From: a virus
Lineage: Duplodnaviria > Caudoviricetes
IMG/VR virus record: IMGVR_UViG_3300020440_000009
Coordinates: 24,567-88,566 of that record
Direction: 5' to 3' (one strand)
DNA: 64,000 nucleotides
The notes beneath the pieces were generated by a model. That model saw only the letters and a program-made list of their open reading frames with translations. It ran no database searches and was not told where the DNA came from. This document shows positions 1 through 64,000 of this stretch, in pieces; position 1 is the stretch's first letter; every line of letters starts with the position of its first letter. The translations under genes and the position numbers were made by a program.

Positions 1-721
1 CACTAAGTGGATTTTTTGTATATAACTCAGAAGAAGGTCTTTTAACTGTTATCTCATCTGCTCTTCTGGTAGCATACTCTTGAACACGCTTACTAGGTAA
101 GTCTTCGAGATGAACATAACCAAGTCTTGTATATTCTAAGTGATCTTGATATGTTTCTGCAAAGTACTCTTTAAAAGGTTCGGTAAAAGGATCATACATA
201 TAATGTGGTACAAAGTTATCTTCCGTTCTAGTTCCTGTTCCTGTGGTCCCAGTTTGACTCGGCTCTGTTATTTTAACAACACCAGAATCTTTCTTAATAT
301 TTTTCCCAGGTGCATTCATGTTTATACTAGGAGCCTGTAAATTTATTTCCGATGCTTGTATTGTTATTCTACCAGGTGTTTTAATGACATGATGATCTTC
401 TTTATTATCTTCCGGAATAACCCAAGCCCGGTTACTCTGAATAGATGCAAAATAAACAGGTGAAGATATGTCACCTTCTTCAAAGAAAACCCATACATGA
501 GAATTTAATTTGGGTACAGAACACATTCCTTGATTATCATTACAACCACCAAATATAGGCATAGCCGGTTGTGCCCAAGGTAATCTATATTGAAAACCCT
601 CCTGATCAAAATTTAATTCATCAATTTTTGACGGATAGATTGAAGGTATATATATTTTACACTGACCATAAGGACCAGTGTTGTCTAAAACTATACCTCT
701 GTAATTTGAATTATACTCCAT
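1..721 (-). CDS. Baseplate puncturing protein gp5-like, N-terminal OB-fold (partial, runs off left end; absent from ORF track)
   Basis: Manual translation from ATG at 721: MEYNSNYRGIVLDNTGPYGQCKIYIPSIY...LPWAQPAMP...VPKLNSHVWVFFEEGDISSPVYF, the gp5/VgrG OB-fold pattern. TAATG overlap with upstream hub gene; no stop before position 1. Confidence 0.8.
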   Translation of the reverse strand, partial: MEYNSNYRGIVLDNTGPYGQCKIYIPSIYPSKIDELNFDQEGFQYRLPWAQPAMPIFGGCNDNQGMCSVPKLNSHVWVFFEEGDISSPVYFASIQSNRAWVIPEDNKEDHHVIKTPGRITIQASEINLQAPSINMNAPGKNIKKDSGVVKITEPSQTGTTGTGTRTEDNFVPHYMYDPFTEPFKEYFAETYQDHLEYTRLGYVHLEDLPSKRVQEYATRRADEITVKRPSSELYTKNPLS

Positions 722-2130
722 TAAACTAAACTCCTATTTTTACTAAAATCATCTCTCAACGTACTACTTGATAATGTCATTATATTAGAATATTTCTCAT
801 TCGCTAAATCAAAGACATGATTAATACTTGTAACTAACCATCTACCTATCAAGTCTCTTAGCGGTGTTGGGTCATTAACATCATCTACTCGTATAAACAT
901 ATCTATACCCGGTTTTCTAGGCAATCTACCAGGTGTTCTTACTGTAACAACATTGTTCTTTATCAATGAATCCACCATTCTTTTATAAAAATTTAAACCG
1001 TCTGGATCAATACCTTCAAATATCTGATTATTATCACCTTGTTTTAGTAGTGAAGTATCAAAAGTAAACTTACTTTCATCCGATGAATTTCTAGATATTG
1101 CTGAAAATCCCCTTTGTATTGACTGTGTTGTTATGGTTGATTTTTTTGAAAATTTTCTATAATTATAATCATATCCATGTTCTACTGTATCAAACATATT
1201 CTTAATAACATCTTGGTTATTGGTTATACTATCTGACTGAATTGATTCTATGTCTGTAAATAATAATCTCGATGATGGATTTGCATTAGCTTTTATGTCT
1301 AATATATTTCTATGTATTCTATAATCTGAAGCACCTACACTTGTTATAAAATCACTTTTAAACCATAGCTCGTGTTGTTTTTCAATATGATCATAAGGTA
1401 CAAAAACTAAATCAGATTCCGGTGTTTCTACATTTTTAGAGAGAATAGCCATTAGGTTTGATAATCTTGTAGAACCAGCTGGTGACATATGTTCAATATC
1501 AACATCTGTATCTTTAGTTGTCGATTTTAAAACTAGTTCATTATTGATTATTTTTGTAGATTTATCGCTATCTACACCTCCGAATATTGATCTAACTATT
1601 TGACCAAATTTCATGGTGCTTCTATACACATTTGCCTCTCTACTATGTGTAGTGACAGGTGCAGTTTGCATAAACGAGAAGAATAGAGTACTTATTAAAT
1701 CGATACTATAGACTACTACTCCATTATCTCGTTTTTCTAAAATTTTAGCTTTATTAACATAGAAAGTATGATTAAAATTAAATACTTCGCCATAATTATC
1801 ATCCGATAGAAGAGACTTCGATCTATCAGGTTGTGAAACTATAGATATTGTACAGAACAAATTTAAGTTATTGAAAGTATTCAACATGACTTCTTTTTCA
1901 TTGTCTTGAAAAACTATATTGGCTTTTAATATGGGGTCAATAAGACTACTTTCTATTGAAATCTTTTTTATGTTTGAGTTAGGTAGAAGTCTGGTTATTC
2001 TTCCTTCAGTGTCGGTGTAATTTGATTCGATCAAATCTAAAATATTTTCCGACCCATATCTACCATCAAGTAATCTGACAGCAAATGAATATTTTTCTGT
2101 GCCGTATGAAAATGACTGTATGGTGTTCAT
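721..2130 (-). CDS. Baseplate hub protein, gp27/late-control-D-like
   Basis: 469 aa; C-terminal TPGRLPRKPG...GRWLVTSINHVF pattern typical of hub proteins; lies between gp53-like and gp5-like genes. Confidence 0.6.
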   Translation of the reverse strand: MNTIQSFSYGTEKYSFAVRLLDGRYGSENILDLIESNYTDTEGRITRLLPNSNIKKISIESSLIDPILKANIVFQDNEKEVMLNTFNNLNLFCTISIVSQPDRSKSLLSDDNYGEVFNFNHTFYVNKAKILEKRDNGVVVYSIDLISTLFFSFMQTAPVTTHSREANVYRSTMKFGQIVRSIFGGVDSDKSTKIINNELVLKSTTKDTDVDIEHMSPAGSTRLSNLMAILSKNVETPESDLVFVPYDHIEKQHELWFKSDFITSVGASDYRIHRNILDIKANANPSSRLLFTDIESIQSDSITNNQDVIKNMFDTVEHGYDYNYRKFSKKSTITTQSIQRGFSAISRNSSDESKFTFDTSLLKQGDNNQIFEGIDPDGLNFYKRMVDSLIKNNVVTVRTPGRLPRKPGIDMFIRVDDVNDPTPLRDLIGRWLVTSINHVFDLANEKYSNIMTLSSSTLRDDFSKNRSLV

Positions 2131-2483
2131 TAATTCCCTCTTATGCTATCTATAACTTCTAAAGCATCTTCTTCGGATATATATCTTAGCTGAGTACCGG
2201 GGACAGGATCAAACATAGGATCTCTTATATCGTTTAACTTTAATATCAACCAGTAGAGTTTTGGTGTTCCGTATATATTAAAAGAAATCGAGTTCCAAGT
2301 TTCATTTTGTTTAATTGTATAATACTGAAAATAACCAGACTCTACAAAATCCAAATCTAACATATATAAAGTTCTCATCATGTTATACACATAATTATCA
2401 CCAACCACCTCTACATTAAGAACATTCGATAAAGAATTTTTAGGTGCTTCATTCTTTAATTCATTTATTTGAAATTCTTTCAT
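2130..2483 (-). CDS. Baseplate wedge protein gp53-like (LysM-like)
   Basis: YYTIKQNETWNSISFNIYGTPKLYWLILKLN matches the gp53 pattern. Confidence 0.85.
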   Translation of the reverse strand: MKEFQINELKNEAPKNSLSNVLNVEVVGDNYVYNMMRTLYMLDLDFVESGYFQYYTIKQNETWNSISFNIYGTPKLYWLILKLNDIRDPMFDPVPGTQLRYISEEDALEVIDSIRGN

Positions 2484-2498
2484 TTTATCTTATTCCTT

Positions 2499-4355
2499 TT
2501 ATCCGAATAGATTTGGCACTTCAAAGCCTGCTATTTTCTTTTTATCTTGTCTAAAGTTTTTGGCTATATCAGGTATAAATTCACCAAAATTTCTGGTAGA
2601 TACAGACGTACCTATGAGTGAGCCGAGACTATCTCTTATAGAGTTGAAATCACCACTTACAACACTCTCCGTGAGTTCCTTAAATTGTTTGTCTGTCGTT
2701 ATTGCTGGCAAGTCTTCCTGTAGTCCTTTCTGAGGATTTCTAGCATACACAAAGTTTAAATATGAATTTAAGTTATTAGGCATGAGAGATTTAAATGTCA
2801 TGGTTATTCTGTATGTATCTGGTATGAATTGAATAATTTCCGGGTTTAAAGGCATTTGACCTTCATTTTCATCAACAGCATTCGGTTTTTCTAAAACTGA
2901 TAAAACATCATTAATTTGTTTATCGTTTAATTTTCTCACTTTACCTACCTGATCAACCTTAATGTCAGCCGAACAGAAGAAATATCTAAATCTTCCCGGA
3001 ACTTTAATGTCATATAAATTTGAGGCTTGTTGGACAAAACCAACTTGTGTCCACCATGCACCAGCTATTATTGAATTTATAAACCTTACATTTTTCTTAA
3101 CTGCATCCATGTTGTAATTGAATAAAGTAAATGTGGTTTCAAATTCTGCATGTCCTTCTGTAGGTGCTGTAAATTTTGGTCGACCTTGTATGTCTACTTG
3201 TTGAATACCAGGTAATAACTTTATAAGTTTAGAACCAAAACTACCAAATGTCTGTTGTATAAATGTTCTTGATTCCCAACCATCTGAACCTTTGGCGTGC
3301 CAGTAAGTTTCTTGAGGTGAAAGTGGTACAGTATATTTTGCTCTTACCTTACCTCCTACAAGTCTTGTGTAAAAAAGGTTAGGTAGTGTAAAAACGTCAA
3401 AATAATCATTATTTTTACGACTACCAGCTATATCAACAAAAACTTCTTTCAATGCTCTTCCGAATGCTGATAATTTATTACCTGTATCACGAAAACTACC
3501 TTCTGCAAATGAAGATGCTAATTCTGATATTTGATTAAATATCTCAAATTGAAAAGCTAAATCTGATCTAGGTTGAATTTCAGTTATGTTTATTACTGGT
3601 ACACTCTTAAAGAGAGGATTATTTGAAACCAGTGATTTGTAGTCATCTATATTTGTGTCTCGTTTTCTACTCCTATCACCAAATAAAAATTCTGAAACTT
3701 CACCGGCAAACTCTTTTACATTACCAGCTATGTCAACTATTGTGTCTTTTACTTTTCCTATTTGTTTTACATAATCATTAATTTCATTTCTAACTTCATT
3801 AATTTTCATTCCTATGAAACCTTGTTGTCCACCGGGTTCTTGAAAATCAAACTGTTCGTCCGCTGTTTGAAAAAAATCATCTTCGTAAAATCTTGTCATT
3901 TCTTCAGGATACCATTGAAAGTCGTCTAAACCATATTGTGTACCCACTACATTATCATTTGATATATTATTTCTACCAGGAGTATATACGTTTCTATAAT
4001 CCGTTAGTTCGGTAGTCCAGGTATCTTCGGCATTGAAAGGAGAATTTATGTCTCCACCTGTTGGTGTTTGATCCGTTTCTCTTGATAATGTGGTACTTGC
4101 AAAATTACCTAATTTAAATGTTTGATCACCTATACGAACGCTAGGATTAAAAATCTGTTGTTCAGCAACCAGTTGTTCAAATGTTTTTGATGGTGCTCCT
4201 ACTACCTGATCTAAAGGACGATTCTTAATAGTCGGTCCGGTTCTATAATCTCTAAAAGTGTAATCAGACAATGAAAATGCACCATTAGACAAACTTGGAA
4301 CTCGATTTCTTATAATATTATCCGGTCGTAATGATTTTAAGTCGTTGATTGCCAT
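2499..4355 (-). CDS. Baseplate/tail-tube junction protein, gp48-like (tentative)
   Basis: 618 aa; C-terminal half has tube-fold style motifs (FETTFTLFN, YRITMTFKSL); baseplate context; GTAAATA motif upstream. Confidence 0.4.
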   Translation of the reverse strand: MAINDLKSLRPDNIIRNRVPSLSNGAFSLSDYTFRDYRTGPTIKNRPLDQVVGAPSKTFEQLVAEQQIFNPSVRIGDQTFKLGNFASTTLSRETDQTPTGGDINSPFNAEDTWTTELTDYRNVYTPGRNNISNDNVVGTQYGLDDFQWYPEEMTRFYEDDFFQTADEQFDFQEPGGQQGFIGMKINEVRNEINDYVKQIGKVKDTIVDIAGNVKEFAGEVSEFLFGDRSRKRDTNIDDYKSLVSNNPLFKSVPVINITEIQPRSDLAFQFEIFNQISELASSFAEGSFRDTGNKLSAFGRALKEVFVDIAGSRKNNDYFDVFTLPNLFYTRLVGGKVRAKYTVPLSPQETYWHAKGSDGWESRTFIQQTFGSFGSKLIKLLPGIQQVDIQGRPKFTAPTEGHAEFETTFTLFNYNMDAVKKNVRFINSIIAGAWWTQVGFVQQASNLYDIKVPGRFRYFFCSADIKVDQVGKVRKLNDKQINDVLSVLEKPNAVDENEGQMPLNPEIIQFIPDTYRITMTFKSLMPNNLNSYLNFVYARNPQKGLQEDLPAITTDKQFKELTESVVSGDFNSIRDSLGSLIGTSVSTRNFGEFIPDIAKNFRQDKKKIAGFEVPNLFG

Positions 4356-4415
4356 ATTTTTACCCTTTTTTTATCTGTGTTGGTATTTACCAAAAAAATT
4401 AAAATGATTTTTTAC

Positions 4416-5300
4416 TTACAAATTGTTTATTTGACTATTATTCTCTGATGATTCTTCGGCATTTGATGATACCTCATTAACAACATTTACAACAGTTGGA
4501 TTTTCCGCATTTTCGACAGTTTTCTTTAGTGCATCTATTTTTTCATCAATTTTTCTTATTTGAGGACTTATATTCATATCCTCTCTTAATCTTAATGCTT
4601 CATATTCAGGTATGTACATACCTGTCTGTCGAAAACTTTCTTCACGTTTTAGCTGTTCAGGAGTCATTGCACTTTCTATTGCATTTGCTTGACCTTTTAG
4701 CTCGGCTTGATTCGCTATTAGTTTATTTCTGCCTTTCTCCAAAACTGATATTTCCTCTGTTGCAGTCATAGGAATATCAACAAATGGTATATTATTTAAT
4801 GCCATTTTTAAGTCTAAAATTTGTTGAGCCGTTTTTTGTTCAAATTCTTTAACTTTGGCTGAAATAGGATCAATGATTTTCTTTTTAACTAAAATACCAA
4901 GAAATATGCCAAGTCCTATACCAACAGGTGAGGTTAAAAAGCTTTTAACTCTATCAAAAGAACTTTTTGAGCCACCTTTTAATTTTGCACCAAATGTTGT
5001 ACCTAAAGATCCGAGTCCTTCTTTAACACTTTCTTGACCAGACTTAAGACCGTTTAATGTCATTTTTTGAAGCTTTCTAAACTTATCGGTTTCTTCTCTT
5101 TTCTCCTTCTCTTCTTCTTGTGCTAAATCAAAAGCTTCATCGACATCTTGAACTCTTCTGTCTATATCGTGAATAATATCCAATTCATCTAAAAAGGTAT
5201 CTATTTTAGCTTCGATGGGTTGATTAGTCTCTTTTCCGGTTTCTTTACCTATCTTAATCAACTCATCTCTTTGCTCTGCTGTAAATTCAGTTCTAGACAT
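4416..5300 (-). CDS. Coiled-coil protein, possible short tape-measure/gp29-like
   Basis: 294 aa, helical and K/E-rich with a central hydrophobic segment (GIGLGIFLGILV); directly follows the gp26/gp51-like chaperone genes. Confidence 0.4.
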   Translation of the reverse strand: MSRTEFTAEQRDELIKIGKETGKETNQPIEAKIDTFLDELDIIHDIDRRVQDVDEAFDLAQEEEKEKREETDKFRKLQKMTLNGLKSGQESVKEGLGSLGTTFGAKLKGGSKSSFDRVKSFLTSPVGIGLGIFLGILVKKKIIDPISAKVKEFEQKTAQQILDLKMALNNIPFVDIPMTATEEISVLEKGRNKLIANQAELKGQANAIESAMTPEQLKREESFRQTGMYIPEYEALRLREDMNISPQIRKIDEKIDALKKTVENAENPTVVNVVNEVSSNAEESSENNSQINNL

Positions 5301-5476
5301 TAGATTCTCATTCCGTTATTCTTCTTCATCTCTTCGAGTTTTTGCTTCTCAGCTTCGGCTCTTTCGTCAATTATATTTACAATCCTACTGACATAGAAGT
5401 TGTACTCAATTAGAGATAGATTATCAAAAACAAAAGGATTAACATTAAAGTCTACTAATAGATTAGTTTCTGACAT
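5300..5476 (-). CDS. gp51-like hub assembly protein, 58 aa (absent from ORF track); possibly made as a -1 frameshift extension of the upstream gene
   Basis: MSETNLLVDFNVNPFVFDNLSLIEYNFYVSRIVNIIDERAEAEKQKL...; fills the gap exactly, TAATG coupling to the next gene; frame is open back to 5527. Confidence 0.7.
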   Translation of the reverse strand: MSETNLLVDFNVNPFVFDNLSLIEYNFYVSRIVNIIDERAEAEKQKLEEMKKNNGMRI

Positions 5477-5514
5477 AATTATAGAGGAATATACCGACTT
5501 AAAGAGATTTATGA

Positions 5515-6309
5515 TTAGATAAAATTTGACGCCGGAGCTTCACCTCCTATCTCGGCACCACATTTTTTGCAGTGTCCAGATAAATCCTGTGAACTGTACA
5601 TTTCATCTACCAAATCAGATACATGTGTATCGGTGGATTCCTTTGTTATCTTATTTTTAAGTAAAGAAGCTGGTAGTAATTCAAAATTCTGTATAAATTG
5701 TAAAATAGAATCTTCTTCATCGTCATGTGATAATTCTACATCATCAACTGATTTATTTGAAAATGATATTTTTATATTGTTAATAAAAAGTTTGAATAAA
5801 TCTTCAGCCTTAATCTTTTCACCTTGTAGTAAGTAATAAAATCCATACATCTGTCTAACAGTTGGTATTGATATTTTACAAGTCAGTCTATCATCCGCTT
5901 CATTATTAAAAAATATTTCTTTATATTCGTACTGATTTAAATCATTTATAACTTTATCTGAATCAAGTTTCAAAACATTCTCTTCATTACATTCAGGACA
6001 ATTTATTTTAAAGTCTGAGATCATGTCATTTGTAGAAAGAAGTTCAAACATAATCTTCATTCTATCAAACTCTGACATGTTCGCCATGTTTATATCTTCA
6101 TGACATAGAGACTTTATCATTGCACAAAGAGATTCATATATTTCAAAAGGCTTTTCTTCTGATGCTAACAAAGTCTTAGTAAGTGTTTTTAGCTGTGCAA
6201 CCGTTAATGCTTTAAAGCCATATTCTCTACCTTTAACAGGTAGGTAAATTTTATGAACTGTTGTGTTCATACCAGAGTTTAGAGCCTCTAAGAGTGCTTC
6301 ATTATTCAT
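5515..6309 (-). CDS. Baseplate hub assembly chaperone gp26-like
   Basis: YGFKALTVAQLK, CPEC and CKKC zinc motifs, ISIPTV; GGAGA SD upstream. Confidence 0.8.
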   Translation of the reverse strand: MNNEALLEALNSGMNTTVHKIYLPVKGREYGFKALTVAQLKTLTKTLLASEEKPFEIYESLCAMIKSLCHEDINMANMSEFDRMKIMFELLSTNDMISDFKINCPECNEENVLKLDSDKVINDLNQYEYKEIFFNNEADDRLTCKISIPTVRQMYGFYYLLQGEKIKAEDLFKLFINNIKISFSNKSVDDVELSHDDEEDSILQFIQNFELLPASLLKNKITKESTDTHVSDLVDEMYSSQDLSGHCKKCGAEIGGEAPASNFI

Positions 6310-6323
6310 AATTTCTCCTTAAC

Positions 6324-7184
6324 TTACAAGAAAGGTATATCATCTAGAGTCTTATTAATTCCAGTTGTTATTTTTCTTTCTAACTTATCCACAACATATT
6401 TATCAAAGGCTCTTTCTATTCTACCCTTAAGCTGTTTAGTTGAAGATTTGACATACATACAATCAAAAGCAAAGGTAACTCTTCTTGTTAAAACTTCTTC
6501 ACCACCATGTGATGGTGATAAAGTTTCAATACCAACAGGGTAAACATTCTTTAATATATATTCAAACATCCTCTTTTTATCTTCAGAGTCAAAAAATGCT
6601 ATTCTCAAAATACACTTTGTAAAAGGTCTATCATCATACTGCCATTCATTTGCTGTTGTTTCTCTTAACCAATAATAAAAGACATGCTCATGTAGTGAAA
6701 ATTCTGTTGATAAAAAGTCCACTGTAAAAGTATTTGCAGTTGGCTGTATATAAATTCCTGTATTTGACACATTTCCATAGTAAGTAGATTCGGTATCTGG
6801 CGTTAAGTAACCTTCAAAATCAGGTAAATCAATACCTTGTATAAAATACTTTAATGCTTCGGCTGTTCTTTCTTTAGTTGACTTTACGAACAACTGCTCA
6901 ACTCTTGATTGAAAAGGCTTAAAAGACCAAATACAGTTAAAGTAATAAGGTTTTTGAATTACAGTTGCTAATATCTTTTCTTGTAAGGGACTGTCTGTTC
7001 CAAATCTATTAAAGAATTGAATTATATTATCATTAACACTCGTTATGCCTAAATAAGAAGCAAGTGGATTATCTTTTATTGGTAATCTATCAATAAGATT
7101 GTCCAAAGGTGCGACTGAGTTGATCGCATCATCAACAAAGTTATTAAATCTATCACTTAAATTTGGTTTATTAGGTTCCGCCAT
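6324..7184 (-). CDS. Tail tube-like / gp54-like tube initiator
   Basis: gp19-fold motifs: IQGIDLP, FTVDFL, YILKNVYPVGI, VTFAFD. Confidence 0.6.
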   Translation of the reverse strand: MAEPNKPNLSDRFNNFVDDAINSVAPLDNLIDRLPIKDNPLASYLGITSVNDNIIQFFNRFGTDSPLQEKILATVIQKPYYFNCIWSFKPFQSRVEQLFVKSTKERTAEALKYFIQGIDLPDFEGYLTPDTESTYYGNVSNTGIYIQPTANTFTVDFLSTEFSLHEHVFYYWLRETTANEWQYDDRPFTKCILRIAFFDSEDKKRMFEYILKNVYPVGIETLSPSHGGEEVLTRRVTFAFDCMYVKSSTKQLKGRIERAFDKYVVDKLERKITTGINKTLDDIPFL

Positions 7185-7200
7185 AATACTATTTACTTAC

Positions 7201-7824
7201 TTATGAGTTTAAAGTTCCTTGATATTTCACTCTTCCGTTAACTATTAAATACTTTTCGAATTGTATATTTTCAAAATCTTTAGCCAACTTATCAGCTATA
7301 TTTACATTTTCAACATGATCATCATATATCTTAACAACTGATACTTCGGGATTTCTTAAATATCTTCTCATAATGTATTCTTTTCTCTCAGGTATGGTAC
7401 CTTTCTTTAGATTACCAGATAGTTCAAATCGGATCCTCTTATCGTTTACCCTCAATCCAACTTCTCTGAATTTGTCCTTAAAAAGCCTGTTGTCATCAAA
7501 GTTGGGTCTTGCTGTTAAAAATATAATTCTACTACTTTTATTTGCAAATTCTTTCTTGACTCTATCTAATGTATCCTTTATTATCTTAGATGTGGTCTTA
7601 AAAAGTTTTCCACTTAAAAACTGTGAAAAATCAAATTCTTCGTTGTCTTTCAGTTCATAACTGTTAAATTCTTGATTTGATAATTGTTTAATTTCTTTTT
7701 TAGTTTTTTTGTCACGAACAACTATCATAGCAAAAGTATTAAAAACAGTTTCATCAATATCAAAGAAATTTAATATTATGTTTTTATTACTTTGTTCTTC
7801 TAAAAATTCAAGGTAGCTTTTCAT
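7201..7824 (-). CDS. HAD-superfamily phosphatase
   Basis: Motif I FFDIDET, motif II FLTAR, motif IV IYDD. Confidence 0.8.
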   Translation of the reverse strand: MKSYLEFLEEQSNKNIILNFFDIDETVFNTFAMIVVRDKKTKKEIKQLSNQEFNSYELKDNEEFDFSQFLSGKLFKTTSKIIKDTLDRVKKEFANKSSRIIFLTARPNFDDNRLFKDKFREVGLRVNDKRIRFELSGNLKKGTIPERKEYIMRRYLRNPEVSVVKIYDDHVENVNIADKLAKDFENIQFEKYLIVNGRVKYQGTLNS

Positions 7825-8132
7825 TATTTAAATATAGACGGACTAATGCTCTTTTGTTTTTTAATAGCAGGTACTGGAACCTTCATAATTTCTAACTTAG
7901 AAACTGTTTTAAGAACATTGTCGATGATTCTTCGAACATCAGGACTTTTCGTTTGTCTCAAGAGAACAGCTAAAAATTGTCTTAGTTCGTAATATGTTAG
8001 TCCACCTTCTGCTTCGTTTACTAACTGCAAATTCTCAAATATGTTACCACTCTTGGACTCAATCAAAACTTTTGAATCCATTTTTGAAATAAATTGTTTC
8101 AATTCACCTAAACATTTTTCCGAAATAGTCAT
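7824..8132 (-). CDS. Hypothetical protein
   Basis: 102 aa ORF tightly packed between neighbours. Confidence 0.6.
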   Translation of the reverse strand: MTISEKCLGELKQFISKMDSKVLIESKSGNIFENLQLVNEAEGGLTYYELRQFLAVLLRQTKSPDVRRIIDNVLKTVSKLEIMKVPVPAIKKQKSISPSIFK

Positions 8133-8136
8133 GTAC

Positions 8137-8883
8137 TTATCCTATATAAAAAGCATTGTGAGGTCCAGTCCACTTGACAATCTCATCAGTCCACTTTTCC
8201 CACTCTGCTTGACCTTGTTCTCCGACTGATGTATCAACTGTTCCTCCCCCAGGAAGCTGTACACCTTCGAATTTACTTCTTACTAAACCTAGAATTATTT
8301 TAGCTTTTGCTAATGCTAATCTTTTCACATACCAATTACCTACAAGTTCACTTATTGGTGGTACTGTCTTGATACCCATAACAATGTAACCCTCTTTATT
8401 TTGCTGAATAGGGTCAGGGAATAACTTAAGGGTCTGTGTATGGGAGTTATAATTAAAATCGAATCTTTGAGATAACATTCTTTTTGACATATCAACAAAC
8501 TGACTAGCTAGTTCAAAAGATACATAACTTGTGTTCATTCCATAGTGAAAAGGTAAGATACCTTGATTAGCCATCTGATTTTCGATAGAGAATAAAGTAT
8601 TTATTCCTCCGTCTAGTTCTTCTTCTAGTGCGAAAACGGATTTTGCGTTGTATGCTGATAGTGACATACCTGTACCTTGTGTGTAACCACTTAAAGGTAA
8701 CATAACATAGTTGTCTCCCATTTCTGCATATTCTGTATAAAATTCTATTGCATCATTAATTGATGTTGTTAATTGATCGTCTGTTAATTCTACTGTGATA
8801 AGAGGATCACCTAGTTGTTTTAATATCCAACTTTGTAAACCAGAGAGAGTTGTTGTTGATTGATTGATATATGTACCGGCCAT
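8137..8883 (-). CDS. Neck protein gp13-like
   Basis: ILKQLGDPLITVELTDDQL...WYVKRLALAKAKIILG...KFEGVQLPGG matches gp13. Confidence 0.9.
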   Translation of the reverse strand: MAGTYINQSTTTLSGLQSWILKQLGDPLITVELTDDQLTTSINDAIEFYTEYAEMGDNYVMLPLSGYTQGTGMSLSAYNAKSVFALEEELDGGINTLFSIENQMANQGILPFHYGMNTSYVSFELASQFVDMSKRMLSQRFDFNYNSHTQTLKLFPDPIQQNKEGYIVMGIKTVPPISELVGNWYVKRLALAKAKIILGLVRSKFEGVQLPGGGTVDTSVGEQGQAEWEKWTDEIVKWTGPHNAFYIG

Positions 8884-8910
8884 AATTAATTCCTATTTAT
8901 TATACATCGG

Positions 8911-8941
8911 TATTTACAAAAAAACCTAGAAATTGTAAATA
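8911..8941. promoter_or_regulatory. Divergent late-type promoters (GTAAATA) for gp13 and gp17
   Basis: Minus-strand GTAAATA at 8911-8917 and plus-strand GTAAATA at 8935-8941; variant of the T4 late TATAAATA. Confidence 0.65.
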
Positions 8942-8981
8942 ACCTAACCAAAGTATAGTTATAAAATATGAGGAAAATCTA

Positions 8982-10814
8982 ATGGGTGTCAATGACGACT
9001 TTATAAGAGGTAATGAAAATCTCAAAAAACCTAACACTGTAATACATGTTTCTGAAACTCAACAACAAGAATACATTCAGGAACTGATGAAGTGTAAGGA
9101 CGATATTGTTTATTTTGCTGAAAAGTATTTTACTATTATATCACCAGCAAAAGGAAAGCATCTTATTAAGCTATATCCTAAACAAAAGAAGCTTTTGAGA
9201 GCTATGGTCGATGAAAAAAGACTTATATCACTTGCATCTCGACAGGTTGGTAAAACAACAACATATACGATATATGCACTACATCAAACAATATTCTATC
9301 CTGAACAGGGTGTGCTTATTGCGGCCAACAAAAAGGATACAGCACTTGAGATTCTTAGTAGAATACAAATGGCTTATGAATGCTTACCAGCCTGGCTAAA
9401 ACCGGGACTTATTGAATATAATAAAGGTAAAGTTAAGTTTGCTAATCTGTCAACAATACAAGGTGTTGCAACAGGTTCATCATCTGCTCGTGGTTCTTCC
9501 GCTAAAATTCTAATTCTTGACGAGTTTAGCTTTGTACCAAACAATATATGTCGTGAGTTTTGGAACTCTGTTTATCCTGTTATCTCATCATCAAAAGACT
9601 CAAAAGTGATAGTCGTATCAACACCTAACGGGGTTGGCAACCTTTACCATAGTCTTTGGGAAAAATCACAAAGTGGTGAACAAGATGCAGAAGGTGAAGG
9701 CTGGAAAGGAATCCGAATAGACTGGTATGATGTTCCAGGTAGAGATGAAGCATGGAAGAAACAACAGATTGAGGCATTGGGTCAAGCCGATTTTGACCAA
9801 GAGTTTGGTAATTCATTCTTATCATCATCGACACCAAAACTCATATCAGATAAGCTTATTCAAGAGTTTAGAACATTCGCTGAGGATCATGAAGACTTCG
9901 GAAGAGATATTTCGCTAGAGGTTTATCAAAACAAAGAATTTAAATACAAAGTCTATCATGAGCATATGGTGGATAGGTCATATTTAATATCATTCGATGT
10001 GGGTAATGGTGTTGGTGTAGACGCATCTGTTGCCTATGTGTTTGATGTTACTGATATGAGCAACATCGTTCAGTGTGCAAAATTTTCCGATAACAAGGTT
10101 GCCACAAATGAATTTTCTTATATAGTTTACAAAATGTATGAACACTATGGTAGATGCTGGATTGCAGGTGAAGCCAACTCAATAGGTAAATCAGTCTTTG
10201 ACTTGTTGATTCAACTCTACGGTGTTGAAAACTTTGTGAGTATGAACAAAGGAAAACCGGGTATTTTAAGCCATGCACAAATAAAATCAAAAGCCTGTAG
10301 ATTCGTTAAAAACTTACTAAGTAATCCATCTGTTAGTATCAAACTATACGATGAAAATTTAATTAATGAGATGGAGTGGTTTGTTCAAAAAGATACTGTA
10401 AAACATGTTCTTTATCATGCCTTGCAAGGAAAACACGATGACCACATGCTTTCTTTTATATGGGGTTTGTACACATTAAACGATTATGATATAGAAAACT
10501 ATTTCTCAATACTTCAATATGTTAAAACACCAATAGGTGAAACATTACCTTTGTATATACAAAGTCTTTTAAACACAAGAGAGGTGAATACTGATACAGT
10601 AAGTATTCTCGATCTAGCTTGGAGAAAACAAAAAGAAAAAGATGACGAAGAGTTAATGAAGAAAAGAGCATTAAGTAAACCTAAAATGGAATATTTTGAC
10701 AAGAAGCCAACTCAACCAGGTATCTTAGGTAAAATGGAATTACTTGAAAAACAAGAGGATGGACTATCTGATGGCTTATCATTTTTTATAGGTGGTCACT
10801 ATGATGAGTGGTAA
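8982..10814 (+). CDS. gp17: Terminase large subunit (T4 gp17-like)
   Basis: Walker A SRQVGKTT, Walker B LILDEF, coupling motif STPNG, nuclease acidic residues (FDVGNG, HDDH); uninterrupted. Confidence 0.96.
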   Translation: MGVNDDFIRGNENLKKPNTVIHVSETQQQEYIQELMKCKDDIVYFAEKYFTIISPAKGKHLIKLYPKQKKLLRAMVDEKRLISLASRQVGKTTTYTIYALHQTIFYPEQGVLIAANKKDTALEILSRIQMAYECLPAWLKPGLIEYNKGKVKFANLSTIQGVATGSSSARGSSAKILILDEFSFVPNNICREFWNSVYPVISSSKDSKVIVVSTPNGVGNLYHSLWEKSQSGEQDAEGEGWKGIRIDWYDVPGRDEAWKKQQIEALGQADFDQEFGNSFLSSSTPKLISDKLIQEFRTFAEDHEDFGRDISLEVYQNKEFKYKVYHEHMVDRSYLISFDVGNGVGVDASVAYVFDVTDMSNIVQCAKFSDNKVATNEFSYIVYKMYEHYGRCWIAGEANSIGKSVFDLLIQLYGVENFVSMNKGKPGILSHAQIKSKACRFVKNLLSNPSVSIKLYDENLINEMEWFVQKDTVKHVLYHALQGKHDDHMLSFIWGLYTLNDYDIENYFSILQYVKTPIGETLPLYIQSLLNTREVNTDTVSILDLAWRKQKEKDDEELMKKRALSKPKMEYFDKKPTQPGILGKMELLEKQEDGLSDGLSFFIGGHYDEW

Positions 10815-10846
10815 AAGTGTAAATACCATAAACGCCCGGAGATAGA

Positions 10847-11536
10847 ATGACTTTACCAAACACTACAAATTTCGCTACCAATCTTAGATGGGTCGCAAAT
10901 ATACCTATGAATATATTGTTTCCCGATGAAAGCGATATTAGTTTAAACTTAACAACATTCGATATACCAGAGGTTACTGTCGATGCTGTTGAAACACAAT
11001 ATCAAGGATACACAATAGAGACACCAAATGGTTTGCTAGACTCTGGTACAAAAGACTTATCTTTCGAGTATATTATTGATTCGGATATGAGAACATATTT
11101 CTTGCTTTATAAATGGGCAAGTTTATATACCAAACACACATTGGATAATGTAGTTGAGAATGAAAACTATTCTAAAAAAGATCCTCAAACATCTAGGGTT
11201 CCGGTTTTTGTTTCAATATTAGATGAGTATAAAAATGTGATTATGAAAATAAAATATCACAACTGTTGGATTAAAAACTTTTCGAATTTAAGTCTATCTT
11301 ATCAAGATGAACCTAAACCTTTAACACACAGCTTTACTTTTGCTTATGAAAGGTTTGAGATAGAGAGGGTTGTACCAGAAGGTTATCATATAATGCCCGA
11401 TGGTAGCTTTATGCAAGGACCGTCTCATAATTCCGGTGCTAATACTGGATGGGACCAAACTACATTGAATGCACCTTTTAGTGCTAGTAATAGTGAATTG
11501 ACAAGAGGTATTGCGACAGACCCTAATCCTTATTAA
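10847..11536 (+). CDS. Tail tube-like (gp19/gp3/gp54 fold) protein with C-terminal extension
   Basis: TTFDIPEVT, LSFEYIID, IKYHNCWIKNFSNLSL, FTFAYERF. Confidence 0.65.
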   Translation: MTLPNTTNFATNLRWVANIPMNILFPDESDISLNLTTFDIPEVTVDAVETQYQGYTIETPNGLLDSGTKDLSFEYIIDSDMRTYFLLYKWASLYTKHTLDNVVENENYSKKDPQTSRVPVFVSILDEYKNVIMKIKYHNCWIKNFSNLSLSYQDEPKPLTHSFTFAYERFEIERVVPEGYHIMPDGSFMQGPSHNSGANTGWDQTTLNAPFSASNSELTRGIATDPNPY

Positions 11537-11931
11537 TCTTCTTCAGTTGAATAAGAGGATGTTTTTAATAACACATTTCTTTCGGCCACAGTGAGCCAAC
11601 TATCAATCGTGTAGCCTTTAGTGTCGAGCCACGTTTCCCAGTCCTGCAAGTCATCGTAGTTTATTGAACGAACCCGATAGGTGTCAGCTTGTCTAGCGGC
11701 TAGCGTAATAATTACGTTAGTGCCATCGTTAGAGTAAATCTTACCCAACGTGTACTCACCTACGTTCTTCTGCTCTGGCTCTTCCTCTGTACCTTTGTCA
11801 GACCAGTTAGCACCCTCTGGGATTGTCTCGTCTAGGAATGCTACAGGCACTTCCAAGAAAGCATACGGCACTCCGTTGGTGTGACGAAACTCGTCATACT
11901 TGTGTGGAATGTCTATAAGTTCTTCCGACAT
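11533..11931 (-). CDS. Hypothetical protein, possible fibre-associated chaperone
   Basis: 132 aa directly after the LamG fibre gene; about 50% GC in a sampled 60-mer versus about 32% locally. Confidence 0.6.
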   Translation of the reverse strand: MSEELIDIPHKYDEFRHTNGVPYAFLEVPVAFLDETIPEGANWSDKGTEEEPEQKNVGEYTLGKIYSNDGTNVIITLAARQADTYRVRSINYDDLQDWETWLDTKGYTIDSWLTVAERNVLLKTSSYSTEED

Positions 11932-11933
11932 TG

Positions 11934-14204
11934 TTAAATCTCCCTACCATCAAAATATTTAGTATTTACAGCGAATGTGGCGCCACTTGAAGCTCTCGTA
12001 TAACTATTATCATACTCGACTAACTCTGTTACAAATCCATCATTAGTTTTATTTATCCAAACACCCGATAAACCAGGTTCTACATTATTTTGAAAATCGG
12101 ATAAACTACTGGCGGCCAATGATCTAGAATTAAATGAAATTGAACACTCTGAATTGTTGTGTACGAACCCTGCGGAGTTATTAAATGTTGTGCCGTTTAA
12201 TGTGGCGTAGTCTGCACTTACAAGCTCACCATCGTTATCTGCTACACGAGTACCCCAAAATGATTCTGTGCCACCAGAGCCTACTGTTACTGTGCCGTCA
12301 TTGTCGTTAGTGGTTAGGTCTTGTACTGTGGTTGTGCCGATGTCGTTTTGGAAGTCAAACTCTTGAAGAACAGAGCCTCCTCTTGTTACCTTCCACGAAT
12401 GAATTTCTACATTAGAATATTTACTTGGAGCGTTATTTAGATTTCTTCCTCCTAGATAAGTATTTTGTGTAATTGTAGGAGTTGATTCGCTACTCATATC
12501 TACATTTAAAATATTATCTAAAGTAAATGTCCCATCGCCATTATATACTATAGTATGAATTGAATTATCAACAGTTCCTGTGTCTGTAACACCACCACCA
12601 GCCGAAACACTATGGGCAAACCTCCAGTTACCTCCTTGTAGACCAAAGTACAAATTATTAGAACCCTCTCGGTTTCCAAATATAACAACATCAGCACTAG
12701 TGCTACCTTTGTATTTAAATTTACACTCGATAACATCAGTAGCGTTAATTGATATTCCTGTATCCACATAATCAGCCACCCCATCAAACGTAGCCACCTG
12801 CTTGGTCTTGGTGTTGAGTGCGGGGATTCGTTCTTTGGTGTAATCACCAGAGTCGGGGTTAACGGCAAAGTCATAATCAACAGCAATCGAACCATCTATG
12901 GTTAGTTTCCAAGTTTTCATTTTGCCATCAAAATTAGCAGTATTACCAGTTCTTGCACCTATAATTGGATTGGCTATAACAATGTTGCCAAAACTAGTAG
13001 AGTCTTTAGTTGCTACAGAAGAACCATTTATATAAAAAGTAATTGTATCGCCATCTCTTTCAACTTTATATGTGTTAAAGTCAGAGCGGTCTGTTGGTGT
13101 AACATCTTGTTGAATAGTTGCTGTGCTTGCTGTATCCCTTAAAAACCAGCGGAAACTTTCACCTGTACGACTTTCAAACTGTAGTATATCACCACCTTCT
13201 ACCATACCAAAAGGTCTGCCATCACCAGTTCCATCTCCAGATGAAGCTAATGTTGTCTCAAGCTCCCACGATGTGCCTAGCGTAAACCCAGAAGATAAAT
13301 CAATGTGGTCACTACTACCATTAAACACAGCGTTAATATCAAACCCGTACTCGTGGTTCCAAGACTCGATGCCGTCTTCAGTAGTCCAAGTAGCACCATC
13401 AATTGTGCCGTGATTGCCGTTGCCGCTTACATCGTATGCTTTAGTTCCTGAACCTTCTGCCAATGGTGCGTGTAATAGTGTATCGCTACCAGAAGTGATA
13501 ATAAGTTTTGACCCCTTACCCTCTAATGGAGACGCACCAGTATGACCAGCAAAAAATTTAAAAGCACCAGTAGCTTCTTCTACTGTTCTAGTTACTGCTG
13601 TATGCGTAGTAGTAGTGCCGCCAGTAGTTGTCTTTAACTGCAATGAGTTAGAGCCATTGTAAATAAGCTCAACATCATATTTTGTACTAGTAGTAAATGT
13701 GCCAGCAGGTGCTAATACAGTTGAGCCTTGTCCTCCTAGAAATGTAGTTGCAGAGCCATTAGAGTTTATTCTTACCCACCCTCTTCCTGTTCCTGTCCCT
13801 GCGGCTTGAGAAAACAAATCGCCTTGTGACTGTAAAGTGCTTGCAGTTTCTATGGTCGCCTTAACATTAAAAGCAGATGTGTTAAAGCTACCTAGCGAAA
13901 AATCAATTCTATCATCCGTTCCATCAAAGCTAAGGCAGTTTATACTTTTAAGGGTTGCATCACTTCCCTTTGTAGCAGGTAATGTTTTACCATCAGATGA
14001 TGAACTTTCTAATCTAGTTGCTATAGTCACAGGATTAGGTGCTTCTGTTCCTCCAGTTCCAATACCCGTTCTTTCATACGGAGCCACGACACCGGAGTCA
14101 ACAGTATTAAATATGCGACCAGTGAACTGATCAGTATACTGTTTTGGTCCCATATACTTAGGTTTGTAGACCACCGATCCCGTATTTGTAATTTTAATCG
14201 GCAC
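11934..14204 (-). CDS. Virion fibre/receptor-binding protein with three LamG (concanavalin A-like) modules
   Basis: Module starts FDGTDDRID, FNGSSDHID and FDGVADYVD; G/S/T-rich; DVSGNGNHGTI linker. Confidence 0.75.
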   Translation of the reverse strand: MPIKITNTGSVVYKPKYMGPKQYTDQFTGRIFNTVDSGVVAPYERTGIGTGGTEAPNPVTIATRLESSSSDGKTLPATKGSDATLKSINCLSFDGTDDRIDFSLGSFNTSAFNVKATIETASTLQSQGDLFSQAAGTGTGRGWVRINSNGSATTFLGGQGSTVLAPAGTFTTSTKYDVELIYNGSNSLQLKTTTGGTTTTHTAVTRTVEEATGAFKFFAGHTGASPLEGKGSKLIITSGSDTLLHAPLAEGSGTKAYDVSGNGNHGTIDGATWTTEDGIESWNHEYGFDINAVFNGSSDHIDLSSGFTLGTSWELETTLASSGDGTGDGRPFGMVEGGDILQFESRTGESFRWFLRDTASTATIQQDVTPTDRSDFNTYKVERDGDTITFYINGSSVATKDSTSFGNIVIANPIIGARTGNTANFDGKMKTWKLTIDGSIAVDYDFAVNPDSGDYTKERIPALNTKTKQVATFDGVADYVDTGISINATDVIECKFKYKGSTSADVVIFGNREGSNNLYFGLQGGNWRFAHSVSAGGGVTDTGTVDNSIHTIVYNGDGTFTLDNILNVDMSSESTPTITQNTYLGGRNLNNAPSKYSNVEIHSWKVTRGGSVLQEFDFQNDIGTTTVQDLTTNDNDGTVTVGSGGTESFWGTRVADNDGELVSADYATLNGTTFNNSAGFVHNNSECSISFNSRSLAASSLSDFQNNVEPGLSGVWINKTNDGFVTELVEYDNSYTRASSGATFAVNTKYFDGREI

Positions 14205-14214
14205 TTATCTTACC

Positions 14215-14652
14215 TTATCTTGTAATTGTACCAACAATAGATGAAATAAGGGATGTTTTGTCATCACTTGTAATTCTATCAAAATCAGACAAAGAAGATG
14301 TCATGTTGTCAGTAAGAACTGCTTTTCTAACAGCTAATTGTTCAGTAAGATTTGCATCACCATAGTCTTTTGTGTATAAAGATTGTGTTTTCGTGTTAAG
14401 ACTAGTTTCTGTTAGTTTAACCGAACTTGCAAGTCTGTTTCCTATTGAACTGTTATATAAGACACCTGTTGTTGTACCTATTTTGATACGGCCATTCCAG
14501 TAAATGTCTGTACCATCGCTGTAAAAGATATTTGAATCACTTACAGTAATTTCATTAATTGTCACTGCGGCCGCAATATCTAAACCCGTCACTACTACTT
14601 TATTAGTTTCAACAGGTGCTGGTATTGGTGCCGGGTTTGTTATTTCACTCAT
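14215..14652 (-). CDS. Hypothetical virion protein
   Basis: 145 aa with GGAGA SD, between two fibre genes. Confidence 0.6.
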   Translation of the reverse strand: MSEITNPAPIPAPVETNKVVVTGLDIAAAVTINEITVSDSNIFYSDGTDIYWNGRIKIGTTTGVLYNSSIGNRLASSVKLTETSLNTKTQSLYTKDYGDANLTEQLAVRKAVLTDNMTSSLSDFDRITSDDKTSLISSIVGTITR

Positions 14653-14686
14653 TTTGTATTCTCCTTGTTATCTTTTTTTTAAATTC

Positions 14687-17600
14687 TTATGCTCCGTCTG
14701 ATGAACCAGTCGCTGAAGTTCCGTATGTCTTAGCTACAACATTCACTTTAGCTGTTCCTAGATCAATACCGTACATTGTTCCATCGATATTTATATCTAG
14801 AATCATATTTCTTCCTTTTCTTCTAAATCCTGCCATCTCTCTAGGTATTTTACCTAATGCACATTCACCTGTTAGTGAAGGTGTATCACCATCTAAAGGT
14901 GCAGCCGATAAGATAGGTACTGTGAAGAACATACCACCCATTTGGTTTACAGCCGATGTTGCCTGATCGGTTGAACCTGTACTATCATTGATAGGTTTAT
15001 GTACTCTGATACCGGCTTTTCTAAAGAATTTTTGTGGGAAACCCTGGCCAACGAATTGTCCAAACTCACTTGTTCCAGACGTTGTTGTTTGTACATTAGT
15101 ACCTATTGCAACTCCATGTGAAGCTCCACTTACCATTGCATTATAACCAATGGCCATTCCAAATCTGTTTTTAGAAGTTAGACCACCCAGACTACCTGTA
15201 TGACCTTCAACACTAGCTTCGTGACCAATAGCCATGTTGGATGATCCAGAAACTACTGTTTCTGCACCAATAGCTATGTTTTCTGCCCCTTTAGCCTGTG
15301 CATCGTAGCCGACAGCAACGGTTTGATTGCCGTCTGCTAGTGTGTCTGGTCCAACTGCCACTGAGTATGTTCCTGTAGACTTAGCCACATATCCTATAGC
15401 TAGACTCTGATTTCCTTCGGCTGAAGTGGCACGACCAATCGCCATTGCGGAATCAGCTTTGGATCTTGCGACCAAACCAATAGCCATTCCGTAATTATTT
15501 CTTACATGAGAAACTCCTCCGATAGCTATCTGATATCCTCCGGTTCCCTGAATTTCATTAGCGTATCCTAACATTACACCCTTATCAGAGGATGCCATTG
15601 TTTGGTTATTCAAACCTACTGCTGTGTGTCCGTGTCCTGATACTGTACCACCACCAATTAATACGTTAGCTGTTCCTGATACTACACTTTTCGATCTTTG
15701 TATAAGTGTTCCCGCACCACCATTAGTAATTCCCGTTCCAACAACGACATTTTCTTGACCTGATATGACTGGTGTTATCCCGAAACCTCTACCTGCTCCT
15801 ATTAACACGTTTCTTTGACCTAAATTACGAGGATTTCCAATAGGAACCACTCTTGTTCCGGCACCCACAAGTGTATTACCACCTGTTCGAGATACGCCCT
15901 TACCCACATCTTTTGCTGTGGCACCGATCGTGACGCCTCGATAAGAGTTTGCGGATACTTGGTATCCTATACCTATTGCATCCTGGGAATCAGCTCCCGC
16001 CTCCATACCCATTGCGATTGAGTGTAGTTGTTCAGAGGATGTTAAATGTCCAATGGCTATTGAATCGTTACCATTAGTTAAATTTGAAATACCTACATTT
16101 ACATTAGACGATCCTAACGCTCTACTGCTGTGACCTATAATGGTTGAGAATTGGGCATCGGTTCTTGTAGTTCCACCACTTAATTTATGACCAAGTGCAA
16201 CGCTACCTCTTGATTTTAAATAACTTTGGTTACCTATAACAAAACAATTATCACCATCTATTGCCGATGATTCGCTACCAATTGCAAGCGAAGATTGTGC
16301 AGAAACACTATTGCTATTACCAATGGTAATATTTAATCCTTGTGTTCTGTTTCGATTACCTATAGCGACTGTCTGACCATTATTTATCAAACGGTCACTC
16401 TGTGCATTATTATAATCAGTATTAAGATAACCAATCTTAACCATACCTGTTCCACCACTAGTATTGTTGGATCTTCCTAAGAGTACATTACCATTTGTAT
16501 TAACAGCGGCCTTAATGTGATTAGCTGTTCCAAGTAAAGTATTATAAGCACCATCGTTCGATATGTTAGCCTGTCCGAATATTAGATTGTTACCTTCTGC
16601 GTGATTTATTTTATTTTGACTACCGATTACATATTCTACAGTACCACCTGCGTTAGTATTCTGATATCCAATAGCCCCGTTTATTCCAAAAAGAGAACCT
16701 ACAGTGTTTTCGTTACCAGCGAGAATTGTTTGTCCTACACCAAGGTGAACAGTTGAATTTTCACGGTTTTCAGAACCTAATAAAAGTGCATGAGAGCCTG
16801 AGTTTTGGTAACCTAATGCGACTGAACCATTAGATGCTCCTTGTGGGGTTGTTATGTTTCTAAATCCTATATTTGTTCTATGTGTTACGGCCGCCCCATC
16901 TCTGTTCTCATTTTGAACACCGATGTTAATTGATGTTGATCCGTTTGGTACAATGTTCTTATTACCAATCGTTACTGAGTATAAAGAGCCTGAGACTGTA
17001 TTGTCAGAACCAAGTGTGATACCAGCTTTAGCATCTGCCGTACCTGATACATCATTTCGATGACCAATGATGATGCTTTCTTGTCCAGATAGCGTGTTAC
17101 TGTCACCTATTATAACAGAACCACTTAAGTAAGACCTGTTAGAGTTTCCTATGTAAACTTGACTTGTTTGTCCATACTGTAAATCTTTGTTCAATCTTCC
17201 AATGGCTGTAGAGAATTTACCAGAAAGTGTATTTTGGCGACCTAAAATATTTGTACCACCTAGTGAGTACAAACTTCTGTTGGATTCGCCAATGGCTATG
17301 GCAGTTCCTCCGGCTCTACTATTCGTACCTTTTACCTTGTTAATATATCCTAATATTACATTAGGTTGCCCGGCCGCTCTTTGGCTAGATTCTATGTTCT
17401 CTTTACCCATTATAACACTACCAAAAGCTCCAGTACCTGAGTTTTGGAAACCTATTGCGATTGATTCACCTTTTGCTGAGTTTTGGTAACCTAGTGCTAT
17501 ACTACCACTGTTGTTATTATCAGATTGTTGAATATTTGATTCACCAATACCTATACCTCTAAGTCCTGATACAGAGTTAGTAAGACCGATAGATACAGAA

Positions 17601-18946
17601 GCAAGCTGACCTTTGTTACCTTTACCAATGATTACGTTCTGACCACCAACATTACTACTACCTAAGGCCGCTGTTGCACTTATCTCATAGTTTTGTGAAC
17701 CAATTAAAATAGCGTCTGAGTTACCACTTGTAGTATTGCCGTGACCAATAATAACACCGGAACCGGCTGCCATAATTGAGTTGTTGCTATGACCGATTGC
17801 AATTACACCTTCACCATCTACAAGTCTATTTTTATATCCTAAAATTAAACCTCTACTATTTGCACCCGTATTATTGTTATAAGCACCAAATGTCAAGTTA
17901 GAATTAACATTTGTTCCGATTACATTACTTATGCCTATTCCAAATGTACCGTCACTCGTAAAAGATCCGACTGAGCCTGTGTTTGTTTGACCTATCGCCA
18001 TTGCTTTAGAGGCAATAGCAGATTCTATTCTATTGTTTTCACCAAATGCCATATGGCCTGAGTTTGCCACACCTACCAAAGTTGTGTTTTGGTTAAGACC
18101 GGTTCCTTCAGCTATATTATCACTACCAATTAAGTAAGATTCTGATGAATCTCTAAGTTGATTAGAATTACCCAGCATAGCACCTTTACTCGCAACATCG
18201 CTAGTTTGTGTGTTTCCAACACCAAGACTGGTTATTTGAGCGCCTGCGATTGAGTTTTGTGATCCTATAGCCACAGAATAAGAGCCACTAACACCGTCTG
18301 AAGCATTTGACCCTCTCACACCAGCTATGTCAATGATACCTATTTTGCCATTGTAGTTGAAGTTGGTGTTGAGACTCATTCCACCTATCAAGCAATTCTG
18401 TCCAACATTGTCTTGAAAGTTAGCAAATCTTAAACCTGGTGCAGTTTGTGTAAGTCCACTTAAAACCATGAATGAAACTGCTGAGGGTTTGTAATCATTA
18501 ATATCTTGATCATCGGTACCATCTAATGTAATTGATTTTACGCTAGTATGACCAGATATTACAAATTTACCGGAGTTCGTTAGATCAACATCCACACCAG
18601 AAGTTAAAACAGTATTGGCCGATAAAGCTTTTTGAGCCACTGATGTGTTTGTCGTAACAATCTGAGCAGAGAGTGGTGTTCCTTTGCCAGCTTTACCACT
18701 CAATTCTGCTATAAGAGAATCATCACTCGTAGCAGAAATTGTCAAAGAAGCAACTCTACCAGATAAAGGTAATCCTTTACCAGCTTTACCACTCAATTCT
18801 TGTATTAATACGGTATTTTGGTCGGGGTTTTGTGCTGAAAGTTCATATGTAATACCGCTTACTGTTTCTAATACGGTAAAAGCATTATTTATCGCATTTC
18901 TCCACTGTAAGTTCGTCTGATTGTTACCTAGCGGTGTTAATGACAT
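14687..18946 (-). CDS. Giant YadA/Hep-Hag-repeat (beta-roll) adhesin/tail fibre
   Basis: 1419 aa with dozens of ~14-residue xxIGxxN / S(I/V)AIG repeats; duplicated ELSGKAGKG near the N-terminus. Confidence 0.8.
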   Translation of the reverse strand: MSLTPLGNNQTNLQWRNAINNAFTVLETVSGITYELSAQNPDQNTVLIQELSGKAGKGLPLSGRVASLTISATSDDSLIAELSGKAGKGTPLSAQIVTTNTSVAQKALSANTVLTSGVDVDLTNSGKFVISGHTSVKSITLDGTDDQDINDYKPSAVSFMVLSGLTQTAPGLRFANFQDNVGQNCLIGGMSLNTNFNYNGKIGIIDIAGVRGSNASDGVSGSYSVAIGSQNSIAGAQITSLGVGNTQTSDVASKGAMLGNSNQLRDSSESYLIGSDNIAEGTGLNQNTTLVGVANSGHMAFGENNRIESAIASKAMAIGQTNTGSVGSFTSDGTFGIGISNVIGTNVNSNLTFGAYNNNTGANSRGLILGYKNRLVDGEGVIAIGHSNNSIMAAGSGVIIGHGNTTSGNSDAILIGSQNYEISATAALGSSNVGGQNVIIGKGNKGQLASVSIGLTNSVSGLRGIGIGESNIQQSDNNNSGSIALGYQNSAKGESIAIGFQNSGTGAFGSVIMGKENIESSQRAAGQPNVILGYINKVKGTNSRAGGTAIAIGESNRSLYSLGGTNILGRQNTLSGKFSTAIGRLNKDLQYGQTSQVYIGNSNRSYLSGSVIIGDSNTLSGQESIIIGHRNDVSGTADAKAGITLGSDNTVSGSLYSVTIGNKNIVPNGSTSINIGVQNENRDGAAVTHRTNIGFRNITTPQGASNGSVALGYQNSGSHALLLGSENRENSTVHLGVGQTILAGNENTVGSLFGINGAIGYQNTNAGGTVEYVIGSQNKINHAEGNNLIFGQANISNDGAYNTLLGTANHIKAAVNTNGNVLLGRSNNTSGGTGMVKIGYLNTDYNNAQSDRLINNGQTVAIGNRNRTQGLNITIGNSNSVSAQSSLAIGSESSAIDGDNCFVIGNQSYLKSRGSVALGHKLSGGTTRTDAQFSTIIGHSSRALGSSNVNVGISNLTNGNDSIAIGHLTSSEQLHSIAMGMEAGADSQDAIGIGYQVSANSYRGVTIGATAKDVGKGVSRTGGNTLVGAGTRVVPIGNPRNLGQRNVLIGAGRGFGITPVISGQENVVVGTGITNGGAGTLIQRSKSVVSGTANVLIGGGTVSGHGHTAVGLNNQTMASSDKGVMLGYANEIQGTGGYQIAIGGVSHVRNNYGMAIGLVARSKADSAMAIGRATSAEGNQSLAIGYVAKSTGTYSVAVGPDTLADGNQTVAVGYDAQAKGAENIAIGAETVVSGSSNMAIGHEASVEGHTGSLGGLTSKNRFGMAIGYNAMVSGASHGVAIGTNVQTTTSGTSEFGQFVGQGFPQKFFRKAGIRVHKPINDSTGSTDQATSAVNQMGGMFFTVPILSAAPLDGDTPSLTGECALGKIPREMAGFRRKGRNMILDINIDGTMYGIDLGTAKVNVVAKTYGTSATGSSDGA

Positions 18947-18973
18947 TGTTTGTTCTCCTCAGTTAAAAAATTA

Positions 18974-19306
18974 TTATCCAGCGTGGCCAGTAAATGTGTG
19001 CATATCAGGTGGTGCCATATTCTGTCCATTTACTGGTGAATATGAACCCGAAGCTCTTCCGGTCCAAGTAACATCAAAAGCTTCATCGTAGCTGGTTACA
19101 TTACCAACTTTTTTGATTCTAACAATCCTTTGCTTTCTATGTCCGCTTAGTGAATCAGAGCCGTATATTTCAGCGGCCTCTCCGGCTGATGCACTTATTG
19201 CCAAGTAACACATATAAGTTGTATTGGCATCCGCCTCATCAATCTTATGTGGTGTAATGGTGTTTACATCTTCAACTCTATAATGTGAATTACTATATAT
19301 CGGCAT
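18974..19306 (-). CDS. Hypothetical protein
   Basis: 110 aa, GGAG SD, in the structural operon. Confidence 0.6.
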   Translation of the reverse strand: MPIYSNSHYRVEDVNTITPHKIDEADANTTYMCYLAISASAGEAAEIYGSDSLSGHRKQRIVRIKKVGNVTSYDEAFDVTWTGRASGSYSPVNGQNMAPPDMHTFTGHAG

Positions 19307-19317
19307 CTTTCTATCTC

Positions 19318-19887
19318 CTATCTAATATCGTTAAATCTTCCTTCAGTCTCTTCTAGTTCAAAATATTGGAATGTTAATTCTACATCGAATGTAGAAATGT
19401 CTGCTGATTCATTTGATAAATCAATAGTACCAACACTACTAGGAGTGCAACCAACAAGTTTATATATCTCTGCAACTGTTTTCATATCATCTTTAAAGAA
19501 GATCATTCTTATATTGCTCGTTGTGTTTATCTTTTTATCACCTTCCATAATAGAACCATCTGTCAAAGCTGGATTTGAAACTGTAGACATCCATTTTAAC
19601 ATTGCTCTATGATATTCACCGTCTGAATCATTCTTGATTGTAATTGTTGTTGTCTGATCCATTCCTAATCTTGTAGGAAGTTTAAAAGGATATCCATGAT
19701 AAAATACATCTGTAAACTCCTGCTGTCTTGCAGGAAGTGAGGCTGTGCTTGCCCACATTGTTAGGTTTTGTAAAGATTCATCAACTTCGGCTATACCTGT
19801 CGTAATAATGAGTTGGAATTGATTTTGCTTTCTAATTCCTCGCTCTTTGAGTTCATTCATAAAATTTGTTAATGTCTTCGGTTCCAT
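19318..19887 (-). CDS. Tail tube protein gp19-like
   Basis: RKQNQF, ASLPARQ, YHGYPFKLP, FDVELTFQYF match T4 gp19. Confidence 0.85.
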   Translation of the reverse strand: MEPKTLTNFMNELKERGIRKQNQFQLIITTGIAEVDESLQNLTMWASTASLPARQQEFTDVFYHGYPFKLPTRLGMDQTTTITIKNDSDGEYHRAMLKWMSTVSNPALTDGSIMEGDKKINTTSNIRMIFFKDDMKTVAEIYKLVGCTPSSVGTIDLSNESADISTFDVELTFQYFELEETEGRFNDIR

Positions 19888-19898
19888 ATCTCTCTCCG

Positions 19899-20090
19899 TT
19901 ATTCGGTGACTTTATCTTCAAAGTAAGAACACCAGTCAGATTCCGGTCTTTTTATGACAGGGTAAACAGATGTTATACATTTTCTACCCTCCCTGTCTGT
20001 GGTATTTATAGGAATAGGTGGATTTAACCTACAAAAATTATTGTCTTCCTCGAAAAAATCACAGTCAATACAAGCTCTTTTGGTATTCAT
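19899..20090 (-). CDS. Small Cys-rich protein
   Basis: CxxC...CRLNPP...WC pattern, 63 aa. Confidence 0.6.
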   Translation of the reverse strand: MNTKRACIDCDFFEEDNNFCRLNPPIPINTTDREGRKCITSVYPVIKRPESDWCSYFEDKVTE

Positions 20091-20091
20091 A

Positions 20092-20841
20092 CTAAATCTT
20101 CAATCCTTCTTTTCTTAATCTTTGTCCTACACTCGTTACGATTTCAGAAAAGTTATCTTTAACAATGTTTTTATCAACATTTTTAGGTAGCTTCTTACTA
20201 GACTTCATGTCTTTCATTAAACTCATAAGGTCTTTTTTATTTTTTATCTTTTTACTTCTGACCATATCAACAACATAATCAACTACCATATCTTTTTCGA
20301 TTTCAATATCTTTAAACTTACCTTCTACTATTTCTTCTACAACATGTACACACCTGTCTTTTTCGTATATAGCAAATCTTTCTTTTATCTTCTCTTTAGA
20401 TACTTTAAATTTTTGTTCAAAAGGTGTTCCACATAAAGGACAATTAGTTGGATATTTACCAGCAAATGAAGGCATGTGAAAATTACAGCTAGAACACACT
20501 TTCTTAATTACTACATTACCTTTAATGAGATCGGGTTTTCTGAATGCGTTTGCGATACCCTGTGTTATCATAAACCTTTTCTCATTTATTCTAGCGTTAC
20601 CCTCTTCATCGTATACAATAATGTCATCAGAATCTTCTGTTACTTCTTCAGAACGACTTTCCATTTGTATATCGCTTTTAGTGACCGATTTAACTTCGTT
20701 AATTTTAGCCGATCTTTCCTCTGACTTTGAAAATACTTCAACATCTTCGACCACATCTTCTATACCTAACATCTTTTCATAAGCTTCTGATATTCCATCA
20801 TTAATTTTAAAGCTCATTTCTTTTGTTTCTGTGACTTTCAT
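20092..20841 (-). CDS. Hypothetical E/K-rich protein with zinc ribbon
   Basis: CSSC...CPLC; late-type GTAAATA upstream. Confidence 0.65.
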   Translation of the reverse strand: MKVTETKEMSFKINDGISEAYEKMLGIEDVVEDVEVFSKSEERSAKINEVKSVTKSDIQMESRSEEVTEDSDDIIVYDEEGNARINEKRFMITQGIANAFRKPDLIKGNVVIKKVCSSCNFHMPSFAGKYPTNCPLCGTPFEQKFKVSKEKIKERFAIYEKDRCVHVVEEIVEGKFKDIEIEKDMVVDYVVDMVRSKKIKNKKDLMSLMKDMKSSKKLPKNVDKNIVKDNFSEIVTSVGQRLRKEGLKI

Positions 20842-20918
20842 AACTTTGTGACTCCTTAGCGTATCTATATTTACTTATTTAAGAGTAAAAAACCTTTTTA
20901 TATGGTGTATAATACCAC

Positions 20919-21833
20919 ATGAATAATCAAATCAAACAATTCGGTGACTTGAATATCTTCATAGATGCATCATATGTAATGTATTATACTGTTCATGGTG
21001 CTTTTTCTATGTGGAAGAATGAATATACTTCCAGATTTAATGAGAGGTGTCCAGAGAAGGTAGTATTCGATGCTCCTGACATCACAAATGATGACAAATA
21101 CTTATACTGCCTTCAGAAAAAGATGGAAAACAATCTAGACTCTATATTCAACATCATCAAAAACAAAATGTTTGATGGTTTTCATCCTCCCGGTTTAAGA
21201 CCTAAAGTTTACTTCTGTCTCGATGATGTATCTCGAAACTATTGGAGAAAGCAGAATATCTTCAGAGAATATAAGGCTAACAGAAAGTCTATACCATCTT
21301 ATTTCAATGCCGGTAAAGCTTTCAGGTACCTATATGAGATAATACTACCACAACTTGAGTTAGAAGAGTTCTTTGGTATTAAAAGTATTCTCGTAGAATC
21401 AGCAGAAGCTGATGACATTATCATGACACTTGTTCGTAGAATGAAGCATAGTAATAATTGTATCATAGCTACAGACCATGATATGATACAGGTTCTAGAC
21501 AAAGCCAGAATGTTTGATCTACAAGGCAAAGAGATAAACATTGGTTACATCTCAAACAAATGTATTGGTAGTGAAGATATGACCAGTGAGACGTATCTCA
21601 AGACTAAACTTCTTGTAGGTGATAAGTCTGATAATATACCTCAAGTATTTGAAAGAGTTGGTTGGAAGAAAGCATGGAATTTGATGAGTGATGTAGATAC
21701 ACTTAAAGAGAAACTAAAAGACCAACAAGCTTTCGATAGATTACAACTTAATTCAAAGTTAATAGACTGTAAATACATACCTAGTGGTATTCAAAAAGAC
21801 ATTATAAAGTCTTATATAGAAACAAAATCATAA
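20919..21833 (+). CDS. rnh: RNase H / 5'-3' exonuclease (T4 rnh-like)
   Basis: FIDAS, YKANR, EADDII, TDHD, GDKSDNIP motifs of the FEN/5'-nuclease family. Confidence 0.92.
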   Translation: MNNQIKQFGDLNIFIDASYVMYYTVHGAFSMWKNEYTSRFNERCPEKVVFDAPDITNDDKYLYCLQKKMENNLDSIFNIIKNKMFDGFHPPGLRPKVYFCLDDVSRNYWRKQNIFREYKANRKSIPSYFNAGKAFRYLYEIILPQLELEEFFGIKSILVESAEADDIIMTLVRRMKHSNNCIIATDHDMIQVLDKARMFDLQGKEINIGYISNKCIGSEDMTSETYLKTKLLVGDKSDNIPQVFERVGWKKAWNLMSDVDTLKEKLKDQQAFDRLQLNSKLIDCKYIPSGIQKDIIKSYIETKS

Positions 21834-21847
21834 GGGTATAATCAATT

Positions 21848-22534
21848 ATGATGAAAGACACACCGAATGTGGTAATTTACAAATACTCAACTGTAGCATC
21901 TTATATGCTAGAGAGATTTATTGACGATCAATCCGAAAGTATAATCCGTGAAGGTGATAATATAATCTTTACAAGAAACTATGAGTCTAGATTCTTAGTA
22001 AAAGCATTTACAGACTATATCAATGACTTCTTTAACATTGAATGTGATTATCCATATGGTAAACAAAAGACTATTGTAGTTGGTACATGCTACTCACATC
22101 ATAATTGGAAATGTAAGTTTATCGATCAGATAGAAAACAACTCTGCAAGAAAATTTATTAAATCAAAAGTTCCAGTCAGATATGCATTTTCGGATAGAAA
22201 TTTTATGGCAGATGAATCACTTATAAACCAACTATTAGACACACTTGTCGGTAAACTAATGAGAGGTGACATAACAGTAACAACGCCTAATTTTTCCACC
22301 GTAAAGTTTGTATTCGTAAAAGATGTATCTGAGAATGATATAGCATCTGTTTTGAGAGGTTATCACAGTTATAAGAATTGCTATGTATATCCTAATTCAA
22401 AAAGTGAGTTACTGTTTGATATAAACAGAATGGTTTACAAAACAGTATCGAAGAAACATAGAATAACATCCGACCTAAAAGATAAAGTGCTTTATATGTA
22501 TGAACTTACTTGTTCTCCTGAAGAGAATGAATAA
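21848..22534 (+). CDS. Hypothetical protein
   Basis: 228 aa ORF in a co-oriented run. Confidence 0.65.
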   Translation: MMKDTPNVVIYKYSTVASYMLERFIDDQSESIIREGDNIIFTRNYESRFLVKAFTDYINDFFNIECDYPYGKQKTIVVGTCYSHHNWKCKFIDQIENNSARKFIKSKVPVRYAFSDRNFMADESLINQLLDTLVGKLMRGDITVTTPNFSTVKFVFVKDVSENDIASVLRGYHSYKNCYVYPNSKSELLFDINRMVYKTVSKKHRITSDLKDKVLYMYELTCSPEENE

Positions 22535-22544
22535 ATAAACTTGT

Positions 22545-22994
22545 ATGAGTAGAGAAAATTATACTGGTTGGAAATTGATGTCTAGTCGAAAGAAGTTCGA
22601 AGAAGCACCTGAAGAATATATTGGCTTTGTCTATGAAATACTTGATAAAGAAACTAATATGAGATACATAGGTAAAAAGAAGTTCTGGTCTAAAGTCACA
22701 AGACCACCTCTCAAAGGTCGAAAAAATAAAAGACACTCACTCAAAGAATCTGACTGGAAAGACTATTATGGGTCTAGCGATGAAGTGAAACAACTTGTGG
22801 AGAATACAGGTACTTGGAGATTTGAGAGATACATACTTCGTCTGTGTAAAACATCTGGTGAAATGTCTTACTATGAAATGAAAGCACAAGTTGAAAATGA
22901 TGTCTTACTCAAGCCAGATGAATATTACAATGCATTTGTTGGTGGTAAGATTCATAGAAGTCATCTAGGTCATTTAATTAAGAAGAAAAAGTAG
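22545..22994 (+). CDS. GIY-YIG family endonuclease
   Basis: YIGFVYEI...YIGKK...YYGSS...YYN. Confidence 0.8.
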   Translation: MSRENYTGWKLMSSRKKFEEAPEEYIGFVYEILDKETNMRYIGKKKFWSKVTRPPLKGRKNKRHSLKESDWKDYYGSSDEVKQLVENTGTWRFERYILRLCKTSGEMSYYEMKAQVENDVLLKPDEYYNAFVGGKIHRSHLGHLIKKKK

Positions 22995-23005
22995 TATAAT
23001 CCTTC

Positions 23006-23302
23006 ATGAGTGAAGAAAATAAAAGATCATTTTTTGATTGTATGAAGAATATTATTCAAGCAAAGAACAAGGATGTTTTAGAGTCAGACATATCCTCACC
23101 AACATTTGACACAATGTATTCGAAGTATATGGTTCAAAGATATATAAGCATGTATCCACCATATATGAAGTTTATAGATAAGCATCAAGTCGCCTTAGAA
23201 TCATTGTCTAATGAAATGCACTATAGATTTCTCTTCAAAGTAATACCTCAAAATAGAAATTTGTGGATTAAGTACATATCCAAAGGTAAGAAAAAGAAAT
23301 AG
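23006..23302 (+). CDS. Clamp loader small subunit gp62-like
   Basis: YSKYMVQRYISM...MHYRFLFKVIP...KYISK matches gp62. Confidence 0.8.
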   Translation: MSEENKRSFFDCMKNIIQAKNKDVLESDISSPTFDTMYSKYMVQRYISMYPPYMKFIDKHQVALESLSNEMHYRFLFKVIPQNRNLWIKYISKGKKKK

Positions 23303-24136
23303 TTATTTTTTTAAGTGTGCAAAGTTTTTATAATAAAGATTCGCCAAATTACCTCTACCTAAAAGTTCCTCAGGATTGTCAAAAATAATCTTAGAGTAAA
23401 CACCTCCGTAATGTATACAATAGGCTTCTTTTTTAAGAAACTCAGGTTTTAAAACATCAGCGATTGCATTCCATTTACAATCCAAGAATGAATATGATAT
23501 TCCTAAATTATGAACCATACCGTTTATTAAAGGCATATCTTCAGTTCCAAAGTTTTTATGAGGCCAAGCATTTGTTTGATCAATAGACTTTCTATTGTTT
23601 AGCATGTTAACCCAGTTTTCTCTAAAAAGCTTTCTACACTTTCTATTCGCTATCCAAACACCTGTATTCATATACTCATGAATCTTATGATAAAAATCAT
23701 AAATGTAGGCATGATCTTTGATAAAATCCATACTGTATCTAGTTTTTATAAAAATATTATTGTAATATTTAGCATAACCATTAGGTTCATTGACAGCATG
23801 AAAATCTTTTGACTTATCTATCTCGTTAAAGATATTAGGTATATCATCTGGAGACTTCATTACAATATCCGAGTCAATATACATTATCCATTCATATTCA
23901 TCAAATTTTTCTTCGCAAAGAGCCAGACACCATAAAAACTTCATAAAGACATCTTTATATACTTTACTTTCTGGTAAATCGGGTTTGTCTTCGAAGATAT
24001 AATCACAACCTATGCTCTTGGCATATTCACTAACAGTTTCTTTAGACTTTAGAACTAATCTTCCGTCGGAATATTTTCCGCCATTGTGACCATCATTCTT
24101 ACCTGTTTGTATAAAGCACTGATAAATTAAATTCAT
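23303..24136 (-). CDS. GT-A glycosyltransferase (GT34/GT8-like), paralogue A
   Basis: WIMYIDSD (DxD), MNTGV, WNA...IHYGG. Confidence 0.75.
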   Translation of the reverse strand: MNLIYQCFIQTGKNDGHNGGKYSDGRLVLKSKETVSEYAKSIGCDYIFEDKPDLPESKVYKDVFMKFLWCLALCEEKFDEYEWIMYIDSDIVMKSPDDIPNIFNEIDKSKDFHAVNEPNGYAKYYNNIFIKTRYSMDFIKDHAYIYDFYHKIHEYMNTGVWIANRKCRKLFRENWVNMLNNRKSIDQTNAWPHKNFGTEDMPLINGMVHNLGISYSFLDCKWNAIADVLKPEFLKKEAYCIHYGGVYSKIIFDNPEELLGRGNLANLYYKNFAHLKK

Positions 24137-24981
24137 ATTAAGTCCTTAAGATGTTCATAGAACATATGTGTTAAATGTGTTTTACCTAATAATTCTGGAT
24201 ATTTAAACATGATTTTCGCTCTTGGACCTGCGTAATGTAGAGCGTATGCCTCATTTTTAAGAAAATCAGGTCTCATAGATCCACATGTTGCGTTCCATTT
24301 ACAATGTAAAAATGAATATGATATTCCTAATTTATGAATCATACCGTTTATCAAAGGTTGATCGGTATAAGCTAAACCAGGTCTTGGATATCTAGATTTT
24401 GATTCATCTAATGTCTTTTTGTTTTTAAGTGTGTTAACCCAGTTTTCTCTAAAAAGCTTTCTACACTTTCTATTCGCTATCCAAACACCTGTGTGCATTT
24501 GATCATATAATTTATGATAGAAGTCATAAATGTAGGCACGATCTTTAATAGCTTCTAAACAAAGTCTAGTTGTTTGATAAGGGTCATTATAATAATCTTT
24601 CATGCCGATAGGCTCGTTAACCGCATGAAAATCTTTTGTTTTGTCTATCTCGTTAAATATATTTGGTAGTTTTTCAGGAGATTTCATCACTATGTCCGAG
24701 TCAATGTGTAAAATCCATTCATATTCATCAAATTTTTCCTCACACAAAGCCATGCACCAAAGATATTTCATAAAATTTTTATTAAATATTTTATCTTTTG
24801 GTAAATCAGGTTTATCTTGAAATATATAATCACAACCTATGTTTTCTGCATATTTTTTAACTGAGTTTTTAGAAGCCTCTAATAGTTTTTCATCGTCCGT
24901 ATTACCGAACCACCTGCTAACATCATCTTCTTTATATCCATTTTCTCCCGTTGTGACAAAACATTGATAAATTAAATTCAT
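24133..24981 (-). CDS. GT-A glycosyltransferase (GT34/GT8-like), paralogue B
   Basis: WILHIDSD, HTGV, DQPLIN, WNA...LHYAG; clear paralogue of 23303-24136. Confidence 0.75.
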   Translation of the reverse strand: MNLIYQCFVTTGENGYKEDDVSRWFGNTDDEKLLEASKNSVKKYAENIGCDYIFQDKPDLPKDKIFNKNFMKYLWCMALCEEKFDEYEWILHIDSDIVMKSPEKLPNIFNEIDKTKDFHAVNEPIGMKDYYNDPYQTTRLCLEAIKDRAYIYDFYHKLYDQMHTGVWIANRKCRKLFRENWVNTLKNKKTLDESKSRYPRPGLAYTDQPLINGMIHKLGISYSFLHCKWNATCGSMRPDFLKNEAYALHYAGPRAKIMFKYPELLGKTHLTHMFYEHLKDLI

Positions 24982-25893
24982 TTAGAATACTTCCTCTCCA
25001 ATAAAATCATTTAACATCTTATTAAATGGCTTATAATATTCCTGTATATATTCTACATGTTCATCTTTTATTTCAGAAGACGCATCATATAGTTTAGAAT
25101 TAAAATCGTGTGATTGAACTTTTAGGTTTTTATTTATTTCTATTTCATCTATATCTAAAAAATTAAATATAGAATTATAATATTTCTTTTTATCTTCAGG
25201 ACTACCTGATAAATCCGAGAATTTGTTTATTAGAACATTTCTATTAAAGTTTGATTTACCTATCATGGATAGTATATTTTTTATGTGAGTTATGTATTCA
25301 CCTTGATAAAAATAATTACCTCTCCCTTGTCTATAATTCTTTGTGTACCAACCTTGATTTTTATGCATTTCGACTATTTCATCTAGTTTATTAGGTTCTA
25401 AACCTAATCTTTGATTTGCTATGTAATCTATTTCGTTTTTGTGTTTGTTGTAAAAATCTTCACCATTTCTGTTTATAACATCTGCTATTGAATTTGGATT
25501 AGTAGACATTTCAAACACCATTCTAAAGTGTTTATAATGTGATAAAAATCTATCAACAGGCTCTCTTAAACATATCATCATTTTTATATTAGGAAAATCA
25601 GTTAACAATCTACTCATTTCCAAAGGACAATAAAAATATGAAGGTGTACATTCAAAATTCTTTATTTTGGGGTTAAGATTAGTTGACCATATTTCTTTAT
25701 ATGCATTTAGTGTTCTATCATGATAAAAAGAATCATAGTAATGATATTCTTTTCGTAAAGGTCTTTGAAAGCCTCCACCCCAACCATCACCTTCGAATAA
25801 TAAAGGGTGTTCTTTAATATTATTCCAAACAGTTGAAGAACCTGTTTTCATGGGACCTAACATTATAAAATCTGGACCTCTACCTACATACAC
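24982..25893 (-). CDS. PAPS-dependent sulfotransferase (Sulfotransfer_1-like)
   Basis: 5'-PSB loop GPMKTGSS, KE, ECTPSY, 3'-PB REPVDRFLSHY. Confidence 0.85.
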   Translation of the reverse strand: MYVGRGPDFIMLGPMKTGSSTVWNNIKEHPLLFEGDGWGGGFQRPLRKEYHYYDSFYHDRTLNAYKEIWSTNLNPKIKNFECTPSYFYCPLEMSRLLTDFPNIKMMICLREPVDRFLSHYKHFRMVFEMSTNPNSIADVINRNGEDFYNKHKNEIDYIANQRLGLEPNKLDEIVEMHKNQGWYTKNYRQGRGNYFYQGEYITHIKNILSMIGKSNFNRNVLINKFSDLSGSPEDKKKYYNSIFNFLDIDEIEINKNLKVQSHDFNSKLYDASSEIKDEHVEYIQEYYKPFNKMLNDFIGEEVF

Positions 25894-25897
25894 GTTT

Positions 25898-28204
25898 CTA
25901 TTCTCCTAAATCTTCAAAGTTATTATTTTTTAGTCTTAGCCATCTTTTATATTCATGATGATTTTCAAATCTGTCTACAGTTTCTTGTTTTATGAGACCC
26001 TCTGAAACATAATAGTCCCATCCTTTATTTGAACTAGTATTTGATCTTGGTTTACTTTTATATTTGTGTGAGAAATAAGTCTCTAGGAAATGTCCGAAGT
26101 TTTCATCGTTGAACTCTTTTACAAAATCTAATTGTATAATCCAATAAGGTATACTCCAAAGTATCAGATTTTCAGGTTTTAACATCTCATTTACAAAAGC
26201 ATCTATACTCATTTTTTTTATATCCATTTCAACTAACTTAAATGGATTTTTCTCTGACTCTTTCTCTACTGCGAAACACCAAAGAGAACATATCAAATCT
26301 TTAGGCTCACGAACAAATGTAAACAAGAACCAGCCATTCTTCTTATATTGCAAAATGGTATCTCTGTCCCAACTTATGTGATGATTGTGTACGAAAGCCA
26401 TACCTTTTTCTTGTTTATCAATATCAAGTAACTCTTCTTGAGTAAAGTCTCTCCATATCTCTGAATACCAAGTATTGTATATTTTGTGATTTTTCAATAT
26501 GTCCCAGAGATAGTCCATTGTATAAACACCTGCACATTTACCAAAATGTATAAAACCTATCTTTTTAGGAGTAGTTGATATTTCACTTATACCAAACTCA
26601 TCTTTTATGAAGTCTAATACAAAACTATTCTTACCTTCACATGATACTTTAAGTGTAGATACAAGTCTTTTTATGTCTTTTTGAACATTAGTGTCTTTGA
26701 AGTTTATTTCAGGGTCTGTATGAACATGATAACTTTTTATCTCACCTAATGTTTCTTCTAGATACTCTATATCTTCTGCAAAATAGTTTCTCCAAAACCC
26801 TATATTATGTGTTCTGTCAAATATATCTGTATCAAAAAAGTTAGGTATATTATTCATACACTCTTGTTCATAAAAAAGAGAATCGTGTAAGTAATTCTTT
26901 TCCCACCAGTCTGGAAAATCTTTTCTAGCACAAAACAGATAACCAGCGTTATATATACCTGAAACACTTTCATGTGAATTTTTATTTAATATGAAATGAT
27001 AGTGTGGTGATAAGACCACTTCATGACTATATGTTAAGTCTAATTCATGAACTAGTATAATATCAGCATCTAAGAAAAAAGTGGTATTATGTTCACTCAT
27101 CGCAAATCTCATAGCTGACATCTTTTTCAGAATAGGCATTTTTTGATGATATTGATTTAAATTTAGGTGTTTAGAACTCATCTCTTTAGATTTCTCTTCT
27201 ATTTGTTCTTCATCTAATTCTACGGAGAAATATAAATCTTTTATGTTGTACTTTTCTGCTCTTTTTTCTATATATTCTTTTGAAACAGTGTCACACACAA
27301 TGTAAATTGGTTGATAATGAAATTTTCTAATACTCCTTATAGATATGAAGGACTCTTTCATCATAGGTTCTGTTGTTACAGTTGAAAAACTTTGAAGATA
27401 GTGTTTTTTATCTGATTTCTTTTTATTTAAGACTAGATTTAAATGTCTATCTTTATCATCACAGTAAACGACAGTATGTGCAAAATCATGGTCTCCTGTT
27501 AAAAGTGCTTGTGACATAAGACGATTTAACTGTTCATCATCTCTATGTCTTAGTATCGTCTTGTTTTTCTTTCTTTTATTTAATACGAAATCATCATACT
27601 GACCTACAGAGTCATTGATGCTTATGAAAACTCTACAACATCTTACACCTAAAGGAGTGTTTTTTGTATTTTCAAGTAAAGTTCTATCAATACTAGATAA
27701 GAACTCACTTACACTCTCTACTTCATTGTCTAGTATGAATACAAAATTAATCCACTCACCTGATTGTAGAATAGGTGATATAAGACTTAAGTCTTCAAAT
27801 CGATTTATATTCATGACTAGATTTCTATTCTGTAAACCATCTCTGGTACTATATCCGTGATTCGCTCTAACACTTGTTATTTTTTTAAGACTTTTAAGAT
27901 TATACTCTTCTGGAAAATATTTCTTTTTTATGTCTTCGTCTTTTTCTAGAATTACAGAAACCTTGGTTTTGTCTATTTGTTTTATTGAGGAATCATCTGT
28001 GATACCCTGAAGACAGAATGAATTTGAAAAACTCTCATCAATCAGAAAGTAATTACCGCTATTTAGAAGAAACGATTCTTTTTTATTGTGATTAGCTCTT
28101 TTTACTTGATCAACAATTAGGTCTTCATAGAATTTGTAAACATTGTCTTCTACTTTCTTTAGATTATATGTTTCATCTTTGAAATGTAACTTAGGTACAG
28201 CCAT
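25898..28204 (-). CDS. Multidomain protein: unknown N-terminus + GT-A glycosyltransferase + C-terminal sulfotransferase (Sulfotransfer_2-like)
   Basis: FFLDAD, YNAG, YEQ, FDRTHNIGFWR; then FIHFGKCAG and FTFVREP. Confidence 0.7.
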   Translation of the reverse strand: MAVPKLHFKDETYNLKKVEDNVYKFYEDLIVDQVKRANHNKKESFLLNSGNYFLIDESFSNSFCLQGITDDSSIKQIDKTKVSVILEKDEDIKKKYFPEEYNLKSLKKITSVRANHGYSTRDGLQNRNLVMNINRFEDLSLISPILQSGEWINFVFILDNEVESVSEFLSSIDRTLLENTKNTPLGVRCCRVFISINDSVGQYDDFVLNKRKKNKTILRHRDDEQLNRLMSQALLTGDHDFAHTVVYCDDKDRHLNLVLNKKKSDKKHYLQSFSTVTTEPMMKESFISIRSIRKFHYQPIYIVCDTVSKEYIEKRAEKYNIKDLYFSVELDEEQIEEKSKEMSSKHLNLNQYHQKMPILKKMSAMRFAMSEHNTTFFLDADIILVHELDLTYSHEVVLSPHYHFILNKNSHESVSGIYNAGYLFCARKDFPDWWEKNYLHDSLFYEQECMNNIPNFFDTDIFDRTHNIGFWRNYFAEDIEYLEETLGEIKSYHVHTDPEINFKDTNVQKDIKRLVSTLKVSCEGKNSFVLDFIKDEFGISEISTTPKKIGFIHFGKCAGVYTMDYLWDILKNHKIYNTWYSEIWRDFTQEELLDIDKQEKGMAFVHNHHISWDRDTILQYKKNGWFLFTFVREPKDLICSLWCFAVEKESEKNPFKLVEMDIKKMSIDAFVNEMLKPENLILWSIPYWIIQLDFVKEFNDENFGHFLETYFSHKYKSKPRSNTSSNKGWDYYVSEGLIKQETVDRFENHHEYKRWLRLKNNNFEDLGE

Positions 28205-28232
28205 CCGTCTCTCCTTAACAATACAACTCTAT

Positions 28233-29093
28233 TTATCTATTATACATCGTATTGTGATAGCTTAAAACCTCTTTTCGTAGCTTTTTATTTGACGACCATT
28301 GAAGTAGACCTGTTTTTGAATCAGTTTGTAAGTCCAAATTTGGATTAAAATTAAATCTTTCTAATATTTTTTCTCTAAACTCATATTTTCGATTGTAATT
28401 ACCATGATAAAGATGTTCTATTTCTCTATTTTCTAAGTAACCAGAACTCTCAATGTGTTTCTGACATAGCTTATAATAATCAGTGTAAAGTTTTTTAAGC
28501 TGACTACAATTATTGAGAGTCCTCTTTGATATATTCTTTAAATTACCAGTAAAAGCACCTGCTAATAGACAGTCACCATTTCCTGTTATATGATAATCAA
28601 AAAGACCACCTATTTTATCAAGTACATCTCGTCTGATTGCCCAGCCGTATCCTGTCCAACCTTTTATCTCATCGACAAAGCAATTATTATGAACTTTATA
28701 TGTACAACCATCTTCGTCTAGTTGGCGAACAGTTTCAAATAGTTGTATTACGGAGTGTTTTTGTAATTTTTTTGAAATAGCCCAGTCTGTCATTGCATGA
28801 CTAAAGATAATGTCTGCATCCACCCAAGATATGTATTCAAATTCTTTTGGTATCTTTTTTATAGCAATATTTATAAGTCTTTCTTTCTGCCATATAACTG
28901 TGTTCTTATCAGCACGGAGTCTTATAAATCTTTCGGATTCTGGTATTCTAAATTGACTATCACCAAACGCTAGTTCAATCACAAACATATTATTATTCCA
29001 GGAATTTAAATTTCTGAATTTTTCAAAGTTCTTATTTTGATAAGAATCTTTTTTATATGTAAAGACCGGAACTATGAAGGCGGTTTTACTCAT
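28233..29093 (-). CDS. GT-A glycosyltransferase (GT2/GT7-like)
   Basis: WQKERLIN, WVDADI, GYGWA, GNGD, HLYHG. Confidence 0.7.
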   Translation of the reverse strand: MSKTAFIVPVFTYKKDSYQNKNFEKFRNLNSWNNNMFVIELAFGDSQFRIPESERFIRLRADKNTVIWQKERLINIAIKKIPKEFEYISWVDADIIFSHAMTDWAISKKLQKHSVIQLFETVRQLDEDGCTYKVHNNCFVDEIKGWTGYGWAIRRDVLDKIGGLFDYHITGNGDCLLAGAFTGNLKNISKRTLNNCSQLKKLYTDYYKLCQKHIESSGYLENREIEHLYHGNYNRKYEFREKILERFNFNPNLDLQTDSKTGLLQWSSNKKLRKEVLSYHNTMYNR

Positions 29094-29545
29094 AGAGTTG
29101 TTTGTCCTTCGTTCTTATAACAATAACAACTCATGTTCGTAAGTAGTTCCGATAGTAATTTAAAATAAGTTACGATTTCACTATCCAAAAATGATTCTCT
29201 AGCCATTGAATCAGATATTGATCTAGATGTTATTATCCAGGACAATACCGTATTATCAACTGGCAACTCAAAATTTATAGGTCTTAAATTATTATCTAGT
29301 TTATTGATTGTATTAATATCATCTTCGATTACTATATGATAGTCTCCAATCTCTTCAGGTGTTATCGCATCTTTATCGTTATTATAAAAATTCAATAACT
29401 CTTCTAGAAACATTTTTTGACAGAATAGTATAGACCTACAAGTAATACCTTTATCTTGATATGATTTCCAGTCTTTATGATCTCCTAGAGTCTTGAAACA
29501 GGAGATTAAATCCTTTAATAATATTTTTTCTTTTACTCTCGTCAT
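29090..29545 (-). CDS. Hypothetical protein
   Basis: 151 aa ORF overlapping neighbours. Confidence 0.55.
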   Translation of the reverse strand: MTRVKEKILLKDLISCFKTLGDHKDWKSYQDKGITCRSILFCQKMFLEELLNFYNNDKDAITPEEIGDYHIVIEDDINTINKLDNNLRPINFELPVDNTVLSWIITSRSISDSMARESFLDSEIVTYFKLLSELLTNMSCYCYKNEGQTTL

Positions 29546-30106
29546 TTAATATACCTCACAAGTTTTTTGCCACCATTGTGGTTCTGGTCGTTTTGACCAA
29601 ATCATTTTAAATCGATGTCTCTTAGTTGCATAAAAGGCACGATAAGCATCAATAGGATCATCAAGCATACATTCTGGATTTGAACCCATGGCTAATTTAA
29701 AAGGTGTTAAATTACCTTCTGGTATATTCACAGGATAATTAGATAGTGGTTCTCTCAATAATTTATCGGTTAGGTGTTTTTTACCATATCGATAAGTGTA
29801 TTCATCACACAGATGACAAAAGAAGTCATAGTGCCATTTGTAATTTTCGGTTGTCTCTGTTGACCAAATAGTACATGGATGCTTAGGATGAACCGCTTTG
29901 TAAAGTACGTCTTCACGCCAATCAGTCAGTCCCCAGTAACTTATCTTTCTGCCCGATTTGCTCTTAATTTTAGTTTCAACACCATCAAGTAGCCTATGTG
30001 CTGTTGATAACATTTGACCAGACTCAACGACCATTTTAGGTACATGTTTGTCACAATGCATCTCAACTGCTTTTTGTGGGTCTTTATGTAGTACAAATAT
30101 ATTCAT
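29546..30106 (-). CDS. Pyrimidine-dimer DNA glycosylase (DenV-like); probable start MNIF
   Basis: MNIFVL...HCDKHVPKMVVESGQMLSTAH...HPCTIW; GAGG SD before MNIF. Confidence 0.8.
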   Translation of the reverse strand: MNIFVLHKDPQKAVEMHCDKHVPKMVVESGQMLSTAHRLLDGVETKIKSKSGRKISYWGLTDWREDVLYKAVHPKHPCTIWSTETTENYKWHYDFFCHLCDEYTYRYGKKHLTDKLLREPLSNYPVNIPEGNLTPFKLAMGSNPECMLDDPIDAYRAFYATKRHRFKMIWSKRPEPQWWQKTCEVY

Positions 30107-30156
30107 ATCTTTCCTCTTTTGAATTAGATATAATATAGATAAAATTACAAACAAAG

Positions 30157-30879
30157 TCAATTAAAATCCTGAAAACTTTTTAGTTCTTCGGATATGGGAC
30201 CGGTCATGTCTTTCATCTGATAAGCATCATATGTTGCATCATCATGTAGCCATATAAGTATTCTCTGAGAGACTGGTATACCGATTTGCTCTAACATAAG
30301 TTGATAATATGATAACTGTAATTGATACTTATTAAATGGTGTGTCTAACATATCTGAGAATGGATAGTATAACTTTTGATCTTTAAAGTTCTTGAATAAA
30401 TCTTTGTTCGTCTTATAGTCACCTATCAAAAAAGAGTTCTTTTTCTTATTATAGAGGATAATATCACCAGTACCAGCATATAGGTATTTGTGATGATACA
30501 TCTTAAGTTCTGTTGCAAAAGGAACTATATAATCAGGTAAGTCGTCCCAGAATGTTGAGATAGCTTGTTCTAATGGTGTAGTTGGTTCTAAGCTTCTATC
30601 AAAAGCATATCTTTCACCAAAGTAGTGTGCTTTGTCACCTCGCTCACAAGCTTTCTTAGAGTTCTCTTCCCACTCCGCTAGAATCTGTTCTTCAGTCACA
30701 CCTCTTCTTCTGGCAACAAACTTACTAATACTTTTGTCAAATGGTTTGTAGTATCTTTGAATTAATTTGGAAACTGATGGTATAACTTGTTCTTCGACAG
30801 TATAGATATGATTATTTTCATCGAAGTTTAGGTGGTTAAATAACTCACCACACTTCATATATAAAGATTCCACACTCAT
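30157..30879 (-). CDS. PD-(D/E)XK exonuclease
   Basis: RGDKAH, AGTGD, IGDYKT, YQLQLSYY. Confidence 0.85.
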   Translation of the reverse strand: MSVESLYMKCGELFNHLNFDENNHIYTVEEQVIPSVSKLIQRYYKPFDKSISKFVARRRGVTEEQILAEWEENSKKACERGDKAHYFGERYAFDRSLEPTTPLEQAISTFWDDLPDYIVPFATELKMYHHKYLYAGTGDIILYNKKKNSFLIGDYKTNKDLFKNFKDQKLYYPFSDMLDTPFNKYQLQLSYYQLMLEQIGIPVSQRILIWLHDDATYDAYQMKDMTGPISEELKSFQDFN

Positions 30880-31074
30880 TTCAAACTCACATTTAAACTA
30901 CACTTTTTTTAATAAAAAATGATATAGTGCAAATATCACAAAAAATCAACATAAACCACTGTACTAACTTATTTTACATTATTTCACCATTTAGTGGTAT
31001 AATAACAAAAAAGAACAATACAAAATGATATATGTTTTTAAATGAAAATTGTCATATCACAACCATACAGATAA

Positions 31075-31344
31075 TTATACCGTTTTTCTCTTATATTTAT
31101 AGTAAACAATGACCATTGTAATCGCTGAAAATAGACCGGCTAGATAATTTGACAACCACCAAAAGTCATATCCAACTCTTAAAATCGTATAAAATATAGC
31201 TGATATATAACCTACAACGGACAGTGTAAAGAGAGGTAAACTTATATCTTCAACCGATTTTGTTCTAATTGATTTGATTATCTGAGGCCAGTAGCATATC
31301 ATAAAACATATCGTATATATTACACCTAAAATGTTTTCTATCAT
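31075..31344 (-). CDS. PQ-loop / SemiSWEET-like 3-TM membrane protein
   Basis: YWPQIIKSIRTKSVEDIS, three hydrophobic helices, conserved N in LSNY. Confidence 0.75.
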   Translation of the reverse strand: MIENILGVIYTICFMICYWPQIIKSIRTKSVEDISLPLFTLSVVGYISAIFYTILRVGYDFWWLSNYLAGLFSAITMVIVYYKYKRKTV

Positions 31345-31547
31345 TAAACCTCATCACTCTCTTCAGGTTCTTCGATTGGTTCTAAAACCATCTCACCGTT
31401 TTCATCGTAATGATATTTAACAAAGTTTTCCTCTGCTAGTAAATCTAAAATAATTGATGTTGTATGGCCGTAGCTTTTATTACGACCTAAATCATAAGCT
31501 AGTAGAATTGAGCCTATGAACCAAAGTGCTATGATTAAATATATCAT
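31344..31547 (-). CDS. Small membrane-anchored protein
   Basis: N-terminal hydrophobic helix, acidic tail. Confidence 0.55.
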   Translation of the reverse strand: MIYLIIALWFIGSILLAYDLGRNKSYGHTTSIILDLLAEENFVKYHYDENGEMVLEPIEEPEESDEV

Positions 31548-31666
31548 TAATACTTATCTCCTCTCCATAAATCAAAAATATAATACATTGTAATTCCTAG
31601 TAAAGTCCATGTCATCATACTAAACATGTCATCTGGTTTTATTAGTAAATTTTGATATATATCCAT
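31547..31666 (-). CDS. 39-aa membrane peptide (absent from track)
   Basis: MDIYQNLLIKPDDMFSMMTWTLLGITMYYIFDLWRGDKY; fills the gap, TAATG coupling. Confidence 0.5.
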   Translation of the reverse strand: MDIYQNLLIKPDDMFSMMTWTLLGITMYYIFDLWRGDKY

Positions 31667-31677
31667 TGTTTCTCTCT

Positions 31678-32106
31678 CTATTTATAAAATATATGAAGGC
31701 CAATCTTCACAGTTTTTTTCATGTTTTTTGCCCAGTAAGGACTCACATAATCAGCATGATAATGATCTGCACCTTTTGTGTAATTTGTTGTAGGATCAGA
31801 ATAGGCTATCTTCAAGGCTTCATTCCAACGAGGATGTTTTGATGCTTTCTCGATAGTCTTCTCTATGTCTTTTCCGTTCCAACATGAAAATTGTTTCCGA
31901 GCCAAACACACCTCTGAAAAGGATTGATTCTTTTTAATGGCTCGGTTGTAAATTACTTCATAAACCGCTTCAAGAGAGCCTTCATCATATTCACCACCAG
32001 CTTCTAAAATCAAAGTAGTAGCAACAATAGTCTGATCATAATCTGCTTGAACAAAACAAACAAAACCAATAATAGACAAAATAATTAGTACTATAATCTT
32101 ATTCAT
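31678..32106 (-). CDS. SleB-like cell wall hydrolase (Hydrolase_2) with N-terminal signal; probable start MNKII
   Basis: LEAGGE catalytic Glu, VIYNR, QFSCWN, HYHADY..P.W, IGLHIFY. Confidence 0.88.
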   Translation of the reverse strand: MNKIIVLIILSIIGFVCFVQADYDQTIVATTLILEAGGEYDEGSLEAVYEVIYNRAIKKNQSFSEVCLARKQFSCWNGKDIEKTIEKASKHPRWNEALKIAYSDPTTNYTKGADHYHADYVSPYWAKNMKKTVKIGLHIFYK

Positions 32107-32117
32107 ACCTCTCTCAC

Positions 32118-32157
32118 TTTCTACAGATAATGTACTATAAAATGGTGATAAGGTCAA
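32118..32157 (-). promoter_or_regulatory. Sigma70-type early promoter with conserved leader
   Basis: TTGACC-N17-TACATT then TCTGTAGAAAGTGAGAGAGG. Confidence 0.7.
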
Positions 32158-32160
32158 TGA

Positions 32161-32607
32161 CTATTTTTGACTATCTCCAGGTAAAACTCTGTAGTTATCT
32201 TCTACGGAATCAGGTGTGGAAACCTCAATTATTTCTGAATTATCTTCAAGAGCAATAAGCTGATGTGGTTCTAATGGCTCGTTTCTCCAAGTCTCACCTT
32301 CTTGTAGAATAACAGACCTCTGTTCAGCATTCTTGGTGTTGATATAAATTAGTTCAAAAGAGCCTTTGTTTACATACCAAGACTCGTCTTTTTCTCGGTG
32401 AAAATGCATTGAGAACTTCGACATAGCTTTGTTAAAATGCATAATTTTACCACAATACTTATCATTTGTAGCAAATATCAATTCATATCCCCAAGCCTTA
32501 TCTACCTTACCTTCTAGTCTCTCTGTGAAAGAGCCGTCAGTGTAATAGTCTTTACTACCATAACTGGTGGTATGCGTTCTCTTATCCACAACAAAATATT
32601 CACTCAT
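32161..32607 (-). CDS. Cupin (sugar-nucleotide-associated)
   Basis: VDKAWGYE, SMHFHREKDESWYV, PLEPHQL, EVST. Confidence 0.8.
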   Translation of the reverse strand: MSEYFVVDKRTHTTSYGSKDYYTDGSFTERLEGKVDKAWGYELIFATNDKYCGKIMHFNKAMSKFSMHFHREKDESWYVNKGSFELIYINTKNAEQRSVILQEGETWRNEPLEPHQLIALEDNSEIIEVSTPDSVEDNYRVLPGDSQK

Positions 32608-33415
32608 TTTCTATATACTCCCTTATATCAATCCAGTCTAACTTAAAGTATTTCTCTAATTGTCCTAGATTAGCTTGTGTAAATTCTTGATACTGTCCTT
32701 TTAATTTATCAGGAAAAGGTATCTCAACTATTGGTACATTATACTTATTTGACAGGGCTTTTGCGATGTCCAAGAAACTAATTGCCTTACCTGTTCCTAC
32801 ATTGAAAACACCATTTTCTTCTATATCAAACATTCTTAAATGACATTCACACACATCATCTACACAAACAAAATCTCTCTTATAATTTTCACTACCTTCA
32901 AATATTCTTATCTCACCATCTTCTAATGCTTGTTTCTTAAACTTGTGATAAGGACTTGCTTGATCACCTTTATGATCTTCATGTTGTCCATAAACATTAA
33001 AGTATCTGAAGCCTTGAACTGTTATAGGATGAGTAACTTTCTCATACCACAACCATCTATCAAATAGATATTTTGACCAAGCATATGGACTTTCTGGTCT
33101 GAGAGGACCATCTTCTGTAAAATGTTCTGTCTGTCCGTAAACACTCGCACTACTAGAATACTGGAAGTGTACACCATGTTTACAACACTCTTCGTATAGC
33201 CATCTAGAAAACTCAAGATTGACATTGATTATCTTGTCAACATCTCTCTCCGTTGTAGAAGATATTGCACCGAAATGAATTACTTTGTCCATTCCTCTAA
33301 CATCAGGTAAGTCTGTCGTGTTTAGTTCATAACCATATAGTTCATGGTCTTTAGTCAGACGATTAACCATATTCTGACCAATGAAACCTTTGTTACCTGT
33401 TATTAATATCTTCAT
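32600..33415 (-). CDS. hldD: ADP-L-glycero-D-manno-heptose 6-epimerase-like SDR
   Basis: TGNKGFIG, HFGAISSTT, YSSSASVYG, YAWSK, FRYFNVYG, YQEFTQA. Confidence 0.88.
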   Translation of the reverse strand: MKILITGNKGFIGQNMVNRLTKDHELYGYELNTTDLPDVRGMDKVIHFGAISSTTERDVDKIINVNLEFSRWLYEECCKHGVHFQYSSSASVYGQTEHFTEDGPLRPESPYAWSKYLFDRWLWYEKVTHPITVQGFRYFNVYGQHEDHKGDQASPYHKFKKQALEDGEIRIFEGSENYKRDFVCVDDVCECHLRMFDIEENGVFNVGTGKAISFLDIAKALSNKYNVPIVEIPFPDKLKGQYQEFTQANLGQLEKYFKLDWIDIREYIENE

Positions 33416-34155
33416 TTCTTTAAATCACCTTTCTTTATCCAAGCTGTTAAGCCTGACCAAGTCTCGTAATTATTCGATGGTAAAATATACAATATTTCGG
33501 GTATCACTTTTTTTATATTCTTTAAAACTTTAAAAACATCATGTTTCTTTTCATTAACATCGTGAAAAAATACATATCCATCTTTTTTACAATGATTATA
33601 TGCATACATTATATCCCAAGCGACAGCAGGGTAATCATGACCACCATCAACAAATATAAAATCAAACTTCTTATTCTTAAGTATTTCTGGTAAGAAGAAA
33701 GAGTTTTTGTTTATATATTTTACGTTAGATTGATTTATATTTTTATTAAAAAATTGCTTATCATTTTTTCTAATAGCTAACTCTTGATAACTCTCATCAT
33801 CTTCTGAAAGATCACAGGTGATTATATTTGCATCAGGCCATAATTTAGAAAATAAATTAGTCATCTCACCTTTACCTGTACCTATTTCTAAAATGTCTTT
33901 TATATCAGGTCTGTGAATCGATAGAGATGTAAAATATATAAAATCTTTTCCTTGTCCTTTAAAATCTTTAGTCACAAAGTAAATGTTTTCAGGTCCAACT
34001 ATAGACATTAACTTATCTTCAGCTTTTTTTACATCAGTTAATTCCCAATCACAATAATTAATTCCTCTATAATCTTCGAACTTTATATTAGCTACCGAAC
34101 TTCTATTGAAAAAGTACTCATAAGCATCAGGACCACACTCTACAACATCTTTCAT
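33412..34155 (-). CDS. Class I SAM methyltransferase (Methyltransf_24-like)
   Basis: LEIGTGKG, FDFIFVDGGHDY, FFHD. Confidence 0.82.
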   Translation of the reverse strand: MKDVVECGPDAYEYFFNRSSVANIKFEDYRGINYCDWELTDVKKAEDKLMSIVGPENIYFVTKDFKGQGKDFIYFTSLSIHRPDIKDILEIGTGKGEMTNLFSKLWPDANIITCDLSEDDESYQELAIRKNDKQFFNKNINQSNVKYINKNSFFLPEILKNKKFDFIFVDGGHDYPAVAWDIMYAYNHCKKDGYVFFHDVNEKKHDVFKVLKNIKKVIPEILYILPSNNYETWSGLTAWIKKGDLKK

Positions 34156-34156
34156 T

Positions 34157-34597
34157 TTACTGGCTCATCTCTTCTATAATCTTCGTGGTCGAATAACCCT
34201 CTACAGTAGGTACAATATAGACAGGTGCGATGTCTTTTCCTACGACATCATCTGGTTCATAGTCACCACCTTTGACAATACAGTAAGGTTCTAACTCTTT
34301 GATGAGTTCATAAGGTGTGTCTTCTTCAAAAATAATTACTCGATCAACATAAGGTATCTGTTCTAAATTTCTTTTTCTTACATCTTGACTGTTAACTGGT
34401 CTATCTTCACCTTTAAGTCTTTTTGTACTCTCATCTGAATTGATACCAACAACAACAGTTGATTTACCTATATCATAACAATATTTCAATAGTTCGATGT
34501 GTCCTTTATGTAGTATATCGAACACACCGTTTGTAAAAACAATTTCTCTAAATTCTCTAGGTACTACATATTCTTCACTCATGTTAATTTTCTCCAT
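34157..34597 (-). CDS. rfaE2: Heptose-1-phosphate adenylyltransferase (RfaE domain II)
   Basis: FTNGVFDILHKGH, GINSDES, KGEDRP, KGGDY, GYSTT. Confidence 0.9.
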   Translation of the reverse strand: MEKINMSEEYVVPREFREIVFTNGVFDILHKGHIELLKYCYDIGKSTVVVGINSDESTKRLKGEDRPVNSQDVRKRNLEQIPYVDRVIIFEEDTPYELIKELEPYCIVKGGDYEPDDVVGKDIAPVYIVPTVEGYSTTKIIEEMSQ

Positions 34598-35208
34598 TGA
34601 CTAGGATCTAGTGTTTTATTTTCAAGTTTCTCTTTTGACGTAATCATTAAATCATAAGAAACACAATATCTATCTTTTTCTGAAAATGACTCGCTTACAT
34701 AATGTAGTAAATTAGAGGGAAAGATAACAAGTGTCCCGTCTTCAGGCTTTAACTTATGTATATGTGACTCACAATTAATAGGTAGGTTTTGAAACAAATC
34801 ATATTCACTTTCAAATGTGAGTTCTGCACCTTCATCTTTATTGACTGAAATATAGAACACACAACTTAAGTGAGCGTTTACATGCTTATGTGGTGAAACT
34901 CCACCTTCTTTTTGAAGTCTGACACCCCAAGATTTTTGTACATAAACATCCGGTATATTTTCTGAACCTAGTTTATTAATATACTTTCTAGTCTGCTTTG
35001 CGATGAACTTGTTTACATCTGAAAAGCAGTCTAACTCATGTGGTTGTTTTATATCACTATAAATATCGCCAAAAAAAGAAGGATTATGAGAACTAGAATT
35101 AAAACTAGAGTCCCGTACAAGATTCGAAACAGCTTGTATAAGATTTTCTTTATCATATTCCTCCATCTTCGCTTGGAAGATAGGTGTCCCTAAAATATAT
35201 TCTACCAT
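34579..35208 (-). CDS. 2OG-Fe(II) oxygenase-like protein (TIGR02466-type)
   Basis: SWGV, HKHVNAHLSCVFY, IFPSNLLHYV, RYCVSYD. Confidence 0.8.
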   Translation of the reverse strand: MVEYILGTPIFQAKMEEYDKENLIQAVSNLVRDSSFNSSSHNPSFFGDIYSDIKQPHELDCFSDVNKFIAKQTRKYINKLGSENIPDVYVQKSWGVRLQKEGGVSPHKHVNAHLSCVFYISVNKDEGAELTFESEYDLFQNLPINCESHIHKLKPEDGTLVIFPSNLLHYVSESFSEKDRYCVSYDLMITSKEKLENKTLDPSQWRKLT

Positions 35209-35214
35209 ACTAAA

Positions 35215-35712
35215 TTACTCAAAAGCTGAAAGTCTTGAAGATACAGAGGTCGCTGAAATTGAAGTATTCTTAATGTTCGCTATCTCGATCCGTTTAACAA
35301 TATCATCTACTGACTCAATCGTTGGTCTCTCTTCTGTAGACTCATCGAAAGTTAAATGATAAAGTGATGAACTATCTAACATAAAAGATTCCTCACTACT
35401 GGTATATCCAGGTAATTGGCTTATCTTATAATAAGTTTCTTGTAATGGTCCGTCAATCTCTGTACCAACGAATCTGGCCGAGAGACCATCTCCACTTATT
35501 TGACCTGTAATTACATTGTAACTAACTGAGTCTCCAGCTTCACTTACATATGCTTCAATATCATCGTGGTTATCTTCCCAGTCAATAAATGAATTTTTAC
35601 CCGATCTATCTGATTGATATTCTAATCCCGAAAGTAATGACCATCTAGAATTTACTTCCAACTGATCTCTCATACCTTTAAATCTATAAACATTAAATGT
35701 GTAATTCGCCAT
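35215..35712 (-). CDS. Hypothetical protein (late-type promoter)
   Basis: 165 aa; GTAAATA and GGAAAGG upstream. Confidence 0.6.
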   Translation of the reverse strand: MANYTFNVYRFKGMRDQLEVNSRWSLLSGLEYQSDRSGKNSFIDWEDNHDDIEAYVSEAGDSVSYNVITGQISGDGLSARFVGTEIDGPLQETYYKISQLPGYTSSEESFMLDSSSLYHLTFDESTEERPTIESVDDIVKRIEIANIKNTSISATSVSSRLSAFE

Positions 35713-35730
35713 AAAAAACCTTTCCTGTAT

Positions 35731-35877
35731 TTACCATTTTTCTACCCAATCTTTTGGGTTCCTTTCATAAGTTTCAGATAGGTAATTATACAAAAAATAA
35801 AACGTGATTATAATCAATACAACTAAAAGAAAAGGTGCATACTGCACCAAGTCATAGTAATCTAATTTACCCGTCAT
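35731..35877 (-). CDS. 48-aa single-TM peptide (absent from track)
   Basis: MTGKLDYYDLVQYAPFLLVVLIIITFYFLYNYLSETYERNPKDWVEKW. Confidence 0.55.
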   Translation of the reverse strand: MTGKLDYYDLVQYAPFLLVVLIIITFYFLYNYLSETYERNPKDWVEKW

Positions 35878-36212
35878 GTTACAAATCTTTCAAAATAGTC
35901 ATCCACATTATGAGCCTTGTCATCAATCCACACATCATAAGCTGGTTTACCCATCTTAAAAGATGTAAACTTAACTCCCCAATCTTTGAGTTGCTTCTCA
36001 GTTAGAGCGGTCTTTTCCTTCACAGTGTTTGAATTGGCACCTCGTGCTGTCCAATAGTGAATCTCATGACCCTCATCATATAGTTTGTTAAAGTGTTCGA
36101 TACGGTGTTTATAAGGCTTCGCATTCTCATATAGATTGTTCGTACCGCCAGATTCTGTTTCTACGATGCATAAAGAACAAATCGTACCGTCAATGTCTAC
36201 TATATATTTCAT
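35874..36212 (-). CDS. HAD-like phosphatase (capsule-biosynthesis-phosphatase type)
   Basis: VDIDGTI, YWTARG, GKPAYDVWIDDK. Confidence 0.85.
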   Translation of the reverse strand: MKYIVDIDGTICSLCIVETESGGTNNLYENAKPYKHRIEHFNKLYDEGHEIHYWTARGANSNTVKEKTALTEKQLKDWGVKFTSFKMGKPAYDVWIDDKAHNVDDYFERFVT

Positions 36213-36218
36213 AATTTA

Positions 36219-36452
36219 TTATACTCGCATTTCCCCACACTTTTTAATATATTCTTCATTTTGTTCCTCCTCTAATCCTAGTTTAACATCTAAAATACCT
36301 AGTTTGATATTCCAGTATTGGTTTGCGTCCAAACATCCATTGTTATATAGATTCTTTGCCGATTCTTCAAGCTTCCACAATTCTCCAATGGTGTTTTTAG
36401 CTTTTATCTTTCCTCGCATAATTTTATAATCTTCTCTTGTCATTATTACCAA
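36219..36452 (-). CDS. Hypothetical protein
   Basis: 77 aa ORF in the gene run. Confidence 0.5.
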   Translation of the reverse strand: MVIMTREDYKIMRGKIKAKNTIGELWKLEESAKNLYNNGCLDANQYWNIKLGILDVKLGLEEEQNEEYIKKCGEMRV

Positions 36453-36622
36453 CCTTTCTCATATTCTAGTGCAATCTCAAATAATTTCTTCCAAGCTTTT
36501 TTGATTTTTTTGATCTGTTCCGGATTGTTTTCCTCTGCTTCAATCCACTCAATCTCACTATCAACACAGGCTTTGACTATCTTACAAGCCTCTTCGAAAG
36601 ACATAAACTTTTCTTGTTTCAT
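36446..36622 (-). CDS. 58-aa hypothetical protein (absent from track)
   Basis: MKQEKFMSFEEACKIVKACVDSEIEWIEAEENNPEQIKK...EKGW; GAGGA SD. Confidence 0.55.
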   Translation of the reverse strand: MKQEKFMSFEEACKIVKACVDSEIEWIEAEENNPEQIKKIKKAWKKLFEIALEYEKGW

Positions 36623-36732
36623 CAGTGTTTTATCCTCTCATTTCAGTCAACTCAATCGTCTATATATATAATATCATCAAATACATATGAATCAAGTAAA
36701 AAAATGTGTAAATATGTTGAAGGAGATTAATA

Positions 36733-37511
36733 TGAGTGTAAATCACGTTATACCACTAAGAAGAATGGCTTATCAATCTTCTGAATATGTTGAAAGTGCC
36801 TTAAACATATCTTTGGCTAATGGAGATGTCGAAGGTCTCTCTCATATCAATAAGTTCGGCTATAATGACCAAATACCAACTACTTTTGAATTAATTACAA
36901 TACCTTCTACTAATATCGTATATCCGACAACCGCCGCAGTTGTTTCGGTGGTATCAGATGATGCAAATGATGATGCCGGTGATACAGGAGCAAGAACAGT
37001 TTCAATTCAAGGTTTAGATGCTGATTATAACTTACAATCTGATACAATAGAATTGGATGGTACAAACGCAGTTACAACTACTAATACCTATATTAGAGTC
37101 TTTAGAGCAGGTGTTGAAACAGCTGGTAGTTCAGGTGGAGCTGAAGGTACTATTTCCTTTTCAATTGGTGGAAATGTTCAATGTACAATAGATCCTGAAT
37201 ATGATAATCAAACTTTACACGCAGGTTATACTATACCCGCAGGAAAGACTGGTTATCTTACAAGACTACAAGCTACATCTACAAAAGACAATAAAGCTGG
37301 TATGGTAGGCTTTTTTCAAAGAGAATTCGGAACAGATACAGTATTTAAAGTAAAACAACTGATTGAAGTTTATCGTAATAGCGTTGTGGTTGATTTTCCT
37401 GTACCGATAAAACTAACTGAAAAATCTGATTTAGAATTAAGAGGTAAGAATTTAAACAGTGGTAATGTAAGTCTCGGTGGTACATTCGATTTAATATTAG
37501 TAGACAATTAA
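36733..37511 (+). CDS. Hypothetical, probably virion-structural protein; probable start MSVNH
   Basis: Beta-rich G/T/D composition; GTAAATA (36708) and GGAG SD point to ATG 36733 rather than 36687. Confidence 0.65.
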
Positions 37512-37547
37512 ATCTTTAAAATAAATGTATTTTCCGTATAATAGAGC

Positions 37548-38087
37548 ATGAATTCTGAAGTTATCAAAGACATGTGGAAAGAAGGTGGTGATGGTCACTT
37601 CACTTTACTTGACCCACTACAATTTATCCGCTTATTCAACGACTATCAAAATTTTAATGGCAAAAGAGTCTTAGAGTTTGGACCTGGTAACGGTCAGTTT
37701 GCAAAGTGGTTACTCGACACTCATAAAGACATCACCGACTACACGATTGTAGACGCACCAAGATCAATAGAGGTGCCAAAGAAAACACTAGAGGATTACA
37801 AACAAGTCAACTTCTATGAAGCACGAGATTTCAAAGAAGCCTTGAAAAAGAATTATGACATTTTTGTATCATTCAACTGTTTATCTGAAACACCTCCTTC
37901 TTATTATGCCGAGACATTTAACACAGTGAAAACAAAAGGTATTTTTATCATAGACGGAGACCTACATAGTTCCGACTTCCAGAAGAGACTTGACACTTTC
38001 TCTCGTAAGCACCGAGCAAAGGTGGTTAGAAACAAAATCTTGGTTAATATGAGTGGTACTGTGAGTTTACATACTCGAAACATGTAA
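37548..38087 (+). CDS. SAM-dependent methyltransferase (putative sugar O-methyltransferase)
   Basis: VLEFGPGNG, YTIVD, FVSFNCLSE. Confidence 0.75.
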   Translation: MNSEVIKDMWKEGGDGHFTLLDPLQFIRLFNDYQNFNGKRVLEFGPGNGQFAKWLLDTHKDITDYTIVDAPRSIEVPKKTLEDYKQVNFYEARDFKEALKKNYDIFVSFNCLSETPPSYYAETFNTVKTKGIFIIDGDLHSSDFQKRLDTFSRKHRAKVVRNKILVNMSGTVSLHTRNM

Positions 38088-38095
38088 ATAATATT

Positions 38096-38176
38096 ATGTT
38101 ACAGTCCGAAGATACACATACTATGTTACACGATTCGTATGAAATCAGAGGATACTCGCTACTACCAGACCAATGA
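38096..38176 (+). CDS. 26-aa micro-ORF
   Basis: MLQSEDTHTMLHDSYEIRGYSLLPDQ; GTAAATA 5 nt upstream and terminator at its end. Confidence 0.4.
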   Translation: MLQSEDTHTMLHDSYEIRGYSLLPDQ

Positions 38177-38197
38177 GAAATCGTTGGTCTTTTTTTA
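38167..38197 (+). terminator. Intrinsic terminator
   Basis: AGACCAA-tgagaaatcg-TTGGTCT followed by a T tract. Confidence 0.75.
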
Positions 38198-38212
38198 TAT
38201 TAAGGAGAGTTA

Positions 38213-38320
38213 ATGACACAACATCAAAGAATTAAACACCAACAACGCATCAGATCATATCAAAAGCGAAAGCTTATACACACTCTAAGGAAATACAAGC
38301 GAATTAAAAACCAAATGTGA
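38213..38320 (+). CDS. 35-aa highly basic peptide
   Basis: MTQHQRIKHQQRIRSYQKRKLIHTLRKYKRIKNQM; AAGGAG SD. Confidence 0.55.
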   Translation: MTQHQRIKHQQRIRSYQKRKLIHTLRKYKRIKNQM

Positions 38321-38334
38321 CGATAAATACACTC

Positions 38335-38436
38335 ATGAAAACCTTATATTATAAACTACTGATGTTTGTATATGAACATCAAGTTCCACTATTAATTCTG
38401 ATATTATTGAGTATAATCCTTACATATGGAGTATAA
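38335..38436 (+). CDS. 33-aa single-TM peptide
   Basis: MKTLYYKLLMFVYEHQVPLLILILLSIILTYGV. Confidence 0.45.
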   Translation: MKTLYYKLLMFVYEHQVPLLILILLSIILTYGV

Positions 38437-38445
38437 ACGATAACG

Positions 38446-38544
38446 ATGGACAAAGAAATGGTCATTACGCTAGGGTGGGTTATGGGTCTCTTTTTCTTAC
38501 TGATGGTGGTGAGTATTTTAATATTAACCTGGACACAGCCTTGA
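38446..38544 (+). CDS. 32-aa single-TM peptide
   Basis: MDKEMVITLGWVMGLFFLLMVVSILILTWTQP. Confidence 0.45.
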   Translation: MDKEMVITLGWVMGLFFLLMVVSILILTWTQP

Positions 38545-38552
38545 CATTATTA

Positions 38553-38633
38553 ATGAACACTGTTACTATCATTGTATATATAGGTCTTATGTATATGGCT
38601 TATAAGATAGCAAAGAAAAGCGAAAAATGGTAA
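38553..38633 (+). CDS. 26-aa single-TM peptide
   Basis: MNTVTIIVYIGLMYMAYKIAKKSEKW; overlaps the next start. Confidence 0.45.
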   Translation: MNTVTIIVYIGLMYMAYKIAKKSEKW

Positions 38634-38815
38634 GCATCCGGAGAAAGCACAAACGAGATCAGGGTTATACCGTCATTGTATTTGATAAGGATAACGTACA
38701 TGAATGGCCTACTAGTGACCATGAACATCATGAAATCATGAAAATCTTTAAACAGGATAAATATTACGAAGGTATTATTAATGACTATACCATATGGAAG
38801 AAACTAATGGATTGA
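38627..38815 (+). CDS. Hypothetical protein
   Basis: 62 aa ORF. Confidence 0.55.
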   Translation: MVSIRRKHKRDQGYTVIVFDKDNVHEWPTSDHEHHEIMKIFKQDKYYEGIINDYTIWKKLMD

Positions 38816-39000
38816 ATATGATAAAAAAAATTAAGAGAATTTTAACTTCACAGAGTAATAGAAAGAATGTTATTATTACCATGATGGTAGGGTCAGCGAT
38901 TGGATTTCTATTTGATGCTTCATTTGGTATCTATATAGCTGTAATGACCAATGTGATGAACAACTACTACATTCATTATACCACTACATATGTGGATTGA
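38794..39000 (+). CDS. Small membrane protein
   Basis: Hydrophobic hairpin VIITMMVGSAIGFLFDASFGIYIAVM. Confidence 0.5.
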   Translation: MEETNGLNMIKKIKRILTSQSNRKNVIITMMVGSAIGFLFDASFGIYIAVMTNVMNNYYIHYTTTYVD

Positions 39001-39103
39001 TAACATAACAAAACTCTTATACCGAGAACCTTCTGTATATGAGATTGGTATAGGAGTATTATTATATATGGTAATATTGTATGGAATAGTAAGAATAAAG
39101 TAA
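38990..39103 (+). CDS. 37-aa single-TM peptide (absent from track)
   Basis: MWIDNITKLLYREPSVYEIGIGVLLYMVILYGIVRIK. Confidence 0.45.
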   Translation: MWIDNITKLLYREPSVYEIGIGVLLYMVILYGIVRIK

Positions 39104-39111
39104 GGGAGATA

Positions 39112-39546
39112 ATGATGCACATTGATGATGAAATCCGTAGAGTTCGTCAGTTTATACAAGAGCTTAACAATGTAAGAGAAGTTTACTTCAAAGAATTATG
39201 CGATAAGGTTCTTAACTCCGAGTATAAGAATTGGCATCAACATGAGCAATTTGGAGAATACGCTGATCTAGAAAACGATCTTTTGGATTATATTTTTGAC
39301 GATTACGGAGACCTTAACTATATGTCCTTTGCCGATTACTTGACTGAATGGTATCAAGAAAAAGACGACCCAGAAAAAGTTATGATTGATGGAGAAACTC
39401 ATAACGAATTCGTTGAAAGAGTGAATAGTGTCAACGAAGAGATAAAAGGCCAAACATATATGCCTTTTGTGGATGAGTATAATACGGAGGAAAACTATGA
39501 TAACAGAGCAAGAAATTTACGAAAAATATCCAAAGATTTTTGGTGA
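39112..39546 (+). CDS. Hypothetical acidic protein
   Basis: 144 aa, GGGAG SD. Confidence 0.65.
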   Translation: MMHIDDEIRRVRQFIQELNNVREVYFKELCDKVLNSEYKNWHQHEQFGEYADLENDLLDYIFDDYGDLNYMSFADYLTEWYQEKDDPEKVMIDGETHNEFVERVNSVNEEIKGQTYMPFVDEYNTEENYDNRARNLRKISKDFW

Positions 39547-39868
39547 TAGAACTAAGCCAATGACCGAAACATGCATGTGTTGGGGTCTTGAAGTACCAAG
39601 AAGCTGGCTTCCAATCATTGATGAACTATGTGATGCAATCACTAATTACACGTATACGGTAGGTGTACCGGGATTTGAAGGCACAATCAAATTCCCGCAA
39701 GTTGTAGCACAACAGGTGAAGGAAAAGTTTAATGGTCTACGTTTTTATTATCGTTTAGAATATGAGCAAGAAAATGTGCCTGATGATGTTATAAGCAAGC
39801 ATTATAGTTATATTGATGGAATGATTGCTTATGCTGAAAATAGGATTGACAAATTAGAGGAACAATAA
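39497..39868 (+). CDS. Hypothetical phage protein; probable start MITEQ
   Basis: QVKEKFNGLRFYY motif; GGAGG SD before 39497. Confidence 0.7.
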   Translation: MITEQEIYEKYPKIFGDRTKPMTETCMCWGLEVPRSWLPIIDELCDAITNYTYTVGVPGFEGTIKFPQVVAQQVKEKFNGLRFYYRLEYEQENVPDDVISKHYSYIDGMIAYAENRIDKLEEQ

Positions 39869-39880
39869 TATAATAGTAGT

Positions 39881-40171
39881 ATGAGATATAAAAATGTAGA
39901 ATTTAGACGAGCAGGTGTTGCCGATTCAAATGGTTACACTATTGAAACATCAAGTGAACGACCAGCAGAAATTGTTGCTTGGCAAACATCATCCAATGGA
40001 AAGGAATCCTGCTATACTCTTTGTTGGATTAAAGAAGATAAGGAAGGTTGGTACATCGAAACTGTTGGAAATAGATTTACTGAGTATGAAGATAGTGAAG
40101 CATTGATGCACGTTGCAAAATACGCCCTTCGTAGTTTAAACCTTGAAAAAGAATTTAGAGAAAATGAGTAG
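39881..40171 (+). CDS. Hypothetical protein
   Basis: 96 aa ORF. Confidence 0.6.
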   Translation: MRYKNVEFRRAGVADSNGYTIETSSERPAEIVAWQTSSNGKESCYTLCWIKEDKEGWYIETVGNRFTEYEDSEALMHVAKYALRSLNLEKEFRENE

Positions 40172-40379
40172 AGTCAGAATTGTAAAAAGAGAATTTGGTG
40201 GTAGAATTACATACGAAATTCAACAAAAGCATTTTCTATTTAAATGGATGTGGGTAGACGCATGGGTAAATTCTATGGATGGCACCGCCTGGTCCACATT
40301 TTATACACTCCAAGAAGCAAGAGATAATCTATATTTATTTGATGGAACTAAACCAAAAGAGACAGTGATAAAGGTGTGA
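40164..40379 (+). CDS. Hypothetical protein; probable start MSRVRI
   Basis: Overlaps the previous stop. Confidence 0.55.
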   Translation: MSRVRIVKREFGGRITYEIQQKHFLFKWMWVDAWVNSMDGTAWSTFYTLQEARDNLYLFDGTKPKETVIKV

Positions 40380-40466
40380 ATAATATGGTATGGCTAAGTT
40401 GCTGAAAAAAAATTTTTCCTCGGAAGAGGATTGTACGCTCACGGAGAGAATTTTAAAATGATTTTT

Positions 40467-40607
40467 TTATATGGTGGCCAGTATCCGCTTCTCTTGGATT
40501 GCCTCGTCTATTTTAGCCAGCATCACTTTGGCTAGTATCCACTCTTTAGAACCAGGTGGTGACTTAGCGAAGACTTTCCTCCAATATTTCCATTCAGTGT
40601 TATACAT
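40467..40607 (-). CDS. 46-aa hypothetical protein (absent from track)
   Basis: MYNTEWKYWRKVFAKSPPGSKEWILAKVMLAKIDEAIQEKRILATI; AAGGAG SD. Confidence 0.55.
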   Translation of the reverse strand: MYNTEWKYWRKVFAKSPPGSKEWILAKVMLAKIDEAIQEKRILATI

Positions 40608-40845
40608 AATCAATCTCCTTATTAAAAGACCACTCTGCTAAGTTCTTCTCCAAATAAACATTAATCCACGACTTGATGTTATTCTTAATGGTGTTATCTA
40701 ACCAACCTTCATAAGAAGGGACACCTAGGATGGACTTTACCTTCATAGTAGCATGTGTAATATTAATATCTTCCACATCATAGAAGTCTAATTCATTTAA
40801 TACCACATCAGTGGTAGCTTTAATGTTTTCTGGTGTTACTGACAT
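40600..40845 (-). CDS. Hypothetical protein, paralogue 1
   Basis: MSVTPENIK...LGVPSYEGWLDNTI. Confidence 0.7.
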   Translation of the reverse strand: MSVTPENIKATTDVVLNELDFYDVEDINITHATMKVKSILGVPSYEGWLDNTIKNNIKSWINVYLEKNLAEWSFNKEIDYV

Positions 40846-40860
40846 ATTATCTCCTCCTTA

Positions 40861-41079
40861 TTAAACATATGAGGGTATTGCACCTGGTAATGGAAGGTAA
40901 CCAATGATGGCTTTCTCGATCGTGTGGTCTAACCATCCTTCATAGAGTGGAACACCCAATAACTTCTTCACCTCGGTGACACCCTTTGATATATCCGCAT
41001 TGGTGATATTAAAATCGGTGTTATAATGTAGTGATACTGTATAGGCGGCCTTCTTAATATTTTCTGGTGTTACTGACAT
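40861..41079 (-). CDS. Hypothetical protein, paralogue 2; probable start MSVTP
   Basis: MSVTPENIK...LGVPLYEGWLDHTI; same AGGAGATAATATG leader as paralogue 1. Confidence 0.7.
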   Translation of the reverse strand: MSVTPENIKKAAYTVSLHYNTDFNITNADISKGVTEVKKLLGVPLYEGWLDHTIEKAIIGYLPLPGAIPSYV

Positions 41080-41157
41080 ATTATCTCCTTGGTTAATCAT
41101 CTACATATAAGGTAGTCTAATATGGTGGATATTGCAAGTATAAAATACATGGAAAGT

Positions 41158-41182
41158 AAAAAAAATGCCCACCGAAGTGGGC
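41158..41182 (-). terminator. Intrinsic terminator
   Basis: GCCCAC-TTCG-GTGGGC then a T tract on the minus strand. Confidence 0.8.
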
Positions 41183-41481
41183 TGATAGTGCTAGGATATT
41201 CTAACTGAGGTGTATACAATACCACACTATACTAAAATGGTTTCTTAAGGAGAGTTTATATTTCTCCTTAAGAAGGTGGTGATGGGGTTGAGTTCCCATA
41301 AATTTCGGGCAAGATTTCTCTTTTTTATACCTACTTTAACTGCCATCTCTTTGCTCATCCATTTGGACATTGCTCAAGCTTGGCATACCTTATAACCATC
41401 CTGCAATAGTTATTATTCGGTCACACCTGTGAGTTAATTACTCTCACATTATTATTATACCCATATAGGAGGCTTTTATAC

Positions 41482-41528
41482 AAAAAAGACCACTTTTTTT
41501 CACCGCACATGGATCCTCAAAAGTGGTC
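41482..41528 (-). terminator. Intrinsic terminator with large loop
   Basis: GACCACTTTT...AAAAGTGGTC followed by TTTTTT. Confidence 0.65.
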
Positions 41529-41612
41529 AGAAGGCTTACCGGGTTATAACCGGCGACTCATCTTCTCCCTACCGCCATCCGGTCTCAGACCATCGAGCAG
41601 GGAGCAAGAGTC
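41482..41612 (-). ncRNA. Candidate structured RNA / attenuator
   Basis: Nested stems GACTC/GAGTC, CTCCCT/AGGGAG, GGTC-TGA-GACC and CCGG/CCGG, then a terminator; GC-rich and non-coding. Confidence 0.35.
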
Positions 41613-41656
41613 ATTATAGCACTGTCATTGGATATCGCATAATAATACTCCTTATA

Positions 41657-41932
41657 TTAATTAACCACTGTCAACATAGCGGAAGGCACCCGAACTCGTT
41701 TGTAATCATCATACTCAACACCCACATACTTCTTGAAGGTCTTGTAGACCGTACCTGAGTGGGTAACACCCTTATGGGTGAATTGAACTTTATCACCTTC
41801 ACTGAAGGTACCAGTCGCAACGACATGCTCATGACTATTTAAACTCTTCATGAACTGAACCAGTTCAATCCTCTCATTATAGGAGAGATTTGAAACCGCT
41901 CGTTTTGCCATCATGTAATTTTCAGAACTCAT
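41657..41932 (-). CDS. Small SH3/KOW-like phage protein; probable start MSSEN
   Basis: FSEGDKVQF...GTVYKT...VGVE...RVP; early promoter upstream. Confidence 0.65.
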   Translation of the reverse strand: MSSENYMMAKRAVSNLSYNERIELVQFMKSLNSHEHVVATGTFSEGDKVQFTHKGVTHSGTVYKTFKKYVGVEYDDYKRVRVPSAMLTVVN

Positions 41933-41935
41933 ATC

Positions 41936-41983
41936 AACCTCACTTTCTATGGATAATATATGGTATAATTCATTGGAATGCAA
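41936..41983 (-). promoter_or_regulatory. Sigma70-type early promoter with conserved leader
   Basis: TTGCAT-N17-TATATT then ATAGAAAGTGAGGTT. Confidence 0.65.
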
Positions 41984-41994
41984 GAGAAAATATA

Positions 41995-42210
41995 CTAAAA
42001 ATTTACCTCCTCTTCTGCGACAATATCAAAATCTCCATCGGTCGGTTGATCAATCCACCGTTTAACGCCAGATTTTAGTGATTTTACAAGTAGACCAGAC
42101 GGTGCTGGACTAACCTTTATTTCCTCAATAGACCAGGTAGCTCCATGCTCCCTAATCCGATTTTTTCCGTGGCGTGTTTTGCCTTCTAATGTTATAACCT
42201 TTTTTATCAT
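41995..42210 (-). CDS. Hypothetical protein; probable start MIKKV
   Basis: LEGKTRHGKNRIREHG...W...RWI; the upstream part of the track ORF lies in the repeat region. Confidence 0.55.
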   Translation of the reverse strand: MIKKVITLEGKTRHGKNRIREHGATWSIEEIKVSPAPSGLLVKSLKSGVKRWIDQPTDGDFDIVAEEEVNF

Positions 42211-42265
42211 ACATTTAATATATAGTAGGAACCGTAGAGTGTAAAGAGAAAAGATCATTAAATTA

Positions 42266-42440
42266 CATGAAAATGCCGTAATAGAGACTTCCACCATGGG
42301 TATAATAGATGGCATGTGACATGCTGTGGAAAAGGCCGTAATAGGCGTTTCCGAGGTGTTGTATCCAGATGGTATGCCTGTGTATGACAAGATCGATGTG
42401 TGGAAAAGGCCGTAAATGGCGATTTCCATGGTGTTAGTAT
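42266..42440. repeat. Three imperfect direct repeats, each a hairpin
   Basis: 42266 CATGAAAATGCCGTAATAGAGACTTCC; 42325 TGTGGAAAAGGCCGTAATAGGCGTTTCC; 42399 TGTGGAAAAGGCCGTAAATGGCGATTTCC; each followed by AGATGG(C/T)AT. Confidence 0.75.
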
Positions 42441-42472
42441 AGATGGTATCTAACAATCACCACTATGAAAGG

Positions 42473-43021
42473 TCACTTCTTTGTATACATTCCATAGAAG
42501 TAACCACTGTTTATTTCAATATATCTCTCTAGTTTAAACCTCTCTTTGAAGTATTCATGTACATTCATAGAGTTATTTGGGTCTCCGGAGATGATATAAA
42601 GAGCATTTTTATTGGTAATCTGATCAAGTATTTCAACTAATTCACTTGGATTTTCATTAAATAAATAAGCGAAAGAATTCATTAGTACTATATCATGTTT
42701 AGGTTTATCTTGTTGGAATGCATAATGAAAATAGTTATATCCATCTAAATGTGTGTCTTCTATGTACTTCTCTATGTATGGTTCTATATCGTACTCTTTT
42801 TTATATGGTTCTATACCAGTTATGTTTGGATAGTAAGGTAGTAAGCATTTAATCATACGACCATTACCACAACCTATGTCTAATACAGAAGAGTTTGGAT
42901 TGCCTCGAAGGCTTAGCATAATTGGCAGTACCTCTTTCGAGAAGGTAAGTGAGTCTCGCCCTGGTGCTGTAACGTCACCGTTTGTATAAGGTTGTCTTCC
43001 TTTGATTGCAATACGCTCCAT
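42473..43021 (-). CDS. Class I SAM methyltransferase
   Basis: VLDIGCGNG, TGIEP. Confidence 0.8.
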   Translation of the reverse strand: MERIAIKGRQPYTNGDVTAPGRDSLTFSKEVLPIMLSLRGNPNSSVLDIGCGNGRMIKCLLPYYPNITGIEPYKKEYDIEPYIEKYIEDTHLDGYNYFHYAFQQDKPKHDIVLMNSFAYLFNENPSELVEILDQITNKNALYIISGDPNNSMNVHEYFKERFKLERYIEINSGYFYGMYTKK

Positions 43022-43023
43022 CT

Positions 43024-43704
43024 TTAAAAATCTCTTGTGTTTACTGCATATACCTCAAAATTCTTTTCATTATGGTGTTTAATCTCGAATCCAGAATTGG
43101 TTAAGACATCGAATATACCCTGTGGGCTAGTTATCTTTGCTTCGTTTCTACTTCTTATGTGATATTCTATGGATATTTGGTGTATCTTTTTAAGGTCTTT
43201 GTCGGAGATTGTAGAGAATACTTCATATTCCATACCTTCAATGTCTATTTTGAAGTAATCAATTCGCTCAAACATGTCGCATAGTTCACTAATCTCTATG
43301 ACATCAACACTGTAACGGTTATCGGAACGAATGGGTCTGTAACCACAACCAACGTCTATCATACTAGTCCAACCCGGCTTGTTGTTGAATGTATGTAAGG
43401 TGTCTACACCTTTAAAGTTGTTTCCAACAAGTGCTTTCTTCATAAGATGTATGCTGTCCTTGTCTTCTCTCTCTGAAATACTCTTTTCTAGTATTTTAAT
43501 ATTTTCTCTCTCAGGCTCAATAGCGTATATTGTATAGTTTGTAAGATCACTAGCAAGTTCTGTGGTTGAAGAAACAGGTATGTCTATATTTCGACAAGCA
43601 CCAGCGTCTACAATAATGGCATCATCTGGTAATATAGATAGATCAATGATATGATCATGAAATTCTAAAATTCTAGGTGAATCACTTAAAAGCGTTGGGT
43701 TCAT
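43024..43704 (-). CDS. FkbM-family methyltransferase
   Basis: IVDAGA, YAIEP, IDYFKIDIEGME, QISIEYH. Confidence 0.85.
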   Translation of the reverse strand: MNPTLLSDSPRILEFHDHIIDLSILPDDAIIVDAGACRNIDIPVSSTTELASDLTNYTIYAIEPERENIKILEKSISEREDKDSIHLMKKALVGNNFKGVDTLHTFNNKPGWTSMIDVGCGYRPIRSDNRYSVDVIEISELCDMFERIDYFKIDIEGMEYEVFSTISDKDLKKIHQISIEYHIRSRNEAKITSPQGIFDVLTNSGFEIKHHNEKNFEVYAVNTRDF

Positions 43705-44401
43705 TTTCTACTCCTATTTGAGGTTCTGTATAGTGTTTTTCACCATAGTCGATGACTCGTTCTTTAAGTAATCCGTCTATGATCTCTTTACACTGGTTGG
43801 CTATTTCCATATGCTCTTTCTGTGTGCCATTACCAGTTCTTACTTCTATATAGTGTAACCATGATCGAAGAGTACCATTCATGTACATACGAGACTTGGT
43901 AAGACCTTCGGGTAGTACTGCTCTTGCCTGCTCCTTTGCAATACCTCTCTTCAATGCTTGATTATATACCTCTTCCGCTTTGTCGAATACTTCCTTTTGC
44001 ATGAGATACCAATCATCGTTCAATGACTTGTAATTAGGATGGTCTGCTTCAATAGAGTTTTGTCTGTTTTTAGGGTCTTGTAAACGTGCTTTCCTTGGTA
44101 GAAAGACATCAGACATGTCTCGGACATCAGCATAGCGTTGGCTGAACTCCTGGAAAGAAAAGGAACGGTGCCTTAATATCTGCCTGGCAATATCTCGTGT
44201 TGTCTCAATCTCAAGACAAATGTTCACCATTTCAAACGGAGACCAATGCTTGTGCTTTATAAGATAATCGATCAACTTAGAAGATGTAGCTTTGTTCATC
44301 TGATTAGAAGGATTGGATACTCTGGCACAATACGCTACAATATCCTTTAACGAACCACTATTCTCTCCGATACCTGTTGTATACGATATTAGCTTAACCA
44401 T
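43682..44401 (-). CDS. thyX: Flavin-dependent thymidylate synthase; probable start MVKLIS
   Basis: HWSPFE, RQILRHRSFSFQEFSQRY, EQARAVLP, GTQKEH. Confidence 0.96.
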   Translation of the reverse strand: MVKLISYTTGIGENSGSLKDIVAYCARVSNPSNQMNKATSSKLIDYLIKHKHWSPFEMVNICLEIETTRDIARQILRHRSFSFQEFSQRYADVRDMSDVFLPRKARLQDPKNRQNSIEADHPNYKSLNDDWYLMQKEVFDKAEEVYNQALKRGIAKEQARAVLPEGLTKSRMYMNGTLRSWLHYIEVRTGNGTQKEHMEIANQCKEIIDGLLKERVIDYGEKHYTEPQIGVENEPNAFK

Positions 44402-44519
44402 GTCTGCCACCTCTGTGACCCACCATGACACTTCGTAAGGCTTCGAGGTTCTTCTGTCTCTTCTTTTCGCTGATACCTTTATGAGTTTTTTTAGCTTGTT
44501 GCTTTTTATTGTTTTTCAT
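44394..44519 (-). CDS. 41-aa basic peptide (absent from track)
   Basis: MKNNKKQQAKKTHKGISEKKRQKNLEALRSVMVGHRGGRHG; TATAAT-N5-ATG. Confidence 0.5.
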   Translation of the reverse strand: MKNNKKQQAKKTHKGISEKKRQKNLEALRSVMVGHRGGRHG

Positions 44520-44531
44520 CTGTTATTATAC

Positions 44532-44771
44532 TCATCCGGTCGGTTTACTAAAGTTCTTTACACTAGAAAAAGTGCCTTGAGGTACAAAATACTTCTTATT
44601 CTCTTCGTAAGATTCCGCTGAAAGTACTTCAATAGTGGCACCTGTCTTGTGTGCATACACCATTCTACCACGGACTTTCTTTGGAGAAATCAATTTAGCA
44701 CAGCGGAGACAAGTCTTGAGTCCAAGTTCTGCTCGTTCTACTTCTACAATACTACCACATCTGCAAATCAT
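44532..44771 (-). CDS. C4 zinc-finger protein, DksA/TraR-like finger; probable start MICRCG
   Basis: CRCG..VEVER.ELG..TCLRCA. Confidence 0.55.
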   Translation of the reverse strand: MICRCGSIVEVERAELGLKTCLRCAKLISPKKVRGRMVYAHKTGATIEVLSAESYEENKKYFVPQGTFSSVKNFSKPTG

Positions 44772-44835
44772 AGTACCTCTACAATGATGTAGATAGCAAC
44801 TAGCCATATTATTATCCATATTATCGGATCAATCA

Positions 44836-44952
44836 TTAGTCTCTATAGTCTCCTAATACTTCACTCCAAGACCATCGATCTCGTTCAATGTTTGTAGTAT
44901 TCGTACAACCCGTCATAATGGTTGCAATTAAAATTAAGTAAACTATCTTCAT
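44836..44952 (-). CDS. 38-aa lipoprotein (absent from track)
   Basis: MKIVYLILIATIMTG-C lipobox, then TNTTNIERDRWSWSEVLGDYRD; GAGG SD. Confidence 0.55.
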   Translation of the reverse strand: MKIVYLILIATIMTGCTNTTNIERDRWSWSEVLGDYRD

Positions 44953-44972
44953 CTTTAAATACCTCTCGTTTC

Positions 44973-45587
44973 TTAGTTGATACTAAGCTTAACCTCACAA
45001 TCATCCAACTCATTCAACTCTGGTGCAAACTTGATCTTTTTACACCATGGATATTCTGCAAGTGTTTCATCACTTGGTCTAGCTAGGTACTTATGCATAC
45101 CTTTTGTTTTATGCATGTAGTCTCGAATCCAACTTTGATATTTCAGAAACTGACTACCGTGACAATCTAGATGTCCTGGATTTGAAAACTCTTCTGCTGG
45201 AATCATCCAATAAAGAGCATCTTGGAAATGTGCCCAGTGTGACATCTCATGGACGATTGTACCTAATGAAGGTATCCACATGTCTCCACAGAAGTTTAAT
45301 CTATTTTCATGATCGGAATAAAATGCTCTACCACTACGACCTCTGAATGTAATCTTTGGTACTGGGAGTTTCCTGAGACCTTTCTTTACTCTTTGTCGGT
45401 TCACAGCACTCACGATCTTCTTAATTATTTTCACAACCTCTTCCTGGCTATCTGGTCGATTCTGAAGATAAGGACCTTCTAATCGATAAAGTTCAGCATA
45501 TGAACTACGACTAGGATTTATCCTGATTTCTTTCAGTCTACCAAAACCGCCAGATTGCAAAGACCTATGATTAAGATACCAACTCAA
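44973..45587 (-). CDS. Zincin-like metallopeptidase
   Basis: VHEMSHW (HExxH) plus downstream HG..F; GGAGG SD. Confidence 0.7.
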   Translation of the reverse strand: MSWYLNHRSLQSGGFGRLKEIRINPSRSSYAELYRLEGPYLQNRPDSQEEVVKIIKKIVSAVNRQRVKKGLRKLPVPKITFRGRSGRAFYSDHENRLNFCGDMWIPSLGTIVHEMSHWAHFQDALYWMIPAEEFSNPGHLDCHGSQFLKYQSWIRDYMHKTKGMHKYLARPSDETLAEYPWCKKIKFAPELNELDDCEVKLSIN

Positions 45588-45596
45588 TATAACCTC

Positions 45597-45758
45597 CTAT
45601 TTTGTTTTTGCGTGTGAATCTGTATTTTCTCTATAAGCTTTCTCCACCTTTTCAACGAGATTATCAAATGCCTTTTCAACCTCCAGTGGAAATTCATCGA
45701 TTACAGAACCGATAATGGCAAGAGGTCTATTAATATCAGGCACTTCCATCTCACTCAT
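45597..45758 (-). CDS. 53-aa hypothetical protein (absent from track)
   Basis: MSEMEVPDINRPLAIIGSVIDEFPLEVEKAF...; GGGAG SD. Confidence 0.5.
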   Translation of the reverse strand: MSEMEVPDINRPLAIIGSVIDEFPLEVEKAFDNLVEKVEKAYRENTDSHAKTK

Positions 45759-45810
45759 TTCTTTCTCCCTCTAATTTTATTCTCACTCCTTGTTGCTAGT
45801 TACTATTATA

Positions 45811-46182
45811 TCAGACTTCTTCTAAGCGATATTTTTTGCCATCTACTTCGATGACTTTACCAGCACAGGATTGACTACGAGTTTGACCTCGTTTTACACC
45901 ATCGCTATCTTCGAAATAAGTTTCATTACCATTAGCATCGTATTCACGTTTTACCCAGAATCCATTTCCATTCTCGAAGTAAGTCTCGTTACCATTGGCA
46001 TTGTATTCACACTTAAACCAGAAGCCACTGCCGTCTTCGTGGTAAGTCTCATTACCATTGGCATTTTTAATCTTAATGGGGAAAGTAAAGTCAATCCCTA
46101 GTTCTATTAGTGTTTCGCTTAGTTTTTTCAATTTATCACCCTTATTTGTAGACATCGGTAGTTTTCCAGTTGCTAGTATCAA
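45811..46182 (-). CDS. Repeat protein with three ~22-aa (E/Y)xxxGNETYxE units
   Basis: KNANGNETYHED / YNANGNETYFEN / YDANGNETYFED. Confidence 0.7.
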   Translation of the reverse strand: MILATGKLPMSTNKGDKLKKLSETLIELGIDFTFPIKIKNANGNETYHEDGSGFWFKCEYNANGNETYFENGNGFWVKREYDANGNETYFEDSDGVKRGQTRSQSCAGKVIEVDGKKYRLEEV

Positions 46183-46453
46183 GTAATGTCGGCCCTTGAA
46201 GAAGGATCGATTCTAGCTTTTCGATCAGTTTGTCGATGTTATAGTGACCATCACCGTCGAAAAACTCAATCACTAAGTCATGTGGGACAACCGAACTATC
46301 TGGATTTGCCAACCACTCGATCGCTTCAGTAGAGGGGAAAAACTCACTTAAACGAGTGAATGAGATTGAACGATCATCACAATACTCAAAATGAGTTATG
46401 TCATGCAACTCACTCAACACGTTCTCAACTTCTGTTTTTGTCATTAACGCCAT
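46142..46453 (-). CDS. Hypothetical protein
   Basis: 103 aa, GGAG SD. Confidence 0.6.
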   Translation of the reverse strand: MALMTKTEVENVLSELHDITHFEYCDDRSISFTRLSEFFPSTEAIEWLANPDSSVVPHDLVIEFFDGDGHYNIDKLIEKLESILLQGPTLLDTSNWKTTDVYK

Positions 46454-46476
46454 AATATCTCCTTAACTATTTTTGT

Positions 46477-46638
46477 TTAAAGCACATTCTTAAGACGAAC
46501 CATTACGTCCTTATTTTCTTCAAGAATCTGAATCAAATACATATCACAAAATTCTCTCCACCCTTCTTCATCGATAATACCGCCTTTGAAGGCATTCCAC
46601 ATTTTTTGATAATCGCTTTCTGTAATCTTATTTTTCAT
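46477..46638 (-). CDS. Hypothetical protein; probable start MKNKI
   Basis: Short ORF in the early gene run. Confidence 0.5.
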   Translation of the reverse strand: MKNKITESDYQKMWNAFKGGIIDEEGWREFCDMYLIQILEENKDVMVRLKNVL

Positions 46639-46655
46639 TATTTCATCTCTTTCTC

Positions 46656-46889
46656 TTAACATCTAATCTGAGATGCCCAATAAATAATTTCACCCTTATA
46701 CCACTTAGGGTAAAGTACTCGCTCAACCATTCTTCTAGTCTTTAAATGAGCATCACCAAAAAGAGTAACACCCATAAAAGGATCATTTTTAATCCATTCT
46801 CCTGTAATCGTCTTATGCTCACCATCAATCACAAGAGTATCTCCACCCTTGATTTTCCACGTTGGAACAATTTCTGTTTTTGTCATCAT
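46656..46889 (-). CDS. Hypothetical protein
   Basis: Follows the early promoter and GAAAGTGAGG leader. Confidence 0.6.
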   Translation of the reverse strand: MMTKTEIVPTWKIKGGDTLVIDGEHKTITGEWIKNDPFMGVTLFGDAHLKTRRMVERVLYPKWYKGEIIYWASQIRC

Positions 46890-46890
46890 T

Positions 46891-46938
46891 AACCTCACTT
46901 TCTACGGATATACTAGGATATTACCGTGGATATGTCAA
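46891..46938 (-). promoter_or_regulatory. Sigma70-type early promoter with conserved leader
   Basis: TTGACA-N17-TAGTAT then GTAGAAAGTGAGGTT. Confidence 0.75.
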
Positions 46939-47897
46939 GAGGTTTTTCTGATCAAAGTGCTATTATATTTAATAGTAGGTAGAATTTCAGTTGGTCTTTT
47001 TATAGGAGTAGCTGTCTTATATGTATATGTATTGTCTACATCCATATACAATACTGTTTCCCACTCCATGAATTGTTCTGTAGACGTACATTGCTCTGGT
47101 TTGAATCTTGAATAGTCTTCAAAACTAAACATTTTCTTTGGTATATTATCCTGAATGGGTGGATCAACAAATTCAGATTTATAACTACATCTTAATCTAG
47201 GTGAACTAAGTTCATCTCCGTCCAAACCCTCTTCTCTATACTTCTTATATTCCTCACCAATCTTTTCGATTCTTCCCATAGCATCATCATCCAGATTTTC
47301 ACACCAAACATTGAACATCAATGTGATTCTTTCACTCTCAGGAAACATTTCAGGATAAGCACTGTGTATGTAAGGCTCACCAAAGGTTGTAATCTTACCT
47401 TCTTCCGGAAAAGAGTATACAATATTGTTTATCTCTTTATCAACATTCGAGGCATCTTCAGATTCTAGCTTACCATCTACTATCACGGTAGGTGCATCAT
47501 CAATAGTTGTAAGATATGTTATAAAAGACCTTTTAGGTGTTTTAAACTTTTTAGTAAACATGAACTCAACTTCATCACGGTCTATGTGAGATACTGCTCT
47601 ATCTGGTATTTCCCAAGGAACATATCGTCTGTCTTTTTCTGTGTGATGAATCCACCATTCTAATCCAACAACACCTTCTATAGCATCTTCTTCTTTTGAA
47701 ATTACTTCATATGCTTTCTGAATGTACTGCTCAACTAAATTGTGAGGTTTGTCATCTATGTTCAACCAGTAATATGTCTGTTCGCCCGCACCAAAAAGAC
47801 TCATTTCATCATCGTATCGTTTTATAGAAAGAATCTCTTCCCTTAACAAGTGAATATCTGCTTTATTTAAACAGTTCGTATATGATGTTACATTCAT
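46935..47897 (-). CDS. 2OG-Fe(II) oxygenase-like protein
   Basis: EWWIH, HIDRD (HxD), YIH, RITLMFNVW. Confidence 0.65.
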   Translation of the reverse strand: MNVTSYTNCLNKADIHLLREEILSIKRYDDEMSLFGAGEQTYYWLNIDDKPHNLVEQYIQKAYEVISKEEDAIEGVVGLEWWIHHTEKDRRYVPWEIPDRAVSHIDRDEVEFMFTKKFKTPKRSFITYLTTIDDAPTVIVDGKLESEDASNVDKEINNIVYSFPEEGKITTFGEPYIHSAYPEMFPESERITLMFNVWCENLDDDAMGRIEKIGEEYKKYREEGLDGDELSSPRLRCSYKSEFVDPPIQDNIPKKMFSFEDYSRFKPEQCTSTEQFMEWETVLYMDVDNTYTYKTATPIKRPTEILPTIKYNSTLIRKTS

Positions 47898-47926
47898 ATA
47901 TTAAAAAAAATCTCCTTCTTGCTTTA

Positions 47927-48184
47927 CTATAACGAGTCGTGCTTATCGTCTTCTCCATCCATTTGACTTTCTAGGATATCCAGATTACAATTACAATAGG
48001 CGTATTCTGCAATACCGTCTTTGATAGACTTATTATTAAAACCTATGGACGTTAATACACCCACAAACTTCTCAATACAGTCTTGAATTGTTATTCGGCT
48101 TGTTGTTGCGGTTGCGTGTTCTCGAATGTGTTTACCTTCGAAGTCTTCATGTACTATACTTACCGTAATATCTAATTCTCTCAT
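47927..48184 (-). CDS. Hypothetical protein
   Basis: 85 aa; TATAAT just upstream. Confidence 0.6.
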   Translation of the reverse strand: MRELDITVSIVHEDFEGKHIREHATATTSRITIQDCIEKFVGVLTSIGFNNKSIKDGIAEYAYCNCNLDILESQMDGEDDKHDSL

Positions 48185-48198
48185 ATTTTATTATACTG

Positions 48199-49377
48199 TT
48201 AGAAGGAGAATTTGTAACCTATGTAGAACTTGTTTCTAAGAACTTCTGGTGTTTTATATGAGTTTACTTTTGTTACTATCCAACTAGCTTCTACTGAATG
48301 AAGTGGATTTATTTGATAAGTTGCATTCTGCATTATTACGGTTATCAAGTCATCTCTTGTTTCTTCCTGTTCTTGATAATATCTTTGATGTTCACCTTTA
48401 TATAGGCTTTCAATTAACATAAGGTTTTGCGATACGTTAATTCTAGGTGTTAATTTATATCTTAGACCTAATGAGTACTTTATATTTTCTTTCATGTTAA
48501 ACTGTGGTAAAGAAGAGTCGGAAGTATCATAAGATATACTTGAGTTTAAACTTAAGTCTTTTGTACGTTGCATCATAAAACTTATTATTCCTACCGGTGT
48601 TGTTAAGTTTTCAGTTTCACCCTCTTCATTTTCCAAGACATGAGTTTTAGCACCGGCTTGAATTGAAAATAAAGACATTGGGTTGAGAGCATAGTCGAAC
48701 CTTCCGTACAAATCAAAAGAATCTACACCACCTCTCTCTTCTTGATATTCAAGCGTAGAAGCGGATGAACCTAAAGAACCAAAAACTCTACCTTTCACAA
48801 ACTCATGTGCCCAGTTTCCGAAAATTTTAGTTCTATTGAATGAAGCATTTGAAAATTGATTGCTGGTAATTTGTATATTATCTGACCAAGCTTTTAAATC
48901 ATGACCTACTGTAAGTGAGACGGCATCTCTTCTGCTAAATGTATAATTAAAACCTACAGATGAACTGTTATTATAATAATACATGTCTTTTACAATGTTT
49001 ACTAAACCCGGTTCTTTGTCTGATATATTAAATTTGTTTTGTGCATTTATTGATAGTCTAGGAGTTATCTTCGATGAATACATCGCAATCATGTTTTGGA
49101 AGTAAAGAACCTCATCGTCAATTATTCTGTATCTAATTTCTGGAGACCAAAACATAGCTACATTTTTTCTTGGTGTTCTAACAGGTACGGCTTGTATCAC
49201 AAACACTTGACTTACAAAATCGCTTGCAACCTGTTCACCAACACTCTGTGAGAAGATGTTATCATCATAACCATATCTCGTACTGGTTGATATTTTTAGT
49301 CTGTTGTCTAAAAGACCAAATGCTGAAAAGCAAAGGGACAATAATAGTAAAAATATAATTTTAAATTTCATACACAC
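48199..49377 (-). CDS. Outer-membrane beta-barrel protein (BBP2/EpsL-like)
   Basis: Sec signal peptide, N-terminal YGYDDNIF, alternating amphipathic strands, C-terminal YIGYKFSF beta-signal. Confidence 0.8.
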   Translation of the reverse strand: MCMKFKIIFLLLLSLCFSAFGLLDNRLKISTSTRYGYDDNIFSQSVGEQVASDFVSQVFVIQAVPVRTPRKNVAMFWSPEIRYRIIDDEVLYFQNMIAMYSSKITPRLSINAQNKFNISDKEPGLVNIVKDMYYYNNSSSVGFNYTFSRRDAVSLTVGHDLKAWSDNIQITSNQFSNASFNRTKIFGNWAHEFVKGRVFGSLGSSASTLEYQEERGGVDSFDLYGRFDYALNPMSLFSIQAGAKTHVLENEEGETENLTTPVGIISFMMQRTKDLSLNSSISYDTSDSSLPQFNMKENIKYSLGLRYKLTPRINVSQNLMLIESLYKGEHQRYYQEQEETRDDLITVIMQNATYQINPLHSVEASWIVTKVNSYKTPEVLRNKFYIGYKFSF

Positions 49378-49396
49378 CTCATTTAGAGGTATTTAC

Positions 49397-49849
49397 TCAT
49401 ACATATGTTATAGTTACACCAGCTTCTTTAAATAATTGTTCTGCTATTGTACAGGAATCTTTCCACCTAGATTCAGAATTATCATAAGTCTTCTTCATTA
49501 CGACATGTTTGATTCCAACTTGTATGATTCCTTTTGCACACTCGTGACAAACAGGTAATCCATAAACATACATCGTGGAACCTTCAAGAGATACACCGGT
49601 TCTGGAGGCATTATAGATTGCATTCATTTCAGCATGAACGACCTTAGTGTATTTTATTTCACGATTAGCATAATCACTTTCATGATCTGCTATACCTCTA
49701 GGGAATCCATTGTATCCTTGAGAAAGAACTTGACCAGCGGAACCTATGACAACAGCACCTATTTGTTTCGAAGGGTCTTTCGACCATTTAGAAATATGTT
49801 GTGCTAGTTCTAGGTATCTGTCGTGCCAATGTGGTTTTAAAATCGACAT
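49397..49849 (-). CDS. dCMP deaminase
   Basis: SKDPSKQIGA, GYNGFP, HAEMNA, PVCHEC. Confidence 0.93.
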   Translation of the reverse strand: MSILKPHWHDRYLELAQHISKWSKDPSKQIGAVVIGSAGQVLSQGYNGFPRGIADHESDYANREIKYTKVVHAEMNAIYNASRTGVSLEGSTMYVYGLPVCHECAKGIIQVGIKHVVMKKTYDNSESRWKDSCTIAEQLFKEAGVTITYV

Positions 49850-50106
49850 TCTATTCCACTGGATGGTAGCGTTTCTGATAATCTCAGACGAACACCACTC
49901 AATGCAGGAATCTGAAGTACACAGTTACTCTGAAAATATGCATTAGCACTAGCGGGAGTACCTTGAGCATCAGTATCTTTAGCTTTATAAAAAGAATACC
50001 AATCTTCTAATACTTGACTACCAACTTCAATTACTCTAGGTTGAGATTGGTCGTTATCAACCAAAAACTGTAGGTATACTGTTTGTACATCTGTGTAAAC
50101 GCTCAT
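49837..50106 (-). CDS. Hypothetical protein (late-type promoter)
   Basis: 89 aa; GTAAATA and GGAG upstream. Confidence 0.55.
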   Translation of the reverse strand: MSVYTDVQTVYLQFLVDNDQSQPRVIEVGSQVLEDWYSFYKAKDTDAQGTPASANAYFQSNCVLQIPALSGVRLRLSETLPSSGIECRF

Positions 50107-50126
50107 AGTAAAAATCTCCTATAATA

Positions 50127-50384
50127 CTATTTACAAGGAACAACAGATTTTATTTCTTCAACAAGCATGGCTTTCTTTTTTCTACGGTCTAACTCAACAC
50201 CATATTCACGACCTAGATTCTCTAATTCAGCCTTTGTCATACGGTTGAGTTCGGAGTCCGAATAAGAAACAGTTTCTACTTTAATATCAGCTTCTCTCTC
50301 AACTTCATCAACGATTGTTTTTGAATCTTCCCACGTCCACTTTGAACCTCGTCCAAACTTATTTACTAACCATTCCAATAACAT
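50127..50384 (-). CDS. Small protein with Rho-N/HeH-like helical motif
   Basis: MTKAELENLGREYGVELDRRKKKAMLVEEI. Confidence 0.65.
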   Translation of the reverse strand: MLLEWLVNKFGRGSKWTWEDSKTIVDEVEREADIKVETVSYSDSELNRMTKAELENLGREYGVELDRRKKKAMLVEEIKSVVPCK

Positions 50385-50406
50385 ATTTTTCTCCTTTTTT
50401 AAAAAA

Positions 50407-52038
<1,632 letters not shown>

Positions 52039-52132
52039 TCATTTTCCTTTTTTTTTGTATTTCGCTAGTAGATTATACTAAAAAATATAAAATTTAAAAT
52101 TAAATTTTCGATAATCTATTCGGTTAATTTTT

Positions 52133-52279
52133 TTATTGATAGTTACTACCGTCTTTAAACAGTATGTAAACAACGAAAGCGGTAAGTAGATTAATGGACC
52201 AATTTTCATTACCACCAAATAGTCCTAAGCTTGCACTAAATAAGTTTAAGCCAACTGTAAACCACATTAATAACCTCAT
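52133..52279 (-). CDS. 48-aa membrane peptide (absent from track)
   Basis: MRLLMWFTVGLNLFSASLGLFGGNENWSINLLTAFVVYILFKDGSNYQ; GGAG SD. Confidence 0.55.
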   Translation of the reverse strand: MRLLMWFTVGLNLFSASLGLFGGNENWSINLLTAFVVYILFKDGSNYQ

Positions 52280-52290
52280 AATATATTCTC

Positions 52291-53262
52291 CTACTTGGTT
52301 ACACCAATTAATTCTAACTCTTCATCTTTATATTGTATTCTTGCTTGATTATCTAAAACTTTGTATAAAAGAAAAGGACCTGTTTTGTGATTTACAACAC
52401 CTGTATAGACACTCTGTCCTTTTTCTATTGCTAGACCAAACTGCATCCAGTGATTAAAGTTTTTTGAGGAAATATCTGGTCCATTATGTACGAACATTTC
52501 ATCTCTACAGAATGCTCTCCAGTAAAATATCAGATAGTTATGTTTAGGTTCTTTTTTGACAGCTTCGGATATGTCGAAAGTGTTTTGTATTCCATAACCC
52601 TCAGGCCACTTATTAAAATACATTTCGTATAAACCATTATCTTTAACTGGTGTATCATCGATTCTTGTAAATCTTCCTGCTCTGATTGGTGAGAAACATG
52701 AGTCTTTCATTCCATCGAGATTAATAGGATAATCTTTTATAAATTCAATCTCTTTGTCTAACTCTGGAAAATAACATGTCGACCAGTATATGTCCAGTCT
52801 ATCAGGTATTGAAATACAGTTTGGGTATTTTTCGACCAGTTGAGCATATTCATAGGTCATCGTCCGTTCAACTCCGAAATCACCTAAACACTCCGACACA
52901 CACACATCAAAATAATCTTCATTTTGAGGAAGTTCAGATACATCAGTAACTACTTTCCAATTATAGTGTTCGTTATGGTTGGTTGAAACCATGTCACGAA
53001 TAATACTATGTAAACTTTGCATCTCTTCAACAAACCAAACTTCTTTTGCACCACACATGAGTGCATATGTACCTAAGATTCCAGAACCGGCACCGAAGTC
53101 AACAACGATTTTATCCTTACAATGCTTTTTAATCTGTTTAAAAAAGGCGGTTGCTCTTAGTCGATCTTTCAACATACACATATGTGATTCAAGTTGTTGG
53201 TATTCACCACTAAAATGTGAAAAAGCATGTTTACTAAATACTGTATTTTCATAGACACTCAT
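52291..53262 (-). CDS. Protein arginine methyltransferase (PRMT)-like enzyme; probable start MSVYEN
   Basis: H.CMLKD..R helix, VVDFGAGSGIL motif I, GAKEV..VE post-I, double-E loop SECLGDFGVE, THW-loop NGP...NHWMQ. Confidence 0.8.
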   Translation of the reverse strand: MSVYENTVFSKHAFSHFSGEYQQLESHMCMLKDRLRATAFFKQIKKHCKDKIVVDFGAGSGILGTYALMCGAKEVWFVEEMQSLHSIIRDMVSTNHNEHYNWKVVTDVSELPQNEDYFDVCVSECLGDFGVERTMTYEYAQLVEKYPNCISIPDRLDIYWSTCYFPELDKEIEFIKDYPINLDGMKDSCFSPIRAGRFTRIDDTPVKDNGLYEMYFNKWPEGYGIQNTFDISEAVKKEPKHNYLIFYWRAFCRDEMFVHNGPDISSKNFNHWMQFGLAIEKGQSVYTGVVNHKTGPFLLYKVLDNQARIQYKDEELELIGVTK

Positions 53263-53346
53263 ACGACTATTATACAAACTGTTTTATATTTTTATAAAAA
53301 AAGGAGCGTCAAAATACACTCCTTCAGAGGTTATTTATCAATGAGT

Positions 53347-53625
53347 TTAAAATGGATATTCTCCAGAATAATAATTATCTCGTGGATCATTTGACCAATT
53401 AACGTAACTTCCGAATAAATAATCAAATGCATTTAAGAATTTACAATACACAGATTCTATGCTCTCGTAAGAATCAAATGTTCTTTTTAAATATAAATCG
53501 ACAAGTTCATCATCAATATCCAACTGCGAAGTCCAAGTTTTAGCCAGAACATAAAGCTGATCTAACGACCACTCATTAAAATCTATATCTTTCTTTTCCG
53601 GTAAATTTAAAAGTTTCTTTTTCAT
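53347..53625 (-). CDS. Hypothetical protein
   Basis: 92 aa ORF. Confidence 0.6.
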   Translation of the reverse strand: MKKKLLNLPEKKDIDFNEWSLDQLYVLAKTWTSQLDIDDELVDLYLKRTFDSYESIESVYCKFLNAFDYLFGSYVNWSNDPRDNYYSGEYPF

Positions 53626-53714
53626 TTTAGTCCTTACGGTGGAATTTTCCTTAACTTTAAAGAATTAGGGAGGTTTTACCCTCCCTTGAGTTTTTTGTTT
53701 CTTTCATTATGAGG

Positions 53715-54653
53715 TTAAAAGGTGATTTCATCTAATGTCTCAAGTATCTCTTTCGACTTGTTTTTAAGATTAGACTTAACTTGTGACGACTCTTTGATCA
53801 GGTCGCTGTCTGTTCCGGCAATCTCTTTCTTGATCAACTCGGCAACATCGTTTAACTTCTTATCTTCTAGAATGTTTAAACTCACAACTGAATCAGTCAA
53901 CTCAGACAGGTTTTGTAACGCTCGCTTGTATCGACTTCCTTCGGTCTCAGTTTTCTTTAAGATGCCTTCAACAGACTTCTTGAGATTTGCTACCAACTCA
54001 CCTTGAGCGGACTTCAAATTCGACTCATACTCACGAATTGTTTCTGCCTTGATCGTCTCAAGTTCGGCATCGGTCAAACCTTCAATTCGAAGGTCAGTCA
54101 TATCGGTGATAGGTTCGAAGAACAACACCGCATTGAATCGGTCCATAATGTCTTCTTTCTCAGGAAAAGAATCTGAACGGTAAAGATCACCTAATCGTCT
54201 TTGAGCCATCTCTTGAAGAATTTCATAGTTCATGTAAATTTCATCATAAACATAGGAACGAAACGCCTCTACTCGCTTTTGAATCTCTTTGTTCAAAGCG
54301 GGATAATCTTTGGCGGGCATAATACGATAACCACCGTCTTGGAAAGGAAGACTAGCTTTCGCAACCGCTTTACGAATACCGATTGAATGCTCACGAATCT
54401 CTTTCTGAACCGATTTCGGAAACATACTCACACCGACATTAATCGCATCTGCATCGGCAGAGTTATTACTGGCCAGTTCGTACTGACCATCAGTTGACTT
54501 CACATTACCGTTGAAAGATGAAACTCGAATGCGAGTCTTAACTAACTTTTTGATAACAGAAGTAGCATCAATTTTACTCATTTTAACCTCTTTCTTTTTT
54601 TGAATTTTCAAATTTAATTTCTCACTCATCGTTATATTAGGAATATAGGACAT
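53715..54653 (-). CDS. Helical protein associated with the AAA/VWA pair (DUF3150-like, tentative)
   Basis: 312 aa; SLPFQDGGYRIMP, coiled-coil C-terminus; third gene of the cassette. Confidence 0.55.
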   Translation of the reverse strand: MSYIPNITMSEKLNLKIQKKKEVKMSKIDATSVIKKLVKTRIRVSSFNGNVKSTDGQYELASNNSADADAINVGVSMFPKSVQKEIREHSIGIRKAVAKASLPFQDGGYRIMPAKDYPALNKEIQKRVEAFRSYVYDEIYMNYEILQEMAQRRLGDLYRSDSFPEKEDIMDRFNAVLFFEPITDMTDLRIEGLTDAELETIKAETIREYESNLKSAQGELVANLKKSVEGILKKTETEGSRYKRALQNLSELTDSVVSLNILEDKKLNDVAELIKKEIAGTDSDLIKESSQVKSNLKNKSKEILETLDEITF

Positions 54654-54666
54654 TTCCTTCGGAATG

Positions 54667-55722
54667 TCAATTACTTATTTCAGCTAATTTCGATAATTTT
54701 GTGTAGCTTGGACAAACACATGACTCTGGGTTTTTCTCAGACATCATCGCTAAGATCGTTGCCTTGTATTCAGCAGGTAGTCTCATCGCATACTGATAAA
54801 CCTTCTCACAAAGGTCGGTGTCATCTTTGGCATACTCAACCAAGCCAGTAGTCACGGCAAACAATACTGAAGGCTCGTAATCGATTCTGGCATTATCAGG
54901 GTCAGCAACGATTTGGTCAGGAGTTTCCGCTTCTTTGTAAAGGTCGATAAACGCCTTGTACTGAATCGAAGCGGGAACACCGATTAGACCAGCCATCACT
55001 GGAAGCATAATGTCCTTGGTTTCAAAGTTGAAACCTTTGTTGATTGAAGTGACAACTCGGTCAACGAAGTCGAGTGAACGCCTTGTGGCGAAACTTTGGT
55101 CTTCAAAATCTTCATCAGCTTCTAACACTTGGTGGCCAGCAAACTTGTCGAATGCCCGTCTTTCGGGTGAGATACCATTCTCACTTGCCCACTTGTCATA
55201 AGACTCATTATCACCGGAAATGTACAGCATACATAAACGGTTGATGGCAGCCTTAGATAAAGGAGTTGTATACATGTCACTCGAACCGTTCATAGCACCG
55301 ACAAAGACAACTTTATCCGAAATCTTTTCGTTAGCAATCTTACGACCAAGTAAAATGTTTAGAATCACGTTCTGTAACATCTGGTCACAACGGTCAAGTT
55401 CATCAAAGAAAATCACCGTCAAAGGGTCATCTTCTTTCGCATCTCTCTCAAGAGGAATCCATTCAGCACAAACTTCATGGACACGACCTTCAACTTCTTT
55501 AGGAAGAGAGAAGTTTGAAATATCCATCTGAGACAGAATACGAGTCTCAAGGACAGCATTGATACCGTTCTTGTTTAACGCACCCACAAAATCTTCGATA
55601 GCGGTAGTTTTACCACAACCAACAGGACCGACAAGTACTGGTGGAATCTTAGATTTCATCAAAACAGCGATTGCCCGTTTGGCTTGCTGTGGTGTGATTT
55701 TCATAACTTTACTTTCACTCAT
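54667..55722 (-). CDS. MoxR-like AAA+ ATPase
   Basis: Walker A GPVGCGKT, Walker B IFFDELDR, sensor-1 AMN, arginine finger NRL. Confidence 0.88.
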   Translation of the reverse strand: MSESKVMKITPQQAKRAIAVLMKSKIPPVLVGPVGCGKTTAIEDFVGALNKNGINAVLETRILSQMDISNFSLPKEVEGRVHEVCAEWIPLERDAKEDDPLTVIFFDELDRCDQMLQNVILNILLGRKIANEKISDKVVFVGAMNGSSDMYTTPLSKAAINRLCMLYISGDNESYDKWASENGISPERRAFDKFAGHQVLEADEDFEDQSFATRRSLDFVDRVVTSINKGFNFETKDIMLPVMAGLIGVPASIQYKAFIDLYKEAETPDQIVADPDNARIDYEPSVLFAVTTGLVEYAKDDTDLCEKVYQYAMRLPAEYKATILAMMSEKNPESCVCPSYTKLSKLAEISN

Positions 55723-55733
55723 AATTTTTTATA

Positions 55734-55782
55734 ACCTCACTTTCAATACCTGGAATATATCCTATTTTAATAAAATTGTCAA
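55734..55782 (-). promoter_or_regulatory. Sigma70-type early promoter for the AAA gene
   Basis: TTGACA-N17-TATATT then TTGAAAGTGAGGTT. Confidence 0.75.
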
Positions 55783-55790
55783 CAACTATT

Positions 55791-57119
55791 TTACTTAACA
55801 TGAATTGTTTTTCCCACCTCACCTTTGAGCCTTGAGGTTGACAACCACAGACAGTCAATACCTTTTAGGTCTTTTTTGAAAGACTTAGGACCTGGGTCAT
55901 CTTGGTGCCAGTCCCACTCAAATTCGAGATCAGTCATTACGACCATTAACTTTGGTTTTTGTTTGAGGGTTTTAAGTTTGTCAACAACACATTGAAACTT
56001 AGTACCACCTCGACCAACCATTTCAACCTCTTCAAGATTTGTATTTTTCGTGATTGTTCTTTCATCACGAACCTCTGTATCGAACTGCCATAAATCGTAA
56101 CTATCTAATGACATCAAGGCATTTTGACCTTCCGTTAAGGTCGCATCAAAATCATCTTGTCGCATAGAGCAGGATGTATCCATAACAAATAGAATATCAC
56201 CTGGTGTTTTTACTTGTCGAGTAGGCATAATAAAATTACTACGAACTCGTCTCGAAGGAACTAACCAGTTATAACCAGCTTTTTTCTGAGACGACAAATA
56301 GTTTCGAAGAAGAACCTTCCAGTTTACTTCACCTTTTCCTGTTAGTTCGTTTATCTTTTCTTTTATAGAACTTGGAACATGGTCACCGGATTCTTGAGCG
56401 GCCGCTATCGCCTGCATTATCATTGAGTTAGCTTCTTGTTCAGCCTCTTCTAAATCATCAGGTTCACAAGCTTCAAATTCACCAAAAGTATTTGTAGTAT
56501 CCGAACCTACTTCAGTATCATCAGAACTTTCTTCGTCAGAACTTTCACTATCACTACCTGAAGAGTCATCACTTGAATCATCGGAGGAATCACCGTTTGA
56601 ACTCGATGAATCGCCTGGGTCAGTTGCTACTGAATATTCTTCTGTCTCATTTTCTTGAGACTCATCTGACTGATTTTCTTTTTCCTCTTCTTTTTTCTTT
56701 TGAATTAAATCGTAATAATACTCAGCACTCTTACCGAAAGGATAGTCGCTGTAATCACCTCTACCGGGAAGAAGAGCATCTTCTGGGAAACCGTCTAAAT
56801 CAAAAATCTCACAGTTGAGTGCTAGGTCGGCCGCCACATTATAATCACGGTGATTATAGTTTTTGATTTTTGAACCTCTTAAGTGGTGCTTAAACACAAG
56901 GTGTAAAATCTCATGCATCAAAATAACTTTTGTGGTTGAAAACTTTAGAGAACTTGCAAAATCTGGATTGTAAAGCAACTCTTTTGAGTTGATTGCAAAC
57001 GTATTGATCTTTTTAGTCTCTACTAACTTGAGTCGTAATAAAATACTAGCGTAGAACGGCTCTGTCTTAATTAGTGACATCCTCGCTTCTTTTACAATGT
57101 CTTTAATGTCGAAACTCAT
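55791..57119 (-). CDS. Metallopeptidase-VWA protein (DUF2201-like); probable start MSFDI
   Basis: N-terminal HEILH..FKH..R, YNVAADL; acidic S/D/E linker; MIDAS DTSCS, FDT, GRGGT. Confidence 0.85.
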   Translation of the reverse strand: MSFDIKDIVKEARMSLIKTEPFYASILLRLKLVETKKINTFAINSKELLYNPDFASSLKFSTTKVILMHEILHLVFKHHLRGSKIKNYNHRDYNVAADLALNCEIFDLDGFPEDALLPGRGDYSDYPFGKSAEYYYDLIQKKKEEEKENQSDESQENETEEYSVATDPGDSSSSNGDSSDDSSDDSSGSDSESSDEESSDDTEVGSDTTNTFGEFEACEPDDLEEAEQEANSMIMQAIAAAQESGDHVPSSIKEKINELTGKGEVNWKVLLRNYLSSQKKAGYNWLVPSRRVRSNFIMPTRQVKTPGDILFVMDTSCSMRQDDFDATLTEGQNALMSLDSYDLWQFDTEVRDERTITKNTNLEEVEMVGRGGTKFQCVVDKLKTLKQKPKLMVVMTDLEFEWDWHQDDPGPKSFKKDLKGIDCLWLSTSRLKGEVGKTIHVK

Positions 57120-57170
57120 ATCTCTCTCACTTTCTACAGACATCTTATCCTAGATATGGCGGAAAGTCAA
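57120..57170 (-). promoter_or_regulatory. Sigma70-type early promoter for the VWA-peptidase gene
   Basis: TTGACT-N17-TAAGAT then TCTGTAGAAAGTGAGAGAG. Confidence 0.75.
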
Positions 57171-57173
57171 CAG

Positions 57174-57869
57174 TTAAATTGAGATATTTTTAAGGTCGTC
57201 TATTAAGTAAAAATCCCAACTGGGATGAACTCTTTCTTCAATAGCTTGTATATTTTGATTTTTACATAAGACTCTTGCACCACACATAGCACCGAAATAA
57301 GGTACAAAACCCTCGGGTGATATAATTGTATAAGCGGATGCTAATATATCAACCAATTCTTGAATGCTTGTTTTATTATACAAAGAGTTTCTATATTTTG
57401 AATACTTCTGTTCATCATCTCCACTACCTACTATATAAGTATCTGGGTATCTAGACATGAATTCCTCTATTTCTTGCTCACTAAATTCTTTCTTTCCGTA
57501 ATCGACACCGCCCGATCTTGGATTTAAAACTATGTTTACATCAACAGCATTGTGATTTATTTCAGGAAAAGGTTCTATAACCCAAGAGTCTTCATCTCCT
57601 GGGTTTTTATCCGACCAACCTGTTCCAAGAAACATGTCAAATTCATCTCGGTGTTCTTTTTGCCAGTCCCAAGAGTCAACCGTTATTACTTCGTTTGATA
57701 TGTTCTGTGAATTGTAAAATTTATGTATGACCTCATTGAGCGAGTCATTTCGTGTTCTTATATGAGTTACATGAACATTCGATAATTCATCTTTTGTAAA
57801 AACTGCATGAAGTTTTGCAAAAGATAGTGCTGAGTCTCCGAATCCACCGCTTGTTAAAGCTTTTACCAT
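57174..57869 (-). CDS. GT-B glycosyltransferase, GT9 (heptosyltransferase)-like
   Basis: GGFGD near N-terminus; TSIQELVDILASAYTIISPE. Confidence 0.6.
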   Translation of the reverse strand: MVKALTSGGFGDSALSFAKLHAVFTKDELSNVHVTHIRTRNDSLNEVIHKFYNSQNISNEVITVDSWDWQKEHRDEFDMFLGTGWSDKNPGDEDSWVIEPFPEINHNAVDVNIVLNPRSGGVDYGKKEFSEQEIEEFMSRYPDTYIVGSGDDEQKYSKYRNSLYNKTSIQELVDILASAYTIISPEGFVPYFGAMCGARVLCKNQNIQAIEERVHPSWDFYLIDDLKNISI

Positions 57870-58705
57870 TTTGGGTTATACCTTTTTCTAAAGTCATCTA
57901 TACTATGTAATGTCTTATTCATTATATGATGTGGATGTTCGCCTTTATGTTCAAATAATAACCCATCATTTGTAATAAAATCACTTATCTGGAAAGGTGT
58001 TCTATGTCCAAACATTTGTTCATTTTTATCTACCCATGTTTCCTGATCATTCAAATCAAATTTTAAATATACTTCATCCATCCACTGAACTTTGTAGTTT
58101 TGCTCTGTTGGATATTCTGTTTCCCAGAACGCTCTCTTACAATATGGATCGAGTAATAAACTATAGTGATACATGTAACTATCATGTTTGAAAACATTTT
58201 CTTTTGGTCTGTTCCATCTTTGGAGGGGAACATAATGATCGGACTTATCAGTAATTTTAAAAAGTCTTCGTCTGTCATTCAACAGATAGTTTTGCATATT
58301 AATATAAAAGAACTTTTCTTTTGTTTCCACACAATCGTAGTCAGAATCGAATATGTTCTTTTTAATGTCTTCCCAATCTTCCTTGAAATAAAACTCATCA
58401 CAATCCAATAACCACACCCAGTTGCCAACTTCAAAGTTATCACTAGCTTGAAGCATGGCATTTAGTGTGGGTGTCTTAGATTCGTAATGTGTTCCACCAA
58501 AGTATGTTGGTACATATTTTACTTTTTTATTATCAAGATACAAACTTACTGTCTTGTAAGTGTCATCTTCAAAATGTTTTACGGCATCGGAATGATAACC
58601 AACGGACACAATAACTTCGTCACAATATTCTTGTGCTTGCTCAAGTGCTGGTCCTATAAATTCCTGACAAGCCCATGCGTTAATAAGTCCGATTACTTTA
58701 TTCAT
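57863..58705 (-). CDS. GT-A (GT2-like) glycosyltransferase
   Basis: IGPAL...CDEVIV, WVWLLDCDEFY, MYHY. Confidence 0.75.
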   Translation of the reverse strand: MNKVIGLINAWACQEFIGPALEQAQEYCDEVIVSVGYHSDAVKHFEDDTYKTVSLYLDNKKVKYVPTYFGGTHYESKTPTLNAMLQASDNFEVGNWVWLLDCDEFYFKEDWEDIKKNIFDSDYDCVETKEKFFYINMQNYLLNDRRRLFKITDKSDHYVPLQRWNRPKENVFKHDSYMYHYSLLLDPYCKRAFWETEYPTEQNYKVQWMDEVYLKFDLNDQETWVDKNEQMFGHRTPFQISDFITNDGLLFEHKGEHPHHIMNKTLHSIDDFRKRYNPKW

Positions 58706-58959
58706 TAATCTTCCAGTCGCTTCATGATGTGTGATGTCTCACCTAGATTAATAATTCTTTCTACAATCTCATCATAACTTCCTACAACTGTGAGTTCTTT
58801 ACCACATCTCAATCTGATTTCTGCACGGTTAGGAGACTTTGTTGATGTTTTAACATTAAGTCCATCGATAGCAATTAAACGTCTATTTTCAGGTACTTTT
58901 AATTCATTTGTAGGTTTGTTCCATTCTTGAATTGGAATAGTGTATACTTCAATAAACAT
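58705..58959 (-). CDS. Hypothetical protein
   Basis: 84 aa, AAGGA SD. Confidence 0.6.
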   Translation of the reverse strand: MFIEVYTIPIQEWNKPTNELKVPENRRLIAIDGLNVKTSTKSPNRAEIRLRCGKELTVVGSYDEIVERIINLGETSHIMKRLED

Positions 58960-58970
58960 ATTATTGTCCT

Positions 58971-59051
58971 TTACTTTTGTTGTGTCTTAAGTATATATGT
59001 AGCAAAAACGGCTACAGCGATTACCATCATAATTATATCAATACTTGTCAT
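58971..59051 (-). CDS. 26-aa hydrophobic peptide (absent from track)
   Basis: MTSIDIIMMVIAVAVFATYILKTQQK; TATAAT-N5-ATG. Confidence 0.45.
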   Translation of the reverse strand: MTSIDIIMMVIAVAVFATYILKTQQK

Positions 59052-59100
59052 GAGGTATTATACTAAACTGTAGCCGTTTTTATTATTTTTTTAGCTTATG

Positions 59101-59541
59101 CTATTTAACCTTGATCTCACGAGGTTTCTTACCTTCTGGTATGATTCTCTCAAGAGATACAGTTAAAAGTCCGTCTTTGAGTTCAGCATCCTTTACTTCG
59201 ACATCTTCTGCCAATGTGAAAGTTCTTGTAAACTTTCTTTTACTAATGCCTTGATGAACTAGACTTTCCTTTTTATCATCTGTCCATTTTTCATGATTAG
59301 ATGATATAGTTAGTTCGTTATCTGCATACTTAACACTAATATCATTCTTACCAAAACCAGCCAATGCGAGTTGAATGTCATAGGTAAAATCACCTGTCTT
59401 TTCAATGTTATATGGTGGATAGTTTCCTGATTGTGTTACTTCTTTGTTTTGATACATCTGCTCGAAATGGTCAAAGACACTATCGAAGCCGATTGTGAGT
59501 GGTCTTAATTGATTAAAGACCGATGCATAATTTGCTGTCAT
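59101..59541 (-). CDS. Small heat-shock protein Hsp20 (IbpA-like); probable start MTANY
   Basis: YPPYNI, ALAGF, HQGIS.R.F.R.F.L, DGLL; AAGGAG SD. Confidence 0.95.
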   Translation of the reverse strand: MTANYASVFNQLRPLTIGFDSVFDHFEQMYQNKEVTQSGNYPPYNIEKTGDFTYDIQLALAGFGKNDISVKYADNELTISSNHEKWTDDKKESLVHQGISKRKFTRTFTLAEDVEVKDAELKDGLLTVSLERIIPEGKKPREIKVK

Positions 59542-59593
59542 ATTTTTCTCCTTATTAAGCAAGTTAAACAATGAAACCCATTAGGCGTTTCAA
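59542..59593 (-). promoter_or_regulatory. ROSE-like RNA thermometer in the hsp20 5' UTR
   Basis: CTTGCTT-AAT-AAGGAG hairpin pairs UUGCU with the SD, with a bulged G; upstream TGAAAC/GTTTCA hairpin. Confidence 0.7.
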
Positions 59594-59641
59594 TGTGCAA
59601 TTATATTTACACCCTATTATACTACAATATTTTTTTAATTT

Positions 59642-59672
59642 AAAAAAAATACACACCTCGTTTGAGGTGTGC
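59642..59672 (-). terminator. Intrinsic terminator
   Basis: CACACCTC-AAAC-GAGGTGTG then a T tract on the minus strand. Confidence 0.8.
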
Positions 59673-59704
59673 AACCTAATCTTTAAGGATTTACTAACTA
59701 TAAA

Positions 59705-59917
59705 CTAGCCCGCAACTGCTAAAGCATCTGTACGAGCATGCCGGGTTTGTCCACCCGGACGGTAACACTTGTAATAGAAGTGACCGTGTGCATCAGTCAA
59801 ATGACCATCACGGCAGATTTTCCAGGTACGAGAATCTTTCTTACCTTTTCCAATCTGAACACTGTCTCCTGCAAAGAAACGCAAAGGACGACCTCTCATG
59901 CTACTTTTCTTAACCAT
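59705..59917 (-). CDS. Small basic hypothetical protein
   Basis: 70 aa, GGAG SD. Confidence 0.6.
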   Translation of the reverse strand: MVKKSSMRGRPLRFFAGDSVQIGKGKKDSRTWKICRDGHLTDAHGHFYYKCYRPGGQTRHARTDALAVAG

Positions 59918-59938
59918 AATATACTCCTTATTTTTGGT

Positions 59939-60142
59939 TTACTTGTAACGGTTAGACAATGACATCAATGTTGGAGCCCAAAGTCCAACAAAAATACCTG
60001 TCAATTTAGACATAGTTGGATGTGTACCAAATATAGGTACTTCCAACCAAATAAGAATAGACAAAACTACTGACGTAAGTGAAAGGTAAAAGAACCAATC
60101 GCTCTTTGTCATAGATGCTACTTTATTTAGATAATTACTCAT
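59939..60142 (-). CDS. Small 2-TM membrane protein
   Basis: FFYLSLTSVVLSILIW...GIFVGLWAPTLM. Confidence 0.7.
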   Translation of the reverse strand: MSNYLNKVASMTKSDWFFYLSLTSVVLSILIWLEVPIFGTHPTMSKLTGIFVGLWAPTLMSLSNRYK

Positions 60143-60157
60143 GATTTATATCTCCTA

Positions 60158-60520
60158 TTATTCAGCTTCTTCGGAAGATTCTTCTGAAGCTTGTTCCTGT
60201 GCTTGTAACTCCCTAGCTTGTGCAACCATATCTTTGATAACTTCATCTAACGCAGGCTTGAATTGTTCACAAGCTTCTGATAGATGTTTAGCTTCAAGGT
60301 TAGCTTGAATAGGGAAACTCTGTCCAGTTGGATCTTGAATTGTGGTCATCGCTATAAATACTGGATCACGACTTCCGTCAACTACATCAACACCTTTTTC
60401 ATCTACTGGAAAAAATGCTTTGATACCACCTGCTTCTAGGTCTGTGTAGCTTTCTTCTCGATACAGGCCATCAGCATTTACACTTGTCTGTATCTCAATA
60501 CTATCTTTTTCTTCCGACAT
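60158..60520 (-). CDS. Hypothetical acidic protein
   Basis: 120 aa, GGAG SD. Confidence 0.65.
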   Translation of the reverse strand: MSEEKDSIEIQTSVNADGLYREESYTDLEAGGIKAFFPVDEKGVDVVDGSRDPVFIAMTTIQDPTGQSFPIQANLEAKHLSEACEQFKPALDEVIKDMVAQARELQAQEQASEESSEEAE

Positions 60521-60541
60521 TACTATACTCCTTTTTTAAGT

Positions 60542-61207
60542 TTAAAGTGAACCCTTTTCAATTAGACTTACACAAGAGCCTTTACCTCTTGTTTCGTAAG
60601 CACCAACTTCTTCTAACATTTCATAATCATAATCTAGACCTTCAACTATCGCAGAACCGTCTGATAATGTCAACACACTAAATGATATTTTTTCAACATC
60701 AAAATTATTATCAGGAATTAAATATGCTCCAAAGCAACCCTTTTCCCATGATTGTACTTCAATCAGATGACTCTCTTTTGATGTATCTTTAATTCCCTCA
60801 TCATCACACTCAATACAACATGCTTGAATTTCTAAATCTTCATAAAGTACTTCTTCTTTATGATCATTTGACCAAAAATCAAAATTTTCGGGTTCTACAT
60901 CTGGGTAACGAGTAATTCTCATAACACCACTAGAATAATCTACACCTGTATGATGAATAATCTGTTCGGACATTTCGTACCATTGTGTATATCCGTCCAG
61001 GAATTGTGCTTCTTCGGGTATTCTGTTTTCTGCTATAAACTCTTCTCTATCAAAAGCAAATACATATTCATCAACATCATACTCTACTTCACCCTCTTCA
61101 TAATTAAGTCTATTGTCTTTCCAAAAATCATACTGATCTTGATCTAGTTTTCCTACAGATACTTCCGCACCTGATCCTAATAATTCAACTAAAATTGTTC
61201 CAGCCAT
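60542..61207 (-). CDS. Hypothetical acidic protein; probable start MAGTIL
   Basis: GGAG upstream of ATG 61207. Confidence 0.6.
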   Translation of the reverse strand: MAGTILVELLGSGAEVSVGKLDQDQYDFWKDNRLNYEEGEVEYDVDEYVFAFDREEFIAENRIPEEAQFLDGYTQWYEMSEQIIHHTGVDYSSGVMRITRYPDVEPENFDFWSNDHKEEVLYEDLEIQACCIECDDEGIKDTSKESHLIEVQSWEKGCFGAYLIPDNNFDVEKISFSVLTLSDGSAIVEGLDYDYEMLEEVGAYETRGKGSCVSLIEKGSL

Positions 61208-61208
61208 A

Positions 61209-61427
61209 TTATACTCCAGATGTATTCGCTGATGTTGTAGAATCACTAGTTGTGGTACTCGTGCTTGTCGTTGTAGATTTTGTTTCTTCTACTGTTTCTT
61301 CAACCACCTCTTCGGAAGACTGTTCAACCACTTCTTCTGTAAGACCGCCGGGTGTTTTATTTTTTGCTTCATATTCAGCACCTAAACTGCTTTCTACTCC
61401 GTCAGTATTATTTGTTCGCATTGGCAT
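61209..61427 (-). CDS. Low-complexity E/T/S-rich small protein
   Basis: 72 aa, GGAG SD. Confidence 0.5.
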   Translation of the reverse strand: MPMRTNNTDGVESSLGAEYEAKNKTPGGLTEEVVEQSSEEVVEETVEETKSTTTSTSTTTSDSTTSANTSGV

Positions 61428-62001
61428 TTTTATAATCTCCTTTTATTAACATCCATTTTATAGCTTCGCATGTTTGTGTAGGTGTTTCTTCTTCATTATT
61501 ATACACTATATCAAAATTTTTATAGTCATCTAATTGATTTTCTGACACATGTGACATTTTAGATGGATTTCTAGTTAAACGGATTACAATTCCACCAGAT
61601 TTTTGTATGGCTTCTACTTCATCTATAAATCTCACATCGGTGCAAGTTACAGTTTTATATTTTTTGGACTCTTGTATAAACAAATCAACCCAGGTACTAG
61701 AATGAAAAGACCTTACTACATCTGTGCCAAAATACTGTAAGAGTTCTCTACCTGTTAGATTGCTACCTATTCTATCTTCACTTAGCTGTGAGTTGTCACA
61801 TAACCAACTAGATACTTTTATGTGTATTTCATCATCTTTTTTCTCATAGAAGTTTTCAATAGGAATAGTGAATATGTTACTACATAATTCTTTTAAACTT
61901 TTTGCAAGAGGTATCTTAATATCAATAATACCTTCTCTTACTAGATAATCTCCTACGGTGTCCTTACCACTACCTGCTTTACCTGAAATACCAATAATCA
62001 T
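61408..62001 (-). CDS. Deoxynucleoside monophosphate kinase (T4 gp1-like)
   Basis: IIGISGKAGSGKDT, RELLQYFGTD..R, TDVRF.DE, H.SE. Confidence 0.9.
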   Translation of the reverse strand: MIIGISGKAGSGKDTVGDYLVREGIIDIKIPLAKSLKELCSNIFTIPIENFYEKKDDEIHIKVSSWLCDNSQLSEDRIGSNLTGRELLQYFGTDVVRSFHSSTWVDLFIQESKKYKTVTCTDVRFIDEVEAIQKSGGIVIRLTRNPSKMSHVSENQLDDYKNFDIVYNNEEETPTQTCEAIKWMLIKGDYKNANANK

Positions 62002-62029
62002 ATCTCATTATACATGTGATAAGATTTTT

Positions 62030-62275
62030 TTAATCATATTTTATCAAAGGATTTATGGGTAGCACTGGATTTTTTACAGTATATATGTCACCATTATCTA
62101 GTTCAATAATATCAATCGATGCATATAAAATACCTTCATTATCCTGTGTAGGGTCTATGTCTCTTGTAGCCGGATTCTTTCCGAAGTTAGTATACTTAGT
62201 ACCCTGAATGGTAATAAATGATTCTCCTGGACTTAGTGCCTCCACTTTTTCCCACCATGTATTTTCTTCACTCAT
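62030..62275 (-). CDS. Hypothetical protein; probable start MSEEN
   Basis: GAGG SD. Confidence 0.55.
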   Translation of the reverse strand: MSEENTWWEKVEALSPGESFITIQGTKYTNFGKNPATRDIDPTQDNEGILYASIDIIELDNGDIYTVKNPVLPINPLIKYD

Positions 62276-64000
62276 TATGTTCCTCATTCAGTATGTTAAT
62301 AAATTCAAAAGAACTCGCTCTTGAATTTCTATATTTATTATTTAAAAACAAAACAGCCGATGTGGCTTTTGTGTTTACTGGTTGAGGATAAGCATCGTTA
62401 CCTTGTAAAAAGCTGTTCATACCTTCTCGTTCGGGTGTTTCCATGAAAGGTACGGTTGCAGATGTTACTATATCAAGTCTATTTCCAAAATTACCATTAA
62501 ACCAGGGATAATATCTTCTATTAGTTGTATTAACTCCATAGTTTCCTTCACCTCTACAACCGTTCATGATAATACCTGAGATAGCGTCATTTAGTAGACT
62601 AGCTTTTGCTTGAACGGGTGTATATTCTGGGTGTGCTTGTAATTTCAAGGCTAAAACACCAGCAACTTGAGGTGAGGCCATTGATGTTCCTCCTATTTTA
62701 TGTATCTTAAAATTAGTATCTAATGGATATGTATTCCTTCCTCGAACATATTGCTCAGACAAAAGAAGAGATGGTTCTGTAGGGAAAGAACTCTGTATGT
62801 TTTCACCAAACGCATATATATCAATACCTGAACCATAGTTACTAAAATGGGAAGCCATGTATTTTGCACCTGATAGTATAGAAGAGGTTTCAACCATTGA
62901 GGCTCCGCTTGCTAAAGAACCTTGGGTTATTCTGATTGGTTCACCGCTTCCTGATCTATGATTTGGTATTGCATGATTCAGATAAGGTCTATATAATAAA
63001 TTTTGCATTCTATCTCGACTGAGTAAAGGTATGGCAGATCGTCCTGCACTAAGGGTATTATAATGACCACTTACAATACCGGTTATTTCTGGGTATCCAG
63101 AATGTGGTAAGTATCGAACTGTTTGTCCTCTAGCACCTGCACGATCTCCGTTTGAACCTTTTGACCAGCTATATTCATACCTCATTCCTGTTGATACTGG
63201 TTGTGAACTAAGTCCATGATGGTAAACGGTCATATCCATGATCATCTCATTAAATGACGATTCTCTTAGTGAACCAACTGTAAAATGTCTTTGTTGTTTT
63301 CCACCTGTAGTTCTATCACCGGGTGAATTACCACGAGTATAATGTTGAGCATCATATCCTTGATACTGAGGTAGATGTAAAAAATATGCGGCAGAATTCG
63401 GAACCGAAGACAAAGGTCCTGATGATAAAGGCGGAACTGAGGGTAAAGCAGATGGTGGAGCACCGATGTAATTACCCCAATTTGCGTGTTTTGGTGATGC
63501 TATATATCTTCTATCATTACCGGCCGCAACCACAACATGAATACCCTCGTCTATCATCTCACCAACATCTTGATCAAAGGCGTTGATTCTCACTGATCCT
63601 ACTGGAGTAAGTAGTGTGTTGGTTGATTCTGAACTATAAGGTAGGGGCGCCATAGGAAAAGCATAATTTCTTTCAAATCCGAATCTAGAGCGAATTGATT
63701 TTTCCGATTCATGAGTTTGAAATCTAAATGTTTCAGCGGAACCTTTTACTCCTTGAGATAGTAAAAAGGTCTCGTTTGTACTGGCTTTGTAGCCAACCAT
63801 ACCACTATAAGGGTACTGATTCCATGCTTGTCCATTACCAGCACTCTGCTGTGTAACACGACCGCTAAGAATAGGATCAAAATCGTAATTACCATAAGAG
63901 GCACTTAAAGGTAAAGGAATTATATTAGTCGCAGAAAGTGCCGTACTAAGAACTGACGGTGGTGTGCTTGTTGGATGAGAACCTGTACCTGATATTGTAT
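62268..64000 (-). CDS. Subtilisin-family (S8) serine protease, partial (frame open to the right end)
   Basis: HVVVAAGND oxyanion Asn, FSNYG..IDIYA.G, GTSMASPQVAG catalytic Ser; no stop from 63800 to 64000 in this frame. Confidence 0.9.
   Translation of the reverse strand, partial: TISGTGSHPTSTPPSVLSTALSATNIIPLPLSASYGNYDFDPILSGRVTQQSAGNGQAWNQYPYSGMVGYKASTNETFLLSQGVKGSAETFRFQTHESEKSIRSRFGFERNYAFPMAPLPYSSESTNTLLTPVGSVRINAFDQDVGEMIDEGIHVVVAAGNDRRYIASPKHANWGNYIGAPPSALPSVPPLSSGPLSSVPNSAAYFLHLPQYQGYDAQHYTRGNSPGDRTTGGKQQRHFTVGSLRESSFNEMIMDMTVYHHGLSSQPVSTGMRYEYSWSKGSNGDRAGARGQTVRYLPHSGYPEITGIVSGHYNTLSAGRSAIPLLSRDRMQNLLYRPYLNHAIPNHRSGSGEPIRITQGSLASGASMVETSSILSGAKYMASHFSNYGSGIDIYAFGENIQSSFPTEPSLLLSEQYVRGRNTYPLDTNFKIHKIGGTSMASPQVAGVLALKLQAHPEYTPVQAKASLLNDAISGIIMNGCRGEGNYGVNTTNRRYYPWFNGNFGNRLDIVTSATVPFMETPEREGMNSFLQGNDAYPQPVNTKATSAVLFLNNKYRNSRASSFEFINILNEEHNE

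Follow-up and report, generated by a model that had tools for sequence, protein, structure and literature searches.

A predicted protein arginine methyltransferase-type enzyme with an altered double-E loop in a marine T4-like phage

Results

The locus and its surroundings

The window, by which we mean the whole stretch of 64,000 nucleotides of viral DNA analysed here (positions 24,567 to 88,566 of the IMG/VR record IMGVR_UViG_3300020440_000009), carries on its minus strand an intact gene for a protein of 323 aa, P0001, which consists of a single core without N-terminal targeting or accessory domains. The gene and the features that surround it are the following, in coordinates of the window.

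52291-53262, minus strand: coding sequence of P0001, the 323-aa methyltransferase with the PRMT fold, from its ATG start to its TAG stop codon inclusive
53269-53298, minus strand: sigma-70-like promoter TTTATA-18-TATAAT, matching the consensus at 10 of 12 positions (a consensus match only)
53300-53325, minus strand: terminator-like hairpin with a T-run, which ends the 92-aa gene lying upstream and immediately precedes the promoter
52133-52279, minus strand: hydrophobic ORF of 48 aa
50407-52038: GroEL (Cpn60, E 4e-79), with a promoter-like site of its own

The ATG start of P0001 agrees with the N-termini of its homologues, as well as with public gene calls, made independently, that give an identical product of 323 aa. 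A TTG codon located 5 codons upstream of this ATG (53277) is a less likely start: it lies inside the predicted promoter, and neither the homologue N-termini nor the public gene calls support it. Downstream, a single ORF, that of 48 aa, intervenes between the gene and GroEL, just as an initial sequence-only reading of this DNA had it when it placed the gene two ORFs upstream of GroEL. Since the AGGAG of this small ORF overlaps the methyltransferase stop codon, the two are probably co-transcribed.

On the upstream side, the TATAAT hexamer ends 6 nt before the ATG of P0001 and no Shine-Dalgarno sequence is present, which would fit an early, host-RNA-polymerase-dependent and possibly leaderless transcript. 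It should be noted that promoter-type consensus matches number 8 in this AT-rich region, where shuffling gives a mean of 8.6, so that there is no excess of them. In one metatranscriptome library, contigs cover the body of the P0001 gene and run into GroEL, whereas sequence farther upstream than the predicted promoter is not covered; the gap in their coverage, 53229-53683, is no evidence of a transcription start. These contigs, uninformative as they are on strand, start and level, represent a weak hint that P0001 is transcribed; DNA may occur in such libraries.

The source record is 88.6 kb long and, as estimated by CheckV, approximately 44% complete. A T4-type large terminase is encoded in the window, its nearest cultured relatives (those of Pseudomonas pf16, the Sinorhizobium phiM12 group and cyanomyophages) being about 36% identical, and a protein identical to P0001 is encoded on 24 or more marine contigs, including 18 with lengths of 50-200 kb; the longest contig on record measures 163.6 kb. 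Given the T4-type terminase and the presence of the identical protein on many big marine contigs, the source is a large, widespread, uncultured marine T4-like phage. The terminase, along with the origin of the DNA in a virus record of IMG/VR, also bears out the earlier claim that the enzyme is encoded by a phage. Between strains of this phage, the gene is approximately 99% conserved, whereas the sequences to either side vary, the upstream 92-aa ORF having been replaced in part.

What lies around the gene changes completely from this phage to the closest relatives. Namely, when the region from 44 to 64 kb of the window was compared by BLASTP with the six closest loci (L002-L007), the methyltransferase was the only gene in common. 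The six loci are syntenic with one another; in them, the gene overlaps a bona fide ClpP gene upstream (4.6e-80) and a gene for an SGNH/GDSL-like hydrolase downstream, and 2OG-Fe(II) oxygenases, GNAT, a WYL_2 protein and DNA ligase are encoded nearby. ClpP is absent from the 88.6-kb record, which at its level of completeness is no evidence either way, and the fact that the neighbour is a chaperonin here and a protease in the sister phages may or may not carry a meaning. Because it has no neighbour in common with its closest relatives, the gene looks like a mobile single-gene function that moves between unrelated phage genomes. By the same token, since the neighbours differ between phages, the gene context does not name a target. 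Among all ORFs of the 88.6-kb record, we found no convincing substrate candidate of the RGG/GAR type and no glycine-arginine-rich protein.

Sequence motifs and family assignment

The sequence-only reading had proposed that the protein carries the motifs of protein arginine methyltransferases (PRMTs) in their usual order, and all 5 of these could be located, in the order given, in the 323-aa translation, a likeness well in excess of what chance would give. They are listed here together with one structural element that comes from the predicted model described below.

53155-53184, minus strand: alpha-Y helix HMCMLKDRLR, residues 27-36 (H27, M30, L31, D33, R36), aligning with HEEMLKDEVR of PRMT8/PRMT1-type chains
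53080-53106, minus strand: SAM-binding motif I VVDFGAGSG, residues 53-61, aligning with motif I of PRMT8
53026-53052, minus strand: post-I motif GAKEVWFVE, residues 71-79, whose last residue is the invariant E79
52867-52896, minus strand: variant double-E loop SECLGDFGVE, residues 123-132, with E124 and E132 invariant and D128 nearly so
52681-52773, minus strand: inserted helix and turn where PRMTs have their dimerisation arm, residues 164-194 (predicted model)
52441-52455, minus strand: THW-loop equivalent NHWMQ, residues 270-274, with W272 nearly invariant in the clade

Conservation was read from a clade of 11 members with identities of 28-48%, made up of 6 IMG/VR loci (40-48% identity), ENA metagenome proteins and 2 distant members (28-29%). 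Invariant in all 11 are M30, D33, R36, D55, G57, G59, G61, E79, S123, E124, G127, E132 and P153, while H27, D128 and W272 are nearly invariant. We take these conserved positions to be equivalent to the SAM- and substrate-guanidinium-binding sites of PRMT1-type enzymes, in which the Arg of the alpha-Y helix binds the SAM carboxylate. In the profile alignment, NHW (N270-H271-W272) stands opposite the T-H-W of PRMT8, with Asn replacing Thr. The proteins of the clade are acidic, with pI values of 4.9-6.0 and one exception (P0008, pI 8.8), which may fit, if weakly, an enzyme acting on basic substrates.

Searches against PDB sequences give a consistent picture. With P0001 as the phmmer query, PRMTs make up 59 of the 60 matches listed (best E 2e-11), with an unnamed protein of 207 aa (E 0.006) as the sole exception, and TbPRMT7 shows a second aligned stretch over the THW region. 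With the clade profile, PRMTs account for all 60 matches listed, and PRMT8 is aligned at E 5.9e-20 over profile positions 14-266, the THW region included.

The generic libraries (Pfam and NCBIfam), for their part, match the Rossmann half of P0001 only. In Pfam, the protein is matched by Cons_hypoth95 (PF03602, E 7e-7, residues 33-120) and by PrmA (E 1e-4), and PF05185 (PRMT5) yields E 0.02 and 15.2 bits, below its cut-off of 22.9. No match to PF22528 (PRMT_C) was obtained for any of the 11 clade members, and PHROGs has no family for P0001. That these libraries recognise nothing beyond the Rossmann half explains why genes of this type go by 'hypothetical' or 'PrmA' in annotations. The PrmA reading itself was rejected, as TIGR00406 reaches 22.4 bits, where its cut-off is 183.15, and covers residues 48-128 only; what is more, PrmA starts with an L11-binding domain, which the Rossmann domain follows, and the Rossmann domain of P0001 is N-terminal. 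An RsmD reading was rejected in the same manner (TIGR00095, 28.1 bits against a cut-off of 117.5).

Predicted fold and dimer

The AlphaFold2 model of P0001, calculated from an alignment of 41 sequences, has a pLDDT of 83.4 and a pTM of 0.84. All top matches listed by Foldseek for this model are PRMTs, with E-values of about 1e-15 and TM-scores of 0.60-0.68. Using VIA-align, the model was aligned with PRMT1, PRMT3, PRMT6 and PRMT8 at Z 22.4-23.5 and an rmsd of 3.1-3.9 Å, with 271-287 residues aligned; the aligned range extends over residues 18-323 of the predicted model and covers both the Rossmann domain and the beta-barrel. Since it is over this range that the model aligns to PRMTs at Z of about 23, the C-terminal beta-barrel appears to be present. 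A Foldseek comparison had been put forward along with the sequence-only reading as a means of telling a PRMT from PrmA or small-molecule methyltransferases that lack the barrel, and the best structural matches are indeed not the latter, but PRMTs with the barrel. The related claim that the architecture is not that of small-molecule methyltransferases or of PrmA stands as well, given that the top structural matches listed are PRMTs over both domains. On the predicted model, therefore, the PRMT architecture of P0001 is well supported.

Prediction of a P0001 homodimer gave an ipSAE of 0.58 (0.66, 0.56 and 0.58 in the individual runs), as compared to 0.00 for the best control. The mark used for homodimers is one that 20 of 30 proteins solved as pairs reach, and that 1 of 23 proteins solved as single chains reaches. 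The runs show a contact agreement of at least 30%, with a partner pLDDT of at least 77. In the predicted interface, arm residues 171-198 of one copy rest on three helices of the second (24-41, 60-69 and 86-95), and such an arm-on-Rossmann arrangement is that of the dimers in the crystal structures of PRMT1, PRMT3 and Hmt1. That said, the homodimer score may stem from the likeness to solved PRMT dimers, rather than constitute independent evidence.

The double-E loop

In its double-E loop, P0001 departs from cellular enzymes. In P0001, the second invariant Glu is found at position +8 from the first (E124 and E132), giving the spacing E-x7-E, while the canonical position, +9, is R, Q or N in the clade and not conserved; a conserved Asp (D128) directly follows the Gly of the loop. 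Cellular PRMT-type loops, in all bacterial and eukaryotic sequences caught by our pattern search, read SEWMG-x5-E, that is E-x8-E, and are accompanied by THW, whereas the clade of P0001 and a further viral clade, marked by the N-terminus MFKGKY, read SE[CT][IL]GD-x3-E and are thus E-x7-E. E-x8-E is also the spacing in all members of solved structure that we examined. In the ungapped HMMER alignment, E132 faces the residue that precedes the canonical second Glu. A loop shorter by one residue would, however, put E132 back in the canonical geometry. The sequence-only reading was right in that the loop, SECLGDFGVE, is present, but it overlooked the deviating spacing. To judge from its sequence, P0001 is a virus-specific variant of a PRMT-type enzyme, one with an altered double-E loop.

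Distribution and phylogeny

In IMG/VR, 108 viral contigs encode confirmed relatives of P0001, and the nearest clusters of the ESM Atlas are 86-100% viral. BFVD contains one clear structural match, A0A6J5L7A5 ('AdoMet_MTases domain', from an uncultured Caudovirales phage), with an E-value of 7e-13 and a TM-score of 0.62 over 303 columns. At the sensitivity of tblastn, P0001 and 2 other queries from viral clades have no match in 50,697 GenBank phage genomes. Among cellular organisms, no close relative of the phage clade came up when 185,579 species genomes were scanned with a pattern, and the best matches, from Acidimicrobiia, Myxococcota and Acidobacteriota, are 25-31% identical. Bacterial PRMT-like proteins with PF22528, 300-345 aa in length, run into the hundreds in a profile search, and their source names include Acetothermia, Polyangiaceae and Halieaceae. 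P0001 belongs to a small clade whose members known to date all come from viral or metagenome contigs.

A quick maximum-likelihood tree, calculated for 73 sequences and with a PrmA-like protein as its root, recovers the clade of P0001 with a support of 99, and places it within an assemblage (support 82) solely of sequences from viral contigs and unlabelled metagenome sequences. The five eukaryotic PRMTs in this tree form a group of their own (support 99) and join the bacterial ones (84). Constraining the clade of P0001 to group with the eukaryotes lowers the log-likelihood by 32 units, with an AU p of 0.041 for a group that was named post hoc, so the rejection of such a grouping would have to be regarded as marginal. 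A phylogeny had also been asked for at the outset, where the enzyme was described as 'eukaryote-type'. Of this description, the PRMT fold and architecture hold, and the eukaryotic affinity is not supported: eukaryotic PRMTs go with bacterial ones and the clade of P0001 lies elsewhere in the quick tree, and many bacteria and viral contigs have this fold, complete with its THW and double-E loops. In other words, because the fold is common in bacteria and viruses and the eukaryotic PRMTs group with the bacterial ones, 'eukaryote-type' is to be understood as a statement on architecture and not on ancestry.

Discussion

The computations described above yield the fold, the sequence family, the conservation of the catalytic positions and the geometry of the dimer. 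The explanation that we find best, and that we consider probable, if only just, is that P0001 acts early in infection, as a homodimer, in the SAM-dependent methylation of guanidino groups of protein arginine, most likely in host proteins; arginine as the acceptor, a protein as the substrate, the early timing and the host target are what we infer here. In this mechanism, P0001 would consist of an N-terminal Rossmann domain and a C-terminal, arm-bearing beta-barrel and would form a head-to-tail homodimer, which would transfer the methyl group of SAM to a guanidino nitrogen of arginine in proteins. E124 and E132, perhaps together with D128, would hold the guanidinium of the substrate, and the H271-W272 loop and M30 would shape the acceptor pocket. 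M30 is, we assume, the equivalent of Met48 of PRMT1. From mutagenesis of PRMT1 and PRMT5, Met at this position is the type I/III residue and Phe that of type II; by analogy, M30 would be compatible with a product of type I or type III, rather than of type II. Once made, the enzyme would act early on abundant host proteins, such as those of the ribosome, RNA polymerase, and RNA-binding or proteostasis factors. It is the sigma-70-like promoter of its own, along with the travel of the gene as a single unit, that leads us to an early host target rather than to a dedicated phage partner. Several features speak against this explanation: the Glu at +8 is non-canonical, the PRMT-specific Pfam models fail, and no RG-rich protein appears to be encoded in the 88.6 kb.

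The alteration in the double-E loop makes a changed acceptor specificity a serious rival. Namely, an enzyme with the PRMT fold could methylate a guanidino or amino compound other than a protein, be it free arginine or agmatine, a metabolite resembling polyamines or a derivative of a nucleotide, its gene being in this case an auxiliary metabolic one. The E-x7-E spacing and the conserved Asp could well reshape the acceptor pocket, the failure of the PRMT-specific C-terminal Pfam models points in the same direction, and in the sister phages the gene is located among others of an auxiliary type (2OG-Fe(II) oxygenases, GNAT, SGNH-like hydrolase). Nevertheless, the entire peptide-binding architecture, including the beta-barrel, the arm, the alpha-Y helix and the THW-type loop, is kept and under purifying selection, and no biosynthetic partner gene is conserved alongside. 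To our knowledge, moreover, all enzymes of this two-domain fold that have been characterised have arginine in proteins as their substrate. We consider a small-molecule substrate unlikely, if the first of the alternatives to be kept in mind.

A different question is whose proteins would be methylated. The evidence from the fold serves equally well for a PRMT that acts on the phage's own virion, internal or replication proteins instead of those of the host, but the evidence from the genome does not. Since the 44-64 kb region and the sister loci have only the methyltransferase in common, a dedicated phage substrate would have to be a different one in each phage; in addition, the 88.6 kb encode no RG-rich phage protein and the promoter resembles those of sigma-70 and not the T4 late type. 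For these reasons, phage proteins as the substrate strike us as quite improbable. Finally, P0001 could be a PRMT-like scaffold that is catalytically dead (a pseudoenzyme or 'prozyme') and binds, but does not methylate, a partner rich in arginine or a PRMT-like protein of the host. Such a scaffold is suggested by the missing Glu at the canonical +9 position and by the T. brucei PRMT1 enzyme-prozyme complex, one chain of which is among the top-tied structural matches, but it is very hard to believe in, considering that D55, G57, G59, G61, E79, R36 and the two loop Glu residues are invariant in the clade, as would be unexpected in a dead enzyme.

If P0001 is indeed an early, homodimeric methyltransferase of arginines in host proteins, one can take a further step and speculate that host takeover by marine T4-like phages involves a compact PRMT peculiar to viruses, which is made from an early promoter and methylates specific arginines of host proteins, for example in RNA polymerase, in ribosomal or translation factors, or in proteostasis components. 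This is a conjecture, and we would be surprised rather than otherwise to see it hold. In T4, Alt, ModA and ModB carry out arginine ADP-ribosylation, and a PRMT for host takeover would, if real, be the methylation counterpart of this activity; protein arginine methylation would then be a regular weapon in the conflict between phages and bacteria.

Protein arginine methylation by enzymes of the PRMT fold is usually viewed as a eukaryotic hallmark, and our literature search, with most subscription journals outside its reach, found no paper on a bacterial or phage enzyme of this fold. Here, such a gene is intact and conserved in a phage seen across many ocean samples. Genes of this type are present on more than 100 viral contigs, yet in none of the 50,697 deposited phage genomes searched by tblastn with three queries. 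With its 323 aa and no accessory domains, the enzyme would offer an easy biochemical entry to arginine methylation in bacteria under phage attack, and it could reveal what effect a shortened double-E loop has on the specificity for substrate and product.

Comparison with known systems

The closest comparison is with the eukaryotic type I PRMTs, represented here by PRMT1/Hmt1, PRMT3, PRMT6, PRMT8 and CARM1 (e.g. PDB 5dst, 2fyt, 1g6q and 6nt2). Like them, P0001 has, in its predicted model, a Rossmann domain followed by an arm-bearing beta-barrel, with a Z of about 23 over residues 18-323. It also shares with them the H..ML.D..R helix, motif I, the post-I Glu, the first Glu of the double-E loop and the xHW loop, as well as Met at the position equivalent to Met48 of PRMT1 and an arm-mediated homodimer, which for P0001 is a predicted one. 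The identity, however, is only 17-22%. Type I PRMTs have E-x8-E with GY or GF after the first Glu, where P0001 has E-x7-E with GD; the Trp of their SEW is replaced by Cys or Thr in the SEC or SET of the phage clade; and their THW and YFxxY correspond to NHW and xFxxF in P0001. Unlike the type I enzymes, P0001 is also devoid of an N-terminal targeting domain, and it falls outside the eukaryotic clade of the tree.

TbPRMT7, an enzyme of type III (PDB 4m36/4m38 and 5eku), is among the best matches, at 3e-10 with P0001 alone and at 2.6e-19 with the clade profile. The two align from the alpha-Y helix to the region of the THW loop, and both are compact single-core enzymes of similar length. TbPRMT7 differs in that it keeps E-x8-E and has ...DMQWG (MQW) where P0001 has HW. 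The nearest cellular relatives, at 25-31% identity, are the bacterial PF22528 proteins (including those of Acidimicrobiia, Myxococcota, Acidobacteriota and Halieaceae), which are alike in architecture and, with 300-345 aa, in size. These proteins have the canonical SEWMG.....E and THW and pass PF22528, and the phage clade does neither.

Other viral clades with the PRMT fold are 26-35% identical to P0001 and occur in different gene contexts. The MFKGKY clade has the loop SE..GD..[IF]E, as does the clade of P0001, but HSY in place of HW, while a third viral clade has E-x7-D in its double-E loop. As for PrmA, the lysine methyltransferase of ribosomal protein L11, and RsmD, the 16S rRNA m2G966 methyltransferase, the likeness comes down to weak matches to the Rossmann half (residues 33-128 of P0001), and it is in the order of its domains and in its C-terminal beta-barrel that P0001, as predicted, parts from PrmA and is a PRMT.

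Other genes of the window and start region

Besides the methyltransferase gene, the window carries the following genes, all of them on the minus strand:

14687-18946 (-), 1419-aa protein with a YadA-head repeat match close to its C-terminus
50407-52038 (-), full-length phage GroEL that shares approximately 55-61% identity with chaperonins of bacteria and of other phages
52133-52279 (-), 48-aa hydrophobic ORF with two predicted membrane-like stretches
54667-57143 (-), paired genes for a MoxR/AAA-type ATPase (phrog_1297) and a DUF2201 metallopeptidase-like/VWA protein (phrog_1314)

The last pair lies just upstream of the methyltransferase region, and the label 'HNH endonuclease' attached to phrog_1314 looks wrong. 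The chaperonins with which the GroEL was compared include those of Vibrio, Flavobacterium and Cellulophaga phages, and no GroES-like gene was noticed beside the GroEL gene. The 1419-aa protein is probably a virion fibre or adhesin. Downstream of the methyltransferase, the 48-aa ORF, which gave no family match, carries an AGGAG that overlaps the methyltransferase stop codon, and it is likewise annotated on sister contigs in public records.

At the other end of the gene (53262-53298, minus strand), 6 nt separate the end of a TATAAT from the methyltransferase ATG, and no Shine-Dalgarno sequence is present ahead of this ATG. Taken together, these two features make the methyltransferase mRNA a candidate for being leaderless.

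Upstream, positions 53352-53562, a part of the adjoining 92-aa ORF, are a strain-variable spot next to a conserved methyltransferase gene. Namely, contigs of two other marine runs have approximately 198 unrelated letters in its place, and the methyltransferase gene of these same contigs is approximately 99% identical.

Related viral genes

In the sister phage L002 (2929-5615), the PRMT-like gene belongs to a string of overlapping genes, in which it comes after ClpP and before the genes of an SGNH/GDSL-like hydrolase (motifs FGDSCTFGVG ... DxxHP in the sister phages) and a WYL_2 protein, and the sister loci L003-L007 are arranged likewise. Near this string, one finds 2OG-Fe(II) oxygenases, a GNAT and an ATP-dependent DNA ligase.

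A separate viral clade of the PRMT fold (L008-L012, L017, L030, L035, L040 and L043), some members of which are carried on contigs of 123-221 kb, is characterized by the N-terminus MF[KR]G[KNR]Y. A pattern search caught the variant double-E loop that this clade shares with the window's clade, here SE..GD..[IF]E, in seven of these ten members (none in L017, L040 or L043). What is more, where PRMTs have THW, this clade has HSY or HSF.
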